A stretch of DNA of 64,000 nt. It comes from a virus. Position 1 is the first letter of the stretch. Each line of letters starts with the position of its first letter. Below are positions 1 to 64,000 of this stretch, one piece after another. A program made the position numbers and the translations under genes. Under the pieces are notes generated by a model. The model saw nothing but the letters and a program-made list of their open reading frames with translations. It did not search any database and was not told the origin of the DNA. The stretch covers positions 64,001 through 128,000 of the IMG/VR virus record IMGVR_UViG_3300036766_002288; one strand, written 5' to 3'.

Positions 1-876
1 AATCTCTAAAGTGCCTGGCTTTTTTTCCTGAATACTCTTCCTAATGTCAATCAAGTCCGTCGTATTAGCAGCTGTGTTCAACCTGACAAAATTTTTCTCA
101 ATATCAAAGTTAGCGATATTGTCATCATCTGCGATTAAATGTTTTGGACTGAAATTATTTACAACGTACTCCTTTTTGCCAGAAGCTGGGTCGTAAATAA
201 TGATGTGCTTTTCTTGAAAAGCTTCGCTAAAAGTTAATTGTAATGGCGACCCAATATATTCGACATTGCCTAGCTTCTGTTCTCCATGATAATGCCCTAA
301 AAACACCTGCTCCCAATGTGTGAATAATTCAGGCCCAACTTTAACCATGTCCCCATCATGCTCTAAAATAACATCAGCCAAACTACTAAAAAGACCATGT
401 AGCTCAGCACCATGTACCGCTAAATGACCTACTAATAATTTGTTTTGATTTTTTTCTAGAGTTTTTAAATGTTCGATTGGATTGCGAACGAATGGGAGAA
501 AATCAATGATATTCCCAGCAATTTCTATTGAACATGCTTTGTCAATAATGGTTACTTTTGGCAACGCCGAAAAAGGCAAAACACTATTAATGTCCCATTT
601 GTCTTGGAACCAAAGATCGTGATTGCCTAGAAGTAACCAAAGATTTATGCTGCCATCACAGTATTTTGACAATATGTCAAATGTTAAACAATAGGTGTGA
701 ATATCTATTTTTTGGCGATCTTGAAGCAAATCGCCAGCAAAAACAATGTCCTTGATACCCCTGGTCTTAGCAGTTTCAAACACCCACTCTAAAGCTTTCA
801 GACAATCTTGGAGTCGTTCAAAACTCCTCTTGTGCGTGTAAATGTGTGAATCTGCAAAAAGTAATATTTCACTCAT
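1..876 (-). CDS. Mre11/SbcD-like metallophosphoesterase (T4 gp47-like recombination nuclease subunit), runs off the window edge
   Basis: Not in ORF track (no stop in window). Manual translation from ATG at 876: MSEILLFADSH...FAGDLLQDR...LLGNHD...LVGHL...FLGHYH...YIGSPLQLTFSE, the five phosphoesterase motifs. Confidence 0.9.
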   Translation of the reverse strand, partial: MSEILLFADSHIYTHKRSFERLQDCLKALEWVFETAKTRGIKDIVFAGDLLQDRQKIDIHTYCLTFDILSKYCDGSINLWLLLGNHDLWFQDKWDINSVLPFSALPKVTIIDKACSIEIAGNIIDFLPFVRNPIEHLKTLEKNQNKLLVGHLAVHGAELHGLFSSLADVILEHDGDMVKVGPELFTHWEQVFLGHYHGEQKLGNVEYIGSPLQLTFSEAFQEKHIIIYDPASGKKEYVVNNFSPKHLIADDDNIANFDIEKNFVRLNTAANTTDLIDIRKSIQEKKPGTLEI

Positions 877-911
877 ACCAAGGATTATAGCAATGTATCC
901 GAAAATAACAA

Positions 912-1247
912 TTACTTTTTGGTTTCGTTACCTGATAGTAACTTCTCAAGTATCTTCCAAACATTGATTTCAGGCATTTTGAAAATAGGTTGCATTCCTG
1001 CGGCTCCACCTGCACCGCCGCCTGGTGGTGGCATACCGCCCCCTGGACCCCCTCCTAAACCACCTAATGAAGGTGGTGGACCACCTCCTAATGGTGGCAT
1101 ACCGCCCCCTGGACCTCCCAATGGCCCTGCGCCTGGTGGTAATGAAGCTGGACCTCCTCCTGGTGGACCGCCTGCTGGGGCGGGTGGTGGCCCTGGTGGG
1201 GCTTCATTCAAAATAACTTCACTTAGGAACTTTTTAAAAGTTTTCAC
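912..1247 (-). CDS. Pro/Gly-rich small protein with T4 capsid-targeting-like N-terminus
   Basis: MKTFKKFLSE start, PPGGG low-complexity core, TATATA 4 nt upstream of the GTG. Confidence 0.7.
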   Translation of the reverse strand: MKTFKKFLSEVILNEAPPGPPPAPAGGPPGGGPASLPPGAGPLGGPGGGMPPLGGGPPPSLGGLGGGPGGGMPPPGGGAGGAAGMQPIFKMPEINVWKILEKLLSGNETKK

Positions 1248-1289
1248 TTAATATATAGTATGGTTACTAAAATAAGCAAGGGGTTAGCT

Positions 1290-2147
1290 ATGCATAATTT
1301 AGAAATTGGCCCATTATCCTTAACTTTCATGAGAACGGTTCGCGTTAAAGAAGTCGATACTTCTAATCTTCCGCCTGGTATGGGCTGCATGGATATTTAC
1401 AAAGTTTCTGATTATGGTGAAAATTGTCCCAATTCCTGGGATAGAGATGCTTATTTCATAGCAATGCACGACATTGAAGCCATGTGGATGAATTTTCAGT
1501 GCTGCACTCCTGTCGCCATATTAATCAGCGCAGGTAACATCAACGCTATTTCTGGAGAAGAATTTGAAAACAAACTAGCCAAGGACAATTATTTAATAGC
1601 CCCACCACAACCTTGGCTAGATGGTTGGAAAAGCAACGATGGTAGTGTTTATCAATTCGTTTCAACCACGGCAGGCGAAGGATTAAGTGTCGGAGAACAG
1701 ATTTCAAAAACTAAAGATCATGCAATGCAAATTTCAGTATTTGAACCAAAAGACCCAGAAAAATTACGTAATACATTGAATACACCAAGAACAACTTGGG
1801 GTATGTCTGATGACGATGAATGTATTGCTAGTGATTATGACTTTTGCAAATGTGGGTCATTAAAAATGTGCGCAAGTGAAATGGCAGTCGGAAAAGGTGG
1901 AAAAATAATACAAAAAATATACGAAGACCCACATGGAATTGAAGAGTGGAAAGAAAATCCTACAAAAACTGTAAAGGTTTACTTAATTAATGCTGCACAG
2001 TTTGCAGAAATTACAAATAAGGAAATGCCACCAACGCCAGTCAGTAATCAAGAATACCAAGGTATGTGGTATGGACTAGACGACAACCACCTTAATGGCA
2101 CAACTGGTTCGGCAATTTTCAATAATTTAAAAAGTGTAGGAACCTAA
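1290..2147 (+). CDS. Conserved uncharacterised protein (RTxR..LPPGxG / QPWLDG / QF family)
   Basis: Motifs FMRTVRV..LPPGMG, AMWMNF, INAISGE, PQPWLDGW, QFV..GEG.SVGEQ recalled from a widespread hypothetical family. Confidence 0.7.
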   Translation: MHNLEIGPLSLTFMRTVRVKEVDTSNLPPGMGCMDIYKVSDYGENCPNSWDRDAYFIAMHDIEAMWMNFQCCTPVAILISAGNINAISGEEFENKLAKDNYLIAPPQPWLDGWKSNDGSVYQFVSTTAGEGLSVGEQISKTKDHAMQISVFEPKDPEKLRNTLNTPRTTWGMSDDDECIASDYDFCKCGSLKMCASEMAVGKGGKIIQKIYEDPHGIEEWKENPTKTVKVYLINAAQFAEITNKEMPPTPVSNQEYQGMWYGLDDNHLNGTTGSAIFNNLKSVGT

Positions 2148-2149
2148 TC

Positions 2150-2470
2150 ATGAAGACAATTTTTGCTCTAATTTTCGGACTAACCTTGTTTCTAACAACA
2201 GTTATGGCCGATGCGCAAGTAATAGTGACAAGACGAGAATCAAAAATTTATTATCCTGTTGCTATACAAAATAGCCAGTGGCGAACTTTTTTTGTCGCAC
2301 CACATGGCTTTTACTACGATAATCGTGGTCACTTAACACCAGTTGGTTTTCGTTTCCATACCACGTTTAGACGTGGCGACCATGTATATGGCAGGGTAGT
2401 AAGACTACGTGTAGTAGCTACTCCAGTAGTAACTTTTGGTGCATGGACGTATACTCCAGAATGGCGATAA
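2150..2470 (+). CDS. Secreted/membrane hypothetical protein
   Basis: N-terminal signal peptide (MKTIFALIFGLTLFLTTVMADA). Confidence 0.65.
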   Translation: MKTIFALIFGLTLFLTTVMADAQVIVTRRESKIYYPVAIQNSQWRTFFVAPHGFYYDNRGHLTPVGFRFHTTFRRGDHVYGRVVRLRVVATPVVTFGAWTYTPEWR

Positions 2471-2477
2471 AAAGTTC

Positions 2478-2505
2478 TTGACAAGTCAGAAATTCATGCT
2501 AAGAT
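2478..2505 (+). promoter_or_regulatory. Sigma70-type promoter for the leader/tRNA operon
   Basis: TTGACA (2478-2483), 16 nt, TAAGAT (2500-2505) with upstream TG; the same architecture recurs at 14344 and 28118. Confidence 0.7.
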
Positions 2506-2570
2506 AACAGTGTAAGATTTTTATCTAGAAAAATTTGGGTCCGTTGCATATATTAAGTAAGGAATTTAAA

Positions 2571-2648
2571 ATGTTTAATTTATCCGTAAGTTTGCTGTCC
2601 AGTTTATCATCGTTACTCTATAGTAACGCGGGAAGAGGGACCGAGTAA
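2571..2648 (+). CDS. Attenuator leader peptide, 25 aa, Ser/Leu-rich (MFNLSVSLLSSLSSLLYSNAGRGTE)
   Basis: AAGGA SD then ATG 2571; codons 4-18 = 6 Leu, 7 Ser, 1 Tyr, 1 Val; TAA at 2646-2648 lies 20 nt before a terminator. Confidence 0.85.
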   Translation: MFNLSVSLLSSLSSLLYSNAGRGTE

Positions 2649-2683
2649 GCATACGGATTTCAGGGTTAAAAACCCACCGTGAG
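2649..2683 (+). promoter_or_regulatory. Antiterminator hairpin (region 2:3)
   Basis: TACGG(2652-56):CCGTG(2677-81) and GGGTT(2663-67):AACCC(2671-75) sequester the 5' arm of the terminator. Confidence 0.7.
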
Positions 2684-2708
2684 CCGAAAGGTTTACGGTG
2701 GGTTTTTT
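2668..2708 (+). terminator. Intrinsic terminator (attenuator region 3:4)
   Basis: AACCCACCGTGAGCC-GAAA-GGTTTACGGTGGGTT, 15 bp with G.U pairs, followed by a T-tract. Confidence 0.9.
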
Positions 2709-2713
2709 GTTGG

Positions 2714-2725
2714 GTTCTTTGACAA
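2714..2725 (+). promoter_or_regulatory. boxA-like Nus antitermination element
   Basis: GTTCTTTGACAA resembles rrn boxA (GCTCTTTAACAA / GTTCTTTGAAAA), located between terminator and first tRNA. Confidence 0.6.
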
Positions 2726-2740
2726 TTTGGCTAGATTCTT

Positions 2741-2823
2741 GGTAGGTTCGGCATTGGCAAGCCAGCTTATTTCGAAAATAAGTAAACCGAAAGGTTTTGA
2801 GAATTCAACTTTCTCACCTACCG
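2741..2823 (+). tRNA. tRNA-Ser(CGA)
   Basis: GGTAGGT/ACCTACC acceptor, G73, CTTAT-TTCGAAA-ATAAG, long variable arm. Confidence 0.9.
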
Positions 2824-2852
2824 CTATACCTTAGTTGTACTGACTAAGGAAA

Positions 2853-2938
2853 GGGTGCTGTTCCACACGCTTGTCTGTAAAACAAGTGCCATTAATATGT
2901 GTGGTGGATGGCGATGGGTTCAAATCCTACGGTGCCCA
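2853..2938 (+). tRNA. Atypical D-armless tRNA-Tyr(GTA)-like RNA
   Basis: GGGTGCT/GGTGCCC acceptor (3 G.U), A73, GCTTGT-CTGTAAA-ACAAGT, TTCAAAT T-loop; only 9 nt in place of the D-arm. Confidence 0.65.
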
Positions 2939-2945
2939 CTTGAAA

Positions 2946-3030
2946 TGTAGCGTTTGGGCATTGGCAAGCCCCACTGACTGTAAATCAGCCGCCCTATGGG
3001 CATTGTAGATTCGACTCCTGCACGCTGCAC
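2946..3030 (+). tRNA. tRNA-Tyr(GTA)
   Basis: TGTAGCG/CGCTGCA acceptor, CTGA-CTGTAAA-TCAG, variable arm, TTCGACT T-loop. Confidence 0.85.
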
Positions 3031-3036
3031 TGACTT

Positions 3037-3125
3037 GGAGTAAATTGAAAGTGGCTATTCTAATCACTCCGCTAAAGTGACAGGTGGGGAAACCCGCCTT
3101 GTGAGTTCGACGCTCACTTACTCCG
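3037..3125 (+). tRNA. tRNA-Ser(GCT)
   Basis: GGAGTAA/TTACTCC, G73, TCACT-CCGCTAA-AGTGA (C at 33), long variable arm. Confidence 0.85.
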
Positions 3126-3190
3126 CTTCAATAAATTTTCCAAAAATTTATTGAACGGTTACTCTTGTATTATTATACAAGGAGTAATCT

Positions 3191-3742
3191 ATGAAAAATT
3201 TAGAAGTCGAAATTATGACATTAAGGGAAGATGGGCATTCTTACAACGCCATAGCAAAAAAACTAAATTGTTCTAAAGGCACAATTAGTTATTATTGCGG
3301 TGAAGGACAAAAACAAAAAAGTAAAACAAGGATTCAGAATAGAAGAAAAAATACTGTAATTTCGAAACGTGTTGAAAACTTTCAAATTGATAGAAAAATA
3401 AGAGACAAATCTGAAGATTTTCAACGGGAAAGAATAATTGTTAAGAGTAAAACTCGTTTAGGCAAACGGTCTTTGACATTTACTTGGAGAGATGTAATTG
3501 ATAAATTCGGATGGGAAACAATATGTTATCTAACTGGAAGGGCTATAAATTTAAGAGAGCCGAAAACTTATCAGTTTGACCATATACATCCTTACGGCAA
3601 AGGAGGAAGTTCAACTTTAGATAATTTAGGTATTCTTATTAAAGAAGTAAATCAAGCTAAGGCAGACATGACCGTTGAAGAATTTTTAAATCTATGTAAA
3701 GACGTTTTGGAATATAATGGCTATGAAGTAAAACGTTTGTAA
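3191..3742 (+). CDS. HNH homing endonuclease with N-terminal HTH
   Basis: HTH LREDGHSYNAIAKKLNCSKGTISYY; CYLTG...FDHIHP..KGG....NL......VNQAK. Confidence 0.85.
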   Translation: MKNLEVEIMTLREDGHSYNAIAKKLNCSKGTISYYCGEGQKQKSKTRIQNRRKNTVISKRVENFQIDRKIRDKSEDFQRERIIVKSKTRLGKRSLTFTWRDVIDKFGWETICYLTGRAINLREPKTYQFDHIHPYGKGGSSTLDNLGILIKEVNQAKADMTVEEFLNLCKDVLEYNGYEVKRL

Positions 3743-3760
3743 ATGGAAGCTTCCGCTTAT

Positions 3761-3834
3761 GGCACAGTAGGCAATTAGCAGACCACTTTCGCTTAAAACG
3801 AGAGATGCTGTCAGTGCAAATCTGACCTGTGCTA
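3761..3834 (+). tRNA. tRNA with Leu(TAA) anticodon, short variable loop
   Basis: GGCACAG/CTGTGCT, A73, CTTTCG-CTTAAAA-CGAGAG, T-loop TGCAAAT. Confidence 0.85.
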
Positions 3835-3838
3835 CTTT

Positions 3839-3912
3839 GGCGACGTAGGCAATTAGCAGACCACTTAGACTCAGACTCTGAGATGCTGTCAGTGCAAGTC
3901 TGACCGTCGCTA
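3839..3912 (+). tRNA. tRNA with Leu(CAG) anticodon, short variable loop
   Basis: GGCGACG/CGTCGCT, CTTAGA-CTCAGAC-TCTGAG, T-loop TGCAAGT. Confidence 0.85.
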
Positions 3913-3918
3913 CTTTTT

Positions 3919-3992
3919 GGCAACGTAGGCAATTAGCAGACCACTTTCTTTCAAACGGAGAGATGCTATGGGTGCGAGTCCCATCGTTGCTA
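3919..3992 (+). tRNA. tRNA with Leu(CAA) anticodon, short variable loop
   Basis: GGCAACG/CGTTGCT, CTTTCT-TTCAAAC-GGAGAG, T-loop TGCGAGT. Confidence 0.85.
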
Positions 3993-4175
3993 CTATGATA
4001 CCTAGACGTTTCAGAATACTATCTTCGTCCTCAATTATGACAGAATTAGGGATCAAAGACACCTATGGTGTTTTCTTTCCTGACTTTGGCACATTCATTA
4101 TAATGTCTGAAGAAAGAGGAATAGATGAGTTTGATGGTTGTCCCGAAGATGTTGAGTGGTTGGACTAGATAGTAT

Positions 4176-4922
4176 ATGGCTATTTTCCTAGAACATGTGA
4201 ATAAGCGAGATTTAAATAAAAGATTATTTGAAACTTTTGGCAAGTACAAAGTCTTCATTGTAGACGGCCAAGCCATTAGAAAACTTAATCTAACTGACCA
4301 TGAGTTTACTGATTCCGCCATCCATGCTACCTTTCCTAAATTAATACCAGATAAGGAAATATGGATAGATGATGTAATCAAACCGAATGAAAGATTTATA
4401 TTGATAAGTAATTTACTATCATTATACAAGTATTTAAGTAAAGAATCCTTGGACAAAGCTTATGATAAAGCATTGAAAAAAGAAAAGTCGATGAGGGAAA
4501 AGGTAGACAACGTAAGATTACATCCAGAAAAAACGAATGAAAGAGCGTCACCGAAGGTTTACAAGAGTCTATATGGTAAGATTGGAGATGTTAAGATTTG
4601 GTTGGTAGATGGGGAATACGTAAGAGATAAGTATAAGACAGATTATACCGAAGGTGGACACGATTACGTATACAAATGGATTCCACACAATGAAATTTGG
4701 ATTGAGTCCACAATGCATAAGTCTGAAATGCCTTTGATCGTTTTACATGAATTTGTGGAAAGAACATTGATGAAGACCAAGGGAATAGAGTATGATAAGG
4801 CACATACGATTGCATCGAAAGTGGAATTTGCAAAAGAAGATAAGTTTGATAGGAACGATGTTTTATCCATGACTGAGGATAAGGCATTGAAGATGGACGA
4901 GACGCGAGTGGTTAGCAACTGA
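4176..4922 (+). CDS. Hypothetical protein with internal domain duplication and HExxE motif
   Basis: (V/W)xVDGxxxR...IPxxEIWI occurs twice; LHEFVERTLM..H in the second copy. Confidence 0.75.
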   Translation: MAIFLEHVNKRDLNKRLFETFGKYKVFIVDGQAIRKLNLTDHEFTDSAIHATFPKLIPDKEIWIDDVIKPNERFILISNLLSLYKYLSKESLDKAYDKALKKEKSMREKVDNVRLHPEKTNERASPKVYKSLYGKIGDVKIWLVDGEYVRDKYKTDYTEGGHDYVYKWIPHNEIWIESTMHKSEMPLIVLHEFVERTLMKTKGIEYDKAHTIASKVEFAKEDKFDRNDVLSMTEDKALKMDETRVVSN

Positions 4923-4977
4923 TTTTGAAAATCAGGGGACCGAAAGGTTCTGTGGGTTCGAATCCCATCTCGATCCG
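4895..4977 (+). tRNA. tRNA-Ser(TGA), bulged acceptor stem; overlaps 3' end of upstream CDS
   Basis: GGACGAG/CTCG[A]TCC, G73, CTGAT-TTTGAAA-ATCAG, variable arm, TTCGAAT. Confidence 0.8.
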
Positions 4978-4980
4978 CTT

Positions 4981-5067
4981 GGAGCGTTGGCAGAGTGGCT
5001 GAATGCGCTAGTCTTGAAAACTAGAGTCCCCTCACGGGGACCGAGGGTTCAAATCCTTCACGCTCCG
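4981..5067 (+). tRNA. tRNA-Ser(TGA)
   Basis: Canonical: GGAGCGT/ACGCTCC, CTAGT-CTTGAAA-ACTAG, long variable arm. Confidence 0.95.
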
Positions 5068-5115
5068 TACAATAAAATTATCATAATTTTTATTGAACCC
5101 TAACTATGTTAGGGC

Positions 5116-5640
5116 ATGAAAGAACAAATATTAAAACTCCGTGCAGAAGGTTTGTCTTATAGGGAAATCTGTGCCCGATTAGACTGCTCAAAAAGTGTAG
5201 TGTCCTACCATTGTGGGGATGGACAAAAAGTAAAAACTAGGATTAGGGCACAAAAAAGACGAGGCAGGGCGGTTGTAGATAATAAAATTTATAGATTCAA
5301 AAATAAAAAAGCCTTGAGAGACAAAACGAACGATTTCCAACGAAGAGAAGGGGGCAAGCTTAAAATTAGAAAAATTATTTTTAATTATGAAGATGTAATG
5401 CAAAAATTTGGAGAAACCCCTATATGCTATTTAACGGGAAGAGAAATAAATTTAGAAGACACAAAAAACTATCACTTTGACCATATTATACCAGCAACGC
5501 GCGGCGGCTCAAACGATATAGATAATTTAGGACTAGCGTGTAAAGAAGCAAATAAAGCTAAGTCAGATATGACAATAAATGAGTTTATACAAATTTGTAA
5601 AGAAGTATTAGAGCATAATGGTTACAGGGTAATTAAGTAA
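5116..5640 (+). CDS. HNH homing endonuclease with HTH (paralog of 3191-3742)
   Basis: LRAEGLSYREICARLDCSKSVVSYH; CYLTG..FDHIIP..RGGSN...NL...CKEANKAK. Confidence 0.85.
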   Translation: MKEQILKLRAEGLSYREICARLDCSKSVVSYHCGDGQKVKTRIRAQKRRGRAVVDNKIYRFKNKKALRDKTNDFQRREGGKLKIRKIIFNYEDVMQKFGETPICYLTGREINLEDTKNYHFDHIIPATRGGSNDIDNLGLACKEANKAKSDMTINEFIQICKEVLEHNGYRVIK

Positions 5641-5642
5641 TT

Positions 5643-5729
5643 GGACGGTTTGGACATTGGCAAGTCCCCTTAGTTGGAAACTAAGTACACCCGAAAGGGT
5701 GTGTAGAGTTCGAATCTCTAACCGCTCCG
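5643..5729 (+). tRNA. tRNA-Ser(GGA), bulged acceptor stem
   Basis: GGACGGT/ACCG[C]TCC, G73, CTTAG-TTGGAAA-CTAAG, long variable arm. Confidence 0.85.
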
Positions 5730-5734
5730 CTTAT

Positions 5735-5811
5735 GGCGCAGTGATGCAACCTTCGGCAGACATTCTTGACTTAGAATCAAGATTATATGGGTTCGAATCC
5801 CATCTGCGCTA
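5735..5811 (+). tRNA. tRNA with Leu(TAG) anticodon, short variable loop
   Basis: GGCGCAG/CTGCGCT, A73, CTTGA-CTTAGAA-TCAAG, variable loop ATTAT. Confidence 0.85.
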
Positions 5812-5827
5812 GTATAATAGTGAAAAT

Positions 5828-5910
5828 GCGGTAGTGGCGGAACGGTATACGCGCTTGCTTGAGGTGCAAGTCCCTTAAGTGGGATGTGGGTTCGACTCCC
5901 ACCTACCGCA
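5828..5910 (+). tRNA. tRNA-Leu(GAG), class II
   Basis: GCGGTAG/CTACCGC, CTTGC-TTGAGGT-GCAAG, long variable arm. Confidence 0.95.
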
Positions 5911-5912
5911 CT

Positions 5913-6155
5913 ATGAAAACTACATATTATCGACAATGCAAATTGCAGAAAAAGAACACCTTCCAAACCAGCTATATTCCAGAAGAATTTGCTGTTATGA
6001 ATAAGATTATTAAACTACGTGACAACAACGTATGGGATGATGGCTGGAAGGTCATCGCAGTTAGTTCTTCACGGCACGCAGATGATAACCTGCCTGACTC
6101 TCATTCTTCAATTAAGGCACATCGTAGGGCAACTGGTGATTCACAAAGGAAATAA
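5913..6155 (+). CDS. Hypothetical protein
   Basis: ATG immediately after tRNA-Leu(GAG); the ORF-track N-terminal extension is tRNA sequence. Confidence 0.6.
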   Translation: MKTTYYRQCKLQKKNTFQTSYIPEEFAVMNKIIKLRDNNVWDDGWKVIAVSSSRHADDNLPDSHSSIKAHRRATGDSQRK

Positions 6156-6156
6156 T

Positions 6157-6441
6157 ATGTGTTTCATATATGATGAATACGCCGAACTTTACAAAGAAAA
6201 AGACGTAAAGGCAAAAAAAGAACACAAATGTTCTGAATGCGCCAGAACTATCTTTAAAAATGAGACGTATCAATATATTTTCACAATATTTCAAGGTGAT
6301 GCGACCACTACAAAGATTTGTTCAGATTGCAAGGATAAAAGACAAAAAATACATGATATAGAGATTAGTCATGGATGTAGCGAAAATGAATCTTGGCCTC
6401 CTTTAGGCGAACTAAGGGAATATTTACAACATTATGAATGA
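6157..6441 (+). CDS. Small Zn-finger protein
   Basis: KxRKxHxCxEC...CxDC pattern. Confidence 0.65.
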   Translation: MCFIYDEYAELYKEKDVKAKKEHKCSECARTIFKNETYQYIFTIFQGDATTTKICSDCKDKRQKIHDIEISHGCSENESWPPLGELREYLQHYE

Positions 6442-6462
6442 TATATACTGTAAAGGAGTATC

Positions 6463-6660
6463 ATGGACAAGCGTGAATACCGACAACTAAAAAGGACTTT
6501 AAAAAAAGAAGGCAACAAAAAGGCACGAAAAAAACTTAAAAATGACTTAAGAGACAATCCTGAAGAAACCCATTGGTCAGAGATAGATTACGGCAACTGT
6601 AAGACCGAAGATATGAAAAAATACAGCAGAGGACATGAAGATGAATATAGGTCTATTTGA
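6463..6660 (+). CDS. Small basic hypothetical protein
   Basis: GGAG SD, in operon order. Confidence 0.55.
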   Translation: MDKREYRQLKRTLKKEGNKKARKKLKNDLRDNPEETHWSEIDYGNCKTEDMKKYSRGHEDEYRSI

Positions 6661-7210
6661 TATGGACGGTAGCTTAGCTGATTATGAAGGTCAACTAAGG
6701 AAGGATTTGACCAAATGTCTTGGTGAAGAAGATTTGAAAAAGTTCGATGAGTTAGGCATGTGGAAAGCTGACGACCAAGAACCATTTAAATCACTCATTA
6801 GACTGATTAAGAATCAACCTTGTTGGTGGAAGAATCTCCCAGTAATGCAGAAAGGACTGGATATTTTCCACCTTGCTGTGCAGATTGGTTTTAAGAACCA
6901 TATTTTAACTAAGGGTCCAAAACATTATCCAAGGGCGTGGAAAGAAAAAGTTGAATGGTCTCAGCATTTATTTGGCAAGGATATTGACATTCATATAACA
7001 TCGGATAAAGGGTTAGTTTACGGCAGATTTTTATATGACGATTATCCTGATTATATGTTAAAATGGCTTGGGAGGCGTCCAAGGGGTTTGGGTATTATGC
7101 CAGTGAACAATTTCAATAAGGATTTTAACCATCCACAGGTAATTAAATGGGATGGAATAAACTATGATGAAGTGAAGGAAGCGTTGATAAAATGTTTCAA
7201 TAGGGGCTAA
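6641..7210 (+). CDS. 5'(3')-deoxyribonucleotidase (NT5C/HAD family)
   Basis: LFDMDGSLADY, WWxNLP, ILTKGP, EKVEW, DK..V.G..LYDD. Confidence 0.85.
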   Translation: MNIGLFDMDGSLADYEGQLRKDLTKCLGEEDLKKFDELGMWKADDQEPFKSLIRLIKNQPCWWKNLPVMQKGLDIFHLAVQIGFKNHILTKGPKHYPRAWKEKVEWSQHLFGKDIDIHITSDKGLVYGRFLYDDYPDYMLKWLGRRPRGLGIMPVNNFNKDFNHPQVIKWDGINYDEVKEALIKCFNRG

Positions 7211-7231
7211 GTGGCAAAACGGTATACGCAG
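7205..7231 (+). pseudogene. 5' fragment of a class II tRNA-Leu
   Basis: GGCTAAGTGGCAAAACGGTATACGCAG aligns with the 5' 27 nt of the tRNA at 7752, then diverges into A-rich spacer. Confidence 0.65.
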
Positions 7232-7266
7232 AAATAAAAATTAAAACGTGTTTACTATATTAGTTG

Positions 7267-7749
7267 ATGAGAAAAAGAAAATGGAATGACGAGCAATTAA
7301 TAGAAGCTGTTAAAACAAGCAAATCGGTGATGGAAGTATTGAAAAAAATTGGCTTAGGTTTAAGTGGTGGCTCCCATGCTTTGGTAAAAATGAGGATTAA
7401 ACATCTTAAAATTGATAATTCTCATTTTACAGGAAAAGGATGGTGCAGAGGGGAAAAGCACGAGGAATTCATTAAGCGAGTACTTCAGTATCCTTTAGAA
7501 CAAGTTTTAGTCAGAGATTCAACTTATCAGAACACACATGCCTTGAAAAAAAGACTTATAAAAGAAGGATTATTAATAAACGAATGTTGTAATTGTAAAC
7601 TAACCACATGGCTCAATGAGCCTATCAGTTTACAATTACATCATAAAGATGGAGATAGATGTAATAATTTGATTGGAAATCTATCAATACTATGTCCAAA
7701 TTGTCATAGTCAAACATCTACATTTGCAGGTAAGAGTAAAAGAAAATAA
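7267..7749 (+). CDS. HNH homing endonuclease (second subfamily)
   Basis: WNDEQLIEAV..S.S..EVLKK.GL; CCNC..W....LQLHHKDGD..NN...NL..LCPNCHSQT. Confidence 0.9.
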   Translation: MRKRKWNDEQLIEAVKTSKSVMEVLKKIGLGLSGGSHALVKMRIKHLKIDNSHFTGKGWCRGEKHEEFIKRVLQYPLEQVLVRDSTYQNTHALKKRLIKEGLLINECCNCKLTTWLNEPISLQLHHKDGDRCNNLIGNLSILCPNCHSQTSTFAGKSKRK

Positions 7750-7751
7750 AC

Positions 7752-7832
7752 GGCCAAGTGGCGGAATGGTATACGCGGCACACTCAAAATGTGTTGTCCT
7801 TGGGCATGTGGGTTCGACTCCCACCTTGGCTA
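7752..7832 (+). tRNA. tRNA-Leu(CAA), class II
   Basis: GGCCAAG/CTTGGCT, GCACA-CTCAAAA-TGTGT. Confidence 0.95.
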
Positions 7833-7993
7833 CTTATGAATACAAGTCTCAAATATCATGAAAAGATTTGGAAAGAATCCAGTTTTTTAACAAAGATTAA
7901 ATTTATTTTTTTTGGTTCGATCATATTCATGATCTTAATCGTTGGGTATTGTTGGGACAATGGAATTAAGAAGACATTGGATTTATTCAAAGA

Positions 7994-8419
7994 ATGAGCG
8001 TATTTCTATATAATTTTGAGCTTTTAACATGGATGCAATGGAAGATAAACTATCTTCCAGGCATTAGGGTTCAATGTGATTTCAGCAAGATTAATGCTAC
8101 ACCAGCGGTTCATATTGCAACTACGACAGATCAAATACGTTATCCTTGGTATGAAAATGGTGATTGGCGGGATGGGACTCCGTTGTGGTTCAAAGTTGGT
8201 GGTGGCCAGGTATTATGGCGGGGGCCTGCTGTAAGATATAAAGGTGTTTATTTAATTTTAGATGGGTGTCATAGGCTTCTTGACTTACAGCCAAGTATTG
8301 TTATAATGGATTATATTGATTTGAAGCAGGAAGAAATTTGTTATTTTAGTGACCTTTTAGGGATGTGGAACAATGACAATCCAAGAAGCGGCTGGTTTTT
8401 TGGTAAAACACCTGAATGA
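7994..8419 (+). CDS. Hypothetical protein, ParB/Srx-like motif
   Basis: YLILDGCHRL resembles the ParB-N DGHHR motif. Confidence 0.5.
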   Translation: MSVFLYNFELLTWMQWKINYLPGIRVQCDFSKINATPAVHIATTTDQIRYPWYENGDWRDGTPLWFKVGGGQVLWRGPAVRYKGVYLILDGCHRLLDLQPSIVIMDYIDLKQEEICYFSDLLGMWNNDNPRSGWFFGKTPE

Positions 8420-8561
8420 TCCAGAAACATTTATTGTTTCTGTTCGGGATAATGAAATCTTTGTAGACGTTAATTGGATTTATCGTAAGTATGAAATAGA
8501 TCAATTAGGCGGCAGTTGGAACGGGTTTCCAGTGAAAACAGGTCGCATAAGTTGTTGGTAA
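8373..8561 (+). CDS. Small hypothetical protein
   Basis: ORF in operon order. Confidence 0.5.
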   Translation: MTIQEAAGFLVKHLNDPETFIVSVRDNEIFVDVNWIYRKYEIDQLGGSWNGFPVKTGRISCW

Positions 8562-8779
8562 GCAGCAATCGTGGCGGGTAGTGAGCATAGCAGGGGCGAA
8601 AACGCAAATATTCCGCGAACGAAGGACTGGGCGAGTGAGTGGTGAGCGATCTTTCTTTATTCATGGATGAATAAGTGGCTTATTAGAGGCGAAGTTCATC
8701 TAACTATGACAACCAGAAAGAGCGGCGGATATTCTAATCGGCGGTATCAAAAGGCGTGACACCTGCATAGTCGATTGAT

Positions 8780-8861
8780 GGCCAAGTGGTGGAACGGTAT
8801 ACACAGCAGACTTAAAATCTGCCGCCCGTTGGGCTTGCGGGTTCAACTCCCGCCTTGGCCA
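8780..8861 (+). tRNA. tRNA-Leu(TAA), class II
   Basis: GGCCAAG/CTTGGCC, GCAGA-CTTAAAA-TCTGC. Confidence 0.95.
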
Positions 8862-9003
8862 CTATATGTCTTTCATAATAAATTTAACCTTTCTGCCAGT
8901 ATCAATATTTGCATACTTACTATTCCAAAAATGGTATAAACCAATTACAATTCCAGGCATACTATATCATTACATTGAAACTGGTAAATGGGGAAACTAG
9001 CCA

Positions 9004-9567
9004 ATGGAAAGAACTGAACTAACTGATGGCGGATACATATTGTATCAACCAGATTTCTATAATACAAAAATCGCAGATAATCTCTTCAACTTGTTACTAG
9101 ATGTTCCCTGGAAACAAGAGACATTTTCTTGGGGCAAATTTCCTAGACTCACATCTTATTACGCCGATGAAGGTGTAAAATATGAATATTCTGGAGTCAC
9201 CCACAAAGCTTTGGTATGGCCAGGAATTCTCTCAGCGGTAAAAGATAAAACTCAACAAGTTGTTGGTGAGAAATTTAACAGTCTATTGTTAAATTTCTAC
9301 AGGGATGGTGCGGATTCTATTGGCTGGCATTCAGATGATGAGAAAGAATTAGGAATAAATCCAATCATTGCATCTATTTCATTGGGTGCTGAAAGAACAT
9401 TCAATGTTAGGCACAAAAGAACTAAGGAAAAGTGGTCTATAGTTTTAAAGAATGGAAGTTTAATAGTTATGGGTGGTACAATGCAACATCATTGGCAGCA
9501 TTGTGTGCCAAAGACAACCAAGCCAGTTTTTGCAAGAATAAACCTTACTTTTAGGAACATTTTATGA
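9004..9567 (+). CDS. alkB: AlkB-family 2OG-Fe(II) dioxygenase (ALKBH2/3-like)
   Basis: PRLTSYY, NSLLLNFYRDGADSIGWHSDDE (HxD), HWQHCVPK, RINLTFR. Confidence 0.92.
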   Translation: MERTELTDGGYILYQPDFYNTKIADNLFNLLLDVPWKQETFSWGKFPRLTSYYADEGVKYEYSGVTHKALVWPGILSAVKDKTQQVVGEKFNSLLLNFYRDGADSIGWHSDDEKELGINPIIASISLGAERTFNVRHKRTKEKWSIVLKNGSLIVMGGTMQHHWQHCVPKTTKPVFARINLTFRNIL

Positions 9568-9962
9568 GTTCATACAAAGAAGCATGTCAAGTTACAAAAG
9601 AGACTGATAAGTTATTTACAGCATACGATTTTCATCCAAGTGATTTGGTTGTAATTGGTCATGAAGAAGGCACACAGTTAGTGTATAAAAGTGCCTTCTT
9701 AAAAGAATGGAAAGATTACATCTTCGTTTTCACAGAGCATCATGGGACTTTAGTTTACCATAAATACGATTTATCTTATTATAATCAATACACTACCAAG
9801 GAAATAGAAAAGCTAAAATTCACATTTCATAAGGATATATGTCAAGACTGCAAAATTGAATTCAAAGTTGAAGATTTAAGGTATGGCTATCATCCAGAAC
9901 GATATGAGGAAATCAGCATTCTTTGTAATGGTTGCTATGAAAAGGCTTGTGACTTACCCTGA
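9564..9962 (+). CDS. Hypothetical protein with C-terminal CxxC..CxxC
   Basis: ORF with Zn-ribbon-like cysteines. Confidence 0.6.
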   Translation: MSSYKEACQVTKETDKLFTAYDFHPSDLVVIGHEEGTQLVYKSAFLKEWKDYIFVFTEHHGTLVYHKYDLSYYNQYTTKEIEKLKFTFHKDICQDCKIEFKVEDLRYGYHPERYEEISILCNGCYEKACDLP

Positions 9963-12900
9963 TACCTTTTTAATATAAATGCCATTCGTTGCTAGCTCAA
10001 AAGTTAAATACTCAATATATTCTTTAGCTGATTTTAGATTCCAACCCAATGCTTCTCTAGCTAGTTTTATTGCTTGAATCTTATCTCCCTGTTCTATTTT
10101 GCTCTCCATGTCCATTATTGTTTTTTTGTCTAAAAACGGCTTGCCAGGCATATCATGGTAGTGCTGAACCATTATTTCATGTGCTTTTTCTTGAGATAAA
10201 GGAGAAATGGCATAAATTGTTTTAGCATCAAAATATTTTTGTATTGCTAATTCTTTTAAATAGGTTTTTTTGATATCAAACAATTGATTTGGACTATAAT
10301 TAGCACCTAATGCGGCGTTGACCTTAGTTAAAATATCTTCAATTGGATAACTAGGGTTGTAATATTTAGTAGAAATAATTGCCCTCGCTACTTTCAAATC
10401 CATTGGGAAAAGGAATGCCTTCAATGGATTAAAGCTGTTTTTCAAAGAATCAATAATTTTAGCACCTGTATCTATGGGAGCAGGAGCAGTTGCTAGTTCC
10501 ATATCATCTGCTTCGATAGCATAACTACCGCCACTAGGAAACTTAACACTATAACCATGTTCAAAATCTGATTGTGGAATTTTGTAAACAATTGTTCCAA
10601 CCATACCTTTGTGATAACCATTTATGATCTTAACTGGATCGCCATTTTTGAATTCTTTTTTAGGTTTTGAAGACAACTCAATATTCACCACCTTAATAGG
10701 TGCCTCGCCACCATCATCAAACTTAATATGCACCATGTTATCTTTGTAAGCGCCTGTATAAGTTTTAGTTATATGACCAGTCAGACCTGCATACATTCCA
10801 TCTTTGACTTTTACAAAGTCTCCGACTTTAAAATCCTTTTTAGACCCCGCCGCCACTGGTGCTACTAATTGCAGATTGCCTGCATGTACCAAATATTCAT
10901 ATCCAGCACCGCCAGACTTTATTTTATAAAGATTATCACCTACAATTTTCTCTTTAACGACGCCAGTTATTCCATTATGTTCACCGCCAGTAACTTTAAC
11001 GGTTGCCCCAATTTCAAACGTTTTTGACTGACCCTTCTTGCCTGTTATTTCGAACTGATTTGGTGCTAAAATTTGATCTTGTTTGCCACCGAAGGCAATG
11101 TCTAAAGCAATAGTATAATTTGTTCCGTGGTTCACCTTAACGGTGCCTGTAAAACCTGCAAAACTACCATCTATTACCTTAACAATGTCCCCCACTTCTG
11201 GGGTGGGCGATTTATCTAATTCGATATCATTTTTATAGAAAAGATACGGGGAATCGGATGACCCTAATGTAACCATATAATTCCCATTTTCAGTCTTGTG
11301 CTTAAATTTACCTTTTTTGCCTGTGTGCAAACCATTTTTAACTTTAATAGGATCGCCTGCCTTAAAATCTTCTTTTTCCTTAACAGAATCATCCTTCTTC
11401 AAATCCCCCTGAGAGAAATACAAATTTTGCTTTTTACTATCAAGGGGACTTTCTACGGCGACAATCCACACACCTTCAGTTGAAGTTGAGGTTACAATCT
11501 CACCTTTCTTGCCCTTGTAATCACCATTAGTTATGATTACAGGGTCGCCTACTTTATATGATGGTCTTGTTTTTTCATCCTTTTGCAAATCGTAGTTTGA
11601 ATAGGGAATTAGGTTTACAAGACCAAGATCGACTTGATAGGGATATGGGTCTTCGGCGGCTTTTATATTTTTGATAAAACCTTTCATGCCTTTATGACTT
11701 CCATATTTGATAGTAACATGGTCGCCTACTTTAAGGCCCAGAAGCGACTTGCCACCGCTAGCGGAATCGTCTTTCTTGAAGTAATCTGAGGAATACCATT
11801 GTTCATCGGCTTCCCCACCATGCGGCATCGTTACAAGAACACTCCATGAATGCCCATTATAACTTTTGAGAACACCTTTTGAGCCGTTATAAGTGCCATG
11901 AGTGATGATTACATGGTCCCCTACCTTATTCCCTTTTTCGTCTGGGAAGCTGCTGGCTTTCTTTTCAACAACTTCAAATCTATGTCTCTTAAAAGCCTTT
12001 GTAGGCTTATCTGCGAACTCGACGTTGAAATAAGGAAAATCGTATTTGTAAATCTTATCTATGACGGTTCCAGTTTGGCCAACATATCCACTAGAACCAC
12101 CTATAATCTTAACCTTGTCACCAATATCTACATCAGAAGGATGTGGGGGCTGATTAATTGGGGTTCCTGTGTATGTCGGCTGTGGAACAGGTTTACCCTT
12201 ATTAACCTTGGCCCAATATTCTTGATTAACTTGTCCCATAGAGTATGGGGCTGGTCCATAATTGCCAGTTACAGGGCTTGATACTGATTGATTTATAATA
12301 TGTTGACTAGCATATTGTTCTGGGGTAATATCTTTAGGCTTACTTTCCCAATAAGTATCATTAGGATAGTTTTTTTCATGTTCAGCTTTCTTTTTCTCAT
12401 ATTGAGATTGCTGCATCTGATTATATATCTCTGCCTTTTTCTTTAGAATTTCAGGCCAATCTTTCTCAAAGTCCAAAAAAGTTTTGCCTGTCTTGAGCTT
12501 AATACCAATTTTGGCCACTTCCCGCATTGAAGGACTAATATGCTCAAACATTTCGTGGGGAGAAACTAGATCACGTTTATGGTCAAGTGATTTCTGAATC
12601 CAATCATACTTATTATCTTTCCTATAACTTTTTAATTTAGTGAATACACTACCAGTATTATGTTGTAAGTCGTAAACATGGTCAATGTAGGCGATTATCT
12701 TATTTGGCGTTTCGGCATCATTTAGGTGTGTCCAACCATCAGCAATACCTCCCCAGGCTTTGCCACCATATGAACTACCCCATTTTGCATTATAAAATAG
12801 CCAACTGGCTAGCTTTGCCCATTCTTCATCTGTTCCACCTGCATGTTTCAGAGCTTTGTATGAAGTGGTATAACCATCATCACTGTTTTTAGCTGTAGTC

Positions 12901-13454
12901 GGTATATGGATACGATCCATTATTTCTGCTGTTTCTGGATTTTGTAAATTTCTTAAAGCGAGTGTGTAATTCCTTAGTAAACTTGCTTCTTTTGGACCGA
13001 GTTCCTTTTTCACTCTTTCAATTAAAAGTTTAGGCTTATTTCTTTCACTATCATATAAGTGTCTTAATTCGGCGGAAATAGAAAACATAACTGCTTCCAA
13101 TAGTTCCTTTTTAAGGGCTGGCAGTAGTTTATTGCCTACTTCATATAGAGCATGATAGAATTTGTCCTCTACGGTCATGGACATATCACCATAATGTCTC
13201 GTATCTGGTGGAAGTCCTTTTTCTTCTCTTTCTTTATTCTGAAGTGCATTAGCTTTTTCTGTATCTTCTCCACCAAAATCCATTGGTTTTAGATACATGT
13301 GAATACCAGGCGGAAGAAGATATTCGAGCATGTAAAAGTCGTACATTTGCTGTTGTCTATCTTCTGGGACATGGTATGTCCATGAACCAAATACACCTTC
13401 TAGTATTGGATTATAATCTTTTTTATTTAACCAATTAGCGAACTTGTCTAGCAT
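9954..13454 (-). CDS. Giant protein: unknown N-terminal domain + 9 KOW repeats + C-terminal L7/L12-CTD-like motif
   Basis: Nine (F/K)xxGDxVxIxxGxxxGxxG repeats; C-terminal GDKIQAIKLAREALGWNLKSAKEYIE; likely start MLDKFANWL with TAAATA 5 nt upstream. Confidence 0.8.
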   Translation of the reverse strand: MLDKFANWLNKKDYNPILEGVFGSWTYHVPEDRQQQMYDFYMLEYLLPPGIHMYLKPMDFGGEDTEKANALQNKEREEKGLPPDTRHYGDMSMTVEDKFYHALYEVGNKLLPALKKELLEAVMFSISAELRHLYDSERNKPKLLIERVKKELGPKEASLLRNYTLALRNLQNPETAEIMDRIHIPTTAKNSDDGYTTSYKALKHAGGTDEEWAKLASWLFYNAKWGSSYGGKAWGGIADGWTHLNDAETPNKIIAYIDHVYDLQHNTGSVFTKLKSYRKDNKYDWIQKSLDHKRDLVSPHEMFEHISPSMREVAKIGIKLKTGKTFLDFEKDWPEILKKKAEIYNQMQQSQYEKKKAEHEKNYPNDTYWESKPKDITPEQYASQHIINQSVSSPVTGNYGPAPYSMGQVNQEYWAKVNKGKPVPQPTYTGTPINQPPHPSDVDIGDKVKIIGGSSGYVGQTGTVIDKIYKYDFPYFNVEFADKPTKAFKRHRFEVVEKKASSFPDEKGNKVGDHVIITHGTYNGSKGVLKSYNGHSWSVLVTMPHGGEADEQWYSSDYFKKDDSASGGKSLLGLKVGDHVTIKYGSHKGMKGFIKNIKAAEDPYPYQVDLGLVNLIPYSNYDLQKDEKTRPSYKVGDPVIITNGDYKGKKGEIVTSTSTEGVWIVAVESPLDSKKQNLYFSQGDLKKDDSVKEKEDFKAGDPIKVKNGLHTGKKGKFKHKTENGNYMVTLGSSDSPYLFYKNDIELDKSPTPEVGDIVKVIDGSFAGFTGTVKVNHGTNYTIALDIAFGGKQDQILAPNQFEITGKKGQSKTFEIGATVKVTGGEHNGITGVVKEKIVGDNLYKIKSGGAGYEYLVHAGNLQLVAPVAAGSKKDFKVGDFVKVKDGMYAGLTGHITKTYTGAYKDNMVHIKFDDGGEAPIKVVNIELSSKPKKEFKNGDPVKIINGYHKGMVGTIVYKIPQSDFEHGYSVKFPSGGSYAIEADDMELATAPAPIDTGAKIIDSLKNSFNPLKAFLFPMDLKVARAIISTKYYNPSYPIEDILTKVNAALGANYSPNQLFDIKKTYLKELAIQKYFDAKTIYAISPLSQEKAHEIMVQHYHDMPGKPFLDKKTIMDMESKIEQGDKIQAIKLAREALGWNLKSAKEYIEYLTFELATNGIYIKKVSG

Positions 13455-13483
13455 TGTAATATTTATGTTCTTTTCTCTCAATT

Positions 13484-14347
13484 TTGTTGGTAAATACTAA
13501 AATGAGTGTGTCACTTGATGAGTTAGTTAATTGTGATGGGCAATTAGTCTATGCTATTGATGAAGAAGAGAACGTCTACATAGGTATTTTGTATTATAAA
13601 CCAGAGAACGGTGAATTTTCGGTTGAAATTTGGGAAGATTCGTGCTGCGCGATGGCAATAATGACTCCAGACGACCTTATTTACTTAATTTGTAATAATC
13701 CTAGCGGAACAGTAATAACATTCTTTGACCCAGACTTGTTTGATTTAAATACGACTTGGACAGTTCCTGATGGTATTTTTTCTGTATTTGTCGAATGCTG
13801 GGGCGCGGGTGGATATGGCAATACTAATATTAGTGGTGCATTTGGAGGTGGTGGAGGTGGTGGGGGTGCTTACGCTGCTAGTATAGTGTCAGTAATGCCT
13901 GGAGATGTTTATAGTATAACGATTACAAATACTAATTGTAATCCTAACTTCGTTTCAACCATATTTGGGTCAAATTTAGTTACTGCTGCTGCGGGGAGTT
14001 GTGCTAATGCTCTTGGCATAGGTGGGGCAGGCGGGCAAGTGGCAGATAGTATAGGCACTACTAGATTTGCTGGTGGAAATGGTGGGGATGGGGACACATC
14101 TGTTGGAGGTAGTGGCGGCGGTGGTGGGGCATGTGCAGGGCCAGGTGGACCAGGAAATGCTGGGGCAATTGTCACTGGTGGTGTCGGAGATGGTGATTTA
14201 GCAGGCAGTGGCGGGGCAGGAGCGGCATTGCCTGCAACTCCTGCCGATTTTGGTGGACTTTATGGTGGAGGTGGAGGTGGTGGAGCAAGTGGTGGAGCAA
14301 TAGAAGGAGCAAATGGACCCCCAGGAATTATTCGTTTAACATATTGA
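13484..14347 (+). CDS. Glycine-rich-domain virion-type protein
   Basis: WTVPDGIFSVFVECWGAGG..GGGGGAYA..GGGGG..G..GIIRLTY module. Confidence 0.7.
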   Translation: MLVNTKMSVSLDELVNCDGQLVYAIDEEENVYIGILYYKPENGEFSVEIWEDSCCAMAIMTPDDLIYLICNNPSGTVITFFDPDLFDLNTTWTVPDGIFSVFVECWGAGGYGNTNISGAFGGGGGGGGAYAASIVSVMPGDVYSITITNTNCNPNFVSTIFGSNLVTAAAGSCANALGIGGAGGQVADSIGTTRFAGGNGGDGDTSVGGSGGGGGACAGPGGPGNAGAIVTGGVGDGDLAGSGGAGAALPATPADFGGLYGGGGGGGASGGAIEGANGPPGIIRLTY

Positions 14348-14371
14348 CATTCTTGATTTTTGTGCTATATA
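14344..14371 (+). promoter_or_regulatory. Sigma70-type promoter upstream of HNH/tRNA block
   Basis: TTGACA-N16-TATATA with TG extension. Confidence 0.55.
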
Positions 14372-14379
14372 TTAATTAG

Positions 14380-14910
14380 ATGAAATACACCAAGGAACTA
14401 CTTGAGGCCATAGTAAAAGAAAGCTTATCAGTAGCCCAAGTTATAAAGAAATTAGGACTAAAACAAGCTGGTGGTACGCATCATTACATTTCAAAAAAGC
14501 TTAAGTGCTTTGAAATTAATGTTGAGCATTTTACTGGACGCGCAAGTAACCACGGAGACATGCATAAAGGTGGCCCAGCTAAAAGAACGTGGCAAGAAAT
14601 ACTAGTTTTAAGAGAAGATGGTAAAAGACAAAGAGCATTTGTATTAAGACGTGCATTGATTGAATCTGGAAGCAATTACGAATGCAGTATATGTAATATT
14701 AAAGAATGGTTTGGCAAGACAATAATTCTAGAAGTAGACCATCTAAATGGCGATTATTGTGATGACAGAAAAGAAAATATAAGATTTATGTGCCCGAATT
14801 GTCATAGTCAATCACCTAAATATTGTGGCAGTAAGGGTTACACAACTATAACTAGCACTGCCAAATCGCAGAAAGAAAGAAGGAAGAGAGTACAGTTGGC
14901 CAAGTGGTGA
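14380..14910 (+). CDS. HNH homing endonuclease (paralog of 7267-7749); stop lies inside the next tRNA
   Basis: YTKELLEAIV..S.S..QVIKKLGL; CSIC..W....LEVDHLNGD..D....N.RF.CPNCHSQ. Confidence 0.9.
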   Translation: MKYTKELLEAIVKESLSVAQVIKKLGLKQAGGTHHYISKKLKCFEINVEHFTGRASNHGDMHKGGPAKRTWQEILVLREDGKRQRAFVLRRALIESGSNYECSICNIKEWFGKTIILEVDHLNGDYCDDRKENIRFMCPNCHSQSPKYCGSKGYTTITSTAKSQKERRKRVQLAKW

Positions 14911-15001
14911 AATGGCATACACGCAGGTCTTATTGGTTAAACAACCAGCAATAGAAGCCTGTGCCCGTAAGGGCGTGCGGGTTCAAGTCCCGCCTTGGCC
15001 A
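14898..15001 (+). tRNA. Class II tRNA-Leu (probably TAG) with 21-nt insertion in the anticodon loop
   Basis: GGCCAAG/CTTGGCC, CAGGT/GCCTG stem enclosing a 28-nt loop CTTATTGGTTAAACAACCAGCAATAGAA. Confidence 0.8.
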
Positions 15002-15005
15002 CTTT

Positions 15006-15341
15006 ATGAGTCGATACGGATTTGATTTAGATGGAACTCTTGATGTTCCTTCCATAGCACAACTCGCCAATGATTTATATGACGCAGGACACGAAATATA
15101 CATAGTCACAGGTGGGTTTGGCGATCATGGAGAATGGACAATTTCTGAGCGCGAAAAGAAATTAGCCAGACTTGGTGTTAAATACACAGAAATCATTCGT
15201 TGTTTAAAACCCTCTTTTGAAGAAATTGGTAAAGAGAAAGGTCGTATTTGCAAAGAAAGAAAAATTTCTTTGTTATTTGACGACTCAGAAACTTATATCC
15301 AGCAATCTAAAGGGGCGGTCCAATGTCTGAAAGTGATCTAA
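15006..15341 (+). CDS. HAD-superfamily small hydrolase
   Basis: GFDLDGTL, IVTGG, KG..C......LFDDS. Confidence 0.7.
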   Translation: MSRYGFDLDGTLDVPSIAQLANDLYDAGHEIYIVTGGFGDHGEWTISEREKKLARLGVKYTEIIRCLKPSFEEIGKEKGRICKERKISLLFDDSETYIQQSKGAVQCLKVI

Positions 15342-15553
15342 AACAACTTATTCTTGAAAAAGGCGGCGTAGCTGCCATTAAACATTACCGTGAAATCAAT
15401 AAATGCAATTTAAAAGAAGCAGTCCAAGCAATAGATTCACTTGGCCCATTGCCACGTATCTTTAAATCAACTACTCCATGTCCAGATTGTGGCAAATTGC
15501 TTAGAACAGATTTAGCAAAACAATGTTTTGAATGTGGAAAGGATTGGCATTAA
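15323..15553 (+). CDS. L7/L12-CTD-like motif + Zn ribbon protein
   Basis: AAIKHYREINKCNLKEAVQAID; CPDCG..LRT..AKQCFECG. Confidence 0.6.
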   Translation: MSESDLKQLILEKGGVAAIKHYREINKCNLKEAVQAIDSLGPLPRIFKSTTPCPDCGKLLRTDLAKQCFECGKDWH

Positions 15554-15874
15554 ATGGAACTTCATGGTTCAGATTTAGTTTTTGAGAATGTGAAAGTACC
15601 AATTTCAGAAGATTTGGTTATACCTATAATCAAAACTCACTGGCCTGAGTTGGTCTACGAAGCAATGATGGAAAATGGTGATCTGCACTTGTTCATGCAC
15701 CCAAATCAACACGCTGAAGAATCTTGGGACGATGAAGGTTGGTCTGAAGAAAATGACATAACTTTGATTTACATGATTTGGGATGAATCGAAGGCTGAAC
15801 TGACTTTTGTGATTGACGATGAGAAGAAAAACAAGTATATCGTAGATGACATACAGAAAGGTCTTGGGTTCTAA
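15554..15874 (+). CDS. Acidic hypothetical protein
   Basis: ORF abutting upstream stop. Confidence 0.6.
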   Translation: MELHGSDLVFENVKVPISEDLVIPIIKTHWPELVYEAMMENGDLHLFMHPNQHAEESWDDEGWSEENDITLIYMIWDESKAELTFVIDDEKKNKYIVDDIQKGLGF

Positions 15875-15877
15875 ATC

Positions 15878-16315
15878 ATGCGATGGCTCTTACTTGCTTT
15901 ACTCTGCGTAGGTTGTGCAGAACTACCTTCTGCCAAAGAAAAAGAAGAAGAATTGCAAATACGTAAAAAAAGACACGATGCTGAGTGTGAGGAATGGCGG
16001 ACGAGAATTTTTGATGTAGTTAAGGTTTCGACGGAAGAAGATAAAAAATACACTGAGTCTATGCTGCATTGGTTGAATACTAATCTAGATGATCCTGATA
16101 TTGTTCAGTGGATTAGTAAGGAATACTCCAGATGCAAAAAGTATGGTACGTCAAAAACTGAAATTCTTGTAAAGATTAGGGTAATTGATAGTCAAGGGAT
16201 CAAAAAGATTCACGAGTATTATTTCATATTCGACTTTGACAAAATCCAAAATGCCTACCCCAGATATACTCACCCAAGAAAAATTACCATTATACCACCA
16301 CCCTACTTAGGTTAA
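15878..16315 (+). CDS. Putative lipoprotein
   Basis: MRWLLLALLCVGC lipobox. Confidence 0.65.
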   Translation: MRWLLLALLCVGCAELPSAKEKEEELQIRKKRHDAECEEWRTRIFDVVKVSTEEDKKYTESMLHWLNTNLDDPDIVQWISKEYSRCKKYGTSKTEILVKIRVIDSQGIKKIHEYYFIFDFDKIQNAYPRYTHPRKITIIPPPYLG

Positions 16316-16872
16316 CATGGTTGACTACGAAGGATTTCACCTTAATCAGGCAAGTGCTTTTCTCCAGTTTATCCGCACTGGCGAGAAGTTTGGGTATAGT
16401 AAATGTTGTGTATTTCAATTTGCATCTGACTCAATATCCGATAAATTGCCGTTTAAACTACGTGGTCTCATAAAAAGAGAAGATGGGAAAATCTACGTTC
16501 CATGTGACTCCTGTACAGGGTTAAGATTATGAAAGATGCTGTAACCATCTACTATTGTGGTCAAGGTTGTATCTATCGGTGTCCAGAGTGCCATAAGGCG
16601 GATAGATTGCCCTATGACAGGCCACCTGCTACAAAAACATGTCGTTTTTGTGAAAAAGAATTTGAACTCATACAAGTAAGTTCAATGAACGATGAATTGT
16701 ATGGAGTCATTCAAGAAATTAATGCTCCTGATGCTTATTGGGAAGATTAATATGTTTTGCTGGCTATTTGGACATACAATATACGTTGAAGATATGGGCG
16801 GCACTCTTATAGAATGCTGCGAGTGTTGTAATTGGGTTGGCAGATATGTAAATTACGATATAGAGGTTAAAC

Positions 16873-17361
16873 ATGAACGAGACCCTGATAAGGAAAGAAA
16901 AACTTCCGAAGGGACTTAGCTATCCTTTACAGACACAGGATATTGTTAATGGATTACATACTGAGTCCTTGGCCATTTTTTACCGTTATGATTGTAGTAA
17001 CCCAGGAAAAATGAACAAATGGACTGTAATAGATTTATTTGACTTACATTGTTATCCTGATAAAACTAGGACTCTCGTAGGTAATAATTTTTCTATAGGT
17101 ATCACTTCAATCGAATCTAAGTTAAGGAAAAAATTTAGAGAAATACTGTGTAAGGAAGTGTTGCCACTTGCAAAGACATGGCAGGAATTGAACAACAAGG
17201 GAAAAAATTTATCTGTTCATTATCGAGTATTTCAGGATGACTATCTAGGTTATGGCGGCATATATATGGAAGAAAACCGATATGGGCCTAAAAAGAAAAT
17301 CTTATATCGGAATGATAGCTTTAACATAGATGAAGATTTAAAGGTGATTTATGAAAAATAA
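16873..17361 (+). CDS. Hypothetical protein
   Basis: 162-aa ORF with GAGG SD. Confidence 0.6.
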   Translation: MNETLIRKEKLPKGLSYPLQTQDIVNGLHTESLAIFYRYDCSNPGKMNKWTVIDLFDLHCYPDKTRTLVGNNFSIGITSIESKLRKKFREILCKEVLPLAKTWQELNNKGKNLSVHYRVFQDDYLGYGGIYMEENRYGPKKKILYRNDSFNIDEDLKVIYEK

Positions 17362-17369
17362 CAAACTCC

Positions 17370-17708
17370 GTGGGTGCGAGAAGCATAAGTTTTTCTCACA
17401 CTACGGAGGTTTCTATGAAAAGGTGGCACGAAGAGTATAATGTCTTTCATCGTCAGTGGAAGATACATCGCAAGTCTCACGTTGAGTCTAATAAGGACTC
17501 AAGTAGAAATCGTATTGGCAAAGACCCATACGAAGTCGATTGTAGTTGCGATGAGCAGGTAGGTCGTTTCAGGAAAATGGATGCTTGGGATTGTGGCAAT
17601 CCACACTGTCAGGTGTGCCATTACAACAAATATCCTAAACGGGAATTGACAAATGGTGAAGTAAAGTCTAACATCTCTTTCAAGGAACAGTTGAAGGAAA
17701 GAGATTAG
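17370..17708 (+). CDS. Cys/His-rich hypothetical protein
   Basis: CGNPHCQVCH motif; true start probably the ATG after GGAGG. Confidence 0.55.
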   Translation: MGARSISFSHTTEVSMKRWHEEYNVFHRQWKIHRKSHVESNKDSSRNRIGKDPYEVDCSCDEQVGRFRKMDAWDCGNPHCQVCHYNKYPKRELTNGEVKSNISFKEQLKERD

Positions 17709-17713
17709 TTAGT

Positions 17714-17837
17714 GGCCGAATAGTCTAACGGTATGGCGGTAGAATTACATTACGTGGCTTTGGCTGAAAATGCCGATATTATAGTTTCCACATAATCCCT
17801 AATCTACAGATGGCGGGTTCAATTCCCTCTTCGGCCA
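17714..17837 (+). tRNA. tRNA (probably Val TAC) with 52-nt structured insertion in the anticodon loop
   Basis: GGCCGAA/TTCGGCC, A73, D-arm GTCTAACGGTATGGC, GTAGA/TCTAC stem enclosing 59 nt, T-loop TTCAATT. Confidence 0.75.
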
Positions 17838-18237
17838 ATTAGGAGAATTTATGACCCTTGAATACTTGCTATTTAGATTCTGTATGGCAACAGCCATATC
17901 TACAATATTCGTATTAACTTGTCTAATGGATAAGTTTCATGGTCCAGTGAGTGTAATTATTTTTACCTTGATAACCATAATGATGATTGTCAAGGCAGGA
18001 TTAGCTTATAATGACTTTCAAAGAAGAACTGACGTATAAAATAGAAGTATACCTTAAAGGTTGGATTACTATTAGGGAATTGAACGCTTGGCTTGCTCCA
18101 ACTGGCTGGGATATCCATTTGTGGGGCACGCCCGAGGAACAAGAGATGTGTTATTCCACTTCTCTATACATATGGGAATACAAATATTGGCCCATAAAAG
18201 AGTTTAGGGAGAAGTTAGCTAAGATAATTAACAAAAA

Positions 18238-21200
18238 TTAGGTCACGCATTTTCTAGTTATAGAAAGAATAATTTCCAAACTTACATCAGATACGCCACC
18301 TTTAAACGCCAGTCTAGTTATAGCTATAGTCTTAAACACTTGCGTTGTTCCTGCCTTAACTGATAAAACGGCATTTGGATTATCATTTATTTTAACTGAA
18401 ACGTCGTCCGTGCCATTGTTATTAATTTGGGTAAATTTAGAATACCCGCAATCTATAACAATGAAATTCGAAGCAAATGTATCAGTCGTCAAAACCATAT
18501 AGTCAGCATACACACGCTCAGGTGGTGGTTTACTTAGTATGTCCACAAACGCAATGGATGGCGGAAGTGCAAGTGTCGTAAAGTTGTCCCAATAATCACA
18601 ATCGGCAAACGTTGTATTGTCCACAGCTTCACGATTGATAAGATTAGCACCCGCATTATACATCGTTCTTTGCTTACTTGGCTGGAATATCTTACCTGTA
18701 ATCGGGTTTATGTCCAAATAACCCTGTTCTCCAACACGATTTAAATGTACATTATATAATCCACAAACAATTTCATTTGGAGTAGGCGGTGGAGGAGGTG
18801 GTGGAGAAGAAGCTGGATAAAATATCCTTACTAATCCACTGCCACCATTGCCACCATTGCCACCTCCACCACCTCCACCACCTCCACCTGCTGGAAAGCC
18901 ACTAAAACCATCTCCACCAGAGCCACTACCGCCTGGGCCACTAGGATAACCGCCACCGCTTATACCAGGACTTGTTCCTGAACCATCTCCCCCTGAACCT
19001 AATAAACCAGCACTGCCACCGCCCCCACCGCCAGCACCCGTTATACCATCGGCACCATTTCCACCACCGTTAGCTATATCTCCTATACCAGTGGGAGCGC
19101 CAGGAGCGCCAGAAGTTCCACTGGCATTACCGCCAGCTGGGGCAGTAAGTAATGGTGTAATACCATCTGTATCATAAAATACGGTAGTGCCACTTGAGGC
19201 AACAGTGATAAAATAAACTTCGCCAGGAACTACATCAATAGTAATTTGTGAAAAAGCACCACCACCGCCACCGCCACCGCCTGGACCACTTAAACCTGCA
19301 CCGCCAAGGCCACCATTGCCAGGAGTTCCGCTACCACCACCATTAGTGCCACCTGCGCCAGGAGAATCAGTAGTAGAATTACCACCGTTTCCACCAGCAC
19401 CAGCACCACCAGCGGCACCGCCACCGCCTGCACCACCACTACTGGTAGCACTACCGCCTGCACCACCACTATAATTAACATCTCCTGTACCATCAGCTGC
19501 GGAGCCACCTAGTCCCCCTGCCCCGCCGACTGCACCATTTCCCCCAAAAGCTTGGGCTAATGGAGTAATTCCGTTTGTATCAAAAAATGTAGAAGTACCG
19601 CCCGCGCCGCCTACGGTTCCGCCAGCACCTACTTGAATATTATAATCTTGGGAGCCTTCTAAGCCTACATCAAATGTCGTTGTAGCATACGCACCACCGC
19701 CACCACCGCCACCTGCTGCTCCACCACCGCCCCCACCGATAACTTCTACAGTTATGGTCCAGCTGCCAGGAGGTATAGTAACTATATTAGAGCCTGGAGT
19801 TGTAAAAGTAAAAATAATAGGTGGGTCAAACCCATCAGTATAAGAAACAATCACAATGCCAGTAGCCCCATTGCCAGAAGTTCCGCCAAAAGCAGCACCA
19901 CCGCCACCACCACCAACAACATTACCATTAGCGCCATCACTGCTACCTCCACCACTGCCAGAGCTACCAACACCGCCTGGACCAGTTCCTTGAACAATTA
20001 TGGAATTAATTCCAGGAGGAACAGTCCAAGTAGTTGAACTAACAATATTATTAAAATTTTGCGGGTTACTATTATTGGTTGTTATTTGTAATATGCCTTG
20101 TGCCCCAAGACCACCTGCCTGTATTGTGAATGGCGCGCCACCACCACCACCACCACCACCACCTGGGATGACGCCTGGAAGACCTATGGCCCCAGCAAGT
20201 CCACCACCGCCACCAGCACCAGGAATAAGACTACCGCCACCAACGGCGCTTCCGCCGTCGCCGCCAGCACCAGTATCCCCAGCGATACCAACGTTACCAC
20301 TAATGCCTGAAAACACTGAGGAATTACCTATTGAATAATATGCATTACCACCAGCACCAGGCAACGCCATTTGAGCTTGACTACCAACCGCAGCATAAAG
20401 TTTAAAATCGTTTAAAGTTATTGTTGGCAAATATGGTTCAGGAACATCAACAAATGCAGTTCCCCCAGAAGGTTGTGCAGGAACATACACTGAGTATGTT
20501 CTACCTGGGATAACAGATAGTATTGATTCAGCATAAGCTCCACCACCGCCGCCACCGCCGCCACTATTATTGTCACCACTAGCTCCACTACCACCATGAC
20601 CTATCGCTTGTATAGTAGCACCAGTTTGGTTTGCACCAGGAGTCCAAGTACGGGAACCTACCTGAGTAAACACCAATGGATTAGTAGGGTCAGCATAAGT
20701 TAATCTAATGAAACCTGGACCGCCAAGGACGCCGAGACCTGTAATACCGCCACCACCTCCACCACCGCCAAAACTATATCCATCTATATTAGCTGGGGGA
20801 AATCCGCCATTTAGACTTCCTGCTCCACCATTACCACCATTTTGGCCAGGATCGCCACCATATAAACCACCAATATTGTTAGTAGTAGTATGACCAATGC
20901 CAACTTCACCAGCAGAACCGCCACCACCTCCACCAATGCCGCCACTTTGATTAGCACCACCGCCGCCGTCGTATGTTATATCGCCTATAGAACTTGAGGC
21001 TAAACCGCCACCACCTCCTATAGTGCCAGCGGCATTAACACCAGCATCTGCTTTAACTAATTCATCAAGACCATTAGTATCATAGAAAATACTATTTGGA
21101 TTGCCACCAAACTGTCCAATATGAACAAAGTATGTTGCCCCCGAAGTTACAGCGACAGTTTTAGCAGCATAGGCACCGCCACCGCCGCCGCCACCACCAG

Positions 21201-22821
21201 AGCCGATTGTATCTCCATCGCCACCTAATCCACCTATTCCTACTGCCTCAACAACTACGGATGTGACTCCTATTGGCGCAGTCCAAGTAAAATCATAAGT
21301 ATAAAAATTGGTAAAATTTAATTGGACTATTGAAGTTGGTGGTGGAGGTGCTGGTGGGCCGTTATATAATAATTGCACAAGACCATTAGCACCTGCACCA
21401 CCTGGGAAGCCATTAGCACCCCCGCCGCCACCGCCGCCATTAGTGCCAGAATTGCCAGGCAGTCCTGCATTACCACCATTACCGCCCGTGCCAGCTAACG
21501 TACCAAAGAAAGAACCTGGATTTCCACCGAAACCACCTGTTATGTTGTTTGATGGTTGACCACCCCAAGTGCCGCCGATATATGTAGTACCACCACTGGC
21601 ACCACCGCCTGAGCCTGGAATGAATATATTACCAGTGCCACCACCGTTACCGCCTGGACTAATATAAGTGCCTGTACAATTTGCTGGTACAGCAACACAA
21701 CCACCTGTCCCACCTGTAGTAGGGTTCCCTGCTGCTGCACCGCCACCAGATTGCACTAGTGGTGTAATGCCATTAGTGTCGAAAAAAGTAGTTGAAGCAC
21801 CAGGATTACCAGGGGTTCCACCTACACCAACAGTAATATTATAAGTTAGACCTGGCGTGGTCGCTACTACTCTTTGTGAATAAGCACCACCTCCACCACC
21901 AGAGCCTCCAACACCGCCAGAACCTGTACCACCACCACCTCCACCACCAATTGTCTGTACTACTACAGAAGAAACACCTGGGGGTGCAACCCACGGAGTT
22001 GGGGGACCGCCACCACCAAAAGTTTCTGTTGTTGCGGTAGGAAAATATGTTAAACGAATAACACCTTGCGCACCACTTTCGCCAAGTGAATTAAAATGTT
22101 GACTTATTGCACCGCCGCCACCGCCACCACCATAAAAACTGCCTGGGGTTCCTGGTATGCCTGTAAGTGATCCTGGGCCACTACATGCTGGGAAAGCCCC
22201 CTCATATATTCCACCAGCGCCAGTTCCACCATCTCCACCTAAACTACCACCCTTTGAGCCGCCAGCACCGCCAATACCACCAAAATCACCCGAAACAGCG
22301 CCTCCATCTTGACCTACATGCCCTAATCCTGCATTATCTGCGGCACCACCACCGCCGCCGCCGCCTGGACCGATACAAGATGCACCACCTGTAGTGCCAC
22401 CACCACTTCCACCACTTCCACCACTTCTCCTAATATCACCTAGACAGTCTACATCAAGACCACCAGCACCAGCTGGCGGTCCTGTTCCAAAAGCATCGCC
22501 GCCACTATGACCTCCTACAGATACTACTTTAGGATTTGATGCTATGTCTGAAAAAACAGTGTAACCAAATGCCCCTGAACCACTACACCCGCCCCTGCCC
22601 GCATTTTTAAATCCATTATATACATCGCCTGGTATTACATCCACTACACTAGCACTATAAGCACCACCGCCGCCACCGCCACCGCTATTGGCACTGCTTA
22701 AATAAGAACCGCAACCACCACCACCACCAGGGCCAATACATTCAACAAAAACACTAATTACATTAGCTGGAACTGTCCACTGATCGGTTTCATCTGGAGT
22801 CGATAAAAGTAAAACTGTCAT
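18238..22821 (-). CDS. Large glycine-rich repeat protein, probable fibre/virion structural protein
   Basis: About six WTxPxGVxSVxVxxxGxGGGGG...GGGGGAY...GxVRLxY modules; TAAATA 5 nt upstream of ATG. Confidence 0.8.
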   Translation of the reverse strand: MTVLLLSTPDETDQWTVPANVISVFVECIGPGGGGGCGSYLSSANSGGGGGGGAYSASVVDVIPGDVYNGFKNAGRGGCSGSGAFGYTVFSDIASNPKVVSVGGHSGGDAFGTGPPAGAGGLDVDCLGDIRRSGGSGGSGGGTTGGASCIGPGGGGGGGAADNAGLGHVGQDGGAVSGDFGGIGGAGGSKGGSLGGDGGTGAGGIYEGAFPACSGPGSLTGIPGTPGSFYGGGGGGGAISQHFNSLGESGAQGVIRLTYFPTATTETFGGGGPPTPWVAPPGVSSVVVQTIGGGGGGGTGSGGVGGSGGGGGAYSQRVVATTPGLTYNITVGVGGTPGNPGASTTFFDTNGITPLVQSGGGAAAGNPTTGGTGGCVAVPANCTGTYISPGGNGGGTGNIFIPGSGGGASGGTTYIGGTWGGQPSNNITGGFGGNPGSFFGTLAGTGGNGGNAGLPGNSGTNGGGGGGGANGFPGGAGANGLVQLLYNGPPAPPPPTSIVQLNFTNFYTYDFTWTAPIGVTSVVVEAVGIGGLGGDGDTIGSGGGGGGGGAYAAKTVAVTSGATYFVHIGQFGGNPNSIFYDTNGLDELVKADAGVNAAGTIGGGGGLASSSIGDITYDGGGGANQSGGIGGGGGGSAGEVGIGHTTTNNIGGLYGGDPGQNGGNGGAGSLNGGFPPANIDGYSFGGGGGGGGITGLGVLGGPGFIRLTYADPTNPLVFTQVGSRTWTPGANQTGATIQAIGHGGSGASGDNNSGGGGGGGGAYAESILSVIPGRTYSVYVPAQPSGGTAFVDVPEPYLPTITLNDFKLYAAVGSQAQMALPGAGGNAYYSIGNSSVFSGISGNVGIAGDTGAGGDGGSAVGGGSLIPGAGGGGGLAGAIGLPGVIPGGGGGGGGGAPFTIQAGGLGAQGILQITTNNSNPQNFNNIVSSTTWTVPPGINSIIVQGTGPGGVGSSGSGGGSSDGANGNVVGGGGGGAAFGGTSGNGATGIVIVSYTDGFDPPIIFTFTTPGSNIVTIPPGSWTITVEVIGGGGGGAAGGGGGGGAYATTTFDVGLEGSQDYNIQVGAGGTVGGAGGTSTFFDTNGITPLAQAFGGNGAVGGAGGLGGSAADGTGDVNYSGGAGGSATSSGGAGGGGAAGGAGAGGNGGNSTTDSPGAGGTNGGGSGTPGNGGLGGAGLSGPGGGGGGGGAFSQITIDVVPGEVYFITVASSGTTVFYDTDGITPLLTAPAGGNASGTSGAPGAPTGIGDIANGGGNGADGITGAGGGGGGSAGLLGSGGDGSGTSPGISGGGYPSGPGGSGSGGDGFSGFPAGGGGGGGGGGNGGNGGSGLVRIFYPASSPPPPPPPTPNEIVCGLYNVHLNRVGEQGYLDINPITGKIFQPSKQRTMYNAGANLINREAVDNTTFADCDYWDNFTTLALPPSIAFVDILSKPPPERVYADYMVLTTDTFASNFIVIDCGYSKFTQINNNGTDDVSVKINDNPNAVLSVKAGTTQVFKTIAITRLAFKGGVSDVSLEIILSITRKCVT

Positions 22822-23056
22822 AAGGCTATTTATGGCAGCAATAACGTAAAATGGTGTTGATTTATTTTATTATTTGTGTTAACATTCAATGGGAACAAAA
22901 ATCCCAAGGCTTGGTTTCGCCACAAAAATTAATGCAAAAATTTTTGTAATCGAAAATCATAGTTTTCCAAGCAAATGACCACCAAATTCTGTATTTATCT
23001 GAATAGGCCCAGCCGAATGTCATGAATGTGAACATATATTATTTAGGTAAAATTTA

Positions 23057-23233
23057 ATGGAAATTACTCCTCAAGAAGGTGGATGTTGGTATTGTCATAA
23101 AAAAGATGAATTCCTAATATTCTCCCGCGAATTTGACACCTACCTCCACATTAAATGTTTGAAAAAAGCACTAGCTGACGATCCTAGAGATAGGGAAGCA
23201 AAGATAATGATGCGAGAGTTTGAATACGATTAA
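23057..23233 (+). CDS. Small hypothetical protein (58 aa, not in ORF track)
   Basis: MEITPQEGGCWYCH...HIKC; AGG upstream. Confidence 0.5.
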   Translation: MEITPQEGGCWYCHKKDEFLIFSREFDTYLHIKCLKKALADDPRDREAKIMMREFEYD

Positions 23234-23667
23234 CGATTGACGAAGAACGCTATATTGCCAGTCTTATCCTGGTAGAAATGAACACCACGTCCTGCACCCA
23301 TAGCATATTGCGCACTTGGTTGTAATGGTAATTCTCCAGTTTTGATTTTACGACTTATTGCTTGAACTAAGGCCGTATCTGGTAGATTTCTAAGTGTCCC
23401 ATTAGTTGGCATTCCAGGCATTTTACTTAAATAAGTCTTAATGCCAGTTTCAATGCTATTCATATCTTGATAACCTTGCTGCTGCTGCTGATATGGCTTG
23501 GCTTGTTGATTAGGCTGGCCTGCTTGGGGAGCTACATTTTTCTGTTGATTTTGGGCTTTCCAGAATCGTTGATAGGAAGGATTAGCCCACATTGCTGGGT
23601 CAACACCTTGGGGTGCTGGTTCACTTGTCATCATTTCAGCTTCTACAAAGTCTTTGAAACTTAACAT
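23230..23667 (-). CDS. Gln-rich protein with capsid-targeting-like N-terminus
   Basis: MLSFKDFVEAE; TATATA 6 nt upstream. Confidence 0.65.
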   Translation of the reverse strand: MLSFKDFVEAEMMTSEPAPQGVDPAMWANPSYQRFWKAQNQQKNVAPQAGQPNQQAKPYQQQQQGYQDMNSIETGIKTYLSKMPGMPTNGTLRNLPDTALVQAISRKIKTGELPLQPSAQYAMGAGRGVHFYQDKTGNIAFFVNR

Positions 23668-23687
23668 ATAACTTATATATATGTCAT

Positions 23688-23912
23688 ATGAGATTTTTCG
23701 AAGTATTAGATTTGATGCAAGGTGATTACCAAGTCTATGGAATAGACACTTTAGGCGGTCACAAATTCATCTGGGGTGGAAATGATATCAACCAAGCCAA
23801 GCGAATTGCGTGGGACAATAAGAACAAATATTACGACACCACGATCAAATATAGGGGTAAAGAACTCCCAAAAGCTGGCAAATTAACTCCTAAACTACCT
23901 TACAATTATTAA
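23688..23912 (+). CDS. Small hypothetical protein
   Basis: Divergent from 23667, shares the TATATA element. Confidence 0.55.
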   Translation: MRFFEVLDLMQGDYQVYGIDTLGGHKFIWGGNDINQAKRIAWDNKNKYYDTTIKYRGKELPKAGKLTPKLPYNY

Positions 23913-24555
23913 GAAAGTTAGCTACAGAACCAGTTGGCACACTATCTATACGCTTAGCTGGCGAGCCTATATAAACACCTTTTTCTGACAAATCTGCTGT
24001 CACTAAAGCATTAGCCCCAATAATTATGTTATTCCCGATAGTAATATCGTCTTTAATCACACAGCCAGCACCAAAAAAGTTTGAATTGCCTATTTTACAG
24101 TTACCACAAATAATAGCACCTGGACCGACATGATTGTACGAACCTAGCATAGTGTGGTGGCCAATTGACGCATTGCGATTGATGTAGTTAAAGTCTCCAA
24201 GATTTGCTTTGGCTGCTACGGTAGAATGTGGCCCAAAATAGTTCCCAAAACCCACTCCAACATTCATGCATACCCAAGAACGAGCATGGGTCAAATTATT
24301 AAAGTGTTTGGGTTCTTTCCCAATCTGTCCCAAAAACTTAGACTTATTTGGGTCAACGAACCCAAATATTCTTTTTTCAAATTCGTAAGAAATTGGCATA
24401 GCCAAATATTTTTTAACAGTTATTGGTTTAGAATAACCAAAATCGACTTTACTCTTTTGGTTTAGAACGATTTGTCCTAAGCTTTCTTCATTGGAGCTAA
24501 TAGCATCAATAATATCCCAAACTAAGTCTCCAGCACCAAATATGGTCCATGACAT
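23890..24555 (-). CDS. Hexapeptide-repeat sugar O/N-acetyltransferase (NeuD/PglD-like)
   Basis: IFGAG N-terminus, left-handed beta-helix repeats, GVYIGSPAK. Confidence 0.85.
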   Translation of the reverse strand: MSWTIFGAGDLVWDIIDAISSNEESLGQIVLNQKSKVDFGYSKPITVKKYLAMPISYEFEKRIFGFVDPNKSKFLGQIGKEPKHFNNLTHARSWVCMNVGVGFGNYFGPHSTVAAKANLGDFNYINRNASIGHHTMLGSYNHVGPGAIICGNCKIGNSNFFGAGCVIKDDITIGNNIIIGANALVTADLSEKGVYIGSPAKRIDSVPTGSVANFLNNCKVV

Positions 24556-25213
24556 GGATAAATACCTTATGTTTTGTGTAATAACACCTGTTTTTGATGG
24601 TTGTGCTGAATCTGTAAATCTCTTAATTCAGGATTTACTGAGACAGACCTTCCCTAATTTCCAACAAGTGTTAATTAGCAACGGTCCTTCGCCAAGAATA
24701 AAAGAATTAGTAGAAAAAGTCAATGATAATAGATTCATTTACAAAGAATATTATCCACAAGAAGATACATCAACACCGCCTAAACTAATCGAGAATATAG
24801 GTAAAAGAAGAAATCAGTGTATGAGCAGTTTTGATGCAGACAGATACTTCTTTTTCGACGCTGATTTAAAGATATTAGATGAGGATTTCTTTAACAAGAC
24901 CAGCAAAGTTCATGATAAGGCAGACATACTTATAAGTAAAATCATATGTTATGGCAGAATATTGCCAGAAATGCCTATTAAAAAAGGACACATTGACTTG
25001 GCAAATTATTCATTTTCTAGAAAAATAGCTCAAAAATATAGTTATCCAACGGTATACGAACAGGCAACTGATATCTCATTTGATTGGCGGTTCTACACAA
25101 AGATAAAAAACGAAGGGAATTACTTCACTGATATTTTGTATGCCCACAAAGACGGACATAATAGCTATCAGAACCTTAGTTTGTTATACATAAAATGGGT
25201 AAACACTAGATAG
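24554..25213 (+). CDS. Glycosyltransferase family 2-like
   Basis: VITPVFD...LLRQTFPNF..VLISNG...RNQ...FFFDAD (DxD). Confidence 0.8.
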   Translation: MDKYLMFCVITPVFDGCAESVNLLIQDLLRQTFPNFQQVLISNGPSPRIKELVEKVNDNRFIYKEYYPQEDTSTPPKLIENIGKRRNQCMSSFDADRYFFFDADLKILDEDFFNKTSKVHDKADILISKIICYGRILPEMPIKKGHIDLANYSFSRKIAQKYSYPTVYEQATDISFDWRFYTKIKNEGNYFTDILYAHKDGHNSYQNLSLLYIKWVNTR

Positions 25214-25523
25214 GCCATCTAACTAAGTAAAGATTAAACAGCCAGTCGATCATGGCTGTATAGTAAACAACTACACCCAGGAACATAATATAAACACAAT
25301 AATCACTTTCTTTATAATGATAGCAGACAATAAATGACGTGTAGACAACTACTCTACTAACCCAAACGGCGGTATATATACCAAACACTTTGATGCAATA
25401 TGACATCAATGGGAAAGTTTCATTTTCCCATTGATTTCCAATGTAACGTGTGGTAAGCTCCATGTCTATTGTGTGTATTAGGACTAAAAGTAGAAGAAAC
25501 AACCAGAAAAGAAAAGTTTTCAT
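25206..25523 (-). CDS. Small integral membrane protein
   Basis: Three hydrophobic segments; HTIDMELT..GNQWENE motif. Confidence 0.6.
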   Translation of the reverse strand: MKTFLFWLFLLLLVLIHTIDMELTTRYIGNQWENETFPLMSYCIKVFGIYTAVWVSRVVVYTSFIVCYHYKESDYCVYIMFLGVVVYYTAMIDWLFNLYLVRWPI

Positions 25524-25554
25524 CTCTACTATATAAGGAATAGGAGATAGTAAA

Positions 25555-26491
25555 ATGAATAAGAAAAACAAAAAACCAGAAGTAAATCTTGCAAATCAAG
25601 TCCCCCAATCCTGTCTTTGACAATTCTAATGAAATCATCCTAGAAATTCAGTTTGGAACAGGTGGGGAAGATAGCAAACTTTTCACCTATGACCTGTTCT
25701 CAGCATACGTAAAATACGCAGAACGAAACGGACTAAATGTAGAAATTTTAAATGACGAAAATGGCCACATCGTTGCCCAAGTTAAAGGAACCAACGCTGG
25801 TCAATATTTCAGAAATGAAACAGGTAAACATATAGTCCAACGAGTCCCACCAACAGAGTCTAAAGGACGAAGACAAACCTCCGTCATCTCTGTTGCTGTA
25901 CTACCACTACCACCTGAGAATAAATATAAACCATTACCAGATAACGAGTTAGATATAATTGCTCAATGTGGTAGTGGCCCAGGTGGGCAGCATCAGAATA
26001 AGTCGGCAACGACAATAAGGATGAAGCATTTACCAACAGGGTTATCTGTTCATATAGTAGGAAGGTCGCAATTAGCGAATAAAAAGGAAGCTTTAAAGAT
26101 ATTGACTACGAAGGTCAATGAGAAGTTCATAACTGATGAAACCGAGAAGCATAATTATCTGAGAAGAAAAACCTTGGGGGATGGTGCTAGGGGTGATAAG
26201 ATAAGGACATACAACTTTATTGATTCCAGGGCTACTGACCATAGGTTCAATATAAAAACTGGCAACATTAAAGGGGTAATGCGTGGTGATTTTACCTTGC
26301 TTTACCCTAAAGAAGAAGTTAGAATAGAGCCTAAATTCATGCACATTGCTGATGCCAGATGTTTAGAACTCAGTAAGGGTGATGCGATGACCGAGAACGA
26401 AGAAAAGCATACTGACGTATGTGATTGGTGTTTGGAGTATGTTTTGGATGGCAAAAAACCATCTCATTCTGCGCCTTCAAAAATAAATTAA
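25555..26491 (+). CDS. prfA: Class I peptide chain release factor, RF1-type (PxT), lacking domain 1; probably expressed via +1 frameshift at 25615-25621
   Basis: ILEIQFGTGG, ETGKHIVQRVPPTESKGR, GPGGQHQN (GGQ), KIRTYNF; SD-led 21-codon 0-frame segment ends CTT TGA C. Confidence 0.85.
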
Positions 26492-26509
26492 TATCCCTAA
26501 ATATCTGGT

Positions 26510-26839
26510 ATGATAAATTACTGGATAGAACGAGCAGAAGAAATCATTGAAAAGGAAGTGGTCCTAGTAAAAAACTCAGGAGAGACGAGAATGTGGTTTG
26601 ATAAAATGTTCTCGTCTCTCCCGATTATTTACCCTAACAAAAAGCCATCACGACCAGATGAATTTACGCCTCGAATAGGCTCTGCCAAACATTTAAAACT
26701 GACTCGTTTTGGCATAGAAGCAGTTTTAAAAACACATAGAAAATATCAAAGACTTAATTTCTATGTCCTTCATGATAAGATTAATCAGCCACATGAACCA
26801 TTTTGGGTAATTTTTTACAATGGACAAACTCATATTTGA
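26510..26839 (+). CDS. Hypothetical protein
   Basis: TAAATA 6 nt upstream. Confidence 0.55.
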   Translation: MINYWIERAEEIIEKEVVLVKNSGETRMWFDKMFSSLPIIYPNKKPSRPDEFTPRIGSAKHLKLTRFGIEAVLKTHRKYQRLNFYVLHDKINQPHEPFWVIFYNGQTHI

Positions 26840-27350
26840 GTGGTTACAAAGCCACCACACAAGTTTTCTCAATCAAAACATGCTGAACATTACCGCTATG
26901 GGCAGTACCACAATTTTGGTACTACTACTTCTAGCGGGGTTATCATATACTGGATTTATCTTAAAAGATTGGAAACAGGCCCTTTATGGCGGCATTTGCG
27001 TATTGCTTAGTCTTGGCACAGTGGAAATTGGCAAATATGCGATTCAAAGAGAACGACCTATCGCTCATGATAAAGTGATTAGTACGCCCAATTCTCCTAG
27101 TATGCCTAGTGGTCACTCTGCTATGTCTATGTCCGTCTTAGGTATTTTGGCCTTAATGGTGCAGAAGTCAAGATTTTGGGTTATTGTTAGTATATTGGCG
27201 TCTTTGTTGATCGGGTTTAGCAGAATATATTTAGGGGTTCATTGGTTTACGGATGTATTAGTAGGTTGGTTTATTGGCGCAGTTTATTTCTATATATTTT
27301 ACAGTTTGGCCATAAATAATAGGTATGCTAGAGTTCAAGCAATGGATTGA
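26820..27350 (+). CDS. PAP2-family membrane phosphatase
   Basis: K...RERP, SMPSGHS, SRIYLGVHWFTDV. Confidence 0.9.
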   Translation: MDKLIFEWLQSHHTSFLNQNMLNITAMGSTTILVLLLLAGLSYTGFILKDWKQALYGGICVLLSLGTVEIGKYAIQRERPIAHDKVISTPNSPSMPSGHSAMSMSVLGILALMVQKSRFWVIVSILASLLIGFSRIYLGVHWFTDVLVGWFIGAVYFYIFYSLAINNRYARVQAMD

Positions 27351-27681
27351 AGCGAATCAAACGCCTATTTGGAAGGCCAAAAAGAAAGAAATAATACCTT
27401 TCTGGAAGGCTTTGCCCAATAATCTGCCATTGATTCCTTATAATGTGGTGCCAAAGGGACACCAAGGTTCCACCCATGCTTACGATGGCATAAGAATCAC
27501 AGGAAGTCGCCAATTTGTAAATTCCGCAATATCAAAACTCAAAGATATGCTAAATTATGAAGGGGATAGGACAAAATTGTACTTGCTTTATCGCCAACAA
27601 GTTGATAAAAATAGTCAGAGTCCTTTACCTAACTCGTTCGTTTTCTATGTCCAGGTTAAAGAGAGAGCAAAGAAACAGTGA
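27325..27681 (+). CDS. Hypothetical protein with capsid-targeting-like N-terminus
   Basis: MLEFKQWIEAN. Confidence 0.6.
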   Translation: MLEFKQWIEANQTPIWKAKKKEIIPFWKALPNNLPLIPYNVVPKGHQGSTHAYDGIRITGSRQFVNSAISKLKDMLNYEGDRTKLYLLYRQQVDKNSQSPLPNSFVFYVQVKERAKKQ

Positions 27682-28117
27682 CTTACGAAAAATTGACAAA
27701 ACTTGAGAGACAGTACAAAGATTGGCTTGCTAAAAAACCATTTTTTGTAAATACCAAAGTTGAAATGTCAGAAGGCAAGAATTGGGCCATCTGGATCAAT
27801 TATAAAAAAGGTATGACCATCGCCACTAAGAAAGAAATAGCTACAGAACTAGGTGATATCCCTTTGAAATTTAACGAAATCAAGGAGTAAGTCATGCAAC
27901 TCGATGCTAAGCTTTCGTCTTATGACATGGACAATCTCATTACAGCAATCACAGCAGACCTGACCAATGGGATTATAACTGCAACCAAAGATAAATGTGC
28001 TATTAAGTACGGCGGTAGTGAAAAACTACCATCGTCCCTACAAACGGCTGTAGAAAGATTGTTGAATGCTGCCTTCAAAGAAGGCTGCAAATGTGGTAAA
28101 GGCGGTTTCTCGCCCTA

Positions 28118-28145
28118 TTGACATTCCCGAAAATCGTAGTAAGAT
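28118..28145 (+). promoter_or_regulatory. Sigma70-type promoter
   Basis: TTGACA-N16-TAAGAT, same hexamers as the 2478 promoter. Confidence 0.65.
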
Positions 28146-28184
28146 ACCAACAGTGATACTTTCCTTTTTTCTAGGAGAATTCCG

Positions 28185-28406
28185 ATGAATCCCAATTTCT
28201 ATTCGCATCTGTTGAACATGTTTGTTTATGGTTTGAGTGGTATTGCCTTGATGTTTCTAGGGTTTAAGCTACTTGATTGGTGTACTCCCTGGATGCACTT
28301 TAAGACAGAAATTGTTGAAAAGCAAAATATCGCAGTAGGCATTGTAGTCGCTGCACTTATTTTAGGCGTCTCTGCAATTGTTTCGTCAATTCTTTTAGCC
28401 CCTTGA
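28185..28406 (+). CDS. DUF350-family membrane protein
   Basis: Two TM helices, D..TP......EI..K.NIAVGIV.A. Confidence 0.8.
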   Translation: MNPNFYSHLLNMFVYGLSGIALMFLGFKLLDWCTPWMHFKTEIVEKQNIAVGIVVAALILGVSAIVSSILLAP

Positions 28407-28430
28407 GTTTAACCAAACAGGGGGATTAAA

Positions 28431-28763
28431 ATGAAAACAACTAAATCTATTGCACTAGTTCTAATTTCCTCTGCATTAGTGTTTGGGGGCTGGGGCACTC
28501 CACTTTGTTTTACAAATCGTAGTTCCCCTAGTGGCCAAGTTACTAGCAGTGGTGGAACCTATTACAGCGGCGGCGGTTCAAGCTGGCCTAGCTTCTTCTA
28601 CTTTGGTGGCTGGGGTAGCACCCATAATTATTATGGGGGCAGTAGTTCCCCAAGTAGTTATACACATACTGAAAGCCATAGCAGTAGCTCTGGTGGTGTA
28701 GTTAGCCGTGGCGGATTTGGCGGAACTGGAAGTGGAACAGGTATTGGGGGAGGTGGTGGTTAA
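28431..28763 (+). CDS. DUF1190/YgiB-like secreted Gly/Ser-rich protein
   Basis: Signal peptide, low-complexity core, C-terminal VSRGGFG. Confidence 0.7.
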   Translation: MKTTKSIALVLISSALVFGGWGTPLCFTNRSSPSGQVTSSGGTYYSGGGSSWPSFFYFGGWGSTHNYYGGSSSPSSYTHTESHSSSSGGVVSRGGFGGTGSGTGIGGGGG

Positions 28764-29170
28764 TGTTTAGTATTATACATTGTGACCAGTGTAGCAAGTC
28801 TGGCATGTTTGATATCGCAGTAAAATTCATACTGGAGATTCATTCATGTGAAAAGTGTAGCAATCATAAATCAGAAGAGTGGCAGTACTATTTCTGTAAT
28901 ACTGATTGCTTGATGCGATGGCTTAGAGAAAAAGAGATCGAAAAAGAAGGATTTCCCTGCAAAGATTGTCGTAATCGTGAAGGGGCTTCAACGGGGTGGC
29001 AGTGGGGGTTTGAGGTTAATGGTACTTGCAAGACATGTGACGGTAAAAAGAGAGTGAAAGGTCATAGAAAACAACAATGGGAACATAATCAAGAAGCAGC
29101 GGCCCGAGAAGCGCTCAATTCACTTATTGGCGGCAAAGTGGCGGACAATAGAAATGATGTGGAGATTTAA
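28763..29170 (+). CDS. Multi-Cys Zn-finger hypothetical protein
   Basis: Four CxxC-type pairs. Confidence 0.55.
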   Translation: MFSIIHCDQCSKSGMFDIAVKFILEIHSCEKCSNHKSEEWQYYFCNTDCLMRWLREKEIEKEGFPCKDCRNREGASTGWQWGFEVNGTCKTCDGKKRVKGHRKQQWEHNQEAAAREALNSLIGGKVADNRNDVEI

Positions 29171-30349
29171 ATGGACAGAATTAAGACTACTCCCCGTAAA
29201 GATTGGCAAAAAACCGTAGAGTCACAGGGACTTTACTACCACACCATTCCGAATCATCAACCTACCTTTAACCCTGCAAATCCAGAAAACACTAACCCTC
29301 AAGAAAAAGACCGTGTTTATTGGGATGAAAGTGCATATTATCAATTCTCTTCCAGAGAAGTCGATGAAATTGAAGAATGCACTTATTGGTTAAACAAAAT
29401 CTGTCTTGAAGCAGTCGATCACATCATAGAAAACAATCTTTTCGACAAAGTTGGTGTGCCCCCTGCATTCGTAGAATGGATTAAGCAAAGTTGGGAAAAC
29501 GACGAACATACCATCTATGGCAGATTCGATCTTTGGTATAACGGCAACGAACCGCCTAAGCTCTTGGAATACAATGCTGATACTCCTACAGGGCTACTTG
29601 AAGCATCAGTCGTGCAATGGCATTGGATGAAGGATACACAAGAGTTTTTCGATCAATATAACAGCATCCATGAAAAATTGATTGAAATCTTCAAGACTCT
29701 GAAGAATGAATGGGAGGGTAGGTTCTACTTTGCCGCCATTGCTCAGAATCTTGAAGATTATATGACAGTGACCTATCTCCGTGATGTAGCAATACAAGCA
29801 GGTTGGGACACTGAATATATCAACATGGAGGACTTAGGTTGGGATAAAACTCGGGAAAGATTCGTTGATGCTAAAGAACGAATGATCTTTAATTGTTTCA
29901 AGTTATATCCTTGGGAATGGATGTTAAAAGAAGAATTCGGTCAGCATTTATTGAAGAACCGTTGTCGTTGGATGGAAGCCCCTTGGAAGACTCTCTTAAG
30001 CAACAAGGGTATTTTGCCAATTCTATCAGACCTTTATCCTAAGAGTGAATACTTGTTGAAAGCTTCGTTTGAACCGCTAAACTGCAAGTATGTCAAGAAG
30101 CCAATTCATGGGAGAGAAGGTGCTAATTTAGAAGTTATTGAAAAGGATAAGACGCTCATCAAGACAGAAGGGCCTTATACTGGACCTGTTGTCTATCAAG
30201 AATATAAACAATTGCCTAATTTTGATGGCAATTATCCAGTAATTGGTAGTTGGATGGTCAATGGCTATGCGTGTGGTATAGGGATTAGGGAAGATGTTAA
30301 TCCAATAACTCAAAACACTAGTAGATTTGTCCCACATGTTTTCTCGTAA
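29171..30349 (+). CDS. ygiC: Glutathionylspermidine synthase-like ATP-grasp ligase (YgiC/YjfC)
   Basis: YW.E.A.Y.F, GRFDLWY...PKLLEYNADTPTGLLEA, FKLYPWEW, SNK.ILP, VKKP..GREG, GIREDV..IT.N.SRF.PH. Confidence 0.92.
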   Translation: MDRIKTTPRKDWQKTVESQGLYYHTIPNHQPTFNPANPENTNPQEKDRVYWDESAYYQFSSREVDEIEECTYWLNKICLEAVDHIIENNLFDKVGVPPAFVEWIKQSWENDEHTIYGRFDLWYNGNEPPKLLEYNADTPTGLLEASVVQWHWMKDTQEFFDQYNSIHEKLIEIFKTLKNEWEGRFYFAAIAQNLEDYMTVTYLRDVAIQAGWDTEYINMEDLGWDKTRERFVDAKERMIFNCFKLYPWEWMLKEEFGQHLLKNRCRWMEAPWKTLLSNKGILPILSDLYPKSEYLLKASFEPLNCKYVKKPIHGREGANLEVIEKDKTLIKTEGPYTGPVVYQEYKQLPNFDGNYPVIGSWMVNGYACGIGIREDVNPITQNTSRFVPHVFS

Positions 30350-30677
30350 AATAATAGCCATTCTCTATTTGGTAAGTGGTACTAAGTTCTATTTCGAATG
30401 GTTATTGATTACCAATCCAGTTTCCAAAAATCCAGCAATTAAGCTTTTTTGGGGTTGGGCAAAAGAATCCTATACGGCAAAAGACCCAAGTACCAGGCTT
30501 AGATTGGCTTGGGGCTTGGGTCTAGTTCATATGTGGCTAGGAGTAGGCTTTGCTGCAATAGATGGTGGTATTGAACTAACTAACTTACTTGTAAACTTTT
30601 ACCCTATTTTTGTGCAGATTTACATTGGCTATCGCTGCTGGAGTGTTATAATAAGAAAGAAAAAGCGAGTGACGTAA
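30327..30677 (-). other. No reverse-strand gene supported here (the plus-strand ORF at these coordinates is a membrane protein)
   Basis: Plus-strand 116-aa ORF has 3 hydrophobic segments and lies in operon order. Confidence 0.3.
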
Positions 30678-30697
30678 AAAAACATCACTCGCTTTTT
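30661..30697. terminator. Bidirectional-type intrinsic terminator
   Basis: AAAAGCGAGTGA...TCACTCGCTTTTT. Confidence 0.75.
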
Positions 30698-30748
30698 ATA
30701 GGAGGTTAACACTTACTTTCTAACATAGTAAAGGTTTAAAATTAAATT

Positions 30749-31432
30749 ATGATGACTTGCAAATTTACCAAAGATGGCTTTATGTCTGTAAAATGGAACC
30801 CAGCCAAAAAGAGGGAAGATGTATTCAAACCTAAGCATCCAGTAAGTCATATTAACAATATCTGTGAAATTGAAGAAGGTGTAACCCTACGTGACATAAT
30901 GAATTTAGTTGCTAATGATAAAATGCTAACTACATTCGTGTCGCTTTACTCCAGTGTAAACCACATAGAAGAGTTCCATGAAGAATTGAATGTTAAATAT
31001 AACAAAAAAGAAAAAGAATGTGATTACCTTGAAGTCCACAGAGTAGGTGATTTATTTGAAAATGAATTAAATTGTTGGACTGATATCTCTGGGGTAAATA
31101 CCAAAGAAACATGCAAGTATTGTAATGATGAAGCATGGCCAGATCACAAACATTATATATCCTATTCTTATACTCCGCTTTACAAATATGCAATGTTACC
31201 TGTTAAGTTAGACAAAAGATTCACTGTCAGGGATTTCAAAAAGGATAAAATCCTTTTAAACGTAACTCAAGATTTCGCTTTGATTGATATATTACATGCA
31301 ATTTATTTCGATATTTCATTTCATGGTGGACCTAAAGACAGGGATAAGTTCTGCAAGAGCTTGAAAAGACAAGTTAAGAATTTAGACAAAACTAAGACTT
31401 TCCCCCTCGACGACCTATTTAAAAAGGAGTGA
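30749..31432 (+). CDS. Hypothetical protein
   Basis: 227-aa ORF; LIDILHAIYFDISFHG.P motif. Confidence 0.65.
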   Translation: MMTCKFTKDGFMSVKWNPAKKREDVFKPKHPVSHINNICEIEEGVTLRDIMNLVANDKMLTTFVSLYSSVNHIEEFHEELNVKYNKKEKECDYLEVHRVGDLFENELNCWTDISGVNTKETCKYCNDEAWPDHKHYISYSYTPLYKYAMLPVKLDKRFTVRDFKKDKILLNVTQDFALIDILHAIYFDISFHGGPKDRDKFCKSLKRQVKNLDKTKTFPLDDLFKKE

Positions 31433-32166
31433 ATATGTGTATTTTTAGCGGACACGTAGATTATGTTGGTGATACAAAAATATTTGCAAGAATACAAGAT
31501 GGTATACAACATTTAGTATACCAAATGAGTATGGGAGCGTCTAAAGATGTTGCAATGATTCTCCCATTGCCTGTGTCTTCTCACAAGGAGGACGCTGTTA
31601 AATTTATCAGCCTAGAAGCCTATCCTGAATTTTTCAAAGACGTTGCCAAAAGTTTTGTAAGAGCAACTAAAAGTATTAGCAGAGGTATTGGCTGCGCAAG
31701 TCTGAGGACATTACAAGTGCATGAAGTCGGAGATTTTATTGCATCGTTTGTGCCACATAGAATGAGTTTTCATAGGTTAAATGAAGTTTTTAGATTGCCA
31801 GATAACGCTTGGAGTAATTTACCAGATTATAATGACTATGGATATGCTGTATTCCAATTAAAACCTGACCCAGCCAATGCAAAGCAAGAAGTCCATCCTA
31901 TGGCTTTTAGTTTTCCAAGTCGTTTTGAATCCAAACTGTTCTTCCCCACAGTCCATTTGCATGGTGAAAAATTTCATGAAAAAGAACATTTTGACCACAA
32001 TCTTTATTGGCAGGGTGAATTCAATGTAGGAATAGGACACAAAAGCACAGCAAAAATGGGCATGTTCGTTAATTTAGACAAATCTCAAGGTATTGTATTG
32101 GATGAAATCGGACATGAACTTAGTATGGTTGGCATCTATGAAAATAAAGATACTATAATTGGCTAA
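31429..32166 (+). CDS. Conserved hypothetical protein (AMILPLP / HPMAFSF / LFFPTVH family)
   Basis: Motifs recalled from a bacterial/giant-virus hypothetical family. Confidence 0.6.
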   Translation: MNMCIFSGHVDYVGDTKIFARIQDGIQHLVYQMSMGASKDVAMILPLPVSSHKEDAVKFISLEAYPEFFKDVAKSFVRATKSISRGIGCASLRTLQVHEVGDFIASFVPHRMSFHRLNEVFRLPDNAWSNLPDYNDYGYAVFQLKPDPANAKQEVHPMAFSFPSRFESKLFFPTVHLHGEKFHEKEHFDHNLYWQGEFNVGIGHKSTAKMGMFVNLDKSQGIVLDEIGHELSMVGIYENKDTIIG

Positions 32167-32702
32167 ACTAAAGAAGGTGCGGCCAAAGGAATGATAGTCG
32201 CTGGCCAAACTTTGTTTTGGTCATGCTGCACGCCTAATAAGATTGAAATAAGTGGCACGTTGTCATGTGCAGCGATCATCCTGCTCTTATTTTGAATCAA
32301 AGTGTTGCTGTAGACTGGTCCTACCGCTTTTGAGTGAGCAATAGTGATATGTGGTGTGCCGTTTGTAATAGGCAACGCAGGGCTTGAAGAGACAGTGACA
32401 GCGGCACAATTGTCGTCAGAAAAGAATGATAAAGTATATAATTCCACTTTTTGGCCAAAAAACTGATGTAGTGTCTGAATATCAGCGGCTTGAGGTTTGA
32501 ATTTGACGGTCATGTGATGGGCACGAAATGTCCATCCCATAGGGATATTCCTGCCATTTTGTTCCATGAATAGCTTTCTAGCCAAACCTATCAGGTGATT
32601 CTGGCTTATCTTTTCCAAAACACAACCAATGTAAGCAAACTGTCTTGCGTCAGGCAGTGCCATTTGTTGCTCCATTTCATTGAACCAAAGTGAGAACTCC
32701 AT
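32163..32702 (-). CDS. 2H phosphoesterase (tRNA-ligase CPDase-like)
   Basis: Two HxT motifs: AHHMTVKF and PHITIA...P..SN; start MEFSLWFNE with TATATA 5 nt upstream. Confidence 0.75.
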   Translation of the reverse strand: MEFSLWFNEMEQQMALPDARQFAYIGCVLEKISQNHLIGLARKLFMEQNGRNIPMGWTFRAHHMTVKFKPQAADIQTLHQFFGQKVELYTLSFFSDDNCAAVTVSSSPALPITNGTPHITIAHSKAVGPVYSNTLIQNKSRMIAAHDNVPLISILLGVQHDQNKVWPATIIPLAAPSLV

Positions 32703-32965
32703 TGCAATATATAGTAATGTCTTTATAATGTTTGTAAAGGAGAATTTTCCATGAATCCCTCTCTCAACAATATTAGGGTACGGCATAGTATGCTATTATC
32801 ATTGTATGTTTCTATGAAAAACTACCTTGAATGTCTTGAACATGGCTATATGGGGGAAATAAGCCCTTACGAAAAAACATTGGCAGATGAAATGAAAGAT
32901 ACTCTATTAAAAATGGAAAGCACTTGCTTAGATTATTTTAAAGAAGAAGGGAGAATTATAGGAGA

Positions 32966-33466
32966 ATGATTAATTTATTACCATTTTTTGCAGGAATATC
33001 TTCGTTATTGATGTTTCCTTTGGATTTTGAACTTAAAACAGAACTTAAAAATGACCAATGTTCAATAGAGACTGTCTGTAAAGTCACAAAAGCTGGAGAC
33101 ACTTACACTTATCTTTACAGTATTAGAAATACTGGTAATACCACAGTAAAGGTTAAATGGGATGCACTAGATAAAGCCTTGAATATGGGAAGAGATATTG
33201 ATATGATGTGGGAAGTGGAACCTGGGGAGAATTTGAATTTCATACTTGAGCATCCAGACCCACCTCAAGAAGTAGGTGGTAGAGTTCAATCCCATTCATT
33301 ACTTAGTAAGAAAGATTTAGACAAAATGGTAAAGGGAATGCAGGCACTCCCAAACGGAATCAAAGTTGATATTCCAGTCTCTAAGCTCTATCAGATAGAC
33401 ACACGTTACGCTAGTGGTATTTTACCAAAAGCGTTCTTAACCCCAGCATTTATGCCACGCAGATAA
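32966..33466 (+). CDS. Secreted hypothetical protein
   Basis: Hydrophobic N-terminus, YTYLYSIRN. Confidence 0.55.
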   Translation: MINLLPFFAGISSLLMFPLDFELKTELKNDQCSIETVCKVTKAGDTYTYLYSIRNTGNTTVKVKWDALDKALNMGRDIDMMWEVEPGENLNFILEHPDPPQEVGGRVQSHSLLSKKDLDKMVKGMQALPNGIKVDIPVSKLYQIDTRYASGILPKAFLTPAFMPRR

Positions 33467-33481
33467 AAAAGGAAAAAAATT

Positions 33482-33784
33482 ATGCCTTACGTTAGATTAG
33501 CTGCAAGAAATCGTCTCGATAATGGCCTACACGCCATGTTACAATACATGCCCGCTGACGCAAGCGAACTAAATTATGTCTTAACCAGGATTTGTGATAC
33601 ATTCATAAATACCAAAGGTAAGAATTATCAAAATCTCAATGAGGTTATTGGCGCGATTGAATGTATGAAGCAAGAACTTTACAGGCGTGTAATTGCTCCC
33701 TACGAAAATACAAAGATCGACGAAAATGGCGATGTATACGGCATGGTAACATCTAAGCCCAAACCACCAGAAATTCCGAGGTAA
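33482..33784 (+). CDS. Conserved phage protein (LNY..T...Y..LNEVIGAIEC.KQELYRR..APYE..K...NGDVY)
   Basis: Recognisable small phage family motif. Confidence 0.75.
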   Translation: MPYVRLAARNRLDNGLHAMLQYMPADASELNYVLTRICDTFINTKGKNYQNLNEVIGAIECMKQELYRRVIAPYENTKIDENGDVYGMVTSKPKPPEIPR

Positions 33785-33787
33785 ATT

Positions 33788-34390
33788 ATGAACAGAAGAT
33801 TTTTCGTGAAGGCCATATTTGGCATTTTAAGTCTACTAGGTTTTGGTAAAACCTTAGAGGCTAAAGAAAGTTCTATATACAAATATAACAAGATTATTCG
33901 CAAGTGCGATGAGGCTACGTTAGATGAGTTTAGAAATTTCGCATGTATTAAAGAAGATGGCACGTCTATTCCTGTGCCTATTATATGGGCATCTGATAGA
34001 CAGGTTAATGACAATCTATTACTTGTATGTCCAATTGGACATACAAGTAACCCACAATTTGAAAAAATAGAAACAGATAAGCATATGGAGGCTTTGAGAG
34101 ACAGGACTGTTAAAGTAGAAGTGCCACCTCTTTGTCCACCATTAATGAATCTTTTCTCTAGTGATATCATACCTGCGGATAAAATTGGAATTATATATAA
34201 CTTAACTATCAGAACCTTCTACAAGGAAGACATGAATCAAATTCTCGAAAGAATTATAATTAAATTCCATCCTACTTTCACTAATTCTGTGGGAACATAC
34301 ACTTTACTTGAAATGTGTAATAACGAAAATGATGAAGGTGCGGTAAAGCCAATTATATACGCTATAAGATTTAGGGTAGATTTGAAATGA
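33788..34390 (+). CDS. Mosaic ORF: RR-type leader + gp15-like tail-completion segments + PrkA-like fragment
   Basis: MNRRFFVK; CDEA..EDG..PVPIIW; IGHTS.P.F.K....MEALRDRTVKVEVP; Y.L.I.T...EDMNQILE.I..KF.P. Confidence 0.5.
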   Translation: MNRRFFVKAIFGILSLLGFGKTLEAKESSIYKYNKIIRKCDEATLDEFRNFACIKEDGTSIPVPIIWASDRQVNDNLLLVCPIGHTSNPQFEKIETDKHMEALRDRTVKVEVPPLCPPLMNLFSSDIIPADKIGIIYNLTIRTFYKEDMNQILERIIIKFHPTFTNSVGTYTLLEMCNNENDEGAVKPIIYAIRFRVDLK

Positions 34391-34988
34391 TAAATGATGA
34401 AGAAATTTTGCGTAAGCTATTAGCCCTTGGTGAGCGGTTTACGACAGAGCAGTTGGATGAAGTGTTTTTAGAAATCTGGGATAATACCTTCGATGCTAGG
34501 CTACATTGTTCTTCATTAAGAAAACGTGGCTACATTGATTATTTGTCTGATGATGAGTGGAGATTGGAGATTACTGAATTTGAAATTAATGAAAAGTTTG
34601 GCAGCAACGGTAAACAGGATAATTGAAGAATTGAGTTTCTTTTTCTTGAGAGTGCATAATTACGCACTTCCAAAAATGTGTATGGGTATGCAAGTAATTA
34701 AGTGGCCACAATCCTTTATAAGTAAAACAAACAATACGTTTAAAACATTTATATCAACCCTTCAATGTACTGGTCAAGAACGCCGCGACAATCAAATTGA
34801 AATATCAAAATACGACCCATTCATAGTAAGAGATTTTGAAAAAGTTTATGCCGTTTATGGTGGTGCAGTTTTAGAAGAATGTAACTATTTAGAATTCATG
34901 AGTGAAGAGATTCTAAAAAAAAGTGGTTGGATACATCCGACTTTAGCAACCAAGATAAGAAGATTAACAGCAACCGAAAGGAAATCAT

Positions 34989-35720
34989 ATGAGAAAAGTA
35001 GTAGTATTTAGTGGTGCAGGGTTATCAGCGGAATCTGGGATTCCAACATTCAGGGATTCGAATGGGCTATGGGAGAACCACAAAGTAGAAGATGTAGCCC
35101 ATCCTAGCGGTTGGGCAAAAGATAAAAACTTAGTCCTAGAGTTCTACCGTCAGCGTTTTGAAAGTGTAAAAAACTGTGCCCCTAATGAAGCCCACAAAAG
35201 TATTGCTCGACTTCAAGACAAATTTGAAGTTGTAAACATAACACAGAATATTGATGATTTGCTTGAGAGAGCAGGTTGTAAAGAAGTTCGTCATTTGCAT
35301 GGCAGTATTAATAAGCGAAAGTGCGAATGGCATAAGTCCTGTTGTATGTTAGATGGTGATTCAAGATATATTTGCAACTATGCAACTGACCATACAGAAG
35401 CTGTTAAACTAGGAGATTTGTGCCCGAAATGTAGTGGTCAATTACGTCCAGATGTGGTATGGTTTGATGAGCCAGTCGCCTTTGAATTTGAGACTATGCA
35501 CGAGCTAGTTCGTGAAGTCAAATACAACAATGGAGTGTTCATATGCATAGGAACATCCGCTCAAGTCCATCCCGCTGCCGCATTGATCCCATTATTTGTC
35601 CAAGTGGCTAATAAGTATATAATTGATTTGAATGCCAGACCAATTGGTAACTACACATTACTAAAAGGCAGTGCTAGCGAGAAGATGAAAGAACTGGCTG
35701 ATAAACTTTTGGAGGTATAG
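34989..35720 (+). CDS. cobB: Sir2/CobB NAD-dependent deacylase
   Basis: FSGAGLSAESGIPTFRD..GLW, ITQNIDDL.ERAG, HLHG, LRPDVVWF, IGTSA.V.PAA. Confidence 0.93.
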   Translation: MRKVVVFSGAGLSAESGIPTFRDSNGLWENHKVEDVAHPSGWAKDKNLVLEFYRQRFESVKNCAPNEAHKSIARLQDKFEVVNITQNIDDLLERAGCKEVRHLHGSINKRKCEWHKSCCMLDGDSRYICNYATDHTEAVKLGDLCPKCSGQLRPDVVWFDEPVAFEFETMHELVREVKYNNGVFICIGTSAQVHPAAALIPLFVQVANKYIIDLNARPIGNYTLLKGSASEKMKELADKLLEV

Positions 35721-36102
35721 TGGGAGTTATATTTTGCGATGGTTGGTCAATACCAATTTCAGAATCAGCCGAAGAAAAAGCCGATGCGAAAAAAAGAGAA
35801 ATTGAATTCCTGGCAAAATGGTATAAGCCTGGCGGCGGTTGTTTTATTGAGACTCTTATGCAACATGGTTGTCAATGTGGCGAGTTTCAAAAAGAGATGA
35901 GATGGAAAAATGGAAATAATAATTAAAAAACGAAAGCCACTTCCTAAGCATTGGTATAGGCAACATATCGCGGAATGTCCAGTTTGTGGTGCTGACCATA
36001 GTTCCAGAGAAAGGGTATTTGGAGAAAAGCCAAAAGACCCTAAAGAAATATATAGCTACTCTGTGGCCTATGACTGGTGTGATATTGATGGAAGATATTA
36101 AA

Positions 36103-36546
36103 ATGAGTATCTCAGACTATTATCCAGAAGAAAAAGCGGTCGGGCCACATAAAAAATTCATGATGTTTTTCACCGACAATCTAGTACCTTGGGTCGGTGG
36201 TAATGTTGAATTTGGTGTGGATTTCTTCGGTTGTCTCATACTTTGTTCGACCTATAAACACATGAAGAGAGTGTTGTCAGGTCGGCCAGAAGTTGAAGAA
36301 TTTAGACAAAAATGGAATAAAGAAATCACTCCAGTAGAGTTAGATGCATTTATCAATTGGGTACTAAGACCAGATTCAGAAGAGGGTTTAAGTGCTTATC
36401 AAAACTTATTTGCGGCAATTGTTTTAGCCCTGGAACCTTTCTATAAGACAGATGAATATGCAAAATTATACATAGACAACTCAGCAAAAACAGGTGGTAT
36501 TGTAGGATTCCTAGCTAGGGAAATACAAGAGAGAAACTTGGCGTAA
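36103..36546 (+). CDS. Hypothetical protein
   Basis: 147-aa ORF in operon order. Confidence 0.55.
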   Translation: MSISDYYPEEKAVGPHKKFMMFFTDNLVPWVGGNVEFGVDFFGCLILCSTYKHMKRVLSGRPEVEEFRQKWNKEITPVELDAFINWVLRPDSEEGLSAYQNLFAAIVLALEPFYKTDEYAKLYIDNSAKTGGIVGFLAREIQERNLA

Positions 36547-36588
36547 TTTTTCTATGGATTTAGAAACCACCTTACTCTCTAATAAGAT

Positions 36589-37407
36589 ATGAGATACAGA
36601 TTAACCGATGAACAAAATTTAGATATTGCAAAGGCTTTCAGTAATGGGGACTCGATAGATGTGTTAGCCACAAAATACAATAAACATAAAGCTTCTATTC
36701 GAAGAATACTATTTAAATTTGATATATTTTCTAAAAACACTAAAAGCAAAACTAAGGGTGGTTTTTCATATAAAGATAAGCTAAAAATTATAAATTTATA
36801 TACCATTGAAAAAAGAGGCAAATCTTACATAGGTAAACTTTTTAATGTGTCAGATTTCAATATCAATTATTGGCTCAAAAAGTGGGGTGTAAAGTCCATT
36901 TCCCGTTCTGATATTTCTACTAAAATACGTGAGATTTATGGTCCTACTAAAGGATTTGGAGGTCGTAAGCATAAAGTAGATTCGAAAATTAAAATATCAA
37001 ATAGTCTTTATGCTTCCTGGGAAGACGATAGAGAGCCAATGATAGGTAAATCACGTACTTATGATACTATAATTGGTAAAGTATTGGGGACGTGGGAAGT
37101 GGCATATTTACAAAAGTTGAAAACCAACAATGAACAATTACCTACACTTTGTCATAAAAGATATAAAACTCCTTATGGAAGTTATAAACCTGACTTTGAG
37201 TTCAACGATAGGTTTATAGAAATTAAAAGCGAGTTCACTTTAAAAGTGGCAAAAGGTAAATATAAAAGTCATGGTAAATATTCGAATAATCAGTTTAAAA
37301 AAATAAAATATGTCAATGACAATATTAAGAAGATTGAAATTATAGTGCTGGACAAGGATGAAGCTATTTCCTATTTTAAAATGGCAAAAAAAGGAATATT
37401 GAAATGA
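36589..37407 (+). CDS. Putative homing endonuclease (HTH repeats + NUMOD3-like + PD-(D/E)xK)
   Basis: GRKHKVDSKIKIS; YKPDFEFNDRFIEIKS. Confidence 0.65.
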   Translation: MRYRLTDEQNLDIAKAFSNGDSIDVLATKYNKHKASIRRILFKFDIFSKNTKSKTKGGFSYKDKLKIINLYTIEKRGKSYIGKLFNVSDFNINYWLKKWGVKSISRSDISTKIREIYGPTKGFGGRKHKVDSKIKISNSLYASWEDDREPMIGKSRTYDTIIGKVLGTWEVAYLQKLKTNNEQLPTLCHKRYKTPYGSYKPDFEFNDRFIEIKSEFTLKVAKGKYKSHGKYSNNQFKKIKYVNDNIKKIEIIVLDKDEAISYFKMAKKGILK

Positions 37408-38009
37408 AATACGTGAGCGTAGACATAGAAACAACAGGTTTAAATCATGAGAAATGCACCATACTTGAATTCGCAGCCGTAGTTGATGACTTAAATTTGC
37501 AAGAGCCAATTGAAAAATTACCTAAGTTTCAGACTTATGTAAGACAAGAATACTACAGTGGTGAACCATATGCTCTTGCGATGCACTGTGAAAAATTTCA
37601 AAAGATATCTAATTGGCGTGCAAATGGAATTGACGTTTGTTATCCTGAGACACTCATCAAGAAATTTCATACTTTCTTGATAACATTCGGTTATCAAGAA
37701 ACTGGCAGAACTCATTCATCTTTAAAAGATGGTTATATTAAAATAAATGTTGCTGGTAAAAACTTCGCTAATTTTGACAACAGATTTATAGAGAAACTAC
37801 CAGATTATGATAAAATGATTAAAGTTGGACATAGGATTTTAGACCCTGTAATGCTCTATTTTGATCCTAAGAAAGATATTGACCATCTGCCAAGTATGGC
37901 TGAATGCATGGAACGTGCAGGAATCAGTGGTGAAGTTCCACATTCAGCATTAGAAGATGCTGTTTTGGTTGTTAGATTACTAAGACATAAATTTCCTATT
38001 AAAGAGTAA
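37404..38009 (+). CDS. DEDDh 3'-5' exonuclease
   Basis: VSVDIETTGL, GKNFANFD..F, HSALEDA. Confidence 0.88.
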   Translation: MKYVSVDIETTGLNHEKCTILEFAAVVDDLNLQEPIEKLPKFQTYVRQEYYSGEPYALAMHCEKFQKISNWRANGIDVCYPETLIKKFHTFLITFGYQETGRTHSSLKDGYIKINVAGKNFANFDNRFIEKLPDYDKMIKVGHRILDPVMLYFDPKKDIDHLPSMAECMERAGISGEVPHSALEDAVLVVRLLRHKFPIKE

Positions 38010-38016
38010 ATAACAC

Positions 38017-39306
38017 ATGATTACAGACCGTTGGCATGGTATTACTCGTCCTTATAATATAGATCAGATCAGAAGACTCCAAGGTTCTTTTGTCGAAGAA
38101 CACAGCTTGGCAACATTGACTGCCGAAAAACTTTGGGAAAGACTAAATGATAAGCCTTACCTTCATGCATTAGGAGCGGTTACAGGTAATCAGGCCATGC
38201 AAATGGCTAAAGCTGGCTTACCTGCGATCTATTGTTCTGGCTGGCAAGTTGCTGCTGATAATAATGATTCAATGCAAATGTATCCTGACCAATCCTTATA
38301 CGCTGTAAATAGCGTCCCTAATTTAGTTCGCAGAATCAATAATTGTTTAAGACGAGCCGACCAAATTCAGTGGATGGAAATATGTGCAGGGGGCAAATGC
38401 ACCACTGATTATTGGGTTCCTATTGTCGCTGACTGTGAAGCAGGCTTCGGTGGTCCACTCAACGCTTTTGAATTAACAAAAGCAATGATTGAGGCAGGTG
38501 CAGCTGGAATTCATTTTGAAGACCAGTTATCTTCAGCTAAGAAGTGTGGCCATCTAGGTGGTAAGGTTCTGATTCCAGCGTCCCACTTTATCAAGACCCT
38601 GATTGCGGCACGGTTAGCTGCCGATGTTTGCAATGTCCCAACAGTTATCATTGCGCGAACAGATGCAGATAGTGCTAAATTACTAACTTCAGACATAGAT
38701 GCATTAGATGCACCTTTCATAAAGCGTAAAGATGTTTCACTTGTGGGTAATTTTGGTGATACATTAACAAAGTGGGAAGTGTGTAGGACTTCCGAAGGAT
38801 ACTATGAAATAACTGGTGGTATAAACATGGCCATAGCTAGAGGATTGGCCTACGCACCATATGCTGATCTATTGTGGTGTGAAACCTCTCATCCTGACAT
38901 AAATGAAGCAAAAACTTTCGCAGAGGCTATTCATGCCAAATATCCTGGTAAGTTACTGGCTTATAATTGCTCACCCAGCTTCAACTGGAAAAAGCATCTA
39001 AATGAGAGACAGATTGCTGATTTCCAGAAGGAATTGGGACAAATGGGCTATAAATTCCAATTTATTACTCTCGCAGGCTTCCATGCTCTAAATCAAAGTA
39101 TGTTTGATTTAGCACTAGAATATGGCAAGAGAGATATGGAAGCTTACGTAGACTTGCAAGAAAGAGAATTTGATCTACAACACTTTGGTTATACAGCAAC
39201 CAAACACCAGAGAGAGGTCGGTGTTGGTTACTTTGATTTAGTTGCAGAAACTCTTGGCTCCCAATTAACCGCTTTGGACGAATCTACTGAGAAGGAGCAA
39301 TTCTAA
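38017..39306 (+). CDS. aceA: Isocitrate lyase
   Basis: [73 protein letters not shown]. Confidence 0.97.
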
Positions 39307-39782
39307 TGATAGAAGTATTCGCAGATGGCAAAACATTGTCCAACGGAATTTATGTTCAAAGAAAAATTTATTGGGCGGACTGTGAAGTGGCAGGTTGGCC
39401 ACTCGACAAGCCTTGGTTGGCCACAATTAACGTTGGTTCATGGCATTATTCCTCTAGAGGAAACGCAACCAAAGAGGAAGCAATAAAAGATTTATTCGAA
39501 TATATGCAGGAACAAATTAAAGCTCATAAAGACCAGTTAGAATTCCAAAATAATAGGCTCAAAGAACTAACCGAATTTCTAGAGAAGTATAATACTAATT
39601 AGGGTCTGAATCCGCCAACCTTTTCAAAGCCTTGCGAAGCATTTTTGCTATCCATTGAGCGTGTTTCTTGGAATCCCTTTCAAACGATTGAAGGGTAAAT
39701 CCTTGGTGGTCAATTGAAAATTCTACTGTCCAAGCCTTCTCAGAGTGCCAAGCAGGTTTGACTCTTACCTTCCATTTCGATT

Positions 39783-40910
39783 TCATGACGCATCCCTAAT
39801 TTTAAATTCCTTCTCCAAGGAATCAAGAGCATCTACAATACCAGTGTACGCCAATTCTGCCTTAGATGCCATGTTAATTCCAAAGAAGCCCTGTCTCCTG
39901 AACTCTTCTGCCTTCTGAGCAATCTTCAGTCTGGTTGCATCCCATACTGTGTTAGCAAAAATATCGACATGTTCAGAGAGTTTGCCCTGCCCATTTAATG
40001 AAAATGCTATACAGGACACAATAGGCAAACAATATGCCCCAGCTACTGGTGAATTGATTGGCATGGGCATTATAGGCATATTATGCGACCCGCGAGCATC
40101 ACCAGTTACATAATGTCCTAATAAATAAGGCTCAATAACCTCTTCTGGTGCTGGGAACATGCCTTGTGTCCTAATAATGGCCACAGGATCGTCCTTGCCA
40201 GTGTATTTGCCAGCAATATTGTGCAATCTAGTTGCGGAAACCGCAACTGTTTGCTCATCTGGCTTATATCTAGAATGAATTTGTTCGACACCGAATTTAT
40301 CAATATCCCTGAGAAGGACTGCAACATCCCATATGCGTTCTGGAACATCCAACTCAATTAACTTATCCCCATCCTTATTATCCATGTCCATAATGGTGAA
40401 CTTAAATCCCTTCTTCATTTTGGGATTCAATAATAGACCACCATCATGCATTGGATCACAAAAAACTTGATAAAGTGGCAGATTATAAGCCCCTGGCCCA
40501 CATTTATCAGCAGCAAATACTAAGAAAGACTCAGCAGGCCGCTCTTTGGTCAGAAGCTCAAATTCAATCTCAGCCACCGCTGGCCCTGCGCCTCTTACGT
40601 TACCTGAAGGTGCGTCCACAAGAAGGTCTTGGCCAGCCCCATACAAACCTTCAACACTTGCTATTTTGGTGGCGTCTTTGAATGTTTGCCATGCAAAATT
40701 ATGGACTTCTGTATTTAATTTACCCTTATCATGTACCATTATTAAACATATATCATCGCCCGTATGAGTGACTCTGCCATCAATCAGGAGTTTATTCAGC
40801 ATGGCGGTACCAATTGCAGAATGACATTGGTTCATCATCATGCTAGATGGCTCAGTATGCCCGCCAATAGAGCCAACGTCAGCTTTGATTACAGAGATAG
40901 TGACTTTCAT
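39783..40910 (-). CDS. fbp: Fructose-1,6-bisphosphate aldolase/phosphatase (class V FBPase)
   Basis: ISVIKADVGSIGGH, GDDI.LIM.H, GLYGAGQDLL, SGNVRG.GP, DKCGPGAYN, GKYTGKDDPV, GDARGSH. Confidence 0.95.
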   Translation of the reverse strand: MKVTISVIKADVGSIGGHTEPSSMMMNQCHSAIGTAMLNKLLIDGRVTHTGDDICLIMVHDKGKLNTEVHNFAWQTFKDATKIASVEGLYGAGQDLLVDAPSGNVRGAGPAVAEIEFELLTKERPAESFLVFAADKCGPGAYNLPLYQVFCDPMHDGGLLLNPKMKKGFKFTIMDMDNKDGDKLIELDVPERIWDVAVLLRDIDKFGVEQIHSRYKPDEQTVAVSATRLHNIAGKYTGKDDPVAIIRTQGMFPAPEEVIEPYLLGHYVTGDARGSHNMPIMPMPINSPVAGAYCLPIVSCIAFSLNGQGKLSEHVDIFANTVWDATRLKIAQKAEEFRRQGFFGINMASKAELAYTGIVDALDSLEKEFKIRDAS

Positions 40911-40964
40911 GAATTGTTCTCGCTAAAGGAAGTTATTTAATGATACTGAAATGATTGTTGGAAA

Positions 40965-41684
40965 TCAACTGGAAATTGTAATTTTCATCGCATCTTTATT
41001 GTAGTTAGCTCGTTTTTTCATACTGGCCAAGCCTGGAGTCTCAGTAGTAATGTAAGGAATGGCATATTCAAGATAAAGCTTATCCTCAATAGTGTTCTTA
41101 GCTGATTCAGGATCAGGAATTAGTCCTTCATAGGTTTTATCTCCCCAACACTCGGATTTCCCAAATATTGGAAAATACTTTCTGGCCAATTCCCTTAAAT
41201 CCTCAGCCACTTGCTTGTGTTCAGTATAATAACAGTACCAACTCTTTATCCTTGGGTCTTCGTGTAAAGTGTGTAATAGAGAAATATTCTCATGCTTAAT
41301 ACCTTCCCAGATGATTTTACAATCCCCTTTTAATTCATCATCCATAAAATGGCGATTCATATCAAAACCATCGGCACAAAATCTCTGATTTCTCTTAAAT
41401 CCATAAGGATTGGCCAAAGGGATTATAACTACTTTCTTGCTTTTTGGGATGTGAACTTTGTTTTTAATGAATTCTAGAACGCCATAAGGACCACCCTTTT
41501 CATTGCCATGTAGCCCTGCGATAAAACATATAGTCTTTTTGGCGTATGGATTCAGAACTAGCTTGAACACACTTTCTCCGTCACTTTCACCTATCTCGGT
41601 AAGCTGGCCATAGCCCTTGCACGCTTCAACAAGGTCTTTGTTAAATTTGAATGTTTCTTTTTTATTAACAAACTCATTGAACAT
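40965..41684 (-). CDS. M14-family Zn carboxypeptidase/deacylase
   Basis: AGLHGNE, NPYG..R....DMNR, LHED, C-terminal E. Confidence 0.8.
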   Translation of the reverse strand: MFNEFVNKKETFKFNKDLVEACKGYGQLTEIGESDGESVFKLVLNPYAKKTICFIAGLHGNEKGGPYGVLEFIKNKVHIPKSKKVVIIPLANPYGFKRNQRFCADGFDMNRHFMDDELKGDCKIIWEGIKHENISLLHTLHEDPRIKSWYCYYTEHKQVAEDLRELARKYFPIFGKSECWGDKTYEGLIPDPESAKNTIEDKLYLEYAIPYITTETPGLASMKKRANYNKDAMKITISS

Positions 41685-41749
41685 ATAATGTATTTAGCCG
41701 CCCTAAATACAATATGGACAAAAGTTCGGGAGTTTGGTAGAATTCTGAT

Positions 41750-43183
41750 ATGAACACGATACTAAAAATTAATAACGATTTTAGCTACTTGATAACTTCA
41801 GATACGGTTTTTCGAAACAAATTGTGGGAAAAAATGAGGTTCCGTCAAAGGAACTACTTCCACACGCGGGCCTATCAGCAAGGTATTTGGGATGGTTACA
41901 TCAATTTTCTAGACAAAAAAACAGGTAGATTCCTTACTGGTCTAGTGCCAGAAGTGGAACTTGCCCTTAATAAATACTTCAACATACCATATGATATCAT
42001 TGACGAAAGAAAGCATGTCAAGTTCGCCTACGATTCCATTGATAAGGATTTTCTAAAGCAATGGACTCCTAAAGGAAAACCTCCAGTAGAACTATATGAC
42101 TATCAGGTGGACCTAACTAATCAGGCTATAAAACATGGTAGGGGTATAGTAAAATCACCCACTGCTTCTGGGAAGACGAATATTTTAATAGCTATATTGA
42201 AAGCTCTGCCACCGAACACTCCCACTTTGTTTCTAGTAAATAGAAAGACTTTGGTTTCTCAGAATTATAAAGAAATGATAAAGTGGGGGTTGAAGAATGT
42301 AGGTCGTTTCAACAGTGATTATCATGAACCAAATCTTATAACTTGTGCCAACGTTCAATCTCTACATCACTTAGACCGTCTATTGCCAAAATTCAAGATT
42401 TTAGTAACAGACGAAGTTCATACGATGACCAATAATAGTGGCATCAGGGCTTTCAAAAAGCTTACTGGCACAACAATCAGGATTGCTGTAAGTGCTACAC
42501 CATTTAAATTCGGGGGAAAGGATTTAGTACAGAAATATACTGCGAAGGGTTATTTTGGACCAGTGTTTGAAGTGGCTAGTGGCGAGGATGGAAAATTAAC
42601 TACCTCCTTCTTACAAAAAAGAGGAACTTTATCTAAGTCTTTATGTAGGTTCTACCCTATTGATGAACCACAAATACCTTATGATATATGGATCGACGCC
42701 GTTACTAACGGAATCGCCAATAACTTCCATTTTCACAAGATAGTGGCAAAACTATCTGCTAAACTAGCAGGCAGAACACTTATTCTTGTGGACAGAATCG
42801 CACATGGAGATGCACTGAACAACTTAATCCCTGACTCTTTGTGGGTACGCGGCCAAGATGATGAAAAGACCAGGGATTATGTAATTGAAAGACTAACAAG
42901 TGAAAAAAACAAGGTCGTAGCTATTGCCACAAGACAGATTTTCGACACAGGTATAAACTTCTTCTTACACAATGTCATAAATGCTACAGACGTGTCATCA
43001 GAGCATGGTATTGTTCAGTTGATGGGTCGTGGATTAAGAACCGCTGCCGATAAAGAAATTCTAAATTATTATGACTTTGTTTATAGGATTAATCCCTATT
43101 TAGAAAAACATTCTCTCAATAGAATCAAAACTTTAAGAAAAGAAAAACATGAAGTTGTTATTATGGATAAGATAGACTTTTAA
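41750..43183 (+). CDS. uvsW: UvsW-like superfamily 2 DNA helicase
   Basis: LYDYQ, SPTASGKT, DEVH, SATP, IFDTGIN, QLMGRGLR. Confidence 0.85.
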   Translation: MNTILKINNDFSYLITSDTVFRNKLWEKMRFRQRNYFHTRAYQQGIWDGYINFLDKKTGRFLTGLVPEVELALNKYFNIPYDIIDERKHVKFAYDSIDKDFLKQWTPKGKPPVELYDYQVDLTNQAIKHGRGIVKSPTASGKTNILIAILKALPPNTPTLFLVNRKTLVSQNYKEMIKWGLKNVGRFNSDYHEPNLITCANVQSLHHLDRLLPKFKILVTDEVHTMTNNSGIRAFKKLTGTTIRIAVSATPFKFGGKDLVQKYTAKGYFGPVFEVASGEDGKLTTSFLQKRGTLSKSLCRFYPIDEPQIPYDIWIDAVTNGIANNFHFHKIVAKLSAKLAGRTLILVDRIAHGDALNNLIPDSLWVRGQDDEKTRDYVIERLTSEKNKVVAIATRQIFDTGINFFLHNVINATDVSSEHGIVQLMGRGLRTAADKEILNYYDFVYRINPYLEKHSLNRIKTLRKEKHEVVIMDKIDF

Positions 43184-43679
43184 GAACATTGTTCAAATTA
43201 TACAGATTGTATTTTAGAAGGGTTTCAACCTGTTCTTTATTTGTGGAGATGAATTCTATATTCTCTGATATTTTAGTAATTTCTTGGCCTGCATTGGTGC
43301 CGTAATTACCAATTATTTCCTCTCCAGCCATTATATCTCTTGTAAACTTGTATATGATTTGTCCCGCATGTTGACTTCGCTTATTTAAGCCTTTTTCATA
43401 TACAAGTTTACAATTACTTAATTCGTCACTATGGTTGACCATACCGCCATAGCCCATTGGCACAATCTTGGCATCAAGTTTATCACTTCCTGCAAACTTA
43501 TACCGTTTTGCGTATTGAGTGCATTGGTCAGCTAGACCATTAGTTTTTACATAAACACCAATGACCTCAAGCCAATCATTCTTTTTGAGTGGTATTTTAG
43601 CAAAACAACCATTACCAGCATTTGGTATGGTTGATGGGGCGATATAGAATCGTTCATCAGTTTCTTCTACAAATATCAT
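43161..43679 (-). CDS. SET-domain methyltransferase
   Basis: STIPNAGNGCFAK..LKK, GGMVNHS, F.RDI.AGEEI..NYG. Confidence 0.85.
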   Translation of the reverse strand: MIFVEETDERFYIAPSTIPNAGNGCFAKIPLKKNDWLEVIGVYVKTNGLADQCTQYAKRYKFAGSDKLDAKIVPMGYGGMVNHSDELSNCKLVYEKGLNKRSQHAGQIIYKFTRDIMAGEEIIGNYGTNAGQEITKISENIEFISTNKEQVETLLKYNLYNLNNVLKSLSYP

Positions 43680-44206
43680 TTGTTATGGTCAAGGAAATCA
43701 TTAATCCACTCTACAGCTTCTTCACCTTCTTGATGATCTTTTACATTCTGCACAGTCCGAACCTTAATGAGTTGAACCACTTCCTCTAACTTATCTCGTT
43801 TCGTCCGCTCAGAAGAAATCCACTTACCTAGTTCAGGCTGTGTCCATTCTTCTTCAATACCAACAATGTTAAAGATGCCAGTGACATATTCTGGATTCGA
43901 CTGACCTTTAGCAAAATTTTCATTAACCTTAACTTCAGGCTTGTCAAGCTTGTCTAAAGGCTTATACAATTTGCCTTGTTTCCTACATTCATAATATCTT
44001 GAGCAATTTACCATCATCAACTCTTTACTTGGCAATTCGGGGTCGGCACCAATCTTCTCAGGAAGCATACCATACAAATACATCTGGTCATCTAACCAGC
44101 AGTTTTCATCACCTTTTTGGTCTCTATGTGTCCTAATTCCAGACCGAAGTTTCATTGTTTCTTGTTGCAACTCTTCCACAGTCATATTTTTTATGTCTTC
44201 GTCCAT
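43676..44206 (-). CDS. Hypothetical protein
   Basis: IRTHRDQKGDENCWLDD..LY..LPE motif. Confidence 0.6.
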   Translation of the reverse strand: MDEDIKNMTVEELQQETMKLRSGIRTHRDQKGDENCWLDDQMYLYGMLPEKIGADPELPSKELMMVNCSRYYECRKQGKLYKPLDKLDKPEVKVNENFAKGQSNPEYVTGIFNIVGIEEEWTQPELGKWISSERTKRDKLEEVVQLIKVRTVQNVKDHQEGEEAVEWINDFLDHNK

Positions 44207-44655
44207 TAGATGTAACCCCTTTCTATAGCTTCATTTATGTCTTGAAGGCTAACTTTTCTACCTAAAAACTCGGGAAAAACAATTGGTAAAATGGGATAAT
44301 ATATTACCAATGTAAGTTTCTTTCATCATTGGATCATTATTAATTTGTAATTGGACTTTTTTAACTTGGTCGGGTTCAATGTACCAGTCAAAGGCTTCAT
44401 TGTCTACGACAATATAGTTTATGCCTTCCAAATTAAAAATTTTGATTTCTTGTTTTGACATGCGTATCTCACGAGAGCATAATGAGACATTTTTTTACCA
44501 ATATTCGCATCATTTTCTTTAGCTAGATCGACCATATTTTTAGCATAATCTAGTTTTTCAGCATCTGTGAGATGTAGATTTAGATTTTTCAATACGGTCA
44601 TTGCCATGATAGCGTAATTTTTTCGATTTAGCCAATGATTTTTCATAATATAAAA

Positions 44656-44690
44656 TAGTAAAGGCTAGTGAATAACACTAGCCTTTACTA
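44656..44690 (-). terminator. Perfect 15-bp hairpin downstream of the 44708-45727 gene
   Basis: TAGTAAAGGCTAGTG-AATAA-CACTAGCCTTTACTA, T-rich tail on the minus strand. Confidence 0.7.
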
Positions 44691-44707
44691 TGGGATTTAT
44701 GTCTTAA

Positions 44708-45727
44708 TTAGGAGTTAAGATCAACGCCAAACTCAGTGGTGTTAATGTCAGCAGGTAGCCACGTTGCTACAGTTGCTGGGTTTTGTTCCCAAATAATACT
44801 GAATTCCTTGAATGCAGTATCATTAATTGTAGTGGCTGAGGATAAGTAATCCACGCCGCCAATACGAAGTTGAGATTTAATAGTATGTGTAGTTGAATCG
44901 GTGTTTCTTGACCAGTAATTGCAAGAAACGCCTGCAATACTACCAGTAATAAAGTTAAGTGCTGAACATTCAAATGTGTCTTGTTGTCCAGCAGTATTAG
45001 ACTGAGTATATAGACCATCGTTCAATACTTGAACTGCTTCAAAGTTTGGAACATTTGGAACATTAACACCCCACTGAGCATAAGTTCCAGCCTTAATAAC
45101 ATTGACTGCTTCTACCTTCATATCACCGAGGAAAGTAGTATTCAAAGCTGTAGAACCATCATTAATGTACAAATCGTCAATCTGATATGAACCACCCAAG
45201 CCTATGGCGGTTGGGCCACGGAAGCCTATATTGTTTGCAAAATTATTTGCAGAAGTCTGAGTATTGCCTGTGAATGTTGAATCGGCAGTAGTATTAACAT
45301 GAATATCTACTGTACCCACTGCTGGGTCGATAAAACCCTTGATTTCAATATAATACCATGCACCAGTAGTAATTGCGAAAGTTCCAGTGCATAGAACTGT
45401 TGCACCCCTTATTGCACTGAATATTCTTGTGCTTGGATTAAATGTCAATGTAACTTGTGCAGTAGTAGCATCTCGTATATCTACTAAAGGCATCTGAACG
45501 TTAGATGCGGCTATGTTTACATTTTTAAATGCAAATCCAACTGTCCATGTAGCATGATTGGAAAAAGTTGGCGTTACGAACTGTGTTCCATTGACTTGCA
45601 GCGCATTACCAATAGCGCGTCCTGGTTGGAAGGATGCACTTGGGACGTTGAAAATCGGATACCTGAACTGTAAAAAGCTTACTAAGTTAGAATATGATTC
45701 AAATCCTTCTACCCATTTTAATGCCAT
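44708..45727 (-). CDS. Beta-rich (LamG/lectin-like) virion structural protein
   Basis: MALKWVEGFE; WYYIEIK; IDDLYIND; TATATA element and AGGAG upstream. Confidence 0.65.
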   Translation of the reverse strand: MALKWVEGFESYSNLVSFLQFRYPIFNVPSASFQPGRAIGNALQVNGTQFVTPTFSNHATWTVGFAFKNVNIAASNVQMPLVDIRDATTAQVTLTFNPSTRIFSAIRGATVLCTGTFAITTGAWYYIEIKGFIDPAVGTVDIHVNTTADSTFTGNTQTSANNFANNIGFRGPTAIGLGGSYQIDDLYINDGSTALNTTFLGDMKVEAVNVIKAGTYAQWGVNVPNVPNFEAVQVLNDGLYTQSNTAGQQDTFECSALNFITGSIAGVSCNYWSRNTDSTTHTIKSQLRIGGVDYLSSATTINDTAFKEFSIIWEQNPATVATWLPADINTTEFGVDLNS

Positions 45728-45794
45728 TTTTTATTCTCCTAAATCTTGGAATCTTCATTATATATATGGTAGTCTAGAATATTTTAGGAGAAAA

Positions 45795-46025
45795 ATGGCT
45801 CAAGCTTTTATAGATCATTTCGAGGTAGAAACCCTTGGTGTTACGGCAAACTTAAAAGCGGCTAATATGGCCCATATTGTCATGGAAGTTTTAGGCTATT
45901 TTAAGTTCGGTACTATAGATATCCAACTTATAGTCACAGAAGTTCTAGGCAAAACACCTAATCAAAGCCTGACTTTTATAGACCATTTTACGGCAGAAAC
46001 GATTGGGCAGTGGGCAGGCTTTTAG
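45795..46025 (+). CDS. Small hypothetical protein
   Basis: AGGAG SD; ETLG/EVLG repeat. Confidence 0.55.
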   Translation: MAQAFIDHFEVETLGVTANLKAANMAHIVMEVLGYFKFGTIDIQLIVTEVLGKTPNQSLTFIDHFTAETIGQWAGF

Positions 46026-46083
46026 AAAGCATTTTCATTACCAATTATTTCATAAAACTTACTATATAATTATAGGAGGCTTT

Positions 46084-47154
46084 ATGAAGTTTAAAGAATT
46101 AAATATAGAAGAGTTCAAGACATATTACGTTGCCAATCAAAGCAAAGAGGTTGCTATCAAGTATGGGATTGCTCCTTCTACAGTAGCGGGGTGGGCAAGA
46201 AAATTAGACTTGCCAAGAAAATCCTTTACTTATCTAAATGAAAATATTAAATTTACCGACCGCCAATTAGATGTATTGACTGGTTCGTTATTAGGCGATG
46301 GTTCGCTTAATAAAATTAAACCTAACACTAATTGTCAATCACATTATGAAGAGGGACACAGCGAAGATCAATTAGGTTGGCTGACTTGGAAACATGATAT
46401 GTTATCACCTTTATCTAATGACATATTTTATAAAAAACGTAAAGGTTTAATAAATTTACCGAATGGCAAAATATTATCTGATCCTAAGAGAAGCCATAAT
46501 AGCTATGGCTTCAACACAATTAAACACCCGACTCTAACAGAGATGGAAAGGCGGTGGTATAAGAGAAATGAAAATGGTAAGTATGTTTACAAAATATCCA
46601 AAAGTAAAAAATATAGAATAAAAATAGTGCCAGAAATTGAGCTAACACCATTTATTTTGTCTGTATGGTATATTGATGATGGCTCAAAAGATGTTAGGAC
46701 TAAAAGATGTAAACTATCAACGCAGGGATTTACTAAAACAGCAGTGGAATCACTAGTGACTAAAATAAAAAAATTAGGAATTCATGATTGCTATATTGGA
46801 AAACATACTGGATATGTGATATACATTGGAACTTACTCATATTTTGATTTCATAAACATGGTCAAGAACCAATTGCCAGACTTACCACAAGATGTTCAAT
46901 ACAAAATTGATTTATCTGGATACAATCCAGCTACCAAGTGGAGCGATAACAAAACAGGCATACCTTTTTTCAGACTTGAAAAAGGAAAATATTGTGGAAC
47001 GGTTATGATAAATTATAAATCAATTTATCTAGGGTCTTATGATTTTAAAACAGCACAAAAGGTTTCAAAAGAAGTAGAATACTTAGTTAGGCATAAATGT
47101 AAAGAACCAGATAAGTATATCGAAATTAAAAACAAATATACCAACTCACGTTGA
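46084..47154 (+). CDS. LAGLIDADG homing endonuclease with C-terminal AP2-like domain
   Basis: LTGSLLGDGSL and LSVWYIDDGS; LSTQGFT; IYLGSY. Confidence 0.85.
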   Translation: MKFKELNIEEFKTYYVANQSKEVAIKYGIAPSTVAGWARKLDLPRKSFTYLNENIKFTDRQLDVLTGSLLGDGSLNKIKPNTNCQSHYEEGHSEDQLGWLTWKHDMLSPLSNDIFYKKRKGLINLPNGKILSDPKRSHNSYGFNTIKHPTLTEMERRWYKRNENGKYVYKISKSKKYRIKIVPEIELTPFILSVWYIDDGSKDVRTKRCKLSTQGFTKTAVESLVTKIKKLGIHDCYIGKHTGYVIYIGTYSYFDFINMVKNQLPDLPQDVQYKIDLSGYNPATKWSDNKTGIPFFRLEKGKYCGTVMINYKSIYLGSYDFKTAQKVSKEVEYLVRHKCKEPDKYIEIKNKYTNSR

Positions 47155-48039
47155 TAGGAAATCCATCAATACTCGTTCCACGTCTTTTTCCCAATATGGA
47201 ATGATTAACAATTTTTTGTTATTAGTTTTACACCAATCAACTTTGATTTTATCTTTACTTTGTTGTTTAACGAAATTACTTCCACCATCATGCTTACCCC
47301 ATTTTACTGGCTTATAATGTTGTTGACCTTGAAATTCAATTAGAAATTCTTCATCATTAACAATAACGCTAAAATCAAATGGTAATGGAAGTATATTGCG
47401 GCATTCTGAGAATCTCCGCTCTTTTGTAAAAATAATACCTTTTCTTTTTAAGATTGATTCTATTAGAGATTCACCATAAGAAGCTCCAACACAACCGCAG
47501 GATTTGGTCCACCCAAATTTCAATTTAGCGGCAACAACTTCAGTTGAGTTTCCGCAATCACACTGACACAGCCAAATCCATTGCGATTTATTTTTTCGTA
47601 ATGGTTTTATCGCAATCAAAAGACCAAATCTTTGTCCTGAAATTTTTAGTCTTAACCGTGTGGACATTCTATCCTTGTGGTAGCAACTACACGATTGCGT
47701 CTTGCCAGATTTTAGCTGTGGTCCTTTGACGAATACGATATTGCCACAATCGCATTGACACTCCCATAGTTGTTGATTCCAACGATCAACTCCAGCTGAT
47801 GAAATCACCATCAGCCTGCCGTATCTATTACCGACCAAATAATCCCTTTCACGTTTACTTACACATTCGCTCTTATAGCAACCACACGAAGTAGTGTCAC
47901 CCCTACGAAGCATACTTCCAAGTGCTTTATGAATGTTTCCACAATCACATTGACACTCCCATAACCTATTACCGATATACTTAATTACAACCAATCTCCC
48001 AAATCTCTTACCAGTCATTTCTGTTCGTTTTCTACCCAT
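47146..48039 (-). CDS. Endonuclease with three GxRFGRL..WxCxCDCG..SCGC repeats and C-terminal PD-(D/E)xK domain
   Basis: Three Cys repeats; LPFDF..LIEFQGQQHY. Confidence 0.8.
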   Translation of the reverse strand: MGRKRTEMTGKRFGRLVVIKYIGNRLWECQCDCGNIHKALGSMLRRGDTTSCGCYKSECVSKRERDYLVGNRYGRLMVISSAGVDRWNQQLWECQCDCGNIVFVKGPQLKSGKTQSCSCYHKDRMSTRLRLKISGQRFGLLIAIKPLRKNKSQWIWLCQCDCGNSTEVVAAKLKFGWTKSCGCVGASYGESLIESILKRKGIIFTKERRFSECRNILPLPFDFSVIVNDEEFLIEFQGQQHYKPVKWGKHDGGSNFVKQQSKDKIKVDWCKTNNKKLLIIPYWEKDVERVLMDFLST

Positions 48040-48042
48040 TTT

Positions 48043-48792
48043 TTACTCAGTGACAAAAGCCTCATCTTTTAAAACAAATATATATTCCGTATAACCCAAC
48101 AGATATTGAAGTCCAATACATGTTAGGCATAGTAAAGATTGTTTGTAAACGTTTTCAATATATTTTTTATGGCAACCATAATCTCTAAATCCTTCTATAG
48201 GACGTTCATGTCCTTCTGGGACAATTCCACCTATACCATAATCTACCAAATTAGTATATTTCTTTTTTTGTTTACTAAATTCAATCTCGTTTGTACAAAT
48301 TCTTATCAAATCCGTATGTTCAAAATCAAGTAAACCACCAATAATAATACAAGCAGATGTTGGACATCGTTCTGAAATTGTTATACCTTCATCTGGCATA
48401 ACAATTTTCCCATAAATGAAATCAGAACTTTTGATACAAAAAGCAAGGGGTCTGCGATTGTTACAAATAGTTGAATCATGTGATGGTGCAAATACAATTT
48501 TATTTTTTTCAATCAACTCAGCAATAGGTCCAGTAAATTCAATTTGAAAAATTGCATTACTGTCATTAACTCCGTTAATTGCTCGTATTGCTTCATTCAG
48601 ATCACATTGCTTAAGATTATATTCAATAAACCTATTTTGTTTGACAAATTCATCAAGCAACTTGTCACTATATCTTCTGTGATTACCCAAATGACTATCT
48701 GGCTTAAGTTTCCCACACCTATCCCAATTCCGTAAAGTGCTTTCACTGACCTTAAGCATTTCCGCGACCTCTGAAATTGTAAAATTTAACAT
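48043..48792 (-). CDS. MerR-type HTH protein
   Basis: TISEVAEMLKVSESTLRNWDRCGKL....GNHRRY. Confidence 0.7.
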   Translation of the reverse strand: MLNFTISEVAEMLKVSESTLRNWDRCGKLKPDSHLGNHRRYSDKLLDEFVKQNRFIEYNLKQCDLNEAIRAINGVNDSNAIFQIEFTGPIAELIEKNKIVFAPSHDSTICNNRRPLAFCIKSSDFIYGKIVMPDEGITISERCPTSACIIIGGLLDFEHTDLIRICTNEIEFSKQKKKYTNLVDYGIGGIVPEGHERPIEGFRDYGCHKKYIENVYKQSLLCLTCIGLQYLLGYTEYIFVLKDEAFVTE

Positions 48793-48875
48793 AAATCTCC
48801 TTTTGGTTACACTTATATAGTGTGTTGCCAGCAGAATTGCGGGATAAATTTTGTTAATTCTACAAAATATATTCA

Positions 48876-49169
48876 TTATTCTGGTGGGTATTTCCCAATA
48901 GGTCCACTTTTTAATTCTGTTGCGTCCATAGAACGATATTTGCCACCTGCCAGTCCAGAAACAAATATAGCAGTTTCTTTCCTATCAAGAAATCGCCCCT
49001 TGTTAGTTAGAAAACCACTGATCCACTCTTTACCATATTCACTATCTGGAATTACACTAGAAAGATGAACAGGCCCAGATGGATAAATCTTCCCGTCAAT
49101 ACTAAAGGCCGCTTGAACAATTTTCTCAATATCGGCACTTTCTATCCATTGTTTAAATCTGATTATCAT
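48876..49169 (-). CDS. Small protein with capsid-targeting-like N-terminus
   Basis: MIIRFKQWIES; GFLTNKGRFLDR.E motif. Confidence 0.6.
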   Translation of the reverse strand: MIIRFKQWIESADIEKIVQAAFSIDGKIYPSGPVHLSSVIPDSEYGKEWISGFLTNKGRFLDRKETAIFVSGLAGGKYRSMDATELKSGPIGKYPPE

Positions 49170-49171
49170 AT

Positions 49172-49561
49172 TTACACCACACTACCAGGCCCCTGTATAC
49201 CTTGTGCTTGTTGTCTTTGCATATTGTTCATAGGATGTGGAACCTGGCCTTGACCAGGCGGTAATTGAGCAGGAGTGCTATCACTCGTATCTTGTTGGTC
49301 AAAATCCCCAAAATTTATCTGATTAATAAGGTTTGTTAAACTGTCTTGCTTGTGCGACATTGCCCAACTTGTCAATTCTTGCTTCTTCTCATCGTCTATT
49401 GGAAGGCTACTAAGAGCATCTGATAACCTTTGTGGCGGGATTTCATCTATTCCTATATTTTTGTCAAGGGCCTCCTTAGTCAAACCTAGTCTTTCTAGCA
49501 ATTTAGATATAAACTCTCTTTTTTGCCTTAATTCTTCCATCCATACCATAAACGTCTTCAT
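49172..49561 (-). CDS. Small protein with capsid-targeting-like N-terminus
   Basis: MKTFMVWMEE; TATATA 5 nt upstream. Confidence 0.6.
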   Translation of the reverse strand: MKTFMVWMEELRQKREFISKLLERLGLTKEALDKNIGIDEIPPQRLSDALSSLPIDDEKKQELTSWAMSHKQDSLTNLINQINFGDFDQQDTSDSTPAQLPPGQGQVPHPMNNMQRQQAQGIQGPGSVV

Positions 49562-49579
49562 GTTAATATATACTTAGTA

Positions 49580-50371
49580 ATGCAATATAAATTTAAAAAT
49601 TGGCTAGAGTATGCGGACTTCGGCTTAGACGTAACTAAAACCCCAAAAGAGAAATCCCCTGTCGAGCAGTATGATACGCCTATTGATAAATTAAATGTCA
49701 ATTACATCATAAACTCTTTAAAAAACCATAAATTCGGTGAAAAGTCCGCAAAATTAAACGACTTTTTTGGAGAACAGCAATGGGGTGATACTGATGGTGC
49801 TTTGCAGGTAGCATTTAGTCCATTTGGCGGCATGAGAGCCACATTAAGAAAACTTATTCACGACCAAGAAGGGCATCCGACTTGGATTTGCAAGAAAGTA
49901 ATAGAGGTTAGACACCTTTTTGATGAGCATCCAGATAGTCTAAGTTTCCTATTACAAGATAATTTAAACGAAATGGATCATCAAGGAATCGACGCAACTT
50001 CAAACGATTACAAAGGACTTGAGAGATTGGTTTTGAACTTAGCAAGTGTCCTTCGTAGAAAAACCACACAGAAAATATTCATCTACGAAGGGATTCGTAT
50101 ATTGAAAGAAAACGAACAATACTTGATTCATTTTGGCTGCACAGGGTATGGTAGACAACGACCAGGCCAAAAAAGATTGGATCAGTTTGCAATACATTGC
50201 ACTTACCACCCAAAGACTGGAACTATTTTAATTACTGGAACTGAATTAGGTGATAAATTGGATCAGTATCGTTGGATTTATGATCCTTCTACTTTTATGG
50301 AATATTTTGTGCCGACTCAACATGAAGATGAAATTACAAAGGCAGTCCTTGCAATGTTAAATTCTTATTGA
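49580..50371 (+). CDS. Hypothetical protein with capsid-targeting-like N-terminus
   Basis: MQYKFKNWLEY; shares the divergent TATATA element. Confidence 0.65.
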   Translation: MQYKFKNWLEYADFGLDVTKTPKEKSPVEQYDTPIDKLNVNYIINSLKNHKFGEKSAKLNDFFGEQQWGDTDGALQVAFSPFGGMRATLRKLIHDQEGHPTWICKKVIEVRHLFDEHPDSLSFLLQDNLNEMDHQGIDATSNDYKGLERLVLNLASVLRRKTTQKIFIYEGIRILKENEQYLIHFGCTGYGRQRPGQKRLDQFAIHCTYHPKTGTILITGTELGDKLDQYRWIYDPSTFMEYFVPTQHEDEITKAVLAMLNSY

Positions 50372-50384
50372 TATACTGAGAGGT

Positions 50385-51260
50385 ATGATAATGAATTTTC
50401 TATCTATTGATGATTTGTCCAATATAAACATTACCAATATATTTGAACTTGCCACAAATGCGTCAAGGTGCCCGCCGACTAGACTTAATAATAAAATAAT
50501 TGCGACTGCTTTTTTTGAACCTTCAACAAGAACCAAACTATCCTTCCATTCTGCAATCCTGCGCATGGGTGGCACGTATATTGACCTGCCAGACAATTCT
50601 TCTTTGAAAAAAGGAGAAAGTGAAGAAGACACAGTGAGAACTTTGTCTCAATATGCCGACTGCATCATCATTCGTCATCCGAAAGACGTTAGAAATTTAG
50701 CACATTATTCTAACGTCCCTGTCATTAATGCTGGAGATGGTAGTAATGAACATCCAACACAGGCTTTATTGGACATGTTCACAATAATAGAAAATGTCCA
50801 ATGGCCAAATTTAAAAATAATGTTCACAGGAGACTTGTATCATAGTAGGACTATTAATTCTTTAGTAAGAGCTTTAGATAAGTATATTACGCACGCAAAC
50901 TGTGCCCCAGGAAATGTCGAATTTATATTCACTAACGATATAAACTCTGAATTAAAAAGATATCCACATACAATGATAGATGAAAAAGATATACCATATT
51001 GTATTGATACAGTGGACGTTCTTTATATGACTCGTCCACAAATAGAAAGACATAACCCCTTAGACAAGGCTACACATAGCGATTTTGTATTGACAAATGA
51101 GTTGGCTAACAAAATGAAAAAGGATGCAGTTATTATGCATCCCCTTCCACGTACAAAAGAGTTATTGCCAGAAGTTGACAGCAATCCCCGTGCTAAATAT
51201 TTCGACCAAGTAAAGAATGGAGTTTATATCAGGATGGCACTTCTTTACTGGTTACTTTAA
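50385..51260 (+). CDS. pyrB: Aspartate carbamoyltransferase catalytic subunit
   Basis: FFEPSTRT..SF, KKGES.EDT, RH, INAGDGSNEHPTQALLD, GDL.HSRT, MHPLPR. Confidence 0.95.
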   Translation: MIMNFLSIDDLSNINITNIFELATNASRCPPTRLNNKIIATAFFEPSTRTKLSFHSAILRMGGTYIDLPDNSSLKKGESEEDTVRTLSQYADCIIIRHPKDVRNLAHYSNVPVINAGDGSNEHPTQALLDMFTIIENVQWPNLKIMFTGDLYHSRTINSLVRALDKYITHANCAPGNVEFIFTNDINSELKRYPHTMIDEKDIPYCIDTVDVLYMTRPQIERHNPLDKATHSDFVLTNELANKMKKDAVIMHPLPRTKELLPEVDSNPRAKYFDQVKNGVYIRMALLYWLL

Positions 51261-52942
51261 CGCCCGTGACAAATCGGCAATCTACGACCAATTCCAAATG
51301 CAATAGGCGTGATCTTAATGCCAGGAGCGGCCTGTCTACGCTTAAACTCATTGATGTTGATTAAACGAATCATTCGCTTATATTTTTCTTCAGCATCCTT
51401 GCTATCAATCCAATCTTGTATAGGAATGTGGCGACTATTGTTGTAATACTCTCTGAAAGCTTTAAAATCCCCAATAAATTCTTCAACATAAGCTTCCACA
51501 ATCGCATCCAAAATTGGATAGGGTAACAGACTAGCTTCGTCAGTTTGCCCTGGAGCAAGTTCAGCAGATGGGGCTTTAGTTAAGATATTCTCAGGAATGT
51601 AGTATTTACGTGTTCTGCCCGATCTTCCATCTTGATTATAAAAATGTGCCATGTCATAAACCTGCATTTTATACAGGTCATTAATCGGACAGAAGCCACC
51701 ATTCATATCGCCATACAAAGTGCAGTAACCAAGTGCTAATTCAGTCTTATTACCAGTTGATAACAACAAAGCATCGAATGCATTGGAATAATACATAAGA
51801 ATCATACCGCGAAGGCGGGCTTGAATGTTTTCATCTGCAATTGGCTTAGGGTCTATTCCCATCTTTAAATTAGCCAATATATGACCAATGAAAGGATTAT
51901 GAGCAATAGGAATAATATGATCGTGACAACCTAAATTATTATGTAATAGTTCAGCATCATTCTTAGAATGTTCACTACTAATTGTAGTAGGCATACGAAT
52001 GCCGTGAACATTTTCAGGGCCAATAGCATCACAGGCTAACGATAAGACTAATGCACTATCAATACCACCACTAGACCCGACAACAACTTGTTTAAAACCA
52101 CTTTTAGTGATATAATCCTTTAGCCCTAGCTTAATCATATCATAAGGTTCATCTCGTAAAATAGAACCCCATTGATCTGCTCTATTGGCATCGTCATAAA
52201 ACTGATATGGTTCCATTCCAGCTACAGCCTTTACTAAACCTTTTTCTACAATAAAACTATTGCCATCAAACACTAATTCGTCCTGTCCACCAAGCTGATT
52301 ACAATAGATTATAGTGCCAATTTTGTCTGTGCTTTGCTTGACCATTTCGATACGCTTCTTGGGCTTGCCCCGAACGAAAGGAGAGCTATTAATACTAATA
52401 ATGTTATAAATACCCCTAGTCCGATATGCTTCTAATGGATTGAATTGGTAATTATAATCATCGCTACCTTTGTCATTCCATAAATCTTCGCAGATACAAA
52501 TACCCCATTTCTGCCCACAAATTTCAACTACAGTTAATTCTGTGCCAGGTGCAAAATATCTTCCTTCATCAAAAACGTCGTAGAATGGCAAAAGGTGTTT
52601 TTGATAAGTGGCGATTAAGCGAGGCCCTTTAAATACCGCCGCCATGTTACGGAACGGTTTACCACAACCACTATAGTTGCGGTCGATATAACCAATTACA
52701 ATATGTGGTTCATAACCAGCAGGAAGATATGAAGGAAGGGCCTGTAAACAATCTAAATTTTTTCCTATAAAATCTTTGCGAAACATCATATCTTTACAAA
52801 GATAACCAGGAATAGCTAACTCTGGGAATACAATTAAGTCAGCGTTATTTCTCCTACCTTCAGCTATGCCAACTACAATTTGTTCATAATTCCTTACGAA
52901 ATCATTAGGTATTGTATTGATTTGACAGATAAGGGTTTTCAT
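51257..52942 (-). CDS. nadE: Glutamine-dependent NAD+ synthetase
   Basis: Nitrilase domain (FPEL, K..LP.Y.VFDE.RYF, ICEDLW) + SSGGIDSAL, NIQARLRG, TGNKTELALGYCTLYGD, KAPSAEL, EFKRRQ. Confidence 0.95.
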   Translation of the reverse strand: MKTLICQINTIPNDFVRNYEQIVVGIAEGRRNNADLIVFPELAIPGYLCKDMMFRKDFIGKNLDCLQALPSYLPAGYEPHIVIGYIDRNYSGCGKPFRNMAAVFKGPRLIATYQKHLLPFYDVFDEGRYFAPGTELTVVEICGQKWGICICEDLWNDKGSDDYNYQFNPLEAYRTRGIYNIISINSSPFVRGKPKKRIEMVKQSTDKIGTIIYCNQLGGQDELVFDGNSFIVEKGLVKAVAGMEPYQFYDDANRADQWGSILRDEPYDMIKLGLKDYITKSGFKQVVVGSSGGIDSALVLSLACDAIGPENVHGIRMPTTISSEHSKNDAELLHNNLGCHDHIIPIAHNPFIGHILANLKMGIDPKPIADENIQARLRGMILMYYSNAFDALLLSTGNKTELALGYCTLYGDMNGGFCPINDLYKMQVYDMAHFYNQDGRSGRTRKYYIPENILTKAPSAELAPGQTDEASLLPYPILDAIVEAYVEEFIGDFKAFREYYNNSRHIPIQDWIDSKDAEEKYKRMIRLININEFKRRQAAPGIKITPIAFGIGRRLPICHGR

Positions 52943-53369
52943 TTTAACTCCAATCAATGTTCATATTCGCCTAACGCACTTAAGAATATGTCATTATCCA
53001 AAGCTTTACGAAAAATATCTTCTACGGTTTTGATACTCATGCCTAGTGTTTCTAAAAAGAACACTCTTTCCTCGTTGTTCATTTCGCGTGTAGTCTCACG
53101 AAGACGTTTATTATATTCTAGAACTTCATCAAGGATTTCATTACGTCGTTCGATTCTTAACATCACTATGTTTCCAATTTTGGTAAAATTTAAGACAGGT
53201 TGGCTCTAAAATGGGTGTTAATGGTTTGGCAGGTTCATCAAACATCGGTACTTCACATTTTTTAGCGATACCCGAAGCAACCAGCCAATCTAATAGTTCT
53301 TTCCAGTCAGCTTCAGCTTCGATAGTAAATGTATTAGGAACGTAAGCCATTAAAACTCCTTTGCCATAA

Positions 53370-54002
53370 TTACCCCATATAACCTGCTGAATGTTTTGGG
53401 TCTGGCAGATTTTGTTGAAGGATTCGGCGTAATTCAAAACTTGGATATTTCCCTTGAACTACTTTTATAATTTCTCCGTCCTCAACTTCTACTACTGTCT
53501 TTTTATCGCAAACAAACGTGGCAATGCCAGCACACATTCGATCCCCGCCATCCCCTGTATGTGCGGCATCTAGCCATTTGACACCTTCCCAAATAGTTTT
53601 ATATTTCAATTGCCATTCATATAAGTTGTCTTCTTTTGCCTTCCACGTTTCAATTGTGAATTCAGTTGGCTGATTTTTATGGTTGTGTTCCTTGAGAGTC
53701 TTAGAATCAACGGTTCCAGCAACCCATTGAAGTAAATCGCAACATTGACCAAGACTGCCCTCTAATACATTATGATAGGGCACATCTTCAAGTGACCTAA
53801 ACATCATAGGGTCAACAACTTTATAACCTTCATAAATATTAGCATTAAGAATTACATTCACACCTACACTAGAATCTTCTGGACCACCTGATAGTCCACT
53901 CAATTTACCTGCCAGACCAGTTACAAAACTATAATGATTGACAAAAGCTCGCAGAAGATGAACTTCTGTTTTATGGTTTGGATTTACCCTATTTGATCTC
54001 AT
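53370..54002 (-). CDS. Hypothetical protein
   Basis: 210-aa ORF in operon order. Confidence 0.55.
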   Translation of the reverse strand: MRSNRVNPNHKTEVHLLRAFVNHYSFVTGLAGKLSGLSGGPEDSSVGVNVILNANIYEGYKVVDPMMFRSLEDVPYHNVLEGSLGQCCDLLQWVAGTVDSKTLKEHNHKNQPTEFTIETWKAKEDNLYEWQLKYKTIWEGVKWLDAAHTGDGGDRMCAGIATFVCDKKTVVEVEDGEIIKVVQGKYPSFELRRILQQNLPDPKHSAGYMG

Positions 54003-54003
54003 G

Positions 54004-54732
54004 TTATAATTCCCGTAAAAATAAATCTCTGAAACAGTTTTCCACCTCTACAGTTATATTAGCACAAAAATGTGAAATGTCAATTTCCTTCATGTCACAG
54101 TGGCGTTTTACCCACGGAGATAACGCAGCATAGAAACCAGAAACTTTACCAACAGAAATCCAGCACCCTATATCTTTTGCCATTTCTTTAAATTGCTCCT
54201 CATCTTTAATTTTAGAATCCAGGAGTTTTTTAGTTTGTTTCAACTCATTTTGGATTGTTAGAAAATCAACTTTGTCCAGACCCACTTCTTTCAGGGTCTT
54301 CACTTTTTCAATATTGTCGAATTTCTTTTTCCAAATTTTCCACCGAACCCAAGCCTTGTCTCCAATTAAGCACCAAGTAGATATCAATGGATGGGTGTTA
54401 CCAATTTCCACAGCTTTTAACATTTGAAGTTGAGCCATGACATACAATTTATAATCTTTAGGGTCGATTAATCCCCTTGTTTCCTTCTGCAATTTGTAGC
54501 AATATTTAAACAAAGTGCTATTGCGTGGATCACCCTTTTTAGGGTAACTAGTCTTAGTCTTGCAATCAGGGAAAACTTTTTGAGAAGATTCTATCCACAT
54601 GAGTCCAATTTTGTATGCAAGAGCCTGTTCGTCGGTCATACTATATTCAATGATTGGTTCAAGGTTGTAAGCTTCGTCCATAAGAGTCTCCGATGAAAAA
54701 GATTTATATTCCATCAAATCTAGATTTGCCAA
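54004..54732 (-). CDS. Hypothetical protein (replication-region)
   Basis: 242-aa ORF; overlaps the divergent gene start, so the true start is probably downstream. Confidence 0.6.
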   Translation of the reverse strand: MANLDLMEYKSFSSETLMDEAYNLEPIIEYSMTDEQALAYKIGLMWIESSQKVFPDCKTKTSYPKKGDPRNSTLFKYCYKLQKETRGLIDPKDYKLYVMAQLQMLKAVEIGNTHPLISTWCLIGDKAWVRWKIWKKKFDNIEKVKTLKEVGLDKVDFLTIQNELKQTKKLLDSKIKDEEQFKEMAKDIGCWISVGKVSGFYAALSPWVKRHCDMKEIDISHFCANITVEVENCFRDLFLREL

Positions 54733-55868
54733 AAATACTCAAAGACCAATATTCTGATACGGATTTAGACAAATTCCACTATTTTATCCATTTGATCTAT
54801 GAACAACGAATACTATACAAAAATCCAGAAGAATATATCCCACTAAAGGCAGAATATCTGAGAGCAATCATAGTAAGGGATTACAACCGTTATCGCAACA
54901 TCCTAATCGACAAAAACATTATTGACTGTGACGGCAGATATATCAAGGGACAAAAATCTTTAGGTTACAAATTATTACCACCATACTCAGAAGTTAAGCA
55001 TAAGCAAATCATCCTCAAAAATAAACTAATTCTAAAAAACATTGAAAAATGGAAGGCTAAAAGACTTCCTAAAACCAAAGTGCATCAACACTTATATAAA
55101 TTCTTGGATAAGTTAATGATTGATAGTGATGGGGCTTTAGAATCTATTAAGGATTTAAATGTAGTTGAGTATAATTTTTGTGAGTTAGCTATAAACAAGC
55201 TATTGGATAAAGATTTTTTCCTTATTTCTGATGATTACGGTAGAGTTCATACAAATATTACTAGTTTAAAATCATCTCTTAGAAAATTTATCACTTATGA
55301 AGGTAAAGAACTTTACAACGTTGATATTGTCAATTCTCAACCTCTTATTTTGCTTTTAATTCCCTTCCTCTCTAATACCATACGCTGTACATTTTCAGAC
55401 TTTCTTGAAACAGACAAATTAGACATTTTCAAATACAAGGAATTGGTGGAGAAGGGAGAATTATACGAATATTTGATGAACAATTCCAATTTTGATGATT
55501 ATTTGATAGAACAGAACAAAGAATATGACAGAGAGCCGTTTAAAGAGACCTTTTTCAGGGAAGTTTTCTTTGGAAAGAAGGTTAGTGGCTATTTCTGGGA
55601 TTTATTCCCATCTGTGGCAAATATTATAGCTCAAGTCAAAAAAGATGATTACAGAAGTTTGGCTTGGATGATGCAAAGAGCAGAATCAGATTTGATAATA
55701 AACAAGATATGCGGTAGAATCATGGAAGAATATCCAAAATGTTTCATTTCGACAATCCATGACTCCATTCTGACTACCGCAGAGCATGTGGATAAGATAA
55801 AAAGCATTATGTTGGAAGAATTTAAGAAACTAGGGCTATTGCCTTCGATTAGAATAGAACCTGCATGA
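54693..55868 (+). CDS. Family A polymerase-fold protein (minimal)
   Basis: YGRVHT, motif A-like VDIVNSQP, motif B-like REPFK..F..VFFG, Q.AES, motif C-like TIHDSI. Confidence 0.65.
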   Translation: MKKIYIPSNLDLPKILKDQYSDTDLDKFHYFIHLIYEQRILYKNPEEYIPLKAEYLRAIIVRDYNRYRNILIDKNIIDCDGRYIKGQKSLGYKLLPPYSEVKHKQIILKNKLILKNIEKWKAKRLPKTKVHQHLYKFLDKLMIDSDGALESIKDLNVVEYNFCELAINKLLDKDFFLISDDYGRVHTNITSLKSSLRKFITYEGKELYNVDIVNSQPLILLLIPFLSNTIRCTFSDFLETDKLDIFKYKELVEKGELYEYLMNNSNFDDYLIEQNKEYDREPFKETFFREVFFGKKVSGYFWDLFPSVANIIAQVKKDDYRSLAWMMQRAESDLIINKICGRIMEEYPKCFISTIHDSILTTAEHVDKIKSIMLEEFKKLGLLPSIRIEPA

Positions 55869-57142
55869 ATCTTATTCCAATAGCTGTAAAACTTGAGAGT
55901 TTACTACAAGCTGGTGCTTATGTTTTTATAAGCATAGAACCTGCTATCGTAGACTTTACGCGCAATAACATTTCTTTTAAATTCAAAATACTTACTGAAC
56001 TAGGGGACATGACCCTTGAAATGAAGGATGATTTTCTTGAAATCTTAGAGTTTGCCAAAACAGCGATTTTCAATAATAAGGAAATTATGATTATTGGCTG
56101 GGACTTGAAGAATTTGTTTAGTACGGTTTTGTTTAAGACAGGTAGTCAATTTGAAATTGAGAATAAGTTTCTAGATTTGAAGGTTGCGGAACATTTCATA
56201 GGCATTAGAGAGAAGCCACCTACTGACTTTTCCGAGATGAAGGCACGGGTTAAAGTTCTCTTTGCAGATTCATCTTGGCCTAAGTTCAAGCAGATTTACC
56301 AAAAGATTTACTTACCGTTAATTACTGAAGTCATACCTTCCATAGAGTGTGAAGGTATGCTTGATTCCAAAGACCGAAAGATGCTTTATCCTTACTATGA
56401 AATCGAAGGACAGGTGAATGGCAGGCTGTCCTGTAATTTGGCTTATGAAAACTGCATTAACCCACATTCAATGTCTCAAGAACAGAAGGCAATATTATTG
56501 CCAAAAGGTAGGGATTGTTCGTTTTTAAGCTTTGACTTTAATTCAATGGAGGTTTGTACACTTGCTTGGTTGAGTGGGGATGAAGAGTTGAAGGCGATGG
56601 TCAATGGAGATTTTTATAGGTCTTTGTTTAAACTGATTTCTGGCGCGGAGTGTGATACGGATGAGAAAAGAGGATTTTGTAAAAAGATATTCCTGCCTGT
56701 ATTTTATGGAGAATCTGCTAAGGAATTGGCAAAGAACCTTAATTTTAGTGTGGAAACAGCGTATAAAGTAATTGGTAAATTAAAGGCATTATTCCCAAGG
56801 GTATTTTCTTGGGTTGATGAGTATGTTCACGAAAATGAATGTGTGGACTATTATGGGAGAAAAAGAAGATTTTCTTTTGAAGAGAGTTATAAATACAGAA
56901 ATTTCATAATTCAGTCACCTGCTGCTATAGTTTGCCTGGATAGGTTGGTAAGACTGCATCGCAACCTTGGCAGTTATGGTAAGTTGGTGGCTCATATTCA
57001 TGATGGTTACGTAGTAAAAGTCAGTGATGGTTATATAGAAATTGCTAAATCATTATGTCTTGATTCGTTACAATCAGATAGTTCGATATGTCCAGGGCTA
57101 AGTTTGAAGTCTAATTTCAAATTTGGTAAGACTTTAGCTTGA
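55865..57142 (+). CDS. Family A DNA polymerase-like protein with degenerate exonuclease domain
   Basis: GRLS, FDFNSME...A.LSGD..L, R..CK..F.P.FYG, NF.IQS.AA, HIHDG. Confidence 0.8.
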   Translation: MNLIPIAVKLESLLQAGAYVFISIEPAIVDFTRNNISFKFKILTELGDMTLEMKDDFLEILEFAKTAIFNNKEIMIIGWDLKNLFSTVLFKTGSQFEIENKFLDLKVAEHFIGIREKPPTDFSEMKARVKVLFADSSWPKFKQIYQKIYLPLITEVIPSIECEGMLDSKDRKMLYPYYEIEGQVNGRLSCNLAYENCINPHSMSQEQKAILLPKGRDCSFLSFDFNSMEVCTLAWLSGDEELKAMVNGDFYRSLFKLISGAECDTDEKRGFCKKIFLPVFYGESAKELAKNLNFSVETAYKVIGKLKALFPRVFSWVDEYVHENECVDYYGRKRRFSFEESYKYRNFIIQSPAAIVCLDRLVRLHRNLGSYGKLVAHIHDGYVVKVSDGYIEIAKSLCLDSLQSDSSICPGLSLKSNFKFGKTLA

Positions 57143-57198
57143 TTTAACAAATTTTTATAGTATTATATTTGGTTAGGCAAAATTTCTTTGGAGGTAGA

Positions 57199-57762
57199 GT
57201 GAACAACGGTATTTCTGATAGTTTTCCGATTTCTAATGAAGAATACATGAATTTGGATAAGGATTTTGGCAAGTTAGCTAAGAAACAGGCATGGGAGTTA
57301 TTGAGGAAAAACACAAAAAACAATCATACAGACGATTTTGAAGACGTTAATCAAGAAGTAATTATGGCATTGCTGAGAGCAGGTTCATATTACAAAAGGC
57401 AAATTTACATAGAAAATTGTTTAGAAGTGGCAAAATTATATGTTAAAGATGAGTTCATTGCAAAGATTGTTGAAGAATTAGGTAAGCTTTGGGAAAATAG
57501 AAAGCGTCACGGTGCAAATAGACAAAAATTTGGTCAACCACAAGAACAATTGCTAAGTAGGGTAATGAAGAAATTTGTGCCACCTTCTGCTCGTCCTGAC
57601 AAAAATGCTCCATTAAAAATAGACGAAAAGTTTGCAACTTATTGTAAAGCCATTACTTGGAATGCTCAAAAGAGCATGGGCAGAAAAATCACTAAGGAAA
57701 AAGTTCTTAGAACTGGTATGGCTAGTTTATCGGATTTTGATTATCTTGGGAACGAGGAGTAA
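57199..57762 (+). CDS. Divergent sigma-factor region-2-like protein (no region 4)
   Basis: FGKLAKK.AW..L...DFEDVNQEVIMALLRA ... KFATYC..I.WN; GGAGG SD. Confidence 0.55.
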   Translation: MNNGISDSFPISNEEYMNLDKDFGKLAKKQAWELLRKNTKNNHTDDFEDVNQEVIMALLRAGSYYKRQIYIENCLEVAKLYVKDEFIAKIVEELGKLWENRKRHGANRQKFGQPQEQLLSRVMKKFVPPSARPDKNAPLKIDEKFATYCKAITWNAQKSMGRKITKEKVLRTGMASLSDFDYLGNEE

Positions 57763-57769
57763 AATTAAC

Positions 57770-58012
57770 ATGAAATGGGATGATTATTTCGTATTTGGTG
57801 CATCAACTTTATTTTCTGGATGTGTTTCTGGGATTTTATCAGCAGCGAATCGGTATTTACCACTTTCTTGGGTCGCTGTTGGATTGGGTGCAGTAGCCGT
57901 TTTAGCTGTTTGGGTTGGGGTTTACGAGAAAAAGAGGCAAGAGAAAGCCTCGGCTGAGGAAGCGGCGGCTTTCAAAATTAGGATGGAGAAAATTGATGAA
58001 GAAGCGGTATGA
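57770..58012 (+). CDS. Small membrane protein
   Basis: Two TM segments, GAGGAG SD. Confidence 0.55.
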   Translation: MKWDDYFVFGASTLFSGCVSGILSAANRYLPLSWVAVGLGAVAVLAVWVGVYEKKRQEKASAEEAAAFKIRMEKIDEEAV

Positions 58013-58227
58013 TAGAGCGGAATACAAGAATAGAAAACTTCTAACTCCATACGATCATTGGGAAGATGTTTGGTCTGTATTTCAGGAAACCATTGATAGG
58101 GCTGGACTTGATAATTCAATGGGCGATTCTAATTACCTGATTGGCAGATACATATACGAAAAAACAAAGTACGACAAAAAAGAATTTATTGCTACTATTG
58201 AACAATATCTTAAAGAGAATGAAGCAC

Positions 58228-58785
58228 ATGATTGAATATGTGGTAGTGTATGCGTATACAGTGAAACCTGGGAAGACCTATGTTCCACTGATTCTGAAAA
58301 AGAAGCCACCGCATTTGGAAGGTATGCTTAATCTTCCTGGGGGCAAGATAAATCTAGGTGAAGACCCTGTTGCTGCGGCATTAAGGGAGCTTAAGGAAGA
58401 AACTGGCCTGGAAGAAGTACAAGAATATGACCCAATGGTATATTGTCCATCTGAGTATATGGGCGTAATTAATGGTGGTACTTGCAATATTCATGCGGTC
58501 AAAGTTCCAGTTGTATTTCAAGATTTGAAACCAGGCCCAGATGAGATTGAAGAAGTTGGCTGGTTCCCCATTCCTGAATTGTATGAATTGCCTAATCTTA
58601 TGCCTAATCTTAGGGTTATGATGCCTTTGATTGAAAATGGTGTCAAGGGCTGGGTAATTTCAGATTTAGATGGCGGGTGGCGAGATTCAAGCCATCATAC
58701 GGTCAGACTTTTTATGGAGCATCTTGATAATCCTTGGGATATTGAAGTCAAGTCCGTTGGATATTTTAAGGGAGAACGAAAATGA
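58228..58785 (+). CDS. Nudix hydrolase
   Basis: PGGKINLGEDPVAAALRELKEETGL Nudix box. Confidence 0.92.
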   Translation: MIEYVVVYAYTVKPGKTYVPLILKKKPPHLEGMLNLPGGKINLGEDPVAAALRELKEETGLEEVQEYDPMVYCPSEYMGVINGGTCNIHAVKVPVVFQDLKPGPDEIEEVGWFPIPELYELPNLMPNLRVMMPLIENGVKGWVISDLDGGWRDSSHHTVRLFMEHLDNPWDIEVKSVGYFKGERK

Positions 58786-59852
58786 AATTTGATAATTTAA
58801 TTGCTGACTACGTTTTCCCTTTAAGGGATGCTCTTGAGACCATTATTGTTGGACAAAAGCACGTTATCAAACGTGTTGTTATGGCATTATTTGCCGTAGG
58901 TCAAAGAGACTTTTTTGCTGATGGCACTAAGTTTCTTGGCACTGGTCACGTCCTATGTGAAGGGGGCACAGGTACGGGCAAGACTGTAATGTGTAAAGCA
59001 TTGGCAAGGTTATTGGCTGGTAATAACAAACGTGTTAGCGGTATGCCTGATGCACTTGCTAGTGATATAACTGGTTGTGAAATTATTCTTCTAAACGGCA
59101 ATACTAAGACTGTTAGAGGTCCGCTTTTCTGCAATGTTATTTTAGCTGACGAAATCAATCGTTTCCCACCAAAGGCGCAAAACGCTTTTATTGAAGCCCT
59201 GGCAGAAGGGTCAGTTACGATTAGCAACGACACTTATCGTTTGGAGCAACCATTTTTCTGTTTAGCAACGCAAAATCCAACAGAACAAAAGGGTACTAGT
59301 CGTATTCAAGAAGCTCTTGCTGACCGATTTATGTTTAAGTTGGTAATGAGAGAGACTACGGAAGCGGAAAAAGTAGAGATTGCACGGAAGACCCACAATT
59401 TTGATTTGTCTGCATTGAAGCAGATTGTTGATAGTGATACGGTTTGTAAGATTAGAAATGAATTATTTGAACACACGTATGTCAGTGACCCGACACGTAA
59501 GTATTGTGCAAGGTTATTGCACGCTATTAATCATCCTGAACTATTTGGATTATTCACGGATGAACTTAAGACTTTGGGGACTGATCCATTGTTCAAGCAG
59601 CGTCCTGCTTTGAATGACCGTGCCATGTTGCATTTAGAAGGTGCGGCGATGATGGAAGCGGTCATGAATGGTAGGGATTATGTAACACCGTATGATGTGG
59701 TATCGGTTGCACCTGATGTATTTAGAGTTAGGTTGATCGTGTTTGATTCCTCGCTCCACCTTTTGACTTCGACATATCCAGAGAGGTATTTGGCTGAGAC
59801 TAAGTTGATTGACTACTTAATCAATGAGACTTTGAATAAGGTGGGAATGTGA
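58782..59852 (+). CDS. moxR: MoxR-family AAA+ ATPase
   Basis: IVGQ, HVL.EG.TGTGKT, ILADEINR.PPK.Q.A..EA..EG.VT, ATQNP.EQ.GT..I.EA..DRF. Confidence 0.92.
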   Translation: MKFDNLIADYVFPLRDALETIIVGQKHVIKRVVMALFAVGQRDFFADGTKFLGTGHVLCEGGTGTGKTVMCKALARLLAGNNKRVSGMPDALASDITGCEIILLNGNTKTVRGPLFCNVILADEINRFPPKAQNAFIEALAEGSVTISNDTYRLEQPFFCLATQNPTEQKGTSRIQEALADRFMFKLVMRETTEAEKVEIARKTHNFDLSALKQIVDSDTVCKIRNELFEHTYVSDPTRKYCARLLHAINHPELFGLFTDELKTLGTDPLFKQRPALNDRAMLHLEGAAMMEAVMNGRDYVTPYDVVSVAPDVFRVRLIVFDSSLHLLTSTYPERYLAETKLIDYLINETLNKVGM

Positions 59853-60027
59853 TTAAGTATGCTTGGAAATATGATGATGGTTCTTATTATGCTTGGTGTA
59901 GTTCTTGGGGATTCCATTGTCGTAGTATAGAGGCAGCACACCTTACCGACACTATTGAGGAGTGGGCTAGCTGTACAGCTGAGGGTAAGCCAGTTATGAT
60001 TGATGTGTTTGGTGAACTTAAATATCC

Positions 60028-60756
60028 GTGGAATCCGACCCGCAGAGAAATAATATGACACTGAATAATGGACAAGAAGTTAGAATCGCACTGAAATCAA
60101 GACCCCCTGACAACAAATGGGGTCTTTATGGAAGTGTTTATTGTGAAGAAGCAAAAACTTATCGCAAACGTCGTCTAATACTTCCTAAAGATTTTGTAAA
60201 AGGTCTATTCTACATGGAAGCTGGATGTGGAATGGACGGTTGGATGGGTGCAACAAGATTTCAAATTGATGAAGTAATAGGCGATGAAGCTAAGATTTCT
60301 GTTTATTCATTAGGAAATAAAAGCAGGGGAAAAAAAGATAAAATTATTCAAGTTGCGTGGCCGCACGAATTTATAGCCGATGAACAGTCAGATGAAGTTC
60401 TGTATGAACTTTATAAAAAAGGCGTTTTTGTAAAAGGTTATGCCCACAAAGAAGTTTCTTATTTCACAGAAAAGATGAAGGAACAAGACAAAATTACTAC
60501 TGACAAATATAGGCCACAAGTTGAGCAGGCTATTAAGGATGGTAAAGCCAAAATAGAATTTGAAATTTGTGAGGTTAGAGAAGGTATTGAATACTATCGT
60601 GCAAAATGTTATGTAGATGGTTTACATGTGCCGCCTGCATTTGGGTTTACTCGTAAAGACTCCATGTATGAGTCATATTGGGATGAATGTGTTATGTTGT
60701 TAGCCAGAGAATTAGGGTTTGTGCCAAAGAATGAGAGAGGATATTTTGTAGAATGA
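60028..60756 (+). CDS. Hypothetical protein
   Basis: 242-aa ORF between moxR and DUF58. Confidence 0.6.
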   Translation: MESDPQRNNMTLNNGQEVRIALKSRPPDNKWGLYGSVYCEEAKTYRKRRLILPKDFVKGLFYMEAGCGMDGWMGATRFQIDEVIGDEAKISVYSLGNKSRGKKDKIIQVAWPHEFIADEQSDEVLYELYKKGVFVKGYAHKEVSYFTEKMKEQDKITTDKYRPQVEQAIKDGKAKIEFEICEVREGIEYYRAKCYVDGLHVPPAFGFTRKDSMYESYWDECVMLLARELGFVPKNERGYFVE

Positions 60757-61127
60757 ATCATGAATGGCAGTTATTCGTCACGACTGAAAATTATGACTAT
60801 GGTGGGGTAGATTTCTATCATTGGTGCAAATGGTGTGGTTCTATGAAGAAAGTGCCTGGCAGAGTGGATAAGCAAACTATATTCTATCTTCCAGGGCGTA
60901 AATCCATACCAAATTGTGAGGAATGTGTGGGGGATATAAATGAGTGATTATTTAATCATTACAATGAAGGTCGTTCCTTACGATAACGTTTCCCCTGATA
61001 GTATTGAAAAGGAAATTGGAAACCAAACCACAAATTTACCCTGCAACAATCTTTTGTCTTGGGGTGGGTTGGGACCATTAGGAAAAATTTATGACGTGAA
61101 AGTTAGCCGTTCTCCTAAAGAATCATT

Positions 61128-61958
61128 ATGAAGAAGAATTTTCGTTCATTAGAACTGATAGCTAAAAAGTATTTAGATACTTTTTCTTCTGGTATTCACG
61201 GCACGCTTCTGAAGGATAGTCTCATCGAAGTAGATGTTATAAGGGAATATCAGCCTGGAGATAAAAGATTAGATTCTAAATCCAGTTTGAAAACTGGCAA
61301 AACAATGTCCAGGGTGTTCAATCCTGAACGGTCTCTTAATTTATTTATAATGTTGGATGTTAGTTCCTCCCAATATACGAAATTAGAGTCAGCGGTAATT
61401 ACCGCTCTCTACATGTCTTATTTGGGAGATATTTGTAACGAGAAGATAGGGTTATGTGTTTTTTCAGACCATGTTACTTCGGTTGTTGATGTAACAGACG
61501 ATTATTCTTCGGTTGTAGGCACAATAGAAAAGTCCTTGCAATCTTTGAAGATGGACTCGGTTACAAGCGTCAATGATGCCGTAAATAAAGTATCTAATTT
61601 GTTTTTATCAAATTCTTTGATTGTGCTTATATCTGATTTTTGTTATCCTTTGAATGATAAACTTTTGAATGATGTAAAAAAGATGGCATTATTGCCCACG
61701 AATAACTTTGTTAGTGTTGTGTTGCACAATCCTAATGATTGGATGTTATCGGTATCGGAATCTTTTAACATTACTTTGAAGGATGCTGAGAGTGGACAAG
61801 TTTCAAATTTTAATTTGAAATCAGCACAGGCTCAATATGATAAATGGCAAGCTAATTTGAAAACCAAGTTAGCTCGTTGTAATAGTGATGTTGTGTTTTT
61901 GAATGTCAAGGAAGAGAGATTTTTACTGCCATTGATAAAATATTTAATGAGGACTTGA
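61128..61958 (+). CDS. DUF58-family (VWA-like) MoxR partner
   Basis: REYQPGD..LD.KSS.KTG....F..ER......LDVSSS, IVLISDF. Confidence 0.88.
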   Translation: MKKNFRSLELIAKKYLDTFSSGIHGTLLKDSLIEVDVIREYQPGDKRLDSKSSLKTGKTMSRVFNPERSLNLFIMLDVSSSQYTKLESAVITALYMSYLGDICNEKIGLCVFSDHVTSVVDVTDDYSSVVGTIEKSLQSLKMDSVTSVNDAVNKVSNLFLSNSLIVLISDFCYPLNDKLLNDVKKMALLPTNNFVSVVLHNPNDWMLSVSESFNITLKDAESGQVSNFNLKSAQAQYDKWQANLKTKLARCNSDVVFLNVKEERFLLPLIKYLMRT

Positions 61959-61959
61959 T

Positions 61960-63483
61960 ATGAATTTTCTTGTATTGTTTACGTTGCTGTCTTTTATACC
62001 GCCTGATGATCCAATTATCGAACCTGCGCCTCCGAATCTTATTGCAGTACCGCCTGTAAAGGTGGTGCCGCGAGCGATGTTTAGTTTGGAAGATTTCCAT
62101 ATTTATGATGAAAAGCACAATCTACATGGATTGCCATTGACTCAAAAGATTTATGTAAGTGCCCCAAGTGACGAAGAAAAGAGACTTTTTATCAAGTTTG
62201 GTGAGAAACTTCCAGGCTTTACGGAGTTTTCGGTTATTGCCAACGGCATGAATAAGGACTTTAAGGGTTTGGTGCTTTTGTTCGACGAGAGGGGCAATGC
62301 TCTTAAGGCTTTAAATACTTGTTTGAAAGAAGGATATAGAGCCTTTCCTGTAGTAATTTATGACGATGTTGAGATGATTGTTCCTAATCAAGTAGTGGTC
62401 AGTATTCGGCCTAGTACTAGAAAGAGTGATTATTTTAAAAGATTGAATAAGGTGGCCGAAGGCAAGTTTGAAATTACAGAAATAGACAACAAAACTTTTT
62501 CTATTACTGCTAAAGAGATTGTCAATCCATCAAATATTTTAGTGTTATCGAATTTGATTTCACAAGATACTTTCTGGGTTAGTTGGGCATTGCCTGCTTT
62601 CGTACCATTGAATGGATATATTTGGGCTACAGCAACAATTGAAACACCGTCTTATACTAACCTTGGGCAGGAACGCATTCTGAAGGTGGATATTAGTGTA
62701 TTCGATCCTAAAATTGTTGTTAAGCTCGATTTGTTGCCACAAATGGGGCCAAGTTTGTATCCGTTTCCAAATGCTGGTGAAAATTGGCTTGATGTTAAAC
62801 CACCTCAAATCACAGAGACTGTTACTGCGACCAAGCGAGTAATTAGTATTTCATATCCATTTAGATATTTGCAGTTTGGCAATTTTGTATTTCAGCCAAT
62901 TGCGATATCCTATGAGAAGAATGGCAAGTTGATGCAAATAGGAACAAATACATGTCGGTTTGTCACTAAGAGTGTGATATTTGGCACTAATATCGAAGAC
63001 TTACAACCAGAGTCTTATTCTCCCAATTTAGCTATGTTGCCCGCTGTTAAGCCAGTACAGACTCAAAAAGAATATTTAGGCGTGTTGGCTGGCGATGCCA
63101 AGTTGATTGTAACAGGCTCGTTTGGTGTGGTTGGTGGAGTGTTGGTATTATTTTGGGCAGCTAGTTTACTTCCTATGTTGACTAGTATATTTAATAATAA
63201 TCCTGGTGAACATTTATGGGAGCAATTGGATGCATGTCTGGATTTAGACCTAGAGGAAGATTGGCATCATGCTTATACTGCGATATCTTCTAGTTTGAAT
63301 GCTGTGTTGGTCCGAGACTTTGGCGTATCCCTTTATTCTTTGACTCCTGAACACTGTACAGCGAATTTTTCAGAGTTGCTCGCTGAGTTGAACAAGTTGT
63401 ATATGTGCGAGGAACATGTAGAGCCAGACTTTAGTGTATTGGAACACTCATTGATAGAGTTCTGCCGAAAACGTGAAATATGA
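61960..63483 (+). CDS. Membrane-anchored protein, BatD-like position in the MoxR operon
   Basis: Signal peptide, C-terminal TM helix, context. Confidence 0.55.
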   Translation: MNFLVLFTLLSFIPPDDPIIEPAPPNLIAVPPVKVVPRAMFSLEDFHIYDEKHNLHGLPLTQKIYVSAPSDEEKRLFIKFGEKLPGFTEFSVIANGMNKDFKGLVLLFDERGNALKALNTCLKEGYRAFPVVIYDDVEMIVPNQVVVSIRPSTRKSDYFKRLNKVAEGKFEITEIDNKTFSITAKEIVNPSNILVLSNLISQDTFWVSWALPAFVPLNGYIWATATIETPSYTNLGQERILKVDISVFDPKIVVKLDLLPQMGPSLYPFPNAGENWLDVKPPQITETVTATKRVISISYPFRYLQFGNFVFQPIAISYEKNGKLMQIGTNTCRFVTKSVIFGTNIEDLQPESYSPNLAMLPAVKPVQTQKEYLGVLAGDAKLIVTGSFGVVGGVLVLFWAASLLPMLTSIFNNNPGEHLWEQLDACLDLDLEEDWHHAYTAISSSLNAVLVRDFGVSLYSLTPEHCTANFSELLAELNKLYMCEEHVEPDFSVLEHSLIEFCRKREI

Positions 63484-64000
63484 TTGATAATCCTTATTTC
63501 CTGCTGCTTTTCCTAGTATTTCTGGCGTATTTATACTTCTGGAAATCTAGGAAATTCTATTTCCGTCATCCTTGTATGGAAAATCTCTCAACTTATAATC
63601 CAAGATTATGGTTGAGATGGGAATTTTTCATGCTAATGGGTGCTGCGTTTCTGGTGATGGGAGCGTGTAATTTCGTCTGGAAGACCAAAGAGAGTTTTAG
63701 GGTTAGTTTAGTCCATAAGTATGTTTTGATTAATGATGGCAGTGGCTCAATGGTGGATTATAACAAGCCAAATGGCATCGGCAAAGAACTGACTTCTGTT
63801 TTATCAGGCAATGCCAAGTTATTTGAGTTCTTAGGCAAGCGGCAAGATGGTAGTAAGGACTTGGTTGGTGCCGTCGTATTTTCTAGTGACTCGTATGTAG
63901 TTTCATTCTTATCAGATGATCCAGAGTTTGTGCATAAGAAACTAAAAAGGGTGGATTATAGGCTTCCGCCTATGAATCAGGGGACATATGTAGGAATTGG
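63480..64000 (+). CDS. BatA-like membrane VWA protein, runs off the window edge
   Basis: Not in ORF track. MIDNPYFLLL (BatA N-terminus), TM, INDGSGSM (MIDAS DxSxS), DLVGAVVFS. Confidence 0.8.
   Translation, partial: MIDNPYFLLLFLVFLAYLYFWKSRKFYFRHPCMENLSTYNPRLWLRWEFFMLMGAAFLVMGACNFVWKTKESFRVSLVHKYVLINDGSGSMVDYNKPNGIGKELTSVLSGNAKLFEFLGKRQDGSKDLVGAVVFSSDSYVVSFLSDDPEFVHKKLKRVDYRLPPMNQGTYVGI

Follow-up and report, generated by a model that had tools for sequence, protein, structure and literature searches.

A Phage Gene for an RF1-type Release Factor without Domain 1 Is Probably Expressed through a prfB-type +1 Frameshift

The analyzed window comprises 64,000 nucleotides, positions 64,001 to 128,000 of the virus record IMGVR_UViG_3300036766_002288, and stems from an uncultured phage of huge size. 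Between positions 25,542 and 26,491 of the window, the plus strand carries a gene for a class I release factor (RF) that is distributed over two reading frames. The gene is preceded by the Shine-Dalgarno (SD) sequence AGGAGA (25542-25547), located 7 nt 5' of an ATG at 25555. From this ATG, a basic, Lys/Asn-rich leader of 21 codons is read in frame 0 (25555-25617), giving the peptide MNKKNKKPEVNLANQVPQSCL, which ends in Cys-Leu. The leader runs into the putative shift cassette TGT CTT TGA C (25612-25621), with TGT as the E-site codon, CTT (25615-25617) as the slippery P-site codon, TGA (25618-25620) as the frame-0 stop, and C (25621) in the +4 position. The +1 frame comprises 290 codons (25619-26491), which encode RF1-like domains 2-4 and a C-terminal extension and are closed by a TAA at 26489-26491. 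Upstream, a TAA at 25583-25585 bounds this RF frame, so that its first open position is 25586. The sole start-like codon that it contains before the conserved core is a TTG at 25589-25591, 10 codons 5' of the shift site and without an SD. In-frame readthrough of the TGA meets TAA and TGA within four codons. After a +1 slip on CTT-T, GAC (25619) would occupy the A site, and the predicted transframe product has 311 amino acids with the leader as its putative N terminus.

The surroundings of the site were inspected for further signals. An SD-like stimulator 3 nt upstream of the CUU is absent at the window site, where AATCC precedes TGT CTT. Folding of the region 25540-25700 gave nothing beyond shuffled sequences (z = -0.34), and the idea of a structural stimulator was dropped for this reason. 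Because the site has neither type of stimulator, its frameshift efficiency may be modest or low. The Rfam scan of 25300-26700 returned only chance miRNA-like matches, and no convincing promoter of the RF gene emerged from a scan for promoters and terminators. On the minus strand, a divergent hydrophobic ORF of 121 codons (25206-25571) overlaps the SD and start of the RF leader with its 5' end; this DNA is conserved in the relative L001 (about 85% identical to the window), which leaves the two genes with a very short common control region. The sequence CTT-T is found again within the RF frame of the window. The phage encodes a tRNA-Leu(GAG) on the plus strand (5828-5911; ARAGORN), which would read CUU; it lies within a general Ser/Leu tRNA array and is context only, given that any host would supply such a tRNA. 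Three tRNA-Leu genes identified by ARAGORN at 3761-3993 are only 75 nt long and have no long variable arm.

The encoded protein was assigned to the class I release factors of the bacterial type and, within these, to the RF1 subfamily. Pfam searches detected PCRF (PF03462, 91.6 bits) and RF-1 (PF00472, 76.3 bits), both above cut-off, and the GGQ catalytic motif was located at 25982-25990 by alignment and sequence reading. The recognition tripeptide is of the PxT type and not SPF. In the NCBIfam ranking the RF1 models came first with 219 and 209 bits, followed by RF2 (prfB) with 146 bits. Domain 1 is absent and the full four-domain architecture is not present: the prfA model is matched at positions 102-332 of 347 only, and for this reason the 219 bits stay below the prfA equivalog cut-offs of 400 and 423 bits. 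The best match to a solved structure was RF1 from T. thermophilus (Tth), residues 105-335 (E = 4e-46), and sequence identity of this kind already fixes the predicted fold of the window protein. The models for PrfH (RF-H, TIGR03072; 67.8 bits, cut-off 166.65) and ArfB (20.3 bits, cut-off 100) did not reach their thresholds. ArfB consists of about 140 amino acids with a GGQ domain and a C-terminal tail, whereas the window protein contains the codon-reading domains 2 and 4. PHROGs held no family for the short RF form; the best match there was a full-length profile of unknown function.

The decoding residues were compared in alignments with the family and with Tth RF1. The motif G-T-G-G-E-D-S at the tip of helix α5 (25655-25675), which from RF1-ribosome structures we take to be the element that reads the first base (U1), has Asp in place of Tth Glu-119. 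In the codon-recognition loop (25847-25882), composed of PPT (25847-25855) and G-R-R-Q-T-S (25865-25882), the equivalents of Tth Gln-181, Pro-184, Thr-186, and Thr-194 are kept, and the His-193 equivalent is Gln. Across the family, the Glu-119 equivalent is always Asp, and the His-193 equivalent is Gln in about 60% of the proteins. Judged by these residues, the stop specificity of the factor, with PPT, Gln at position 193, and no domain 1, looks RF1-specific. The C-terminal extension of about 60 residues (26312-26488) carries conserved Cys/His residues (C...H...CxxC), is restricted to the window and the relatives closest to it, L001 and L002, and had no match in Pfam; from its residue pattern it may be a small metal-binding module.

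Relatives of the gene were collected in two rounds. A first scan yielded nine viral loci with 49-84% identity together with the 595-kb phage record LR756511, and all nine had a leader, a CTT-stop, and an RF frame. The set grew to 195 loci, anchored by local tblastn, when viral, metagenome, and genome collections were scanned with profiles; 113 of these loci are unique domain-1-less forms. In the close relatives, a short leader with ATG start lies one base behind the RF frame and ends with Leu-stop on CTT; the leaders comprise 7-35 codons, are of the M-S/N-K-K type, and end in C/R/W-L. In-register junctions of CTT-stop, rarely GTT-stop, before the core were present in 72 of the 113 short forms, compared with 2 in the wrong register. 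One junction was found in 51 loci, two in 20 loci, and three in 1 locus. Two of the matches, L047 and L125, belong to the recoded clade described below and are probably chance GTT-stop matches, so that the true number of genes of the frameshift type is nearer 70. The shift device occurred in 51 clusters at 70% identity and in 23 clusters at 60%. In L076, L084, and L034, GTT TGA replaces CTT TGA just before the match start, and the L084 site has AGGGGG at the prfB spacing. We know of no description of tRNA-Val re-pairing on UUU as a variant of prfB. The leader of L069 contains a 9-nt tandem repeat that abuts TGT CTT TAG C; frame 0 reads it as (Gly-Ser-Thr)n, the RF frame as (Leu-Ala-Ala)n.

The remaining short forms are organized differently. 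About 26 loci combine a direct ATG start with a conserved in-frame TGA. They form the sister group of the frameshift-gated genes (L099-L135 and L011-L013), likewise have no domain 1, start directly in the manner of MKRVIEIRAAEGG, and carry the TGA about 32 codons into the gene; they probably belong to TGA-recoded phages, in which even the RF1 gene has to be read with the recoded TGA. In four loci (L021, L064, L072, and L037) the leaders (MKNQ.., MKRR..) and the RF core share one frame, which a TGA interrupts between them, about 20-40 nt ahead of the match start (1201; 331 in L064). The phage of L021, a complete genome of 572 kb, follows the standard code, and its in-frame TGA would therefore need UGA readthrough, which, as far as the sequence tells, would be a second kind of termination-sensitive gate. 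The rest are direct starts, contig edges, and genes of CPR bacteria with a partial domain 1. In a FastTree phylogeny, 107 short phage factors lay on one side of a branch with support 99, opposite the full-length bacterial RF1; the frameshift-gated genes made up 63 of the 70 rows of the main clade plus a separate small clade, and the recoded direct-start genes formed a third clade. Frameshift-gated short RF genes were also found on contigs of metagenome-assembled genomes assigned to Pirellulaceae (L136 and L139-L142), Parcubacteria (L137), Nitrosotalea (L138), and Eubacteriales (L160). These loci could be prophages, mis-binned phage contigs, or hints at hosts. The nearest relatives of the window beyond L001, L010 and L018, have two sites, TAA or TAG followed by TGA, with segments of 11-18 codons, and the single 21-codon leader of the window may have arisen from such segments by fusion and loss of the first site.

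The anatomy of the shift site was analyzed for 94 sites against a background of 188 CTT codons taken from within these genes. The slippery codon was CTT in 89 and GTT in 5 sites. As frame-0 stop, TGA was used 50 times, TAG 32 times, and TAA 12 times, and C followed in the +4 position in 67 of the 94 sites. TGT occupied the E-site position in 39 sites (41%) and in none of the background codons (p about 4e-22). An SD-like element of the GGAGG/GGGGG kind was located exactly 3 nt before CTT in 51 sites (54%), compared with 5 of 188 in the background (2.7%; p about 3e-24). Several sites exhibit the exact layout of prfB, among them L009 with AGGGGG-N3-CTT-TAG-C in two copies. Tandem sites were present in 21 loci, mostly spaced by 43-52 nt, in the orders TAG>TAG, TAG>TGA, TAA>TGA, TGA>TGA, and TAA>TAG and once as TAA>TAG>TGA; the middle segments of about 10-17 codons contain no start codon. 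The stop type flips between proteins that are at least 70% identical, and one cluster at this level holds TAA, TGA, and TAG. No association across the family was found between stop type and recognition loop, considering the tripeptide and the H/Q alternative at the Tth-193 position.

This arrangement closely resembles the autoregulatory +1 frameshift of prfB, the gene for RF2, which consists of an SD, a 3-nt spacer, and CUU UGA C (Craigen and Caskey 1986; surveyed in PMC12421855 and PMC5009743). There, the peptidyl-tRNA-Leu re-pairs from CUU to UUU while a slowly decoded stop fills the A site, and slippage rises when the cognate factor is scarce (PMC5009743, PMC12421855). As in prfB, the sites of the phage family place the slippery CUU directly before a frame-0 stop, commonly with C at +4, and the functional protein, a class I release factor, is encoded in the +1 frame after a short leader. 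About half of the sites share the SD-like element at the same 3-nt spacing, and the next codon in the window, GAC, is that of E. coli prfB. In contrast to prfB, the phage product is of the RF1 type and has no domain 1, and the shift site therefore precedes domain 2 instead of domain 1. The phage leaders are unrelated to the RF2 N terminus, tandem double or triple sites are frequent, and TGT is the preferred E-site codon. The phage stop can be TGA, TAG, or TAA, whereas the prfB site has TGA in 98.6% and never TAG in 8,164 genomes (Prince et al. 2025, PMC12421855). The window itself has the CUU-stop with a +1 ORF and the weak context provided by the +4 C; unlike prfB, it has no SD-like stimulator, and the combination of UGA with an RF1-type product does not give a self-closing loop between stop and factor.

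Comparison of the window with L001 was used to follow selection on the two frames. In the RF frame 3' of the site, 80 of the differences were synonymous and 19 non-synonymous; read in the leader frame, this stretch gave 2 and 93. In the leader, which is too short to prove constraint on frame 0, 3 synonymous and 5 non-synonymous differences were counted. A single-base break of frame near the 5' end resembles an indel error, but the identical break at the same motif is repeated in about 70 assemblies that are independent of each other and derive from many samples. Strong purifying selection acts on the downstream frame, which argues against a pseudogene. An origin as pseudogene or assembly error is thus extremely improbable and effectively refuted by the comparative data. 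An alternative genetic code was also considered and rejected: under table 11 the ORFs cover the 187-kb record normally, its 175 gene ends comprise TAA 96 times (55%), TGA 56 times (32%), and TAG 23 times, and in-frame readthrough of the TGA at the site soon meets the further stops mentioned above. The real gene ends of the phage avoid the shift context, with TGA-C in 3 and CTT as last codon in 2 of the 175.

The factor might also be made without any frameshift, with the leader as a separate uORF and the RF frame started either at TTG 25589 or by re-initiation after the leader stop. The position of the TTG in the RF frame and the overlap of the leader stop with that frame, as in translational coupling, are compatible with such a route. 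However, the stretch of L001 equivalent to the TTG contains no start codon. No ATG, GTG, or TTG occurs in the RF frame before the core in 48 of the 72 loci, and only 3 loci have one with an SD. The start-less middle segments of the tandem-site genes speak against independent starts as well, and coupling leaves the conservation of CTT, TGT, the +4 C, and the SD at 3-nt spacing unexplained. We regard this route as very unlikely. The gene is a two-frame gene joined at TGT CTT TGA C, and junction, register, and flanking signals are conserved in about 70 diverged relatives; the recurrence of the junction in register, in 72 of 113 loci compared with 2 in the control register, is far beyond chance. 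On this evidence, a programmed +1 frameshift of the prfB type probably gates the synthesis of a phage-encoded RF1-type factor without domain 1, to which we assign a probability of about 0.7. The sequence-only reading of the window that preceded this analysis had proposed such a shift at CTT TGA C. Its coordinates for the AGGAGA, the ATG, the leader end, and the +1 entry into the long frame all hold, its assignment of an RF1-type factor without domain 1 from PPT and GGQ agrees with the prfA and prfB scores, and its doubts about the TTG were borne out by the missing SD and the lack of conservation. The check proposed with it, whether homologs are continuous or the motif is not conserved, turned up neither, with motif and register kept in the relatives counted above. 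The absence of a stimulator was seen correctly for the window but does not extend to the family, about half of whose sites carry one.

By the mechanism of prfB, ribosomes would start at ATG 25555, translate the 21 codons, and pause with peptidyl-tRNA-Leu on CUU while the A site holds UGA, a stop that is weak in the context of the C after it. Either termination would then release a 21-residue peptide, or the tRNA would re-pair on UUU and translation would continue with GAC to the 311-residue factor. The two outcomes compete, and slow termination at that stop should therefore raise the output. Because the stop is UGA and the reading residues are of the RF1 type, the gate of the window should report the RF2 capacity of the host and not the level of the phage factor. 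One use could be load balancing: the UAA (55%) and UGA (32%) gene ends of the phage would load RF2, and more RF1-type factor would then take over UAA. This use is plausible because 55% of the phage gene ends are UAA, which is served by either factor. Where a relative has UAG or UAA at the site, its factor would limit its own synthesis directly through this device, and tandem sites would multiply two probabilities, leading to a lower basal output and a sharper response. The cross-wired RF2 sensor proposed in the sequence-only reading fits the window, with its UGA and RF1-type product, but it is not a design principle of the family, where relatives also use the RF1-specific TAG as well as TAA and the stop flips between near-identical proteins.

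The free variation of the stop type fits a simple attenuator as well as a tuned sensor. The frameshift could be real and yet serve only to keep a toxic-prone RF at a low, constant level, with a nearly neutral stop identity and with tandem sites that just lower the level further. Stop flips among near-identical proteins, uncorrelated with the recognition loop, would be expected in that case; the window site has no stimulator, and RF overexpression is harmful in B. subtilis (PMC12421855). Against this, any CUU-stop site is kinetically coupled to the termination rate, which makes some sensing unavoidable. The strong selection of the +4 C and the common SD stimulators suggest tuned competition and not mere weakening, and a weak promoter or start would be cheaper. 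A fixed attenuator is possible but unlikely. Still less probable is a relaxed or altered specificity, by which the phage factor would read UGA besides UAA and UAG and every site of the family would close a loop of true self-regulation, like that of prfB. Such a factor could accommodate the use of all three stops among proteins at least 70% identical, the deviation of two decoding positions from canonical RF1 (Glu-119 to Asp and His-193 to Gln), and the missing domain 1. However, the equivalents of Gln-181, Pro-184, Thr-186, and Thr-194, which set RF1 specificity in the solved complexes, are conserved, and termination at UGA would be counterproductive for the TGA-recoded phages that carry the sister clade.

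Beyond the prfB-type gate of the window, the family as a whole might be viewed as a programmable gauge of termination capacity, a tentative and rather doubtful extension. The choice of stop would set the host factor that is monitored, with UGA reporting on RF2, UAG on RF1, and UAA on both. Stacking of two or three sites would give AND-gates and steeper responses. The domain-1-less phage factor, possibly with altered specificity or independent of RF3, would take over termination from host factors that are saturated, depleted, or attacked during infection.

Among viruses, the class I RF gene of Mimivirus and Megavirus offers the closest parallel. This gene, of the eRF1 type, requires frameshift and readthrough, and it was interpreted by the authors as a scheme of autoregulation resembling the bacterial one (Jeudy et al. 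2012, PMC3521657). In both cases a large virus encodes its own termination factor in a gene interrupted by internal stops that need recoding, and some of the relatives described here have an in-frame UGA instead of, or besides, the shift site. In contrast to the window, the Mimivirus/Megavirus factor belongs to the eukaryotic/archaeal eRF1 lineage, the virus is eukaryotic, and the shift sequences are different. Its recoding was shown experimentally, whereas that of the phage gene is predicted. Phage-borne RF1-type factors are also found in the Jade phages, where RF1 is part of a "code change module" of TGA-recoded genomes; the report describes phage RF1 and RF2 genes and does not mention frameshifting (Borges et al., bioRxiv 10.1101/2021.08.26.457843). 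Unlike the gene of the window, whose phage uses the standard code, the RF1 genes of recoded phages start directly at ATG and have no shift site. According to the passage of PMC3711429 that cites Baranov et al. (2006), PrfH (RF-H) is an RF homologue without domain 1 that is paired with RtcB. The window factor is likewise a class I RF homologue without domain 1, but it differs from PrfH in its far higher score with the RF1 than with the PrfH model and in keeping a PxT-type tripeptide. To our knowledge, PrfH genes are not frameshifted.

The prfB frameshift is the textbook example of a gene that measures its own product by recoding, and it is regarded as unique to RF2. In the survey of more than 12,000 genomes by Prince et al. 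(2025, PMC12421855), no programmed frameshift was found in prfA. All CUU-stop cases in RECODE are prfB according to the PRFect paper, and GeneTack lists the RF2 cluster alone. Atkins et al. (2016, PMC5009743) state that an RF1 counterpart of the prfB frameshift is unknown and name the eRF1 gene of Mimivirus as the single example from viruses. No publication on a frameshift-gated RF1-type phage gene was found in the searchable literature, which covers few subscription journals, so that its status as unpublished is provisional. The phage family has the prfB cassette on an RF1-type gene, with all three stops, often in two copies and in some members exchanged for an in-frame UGA. Gene callers systematically mis-annotate such genes as truncated or start-less. 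The family provides natural variants for studying the influence of stop identity, E-site codon, and SD spacing on the efficiency of +1 frameshifting, and it suggests that huge phages regulate termination factors rather than just carrying them.
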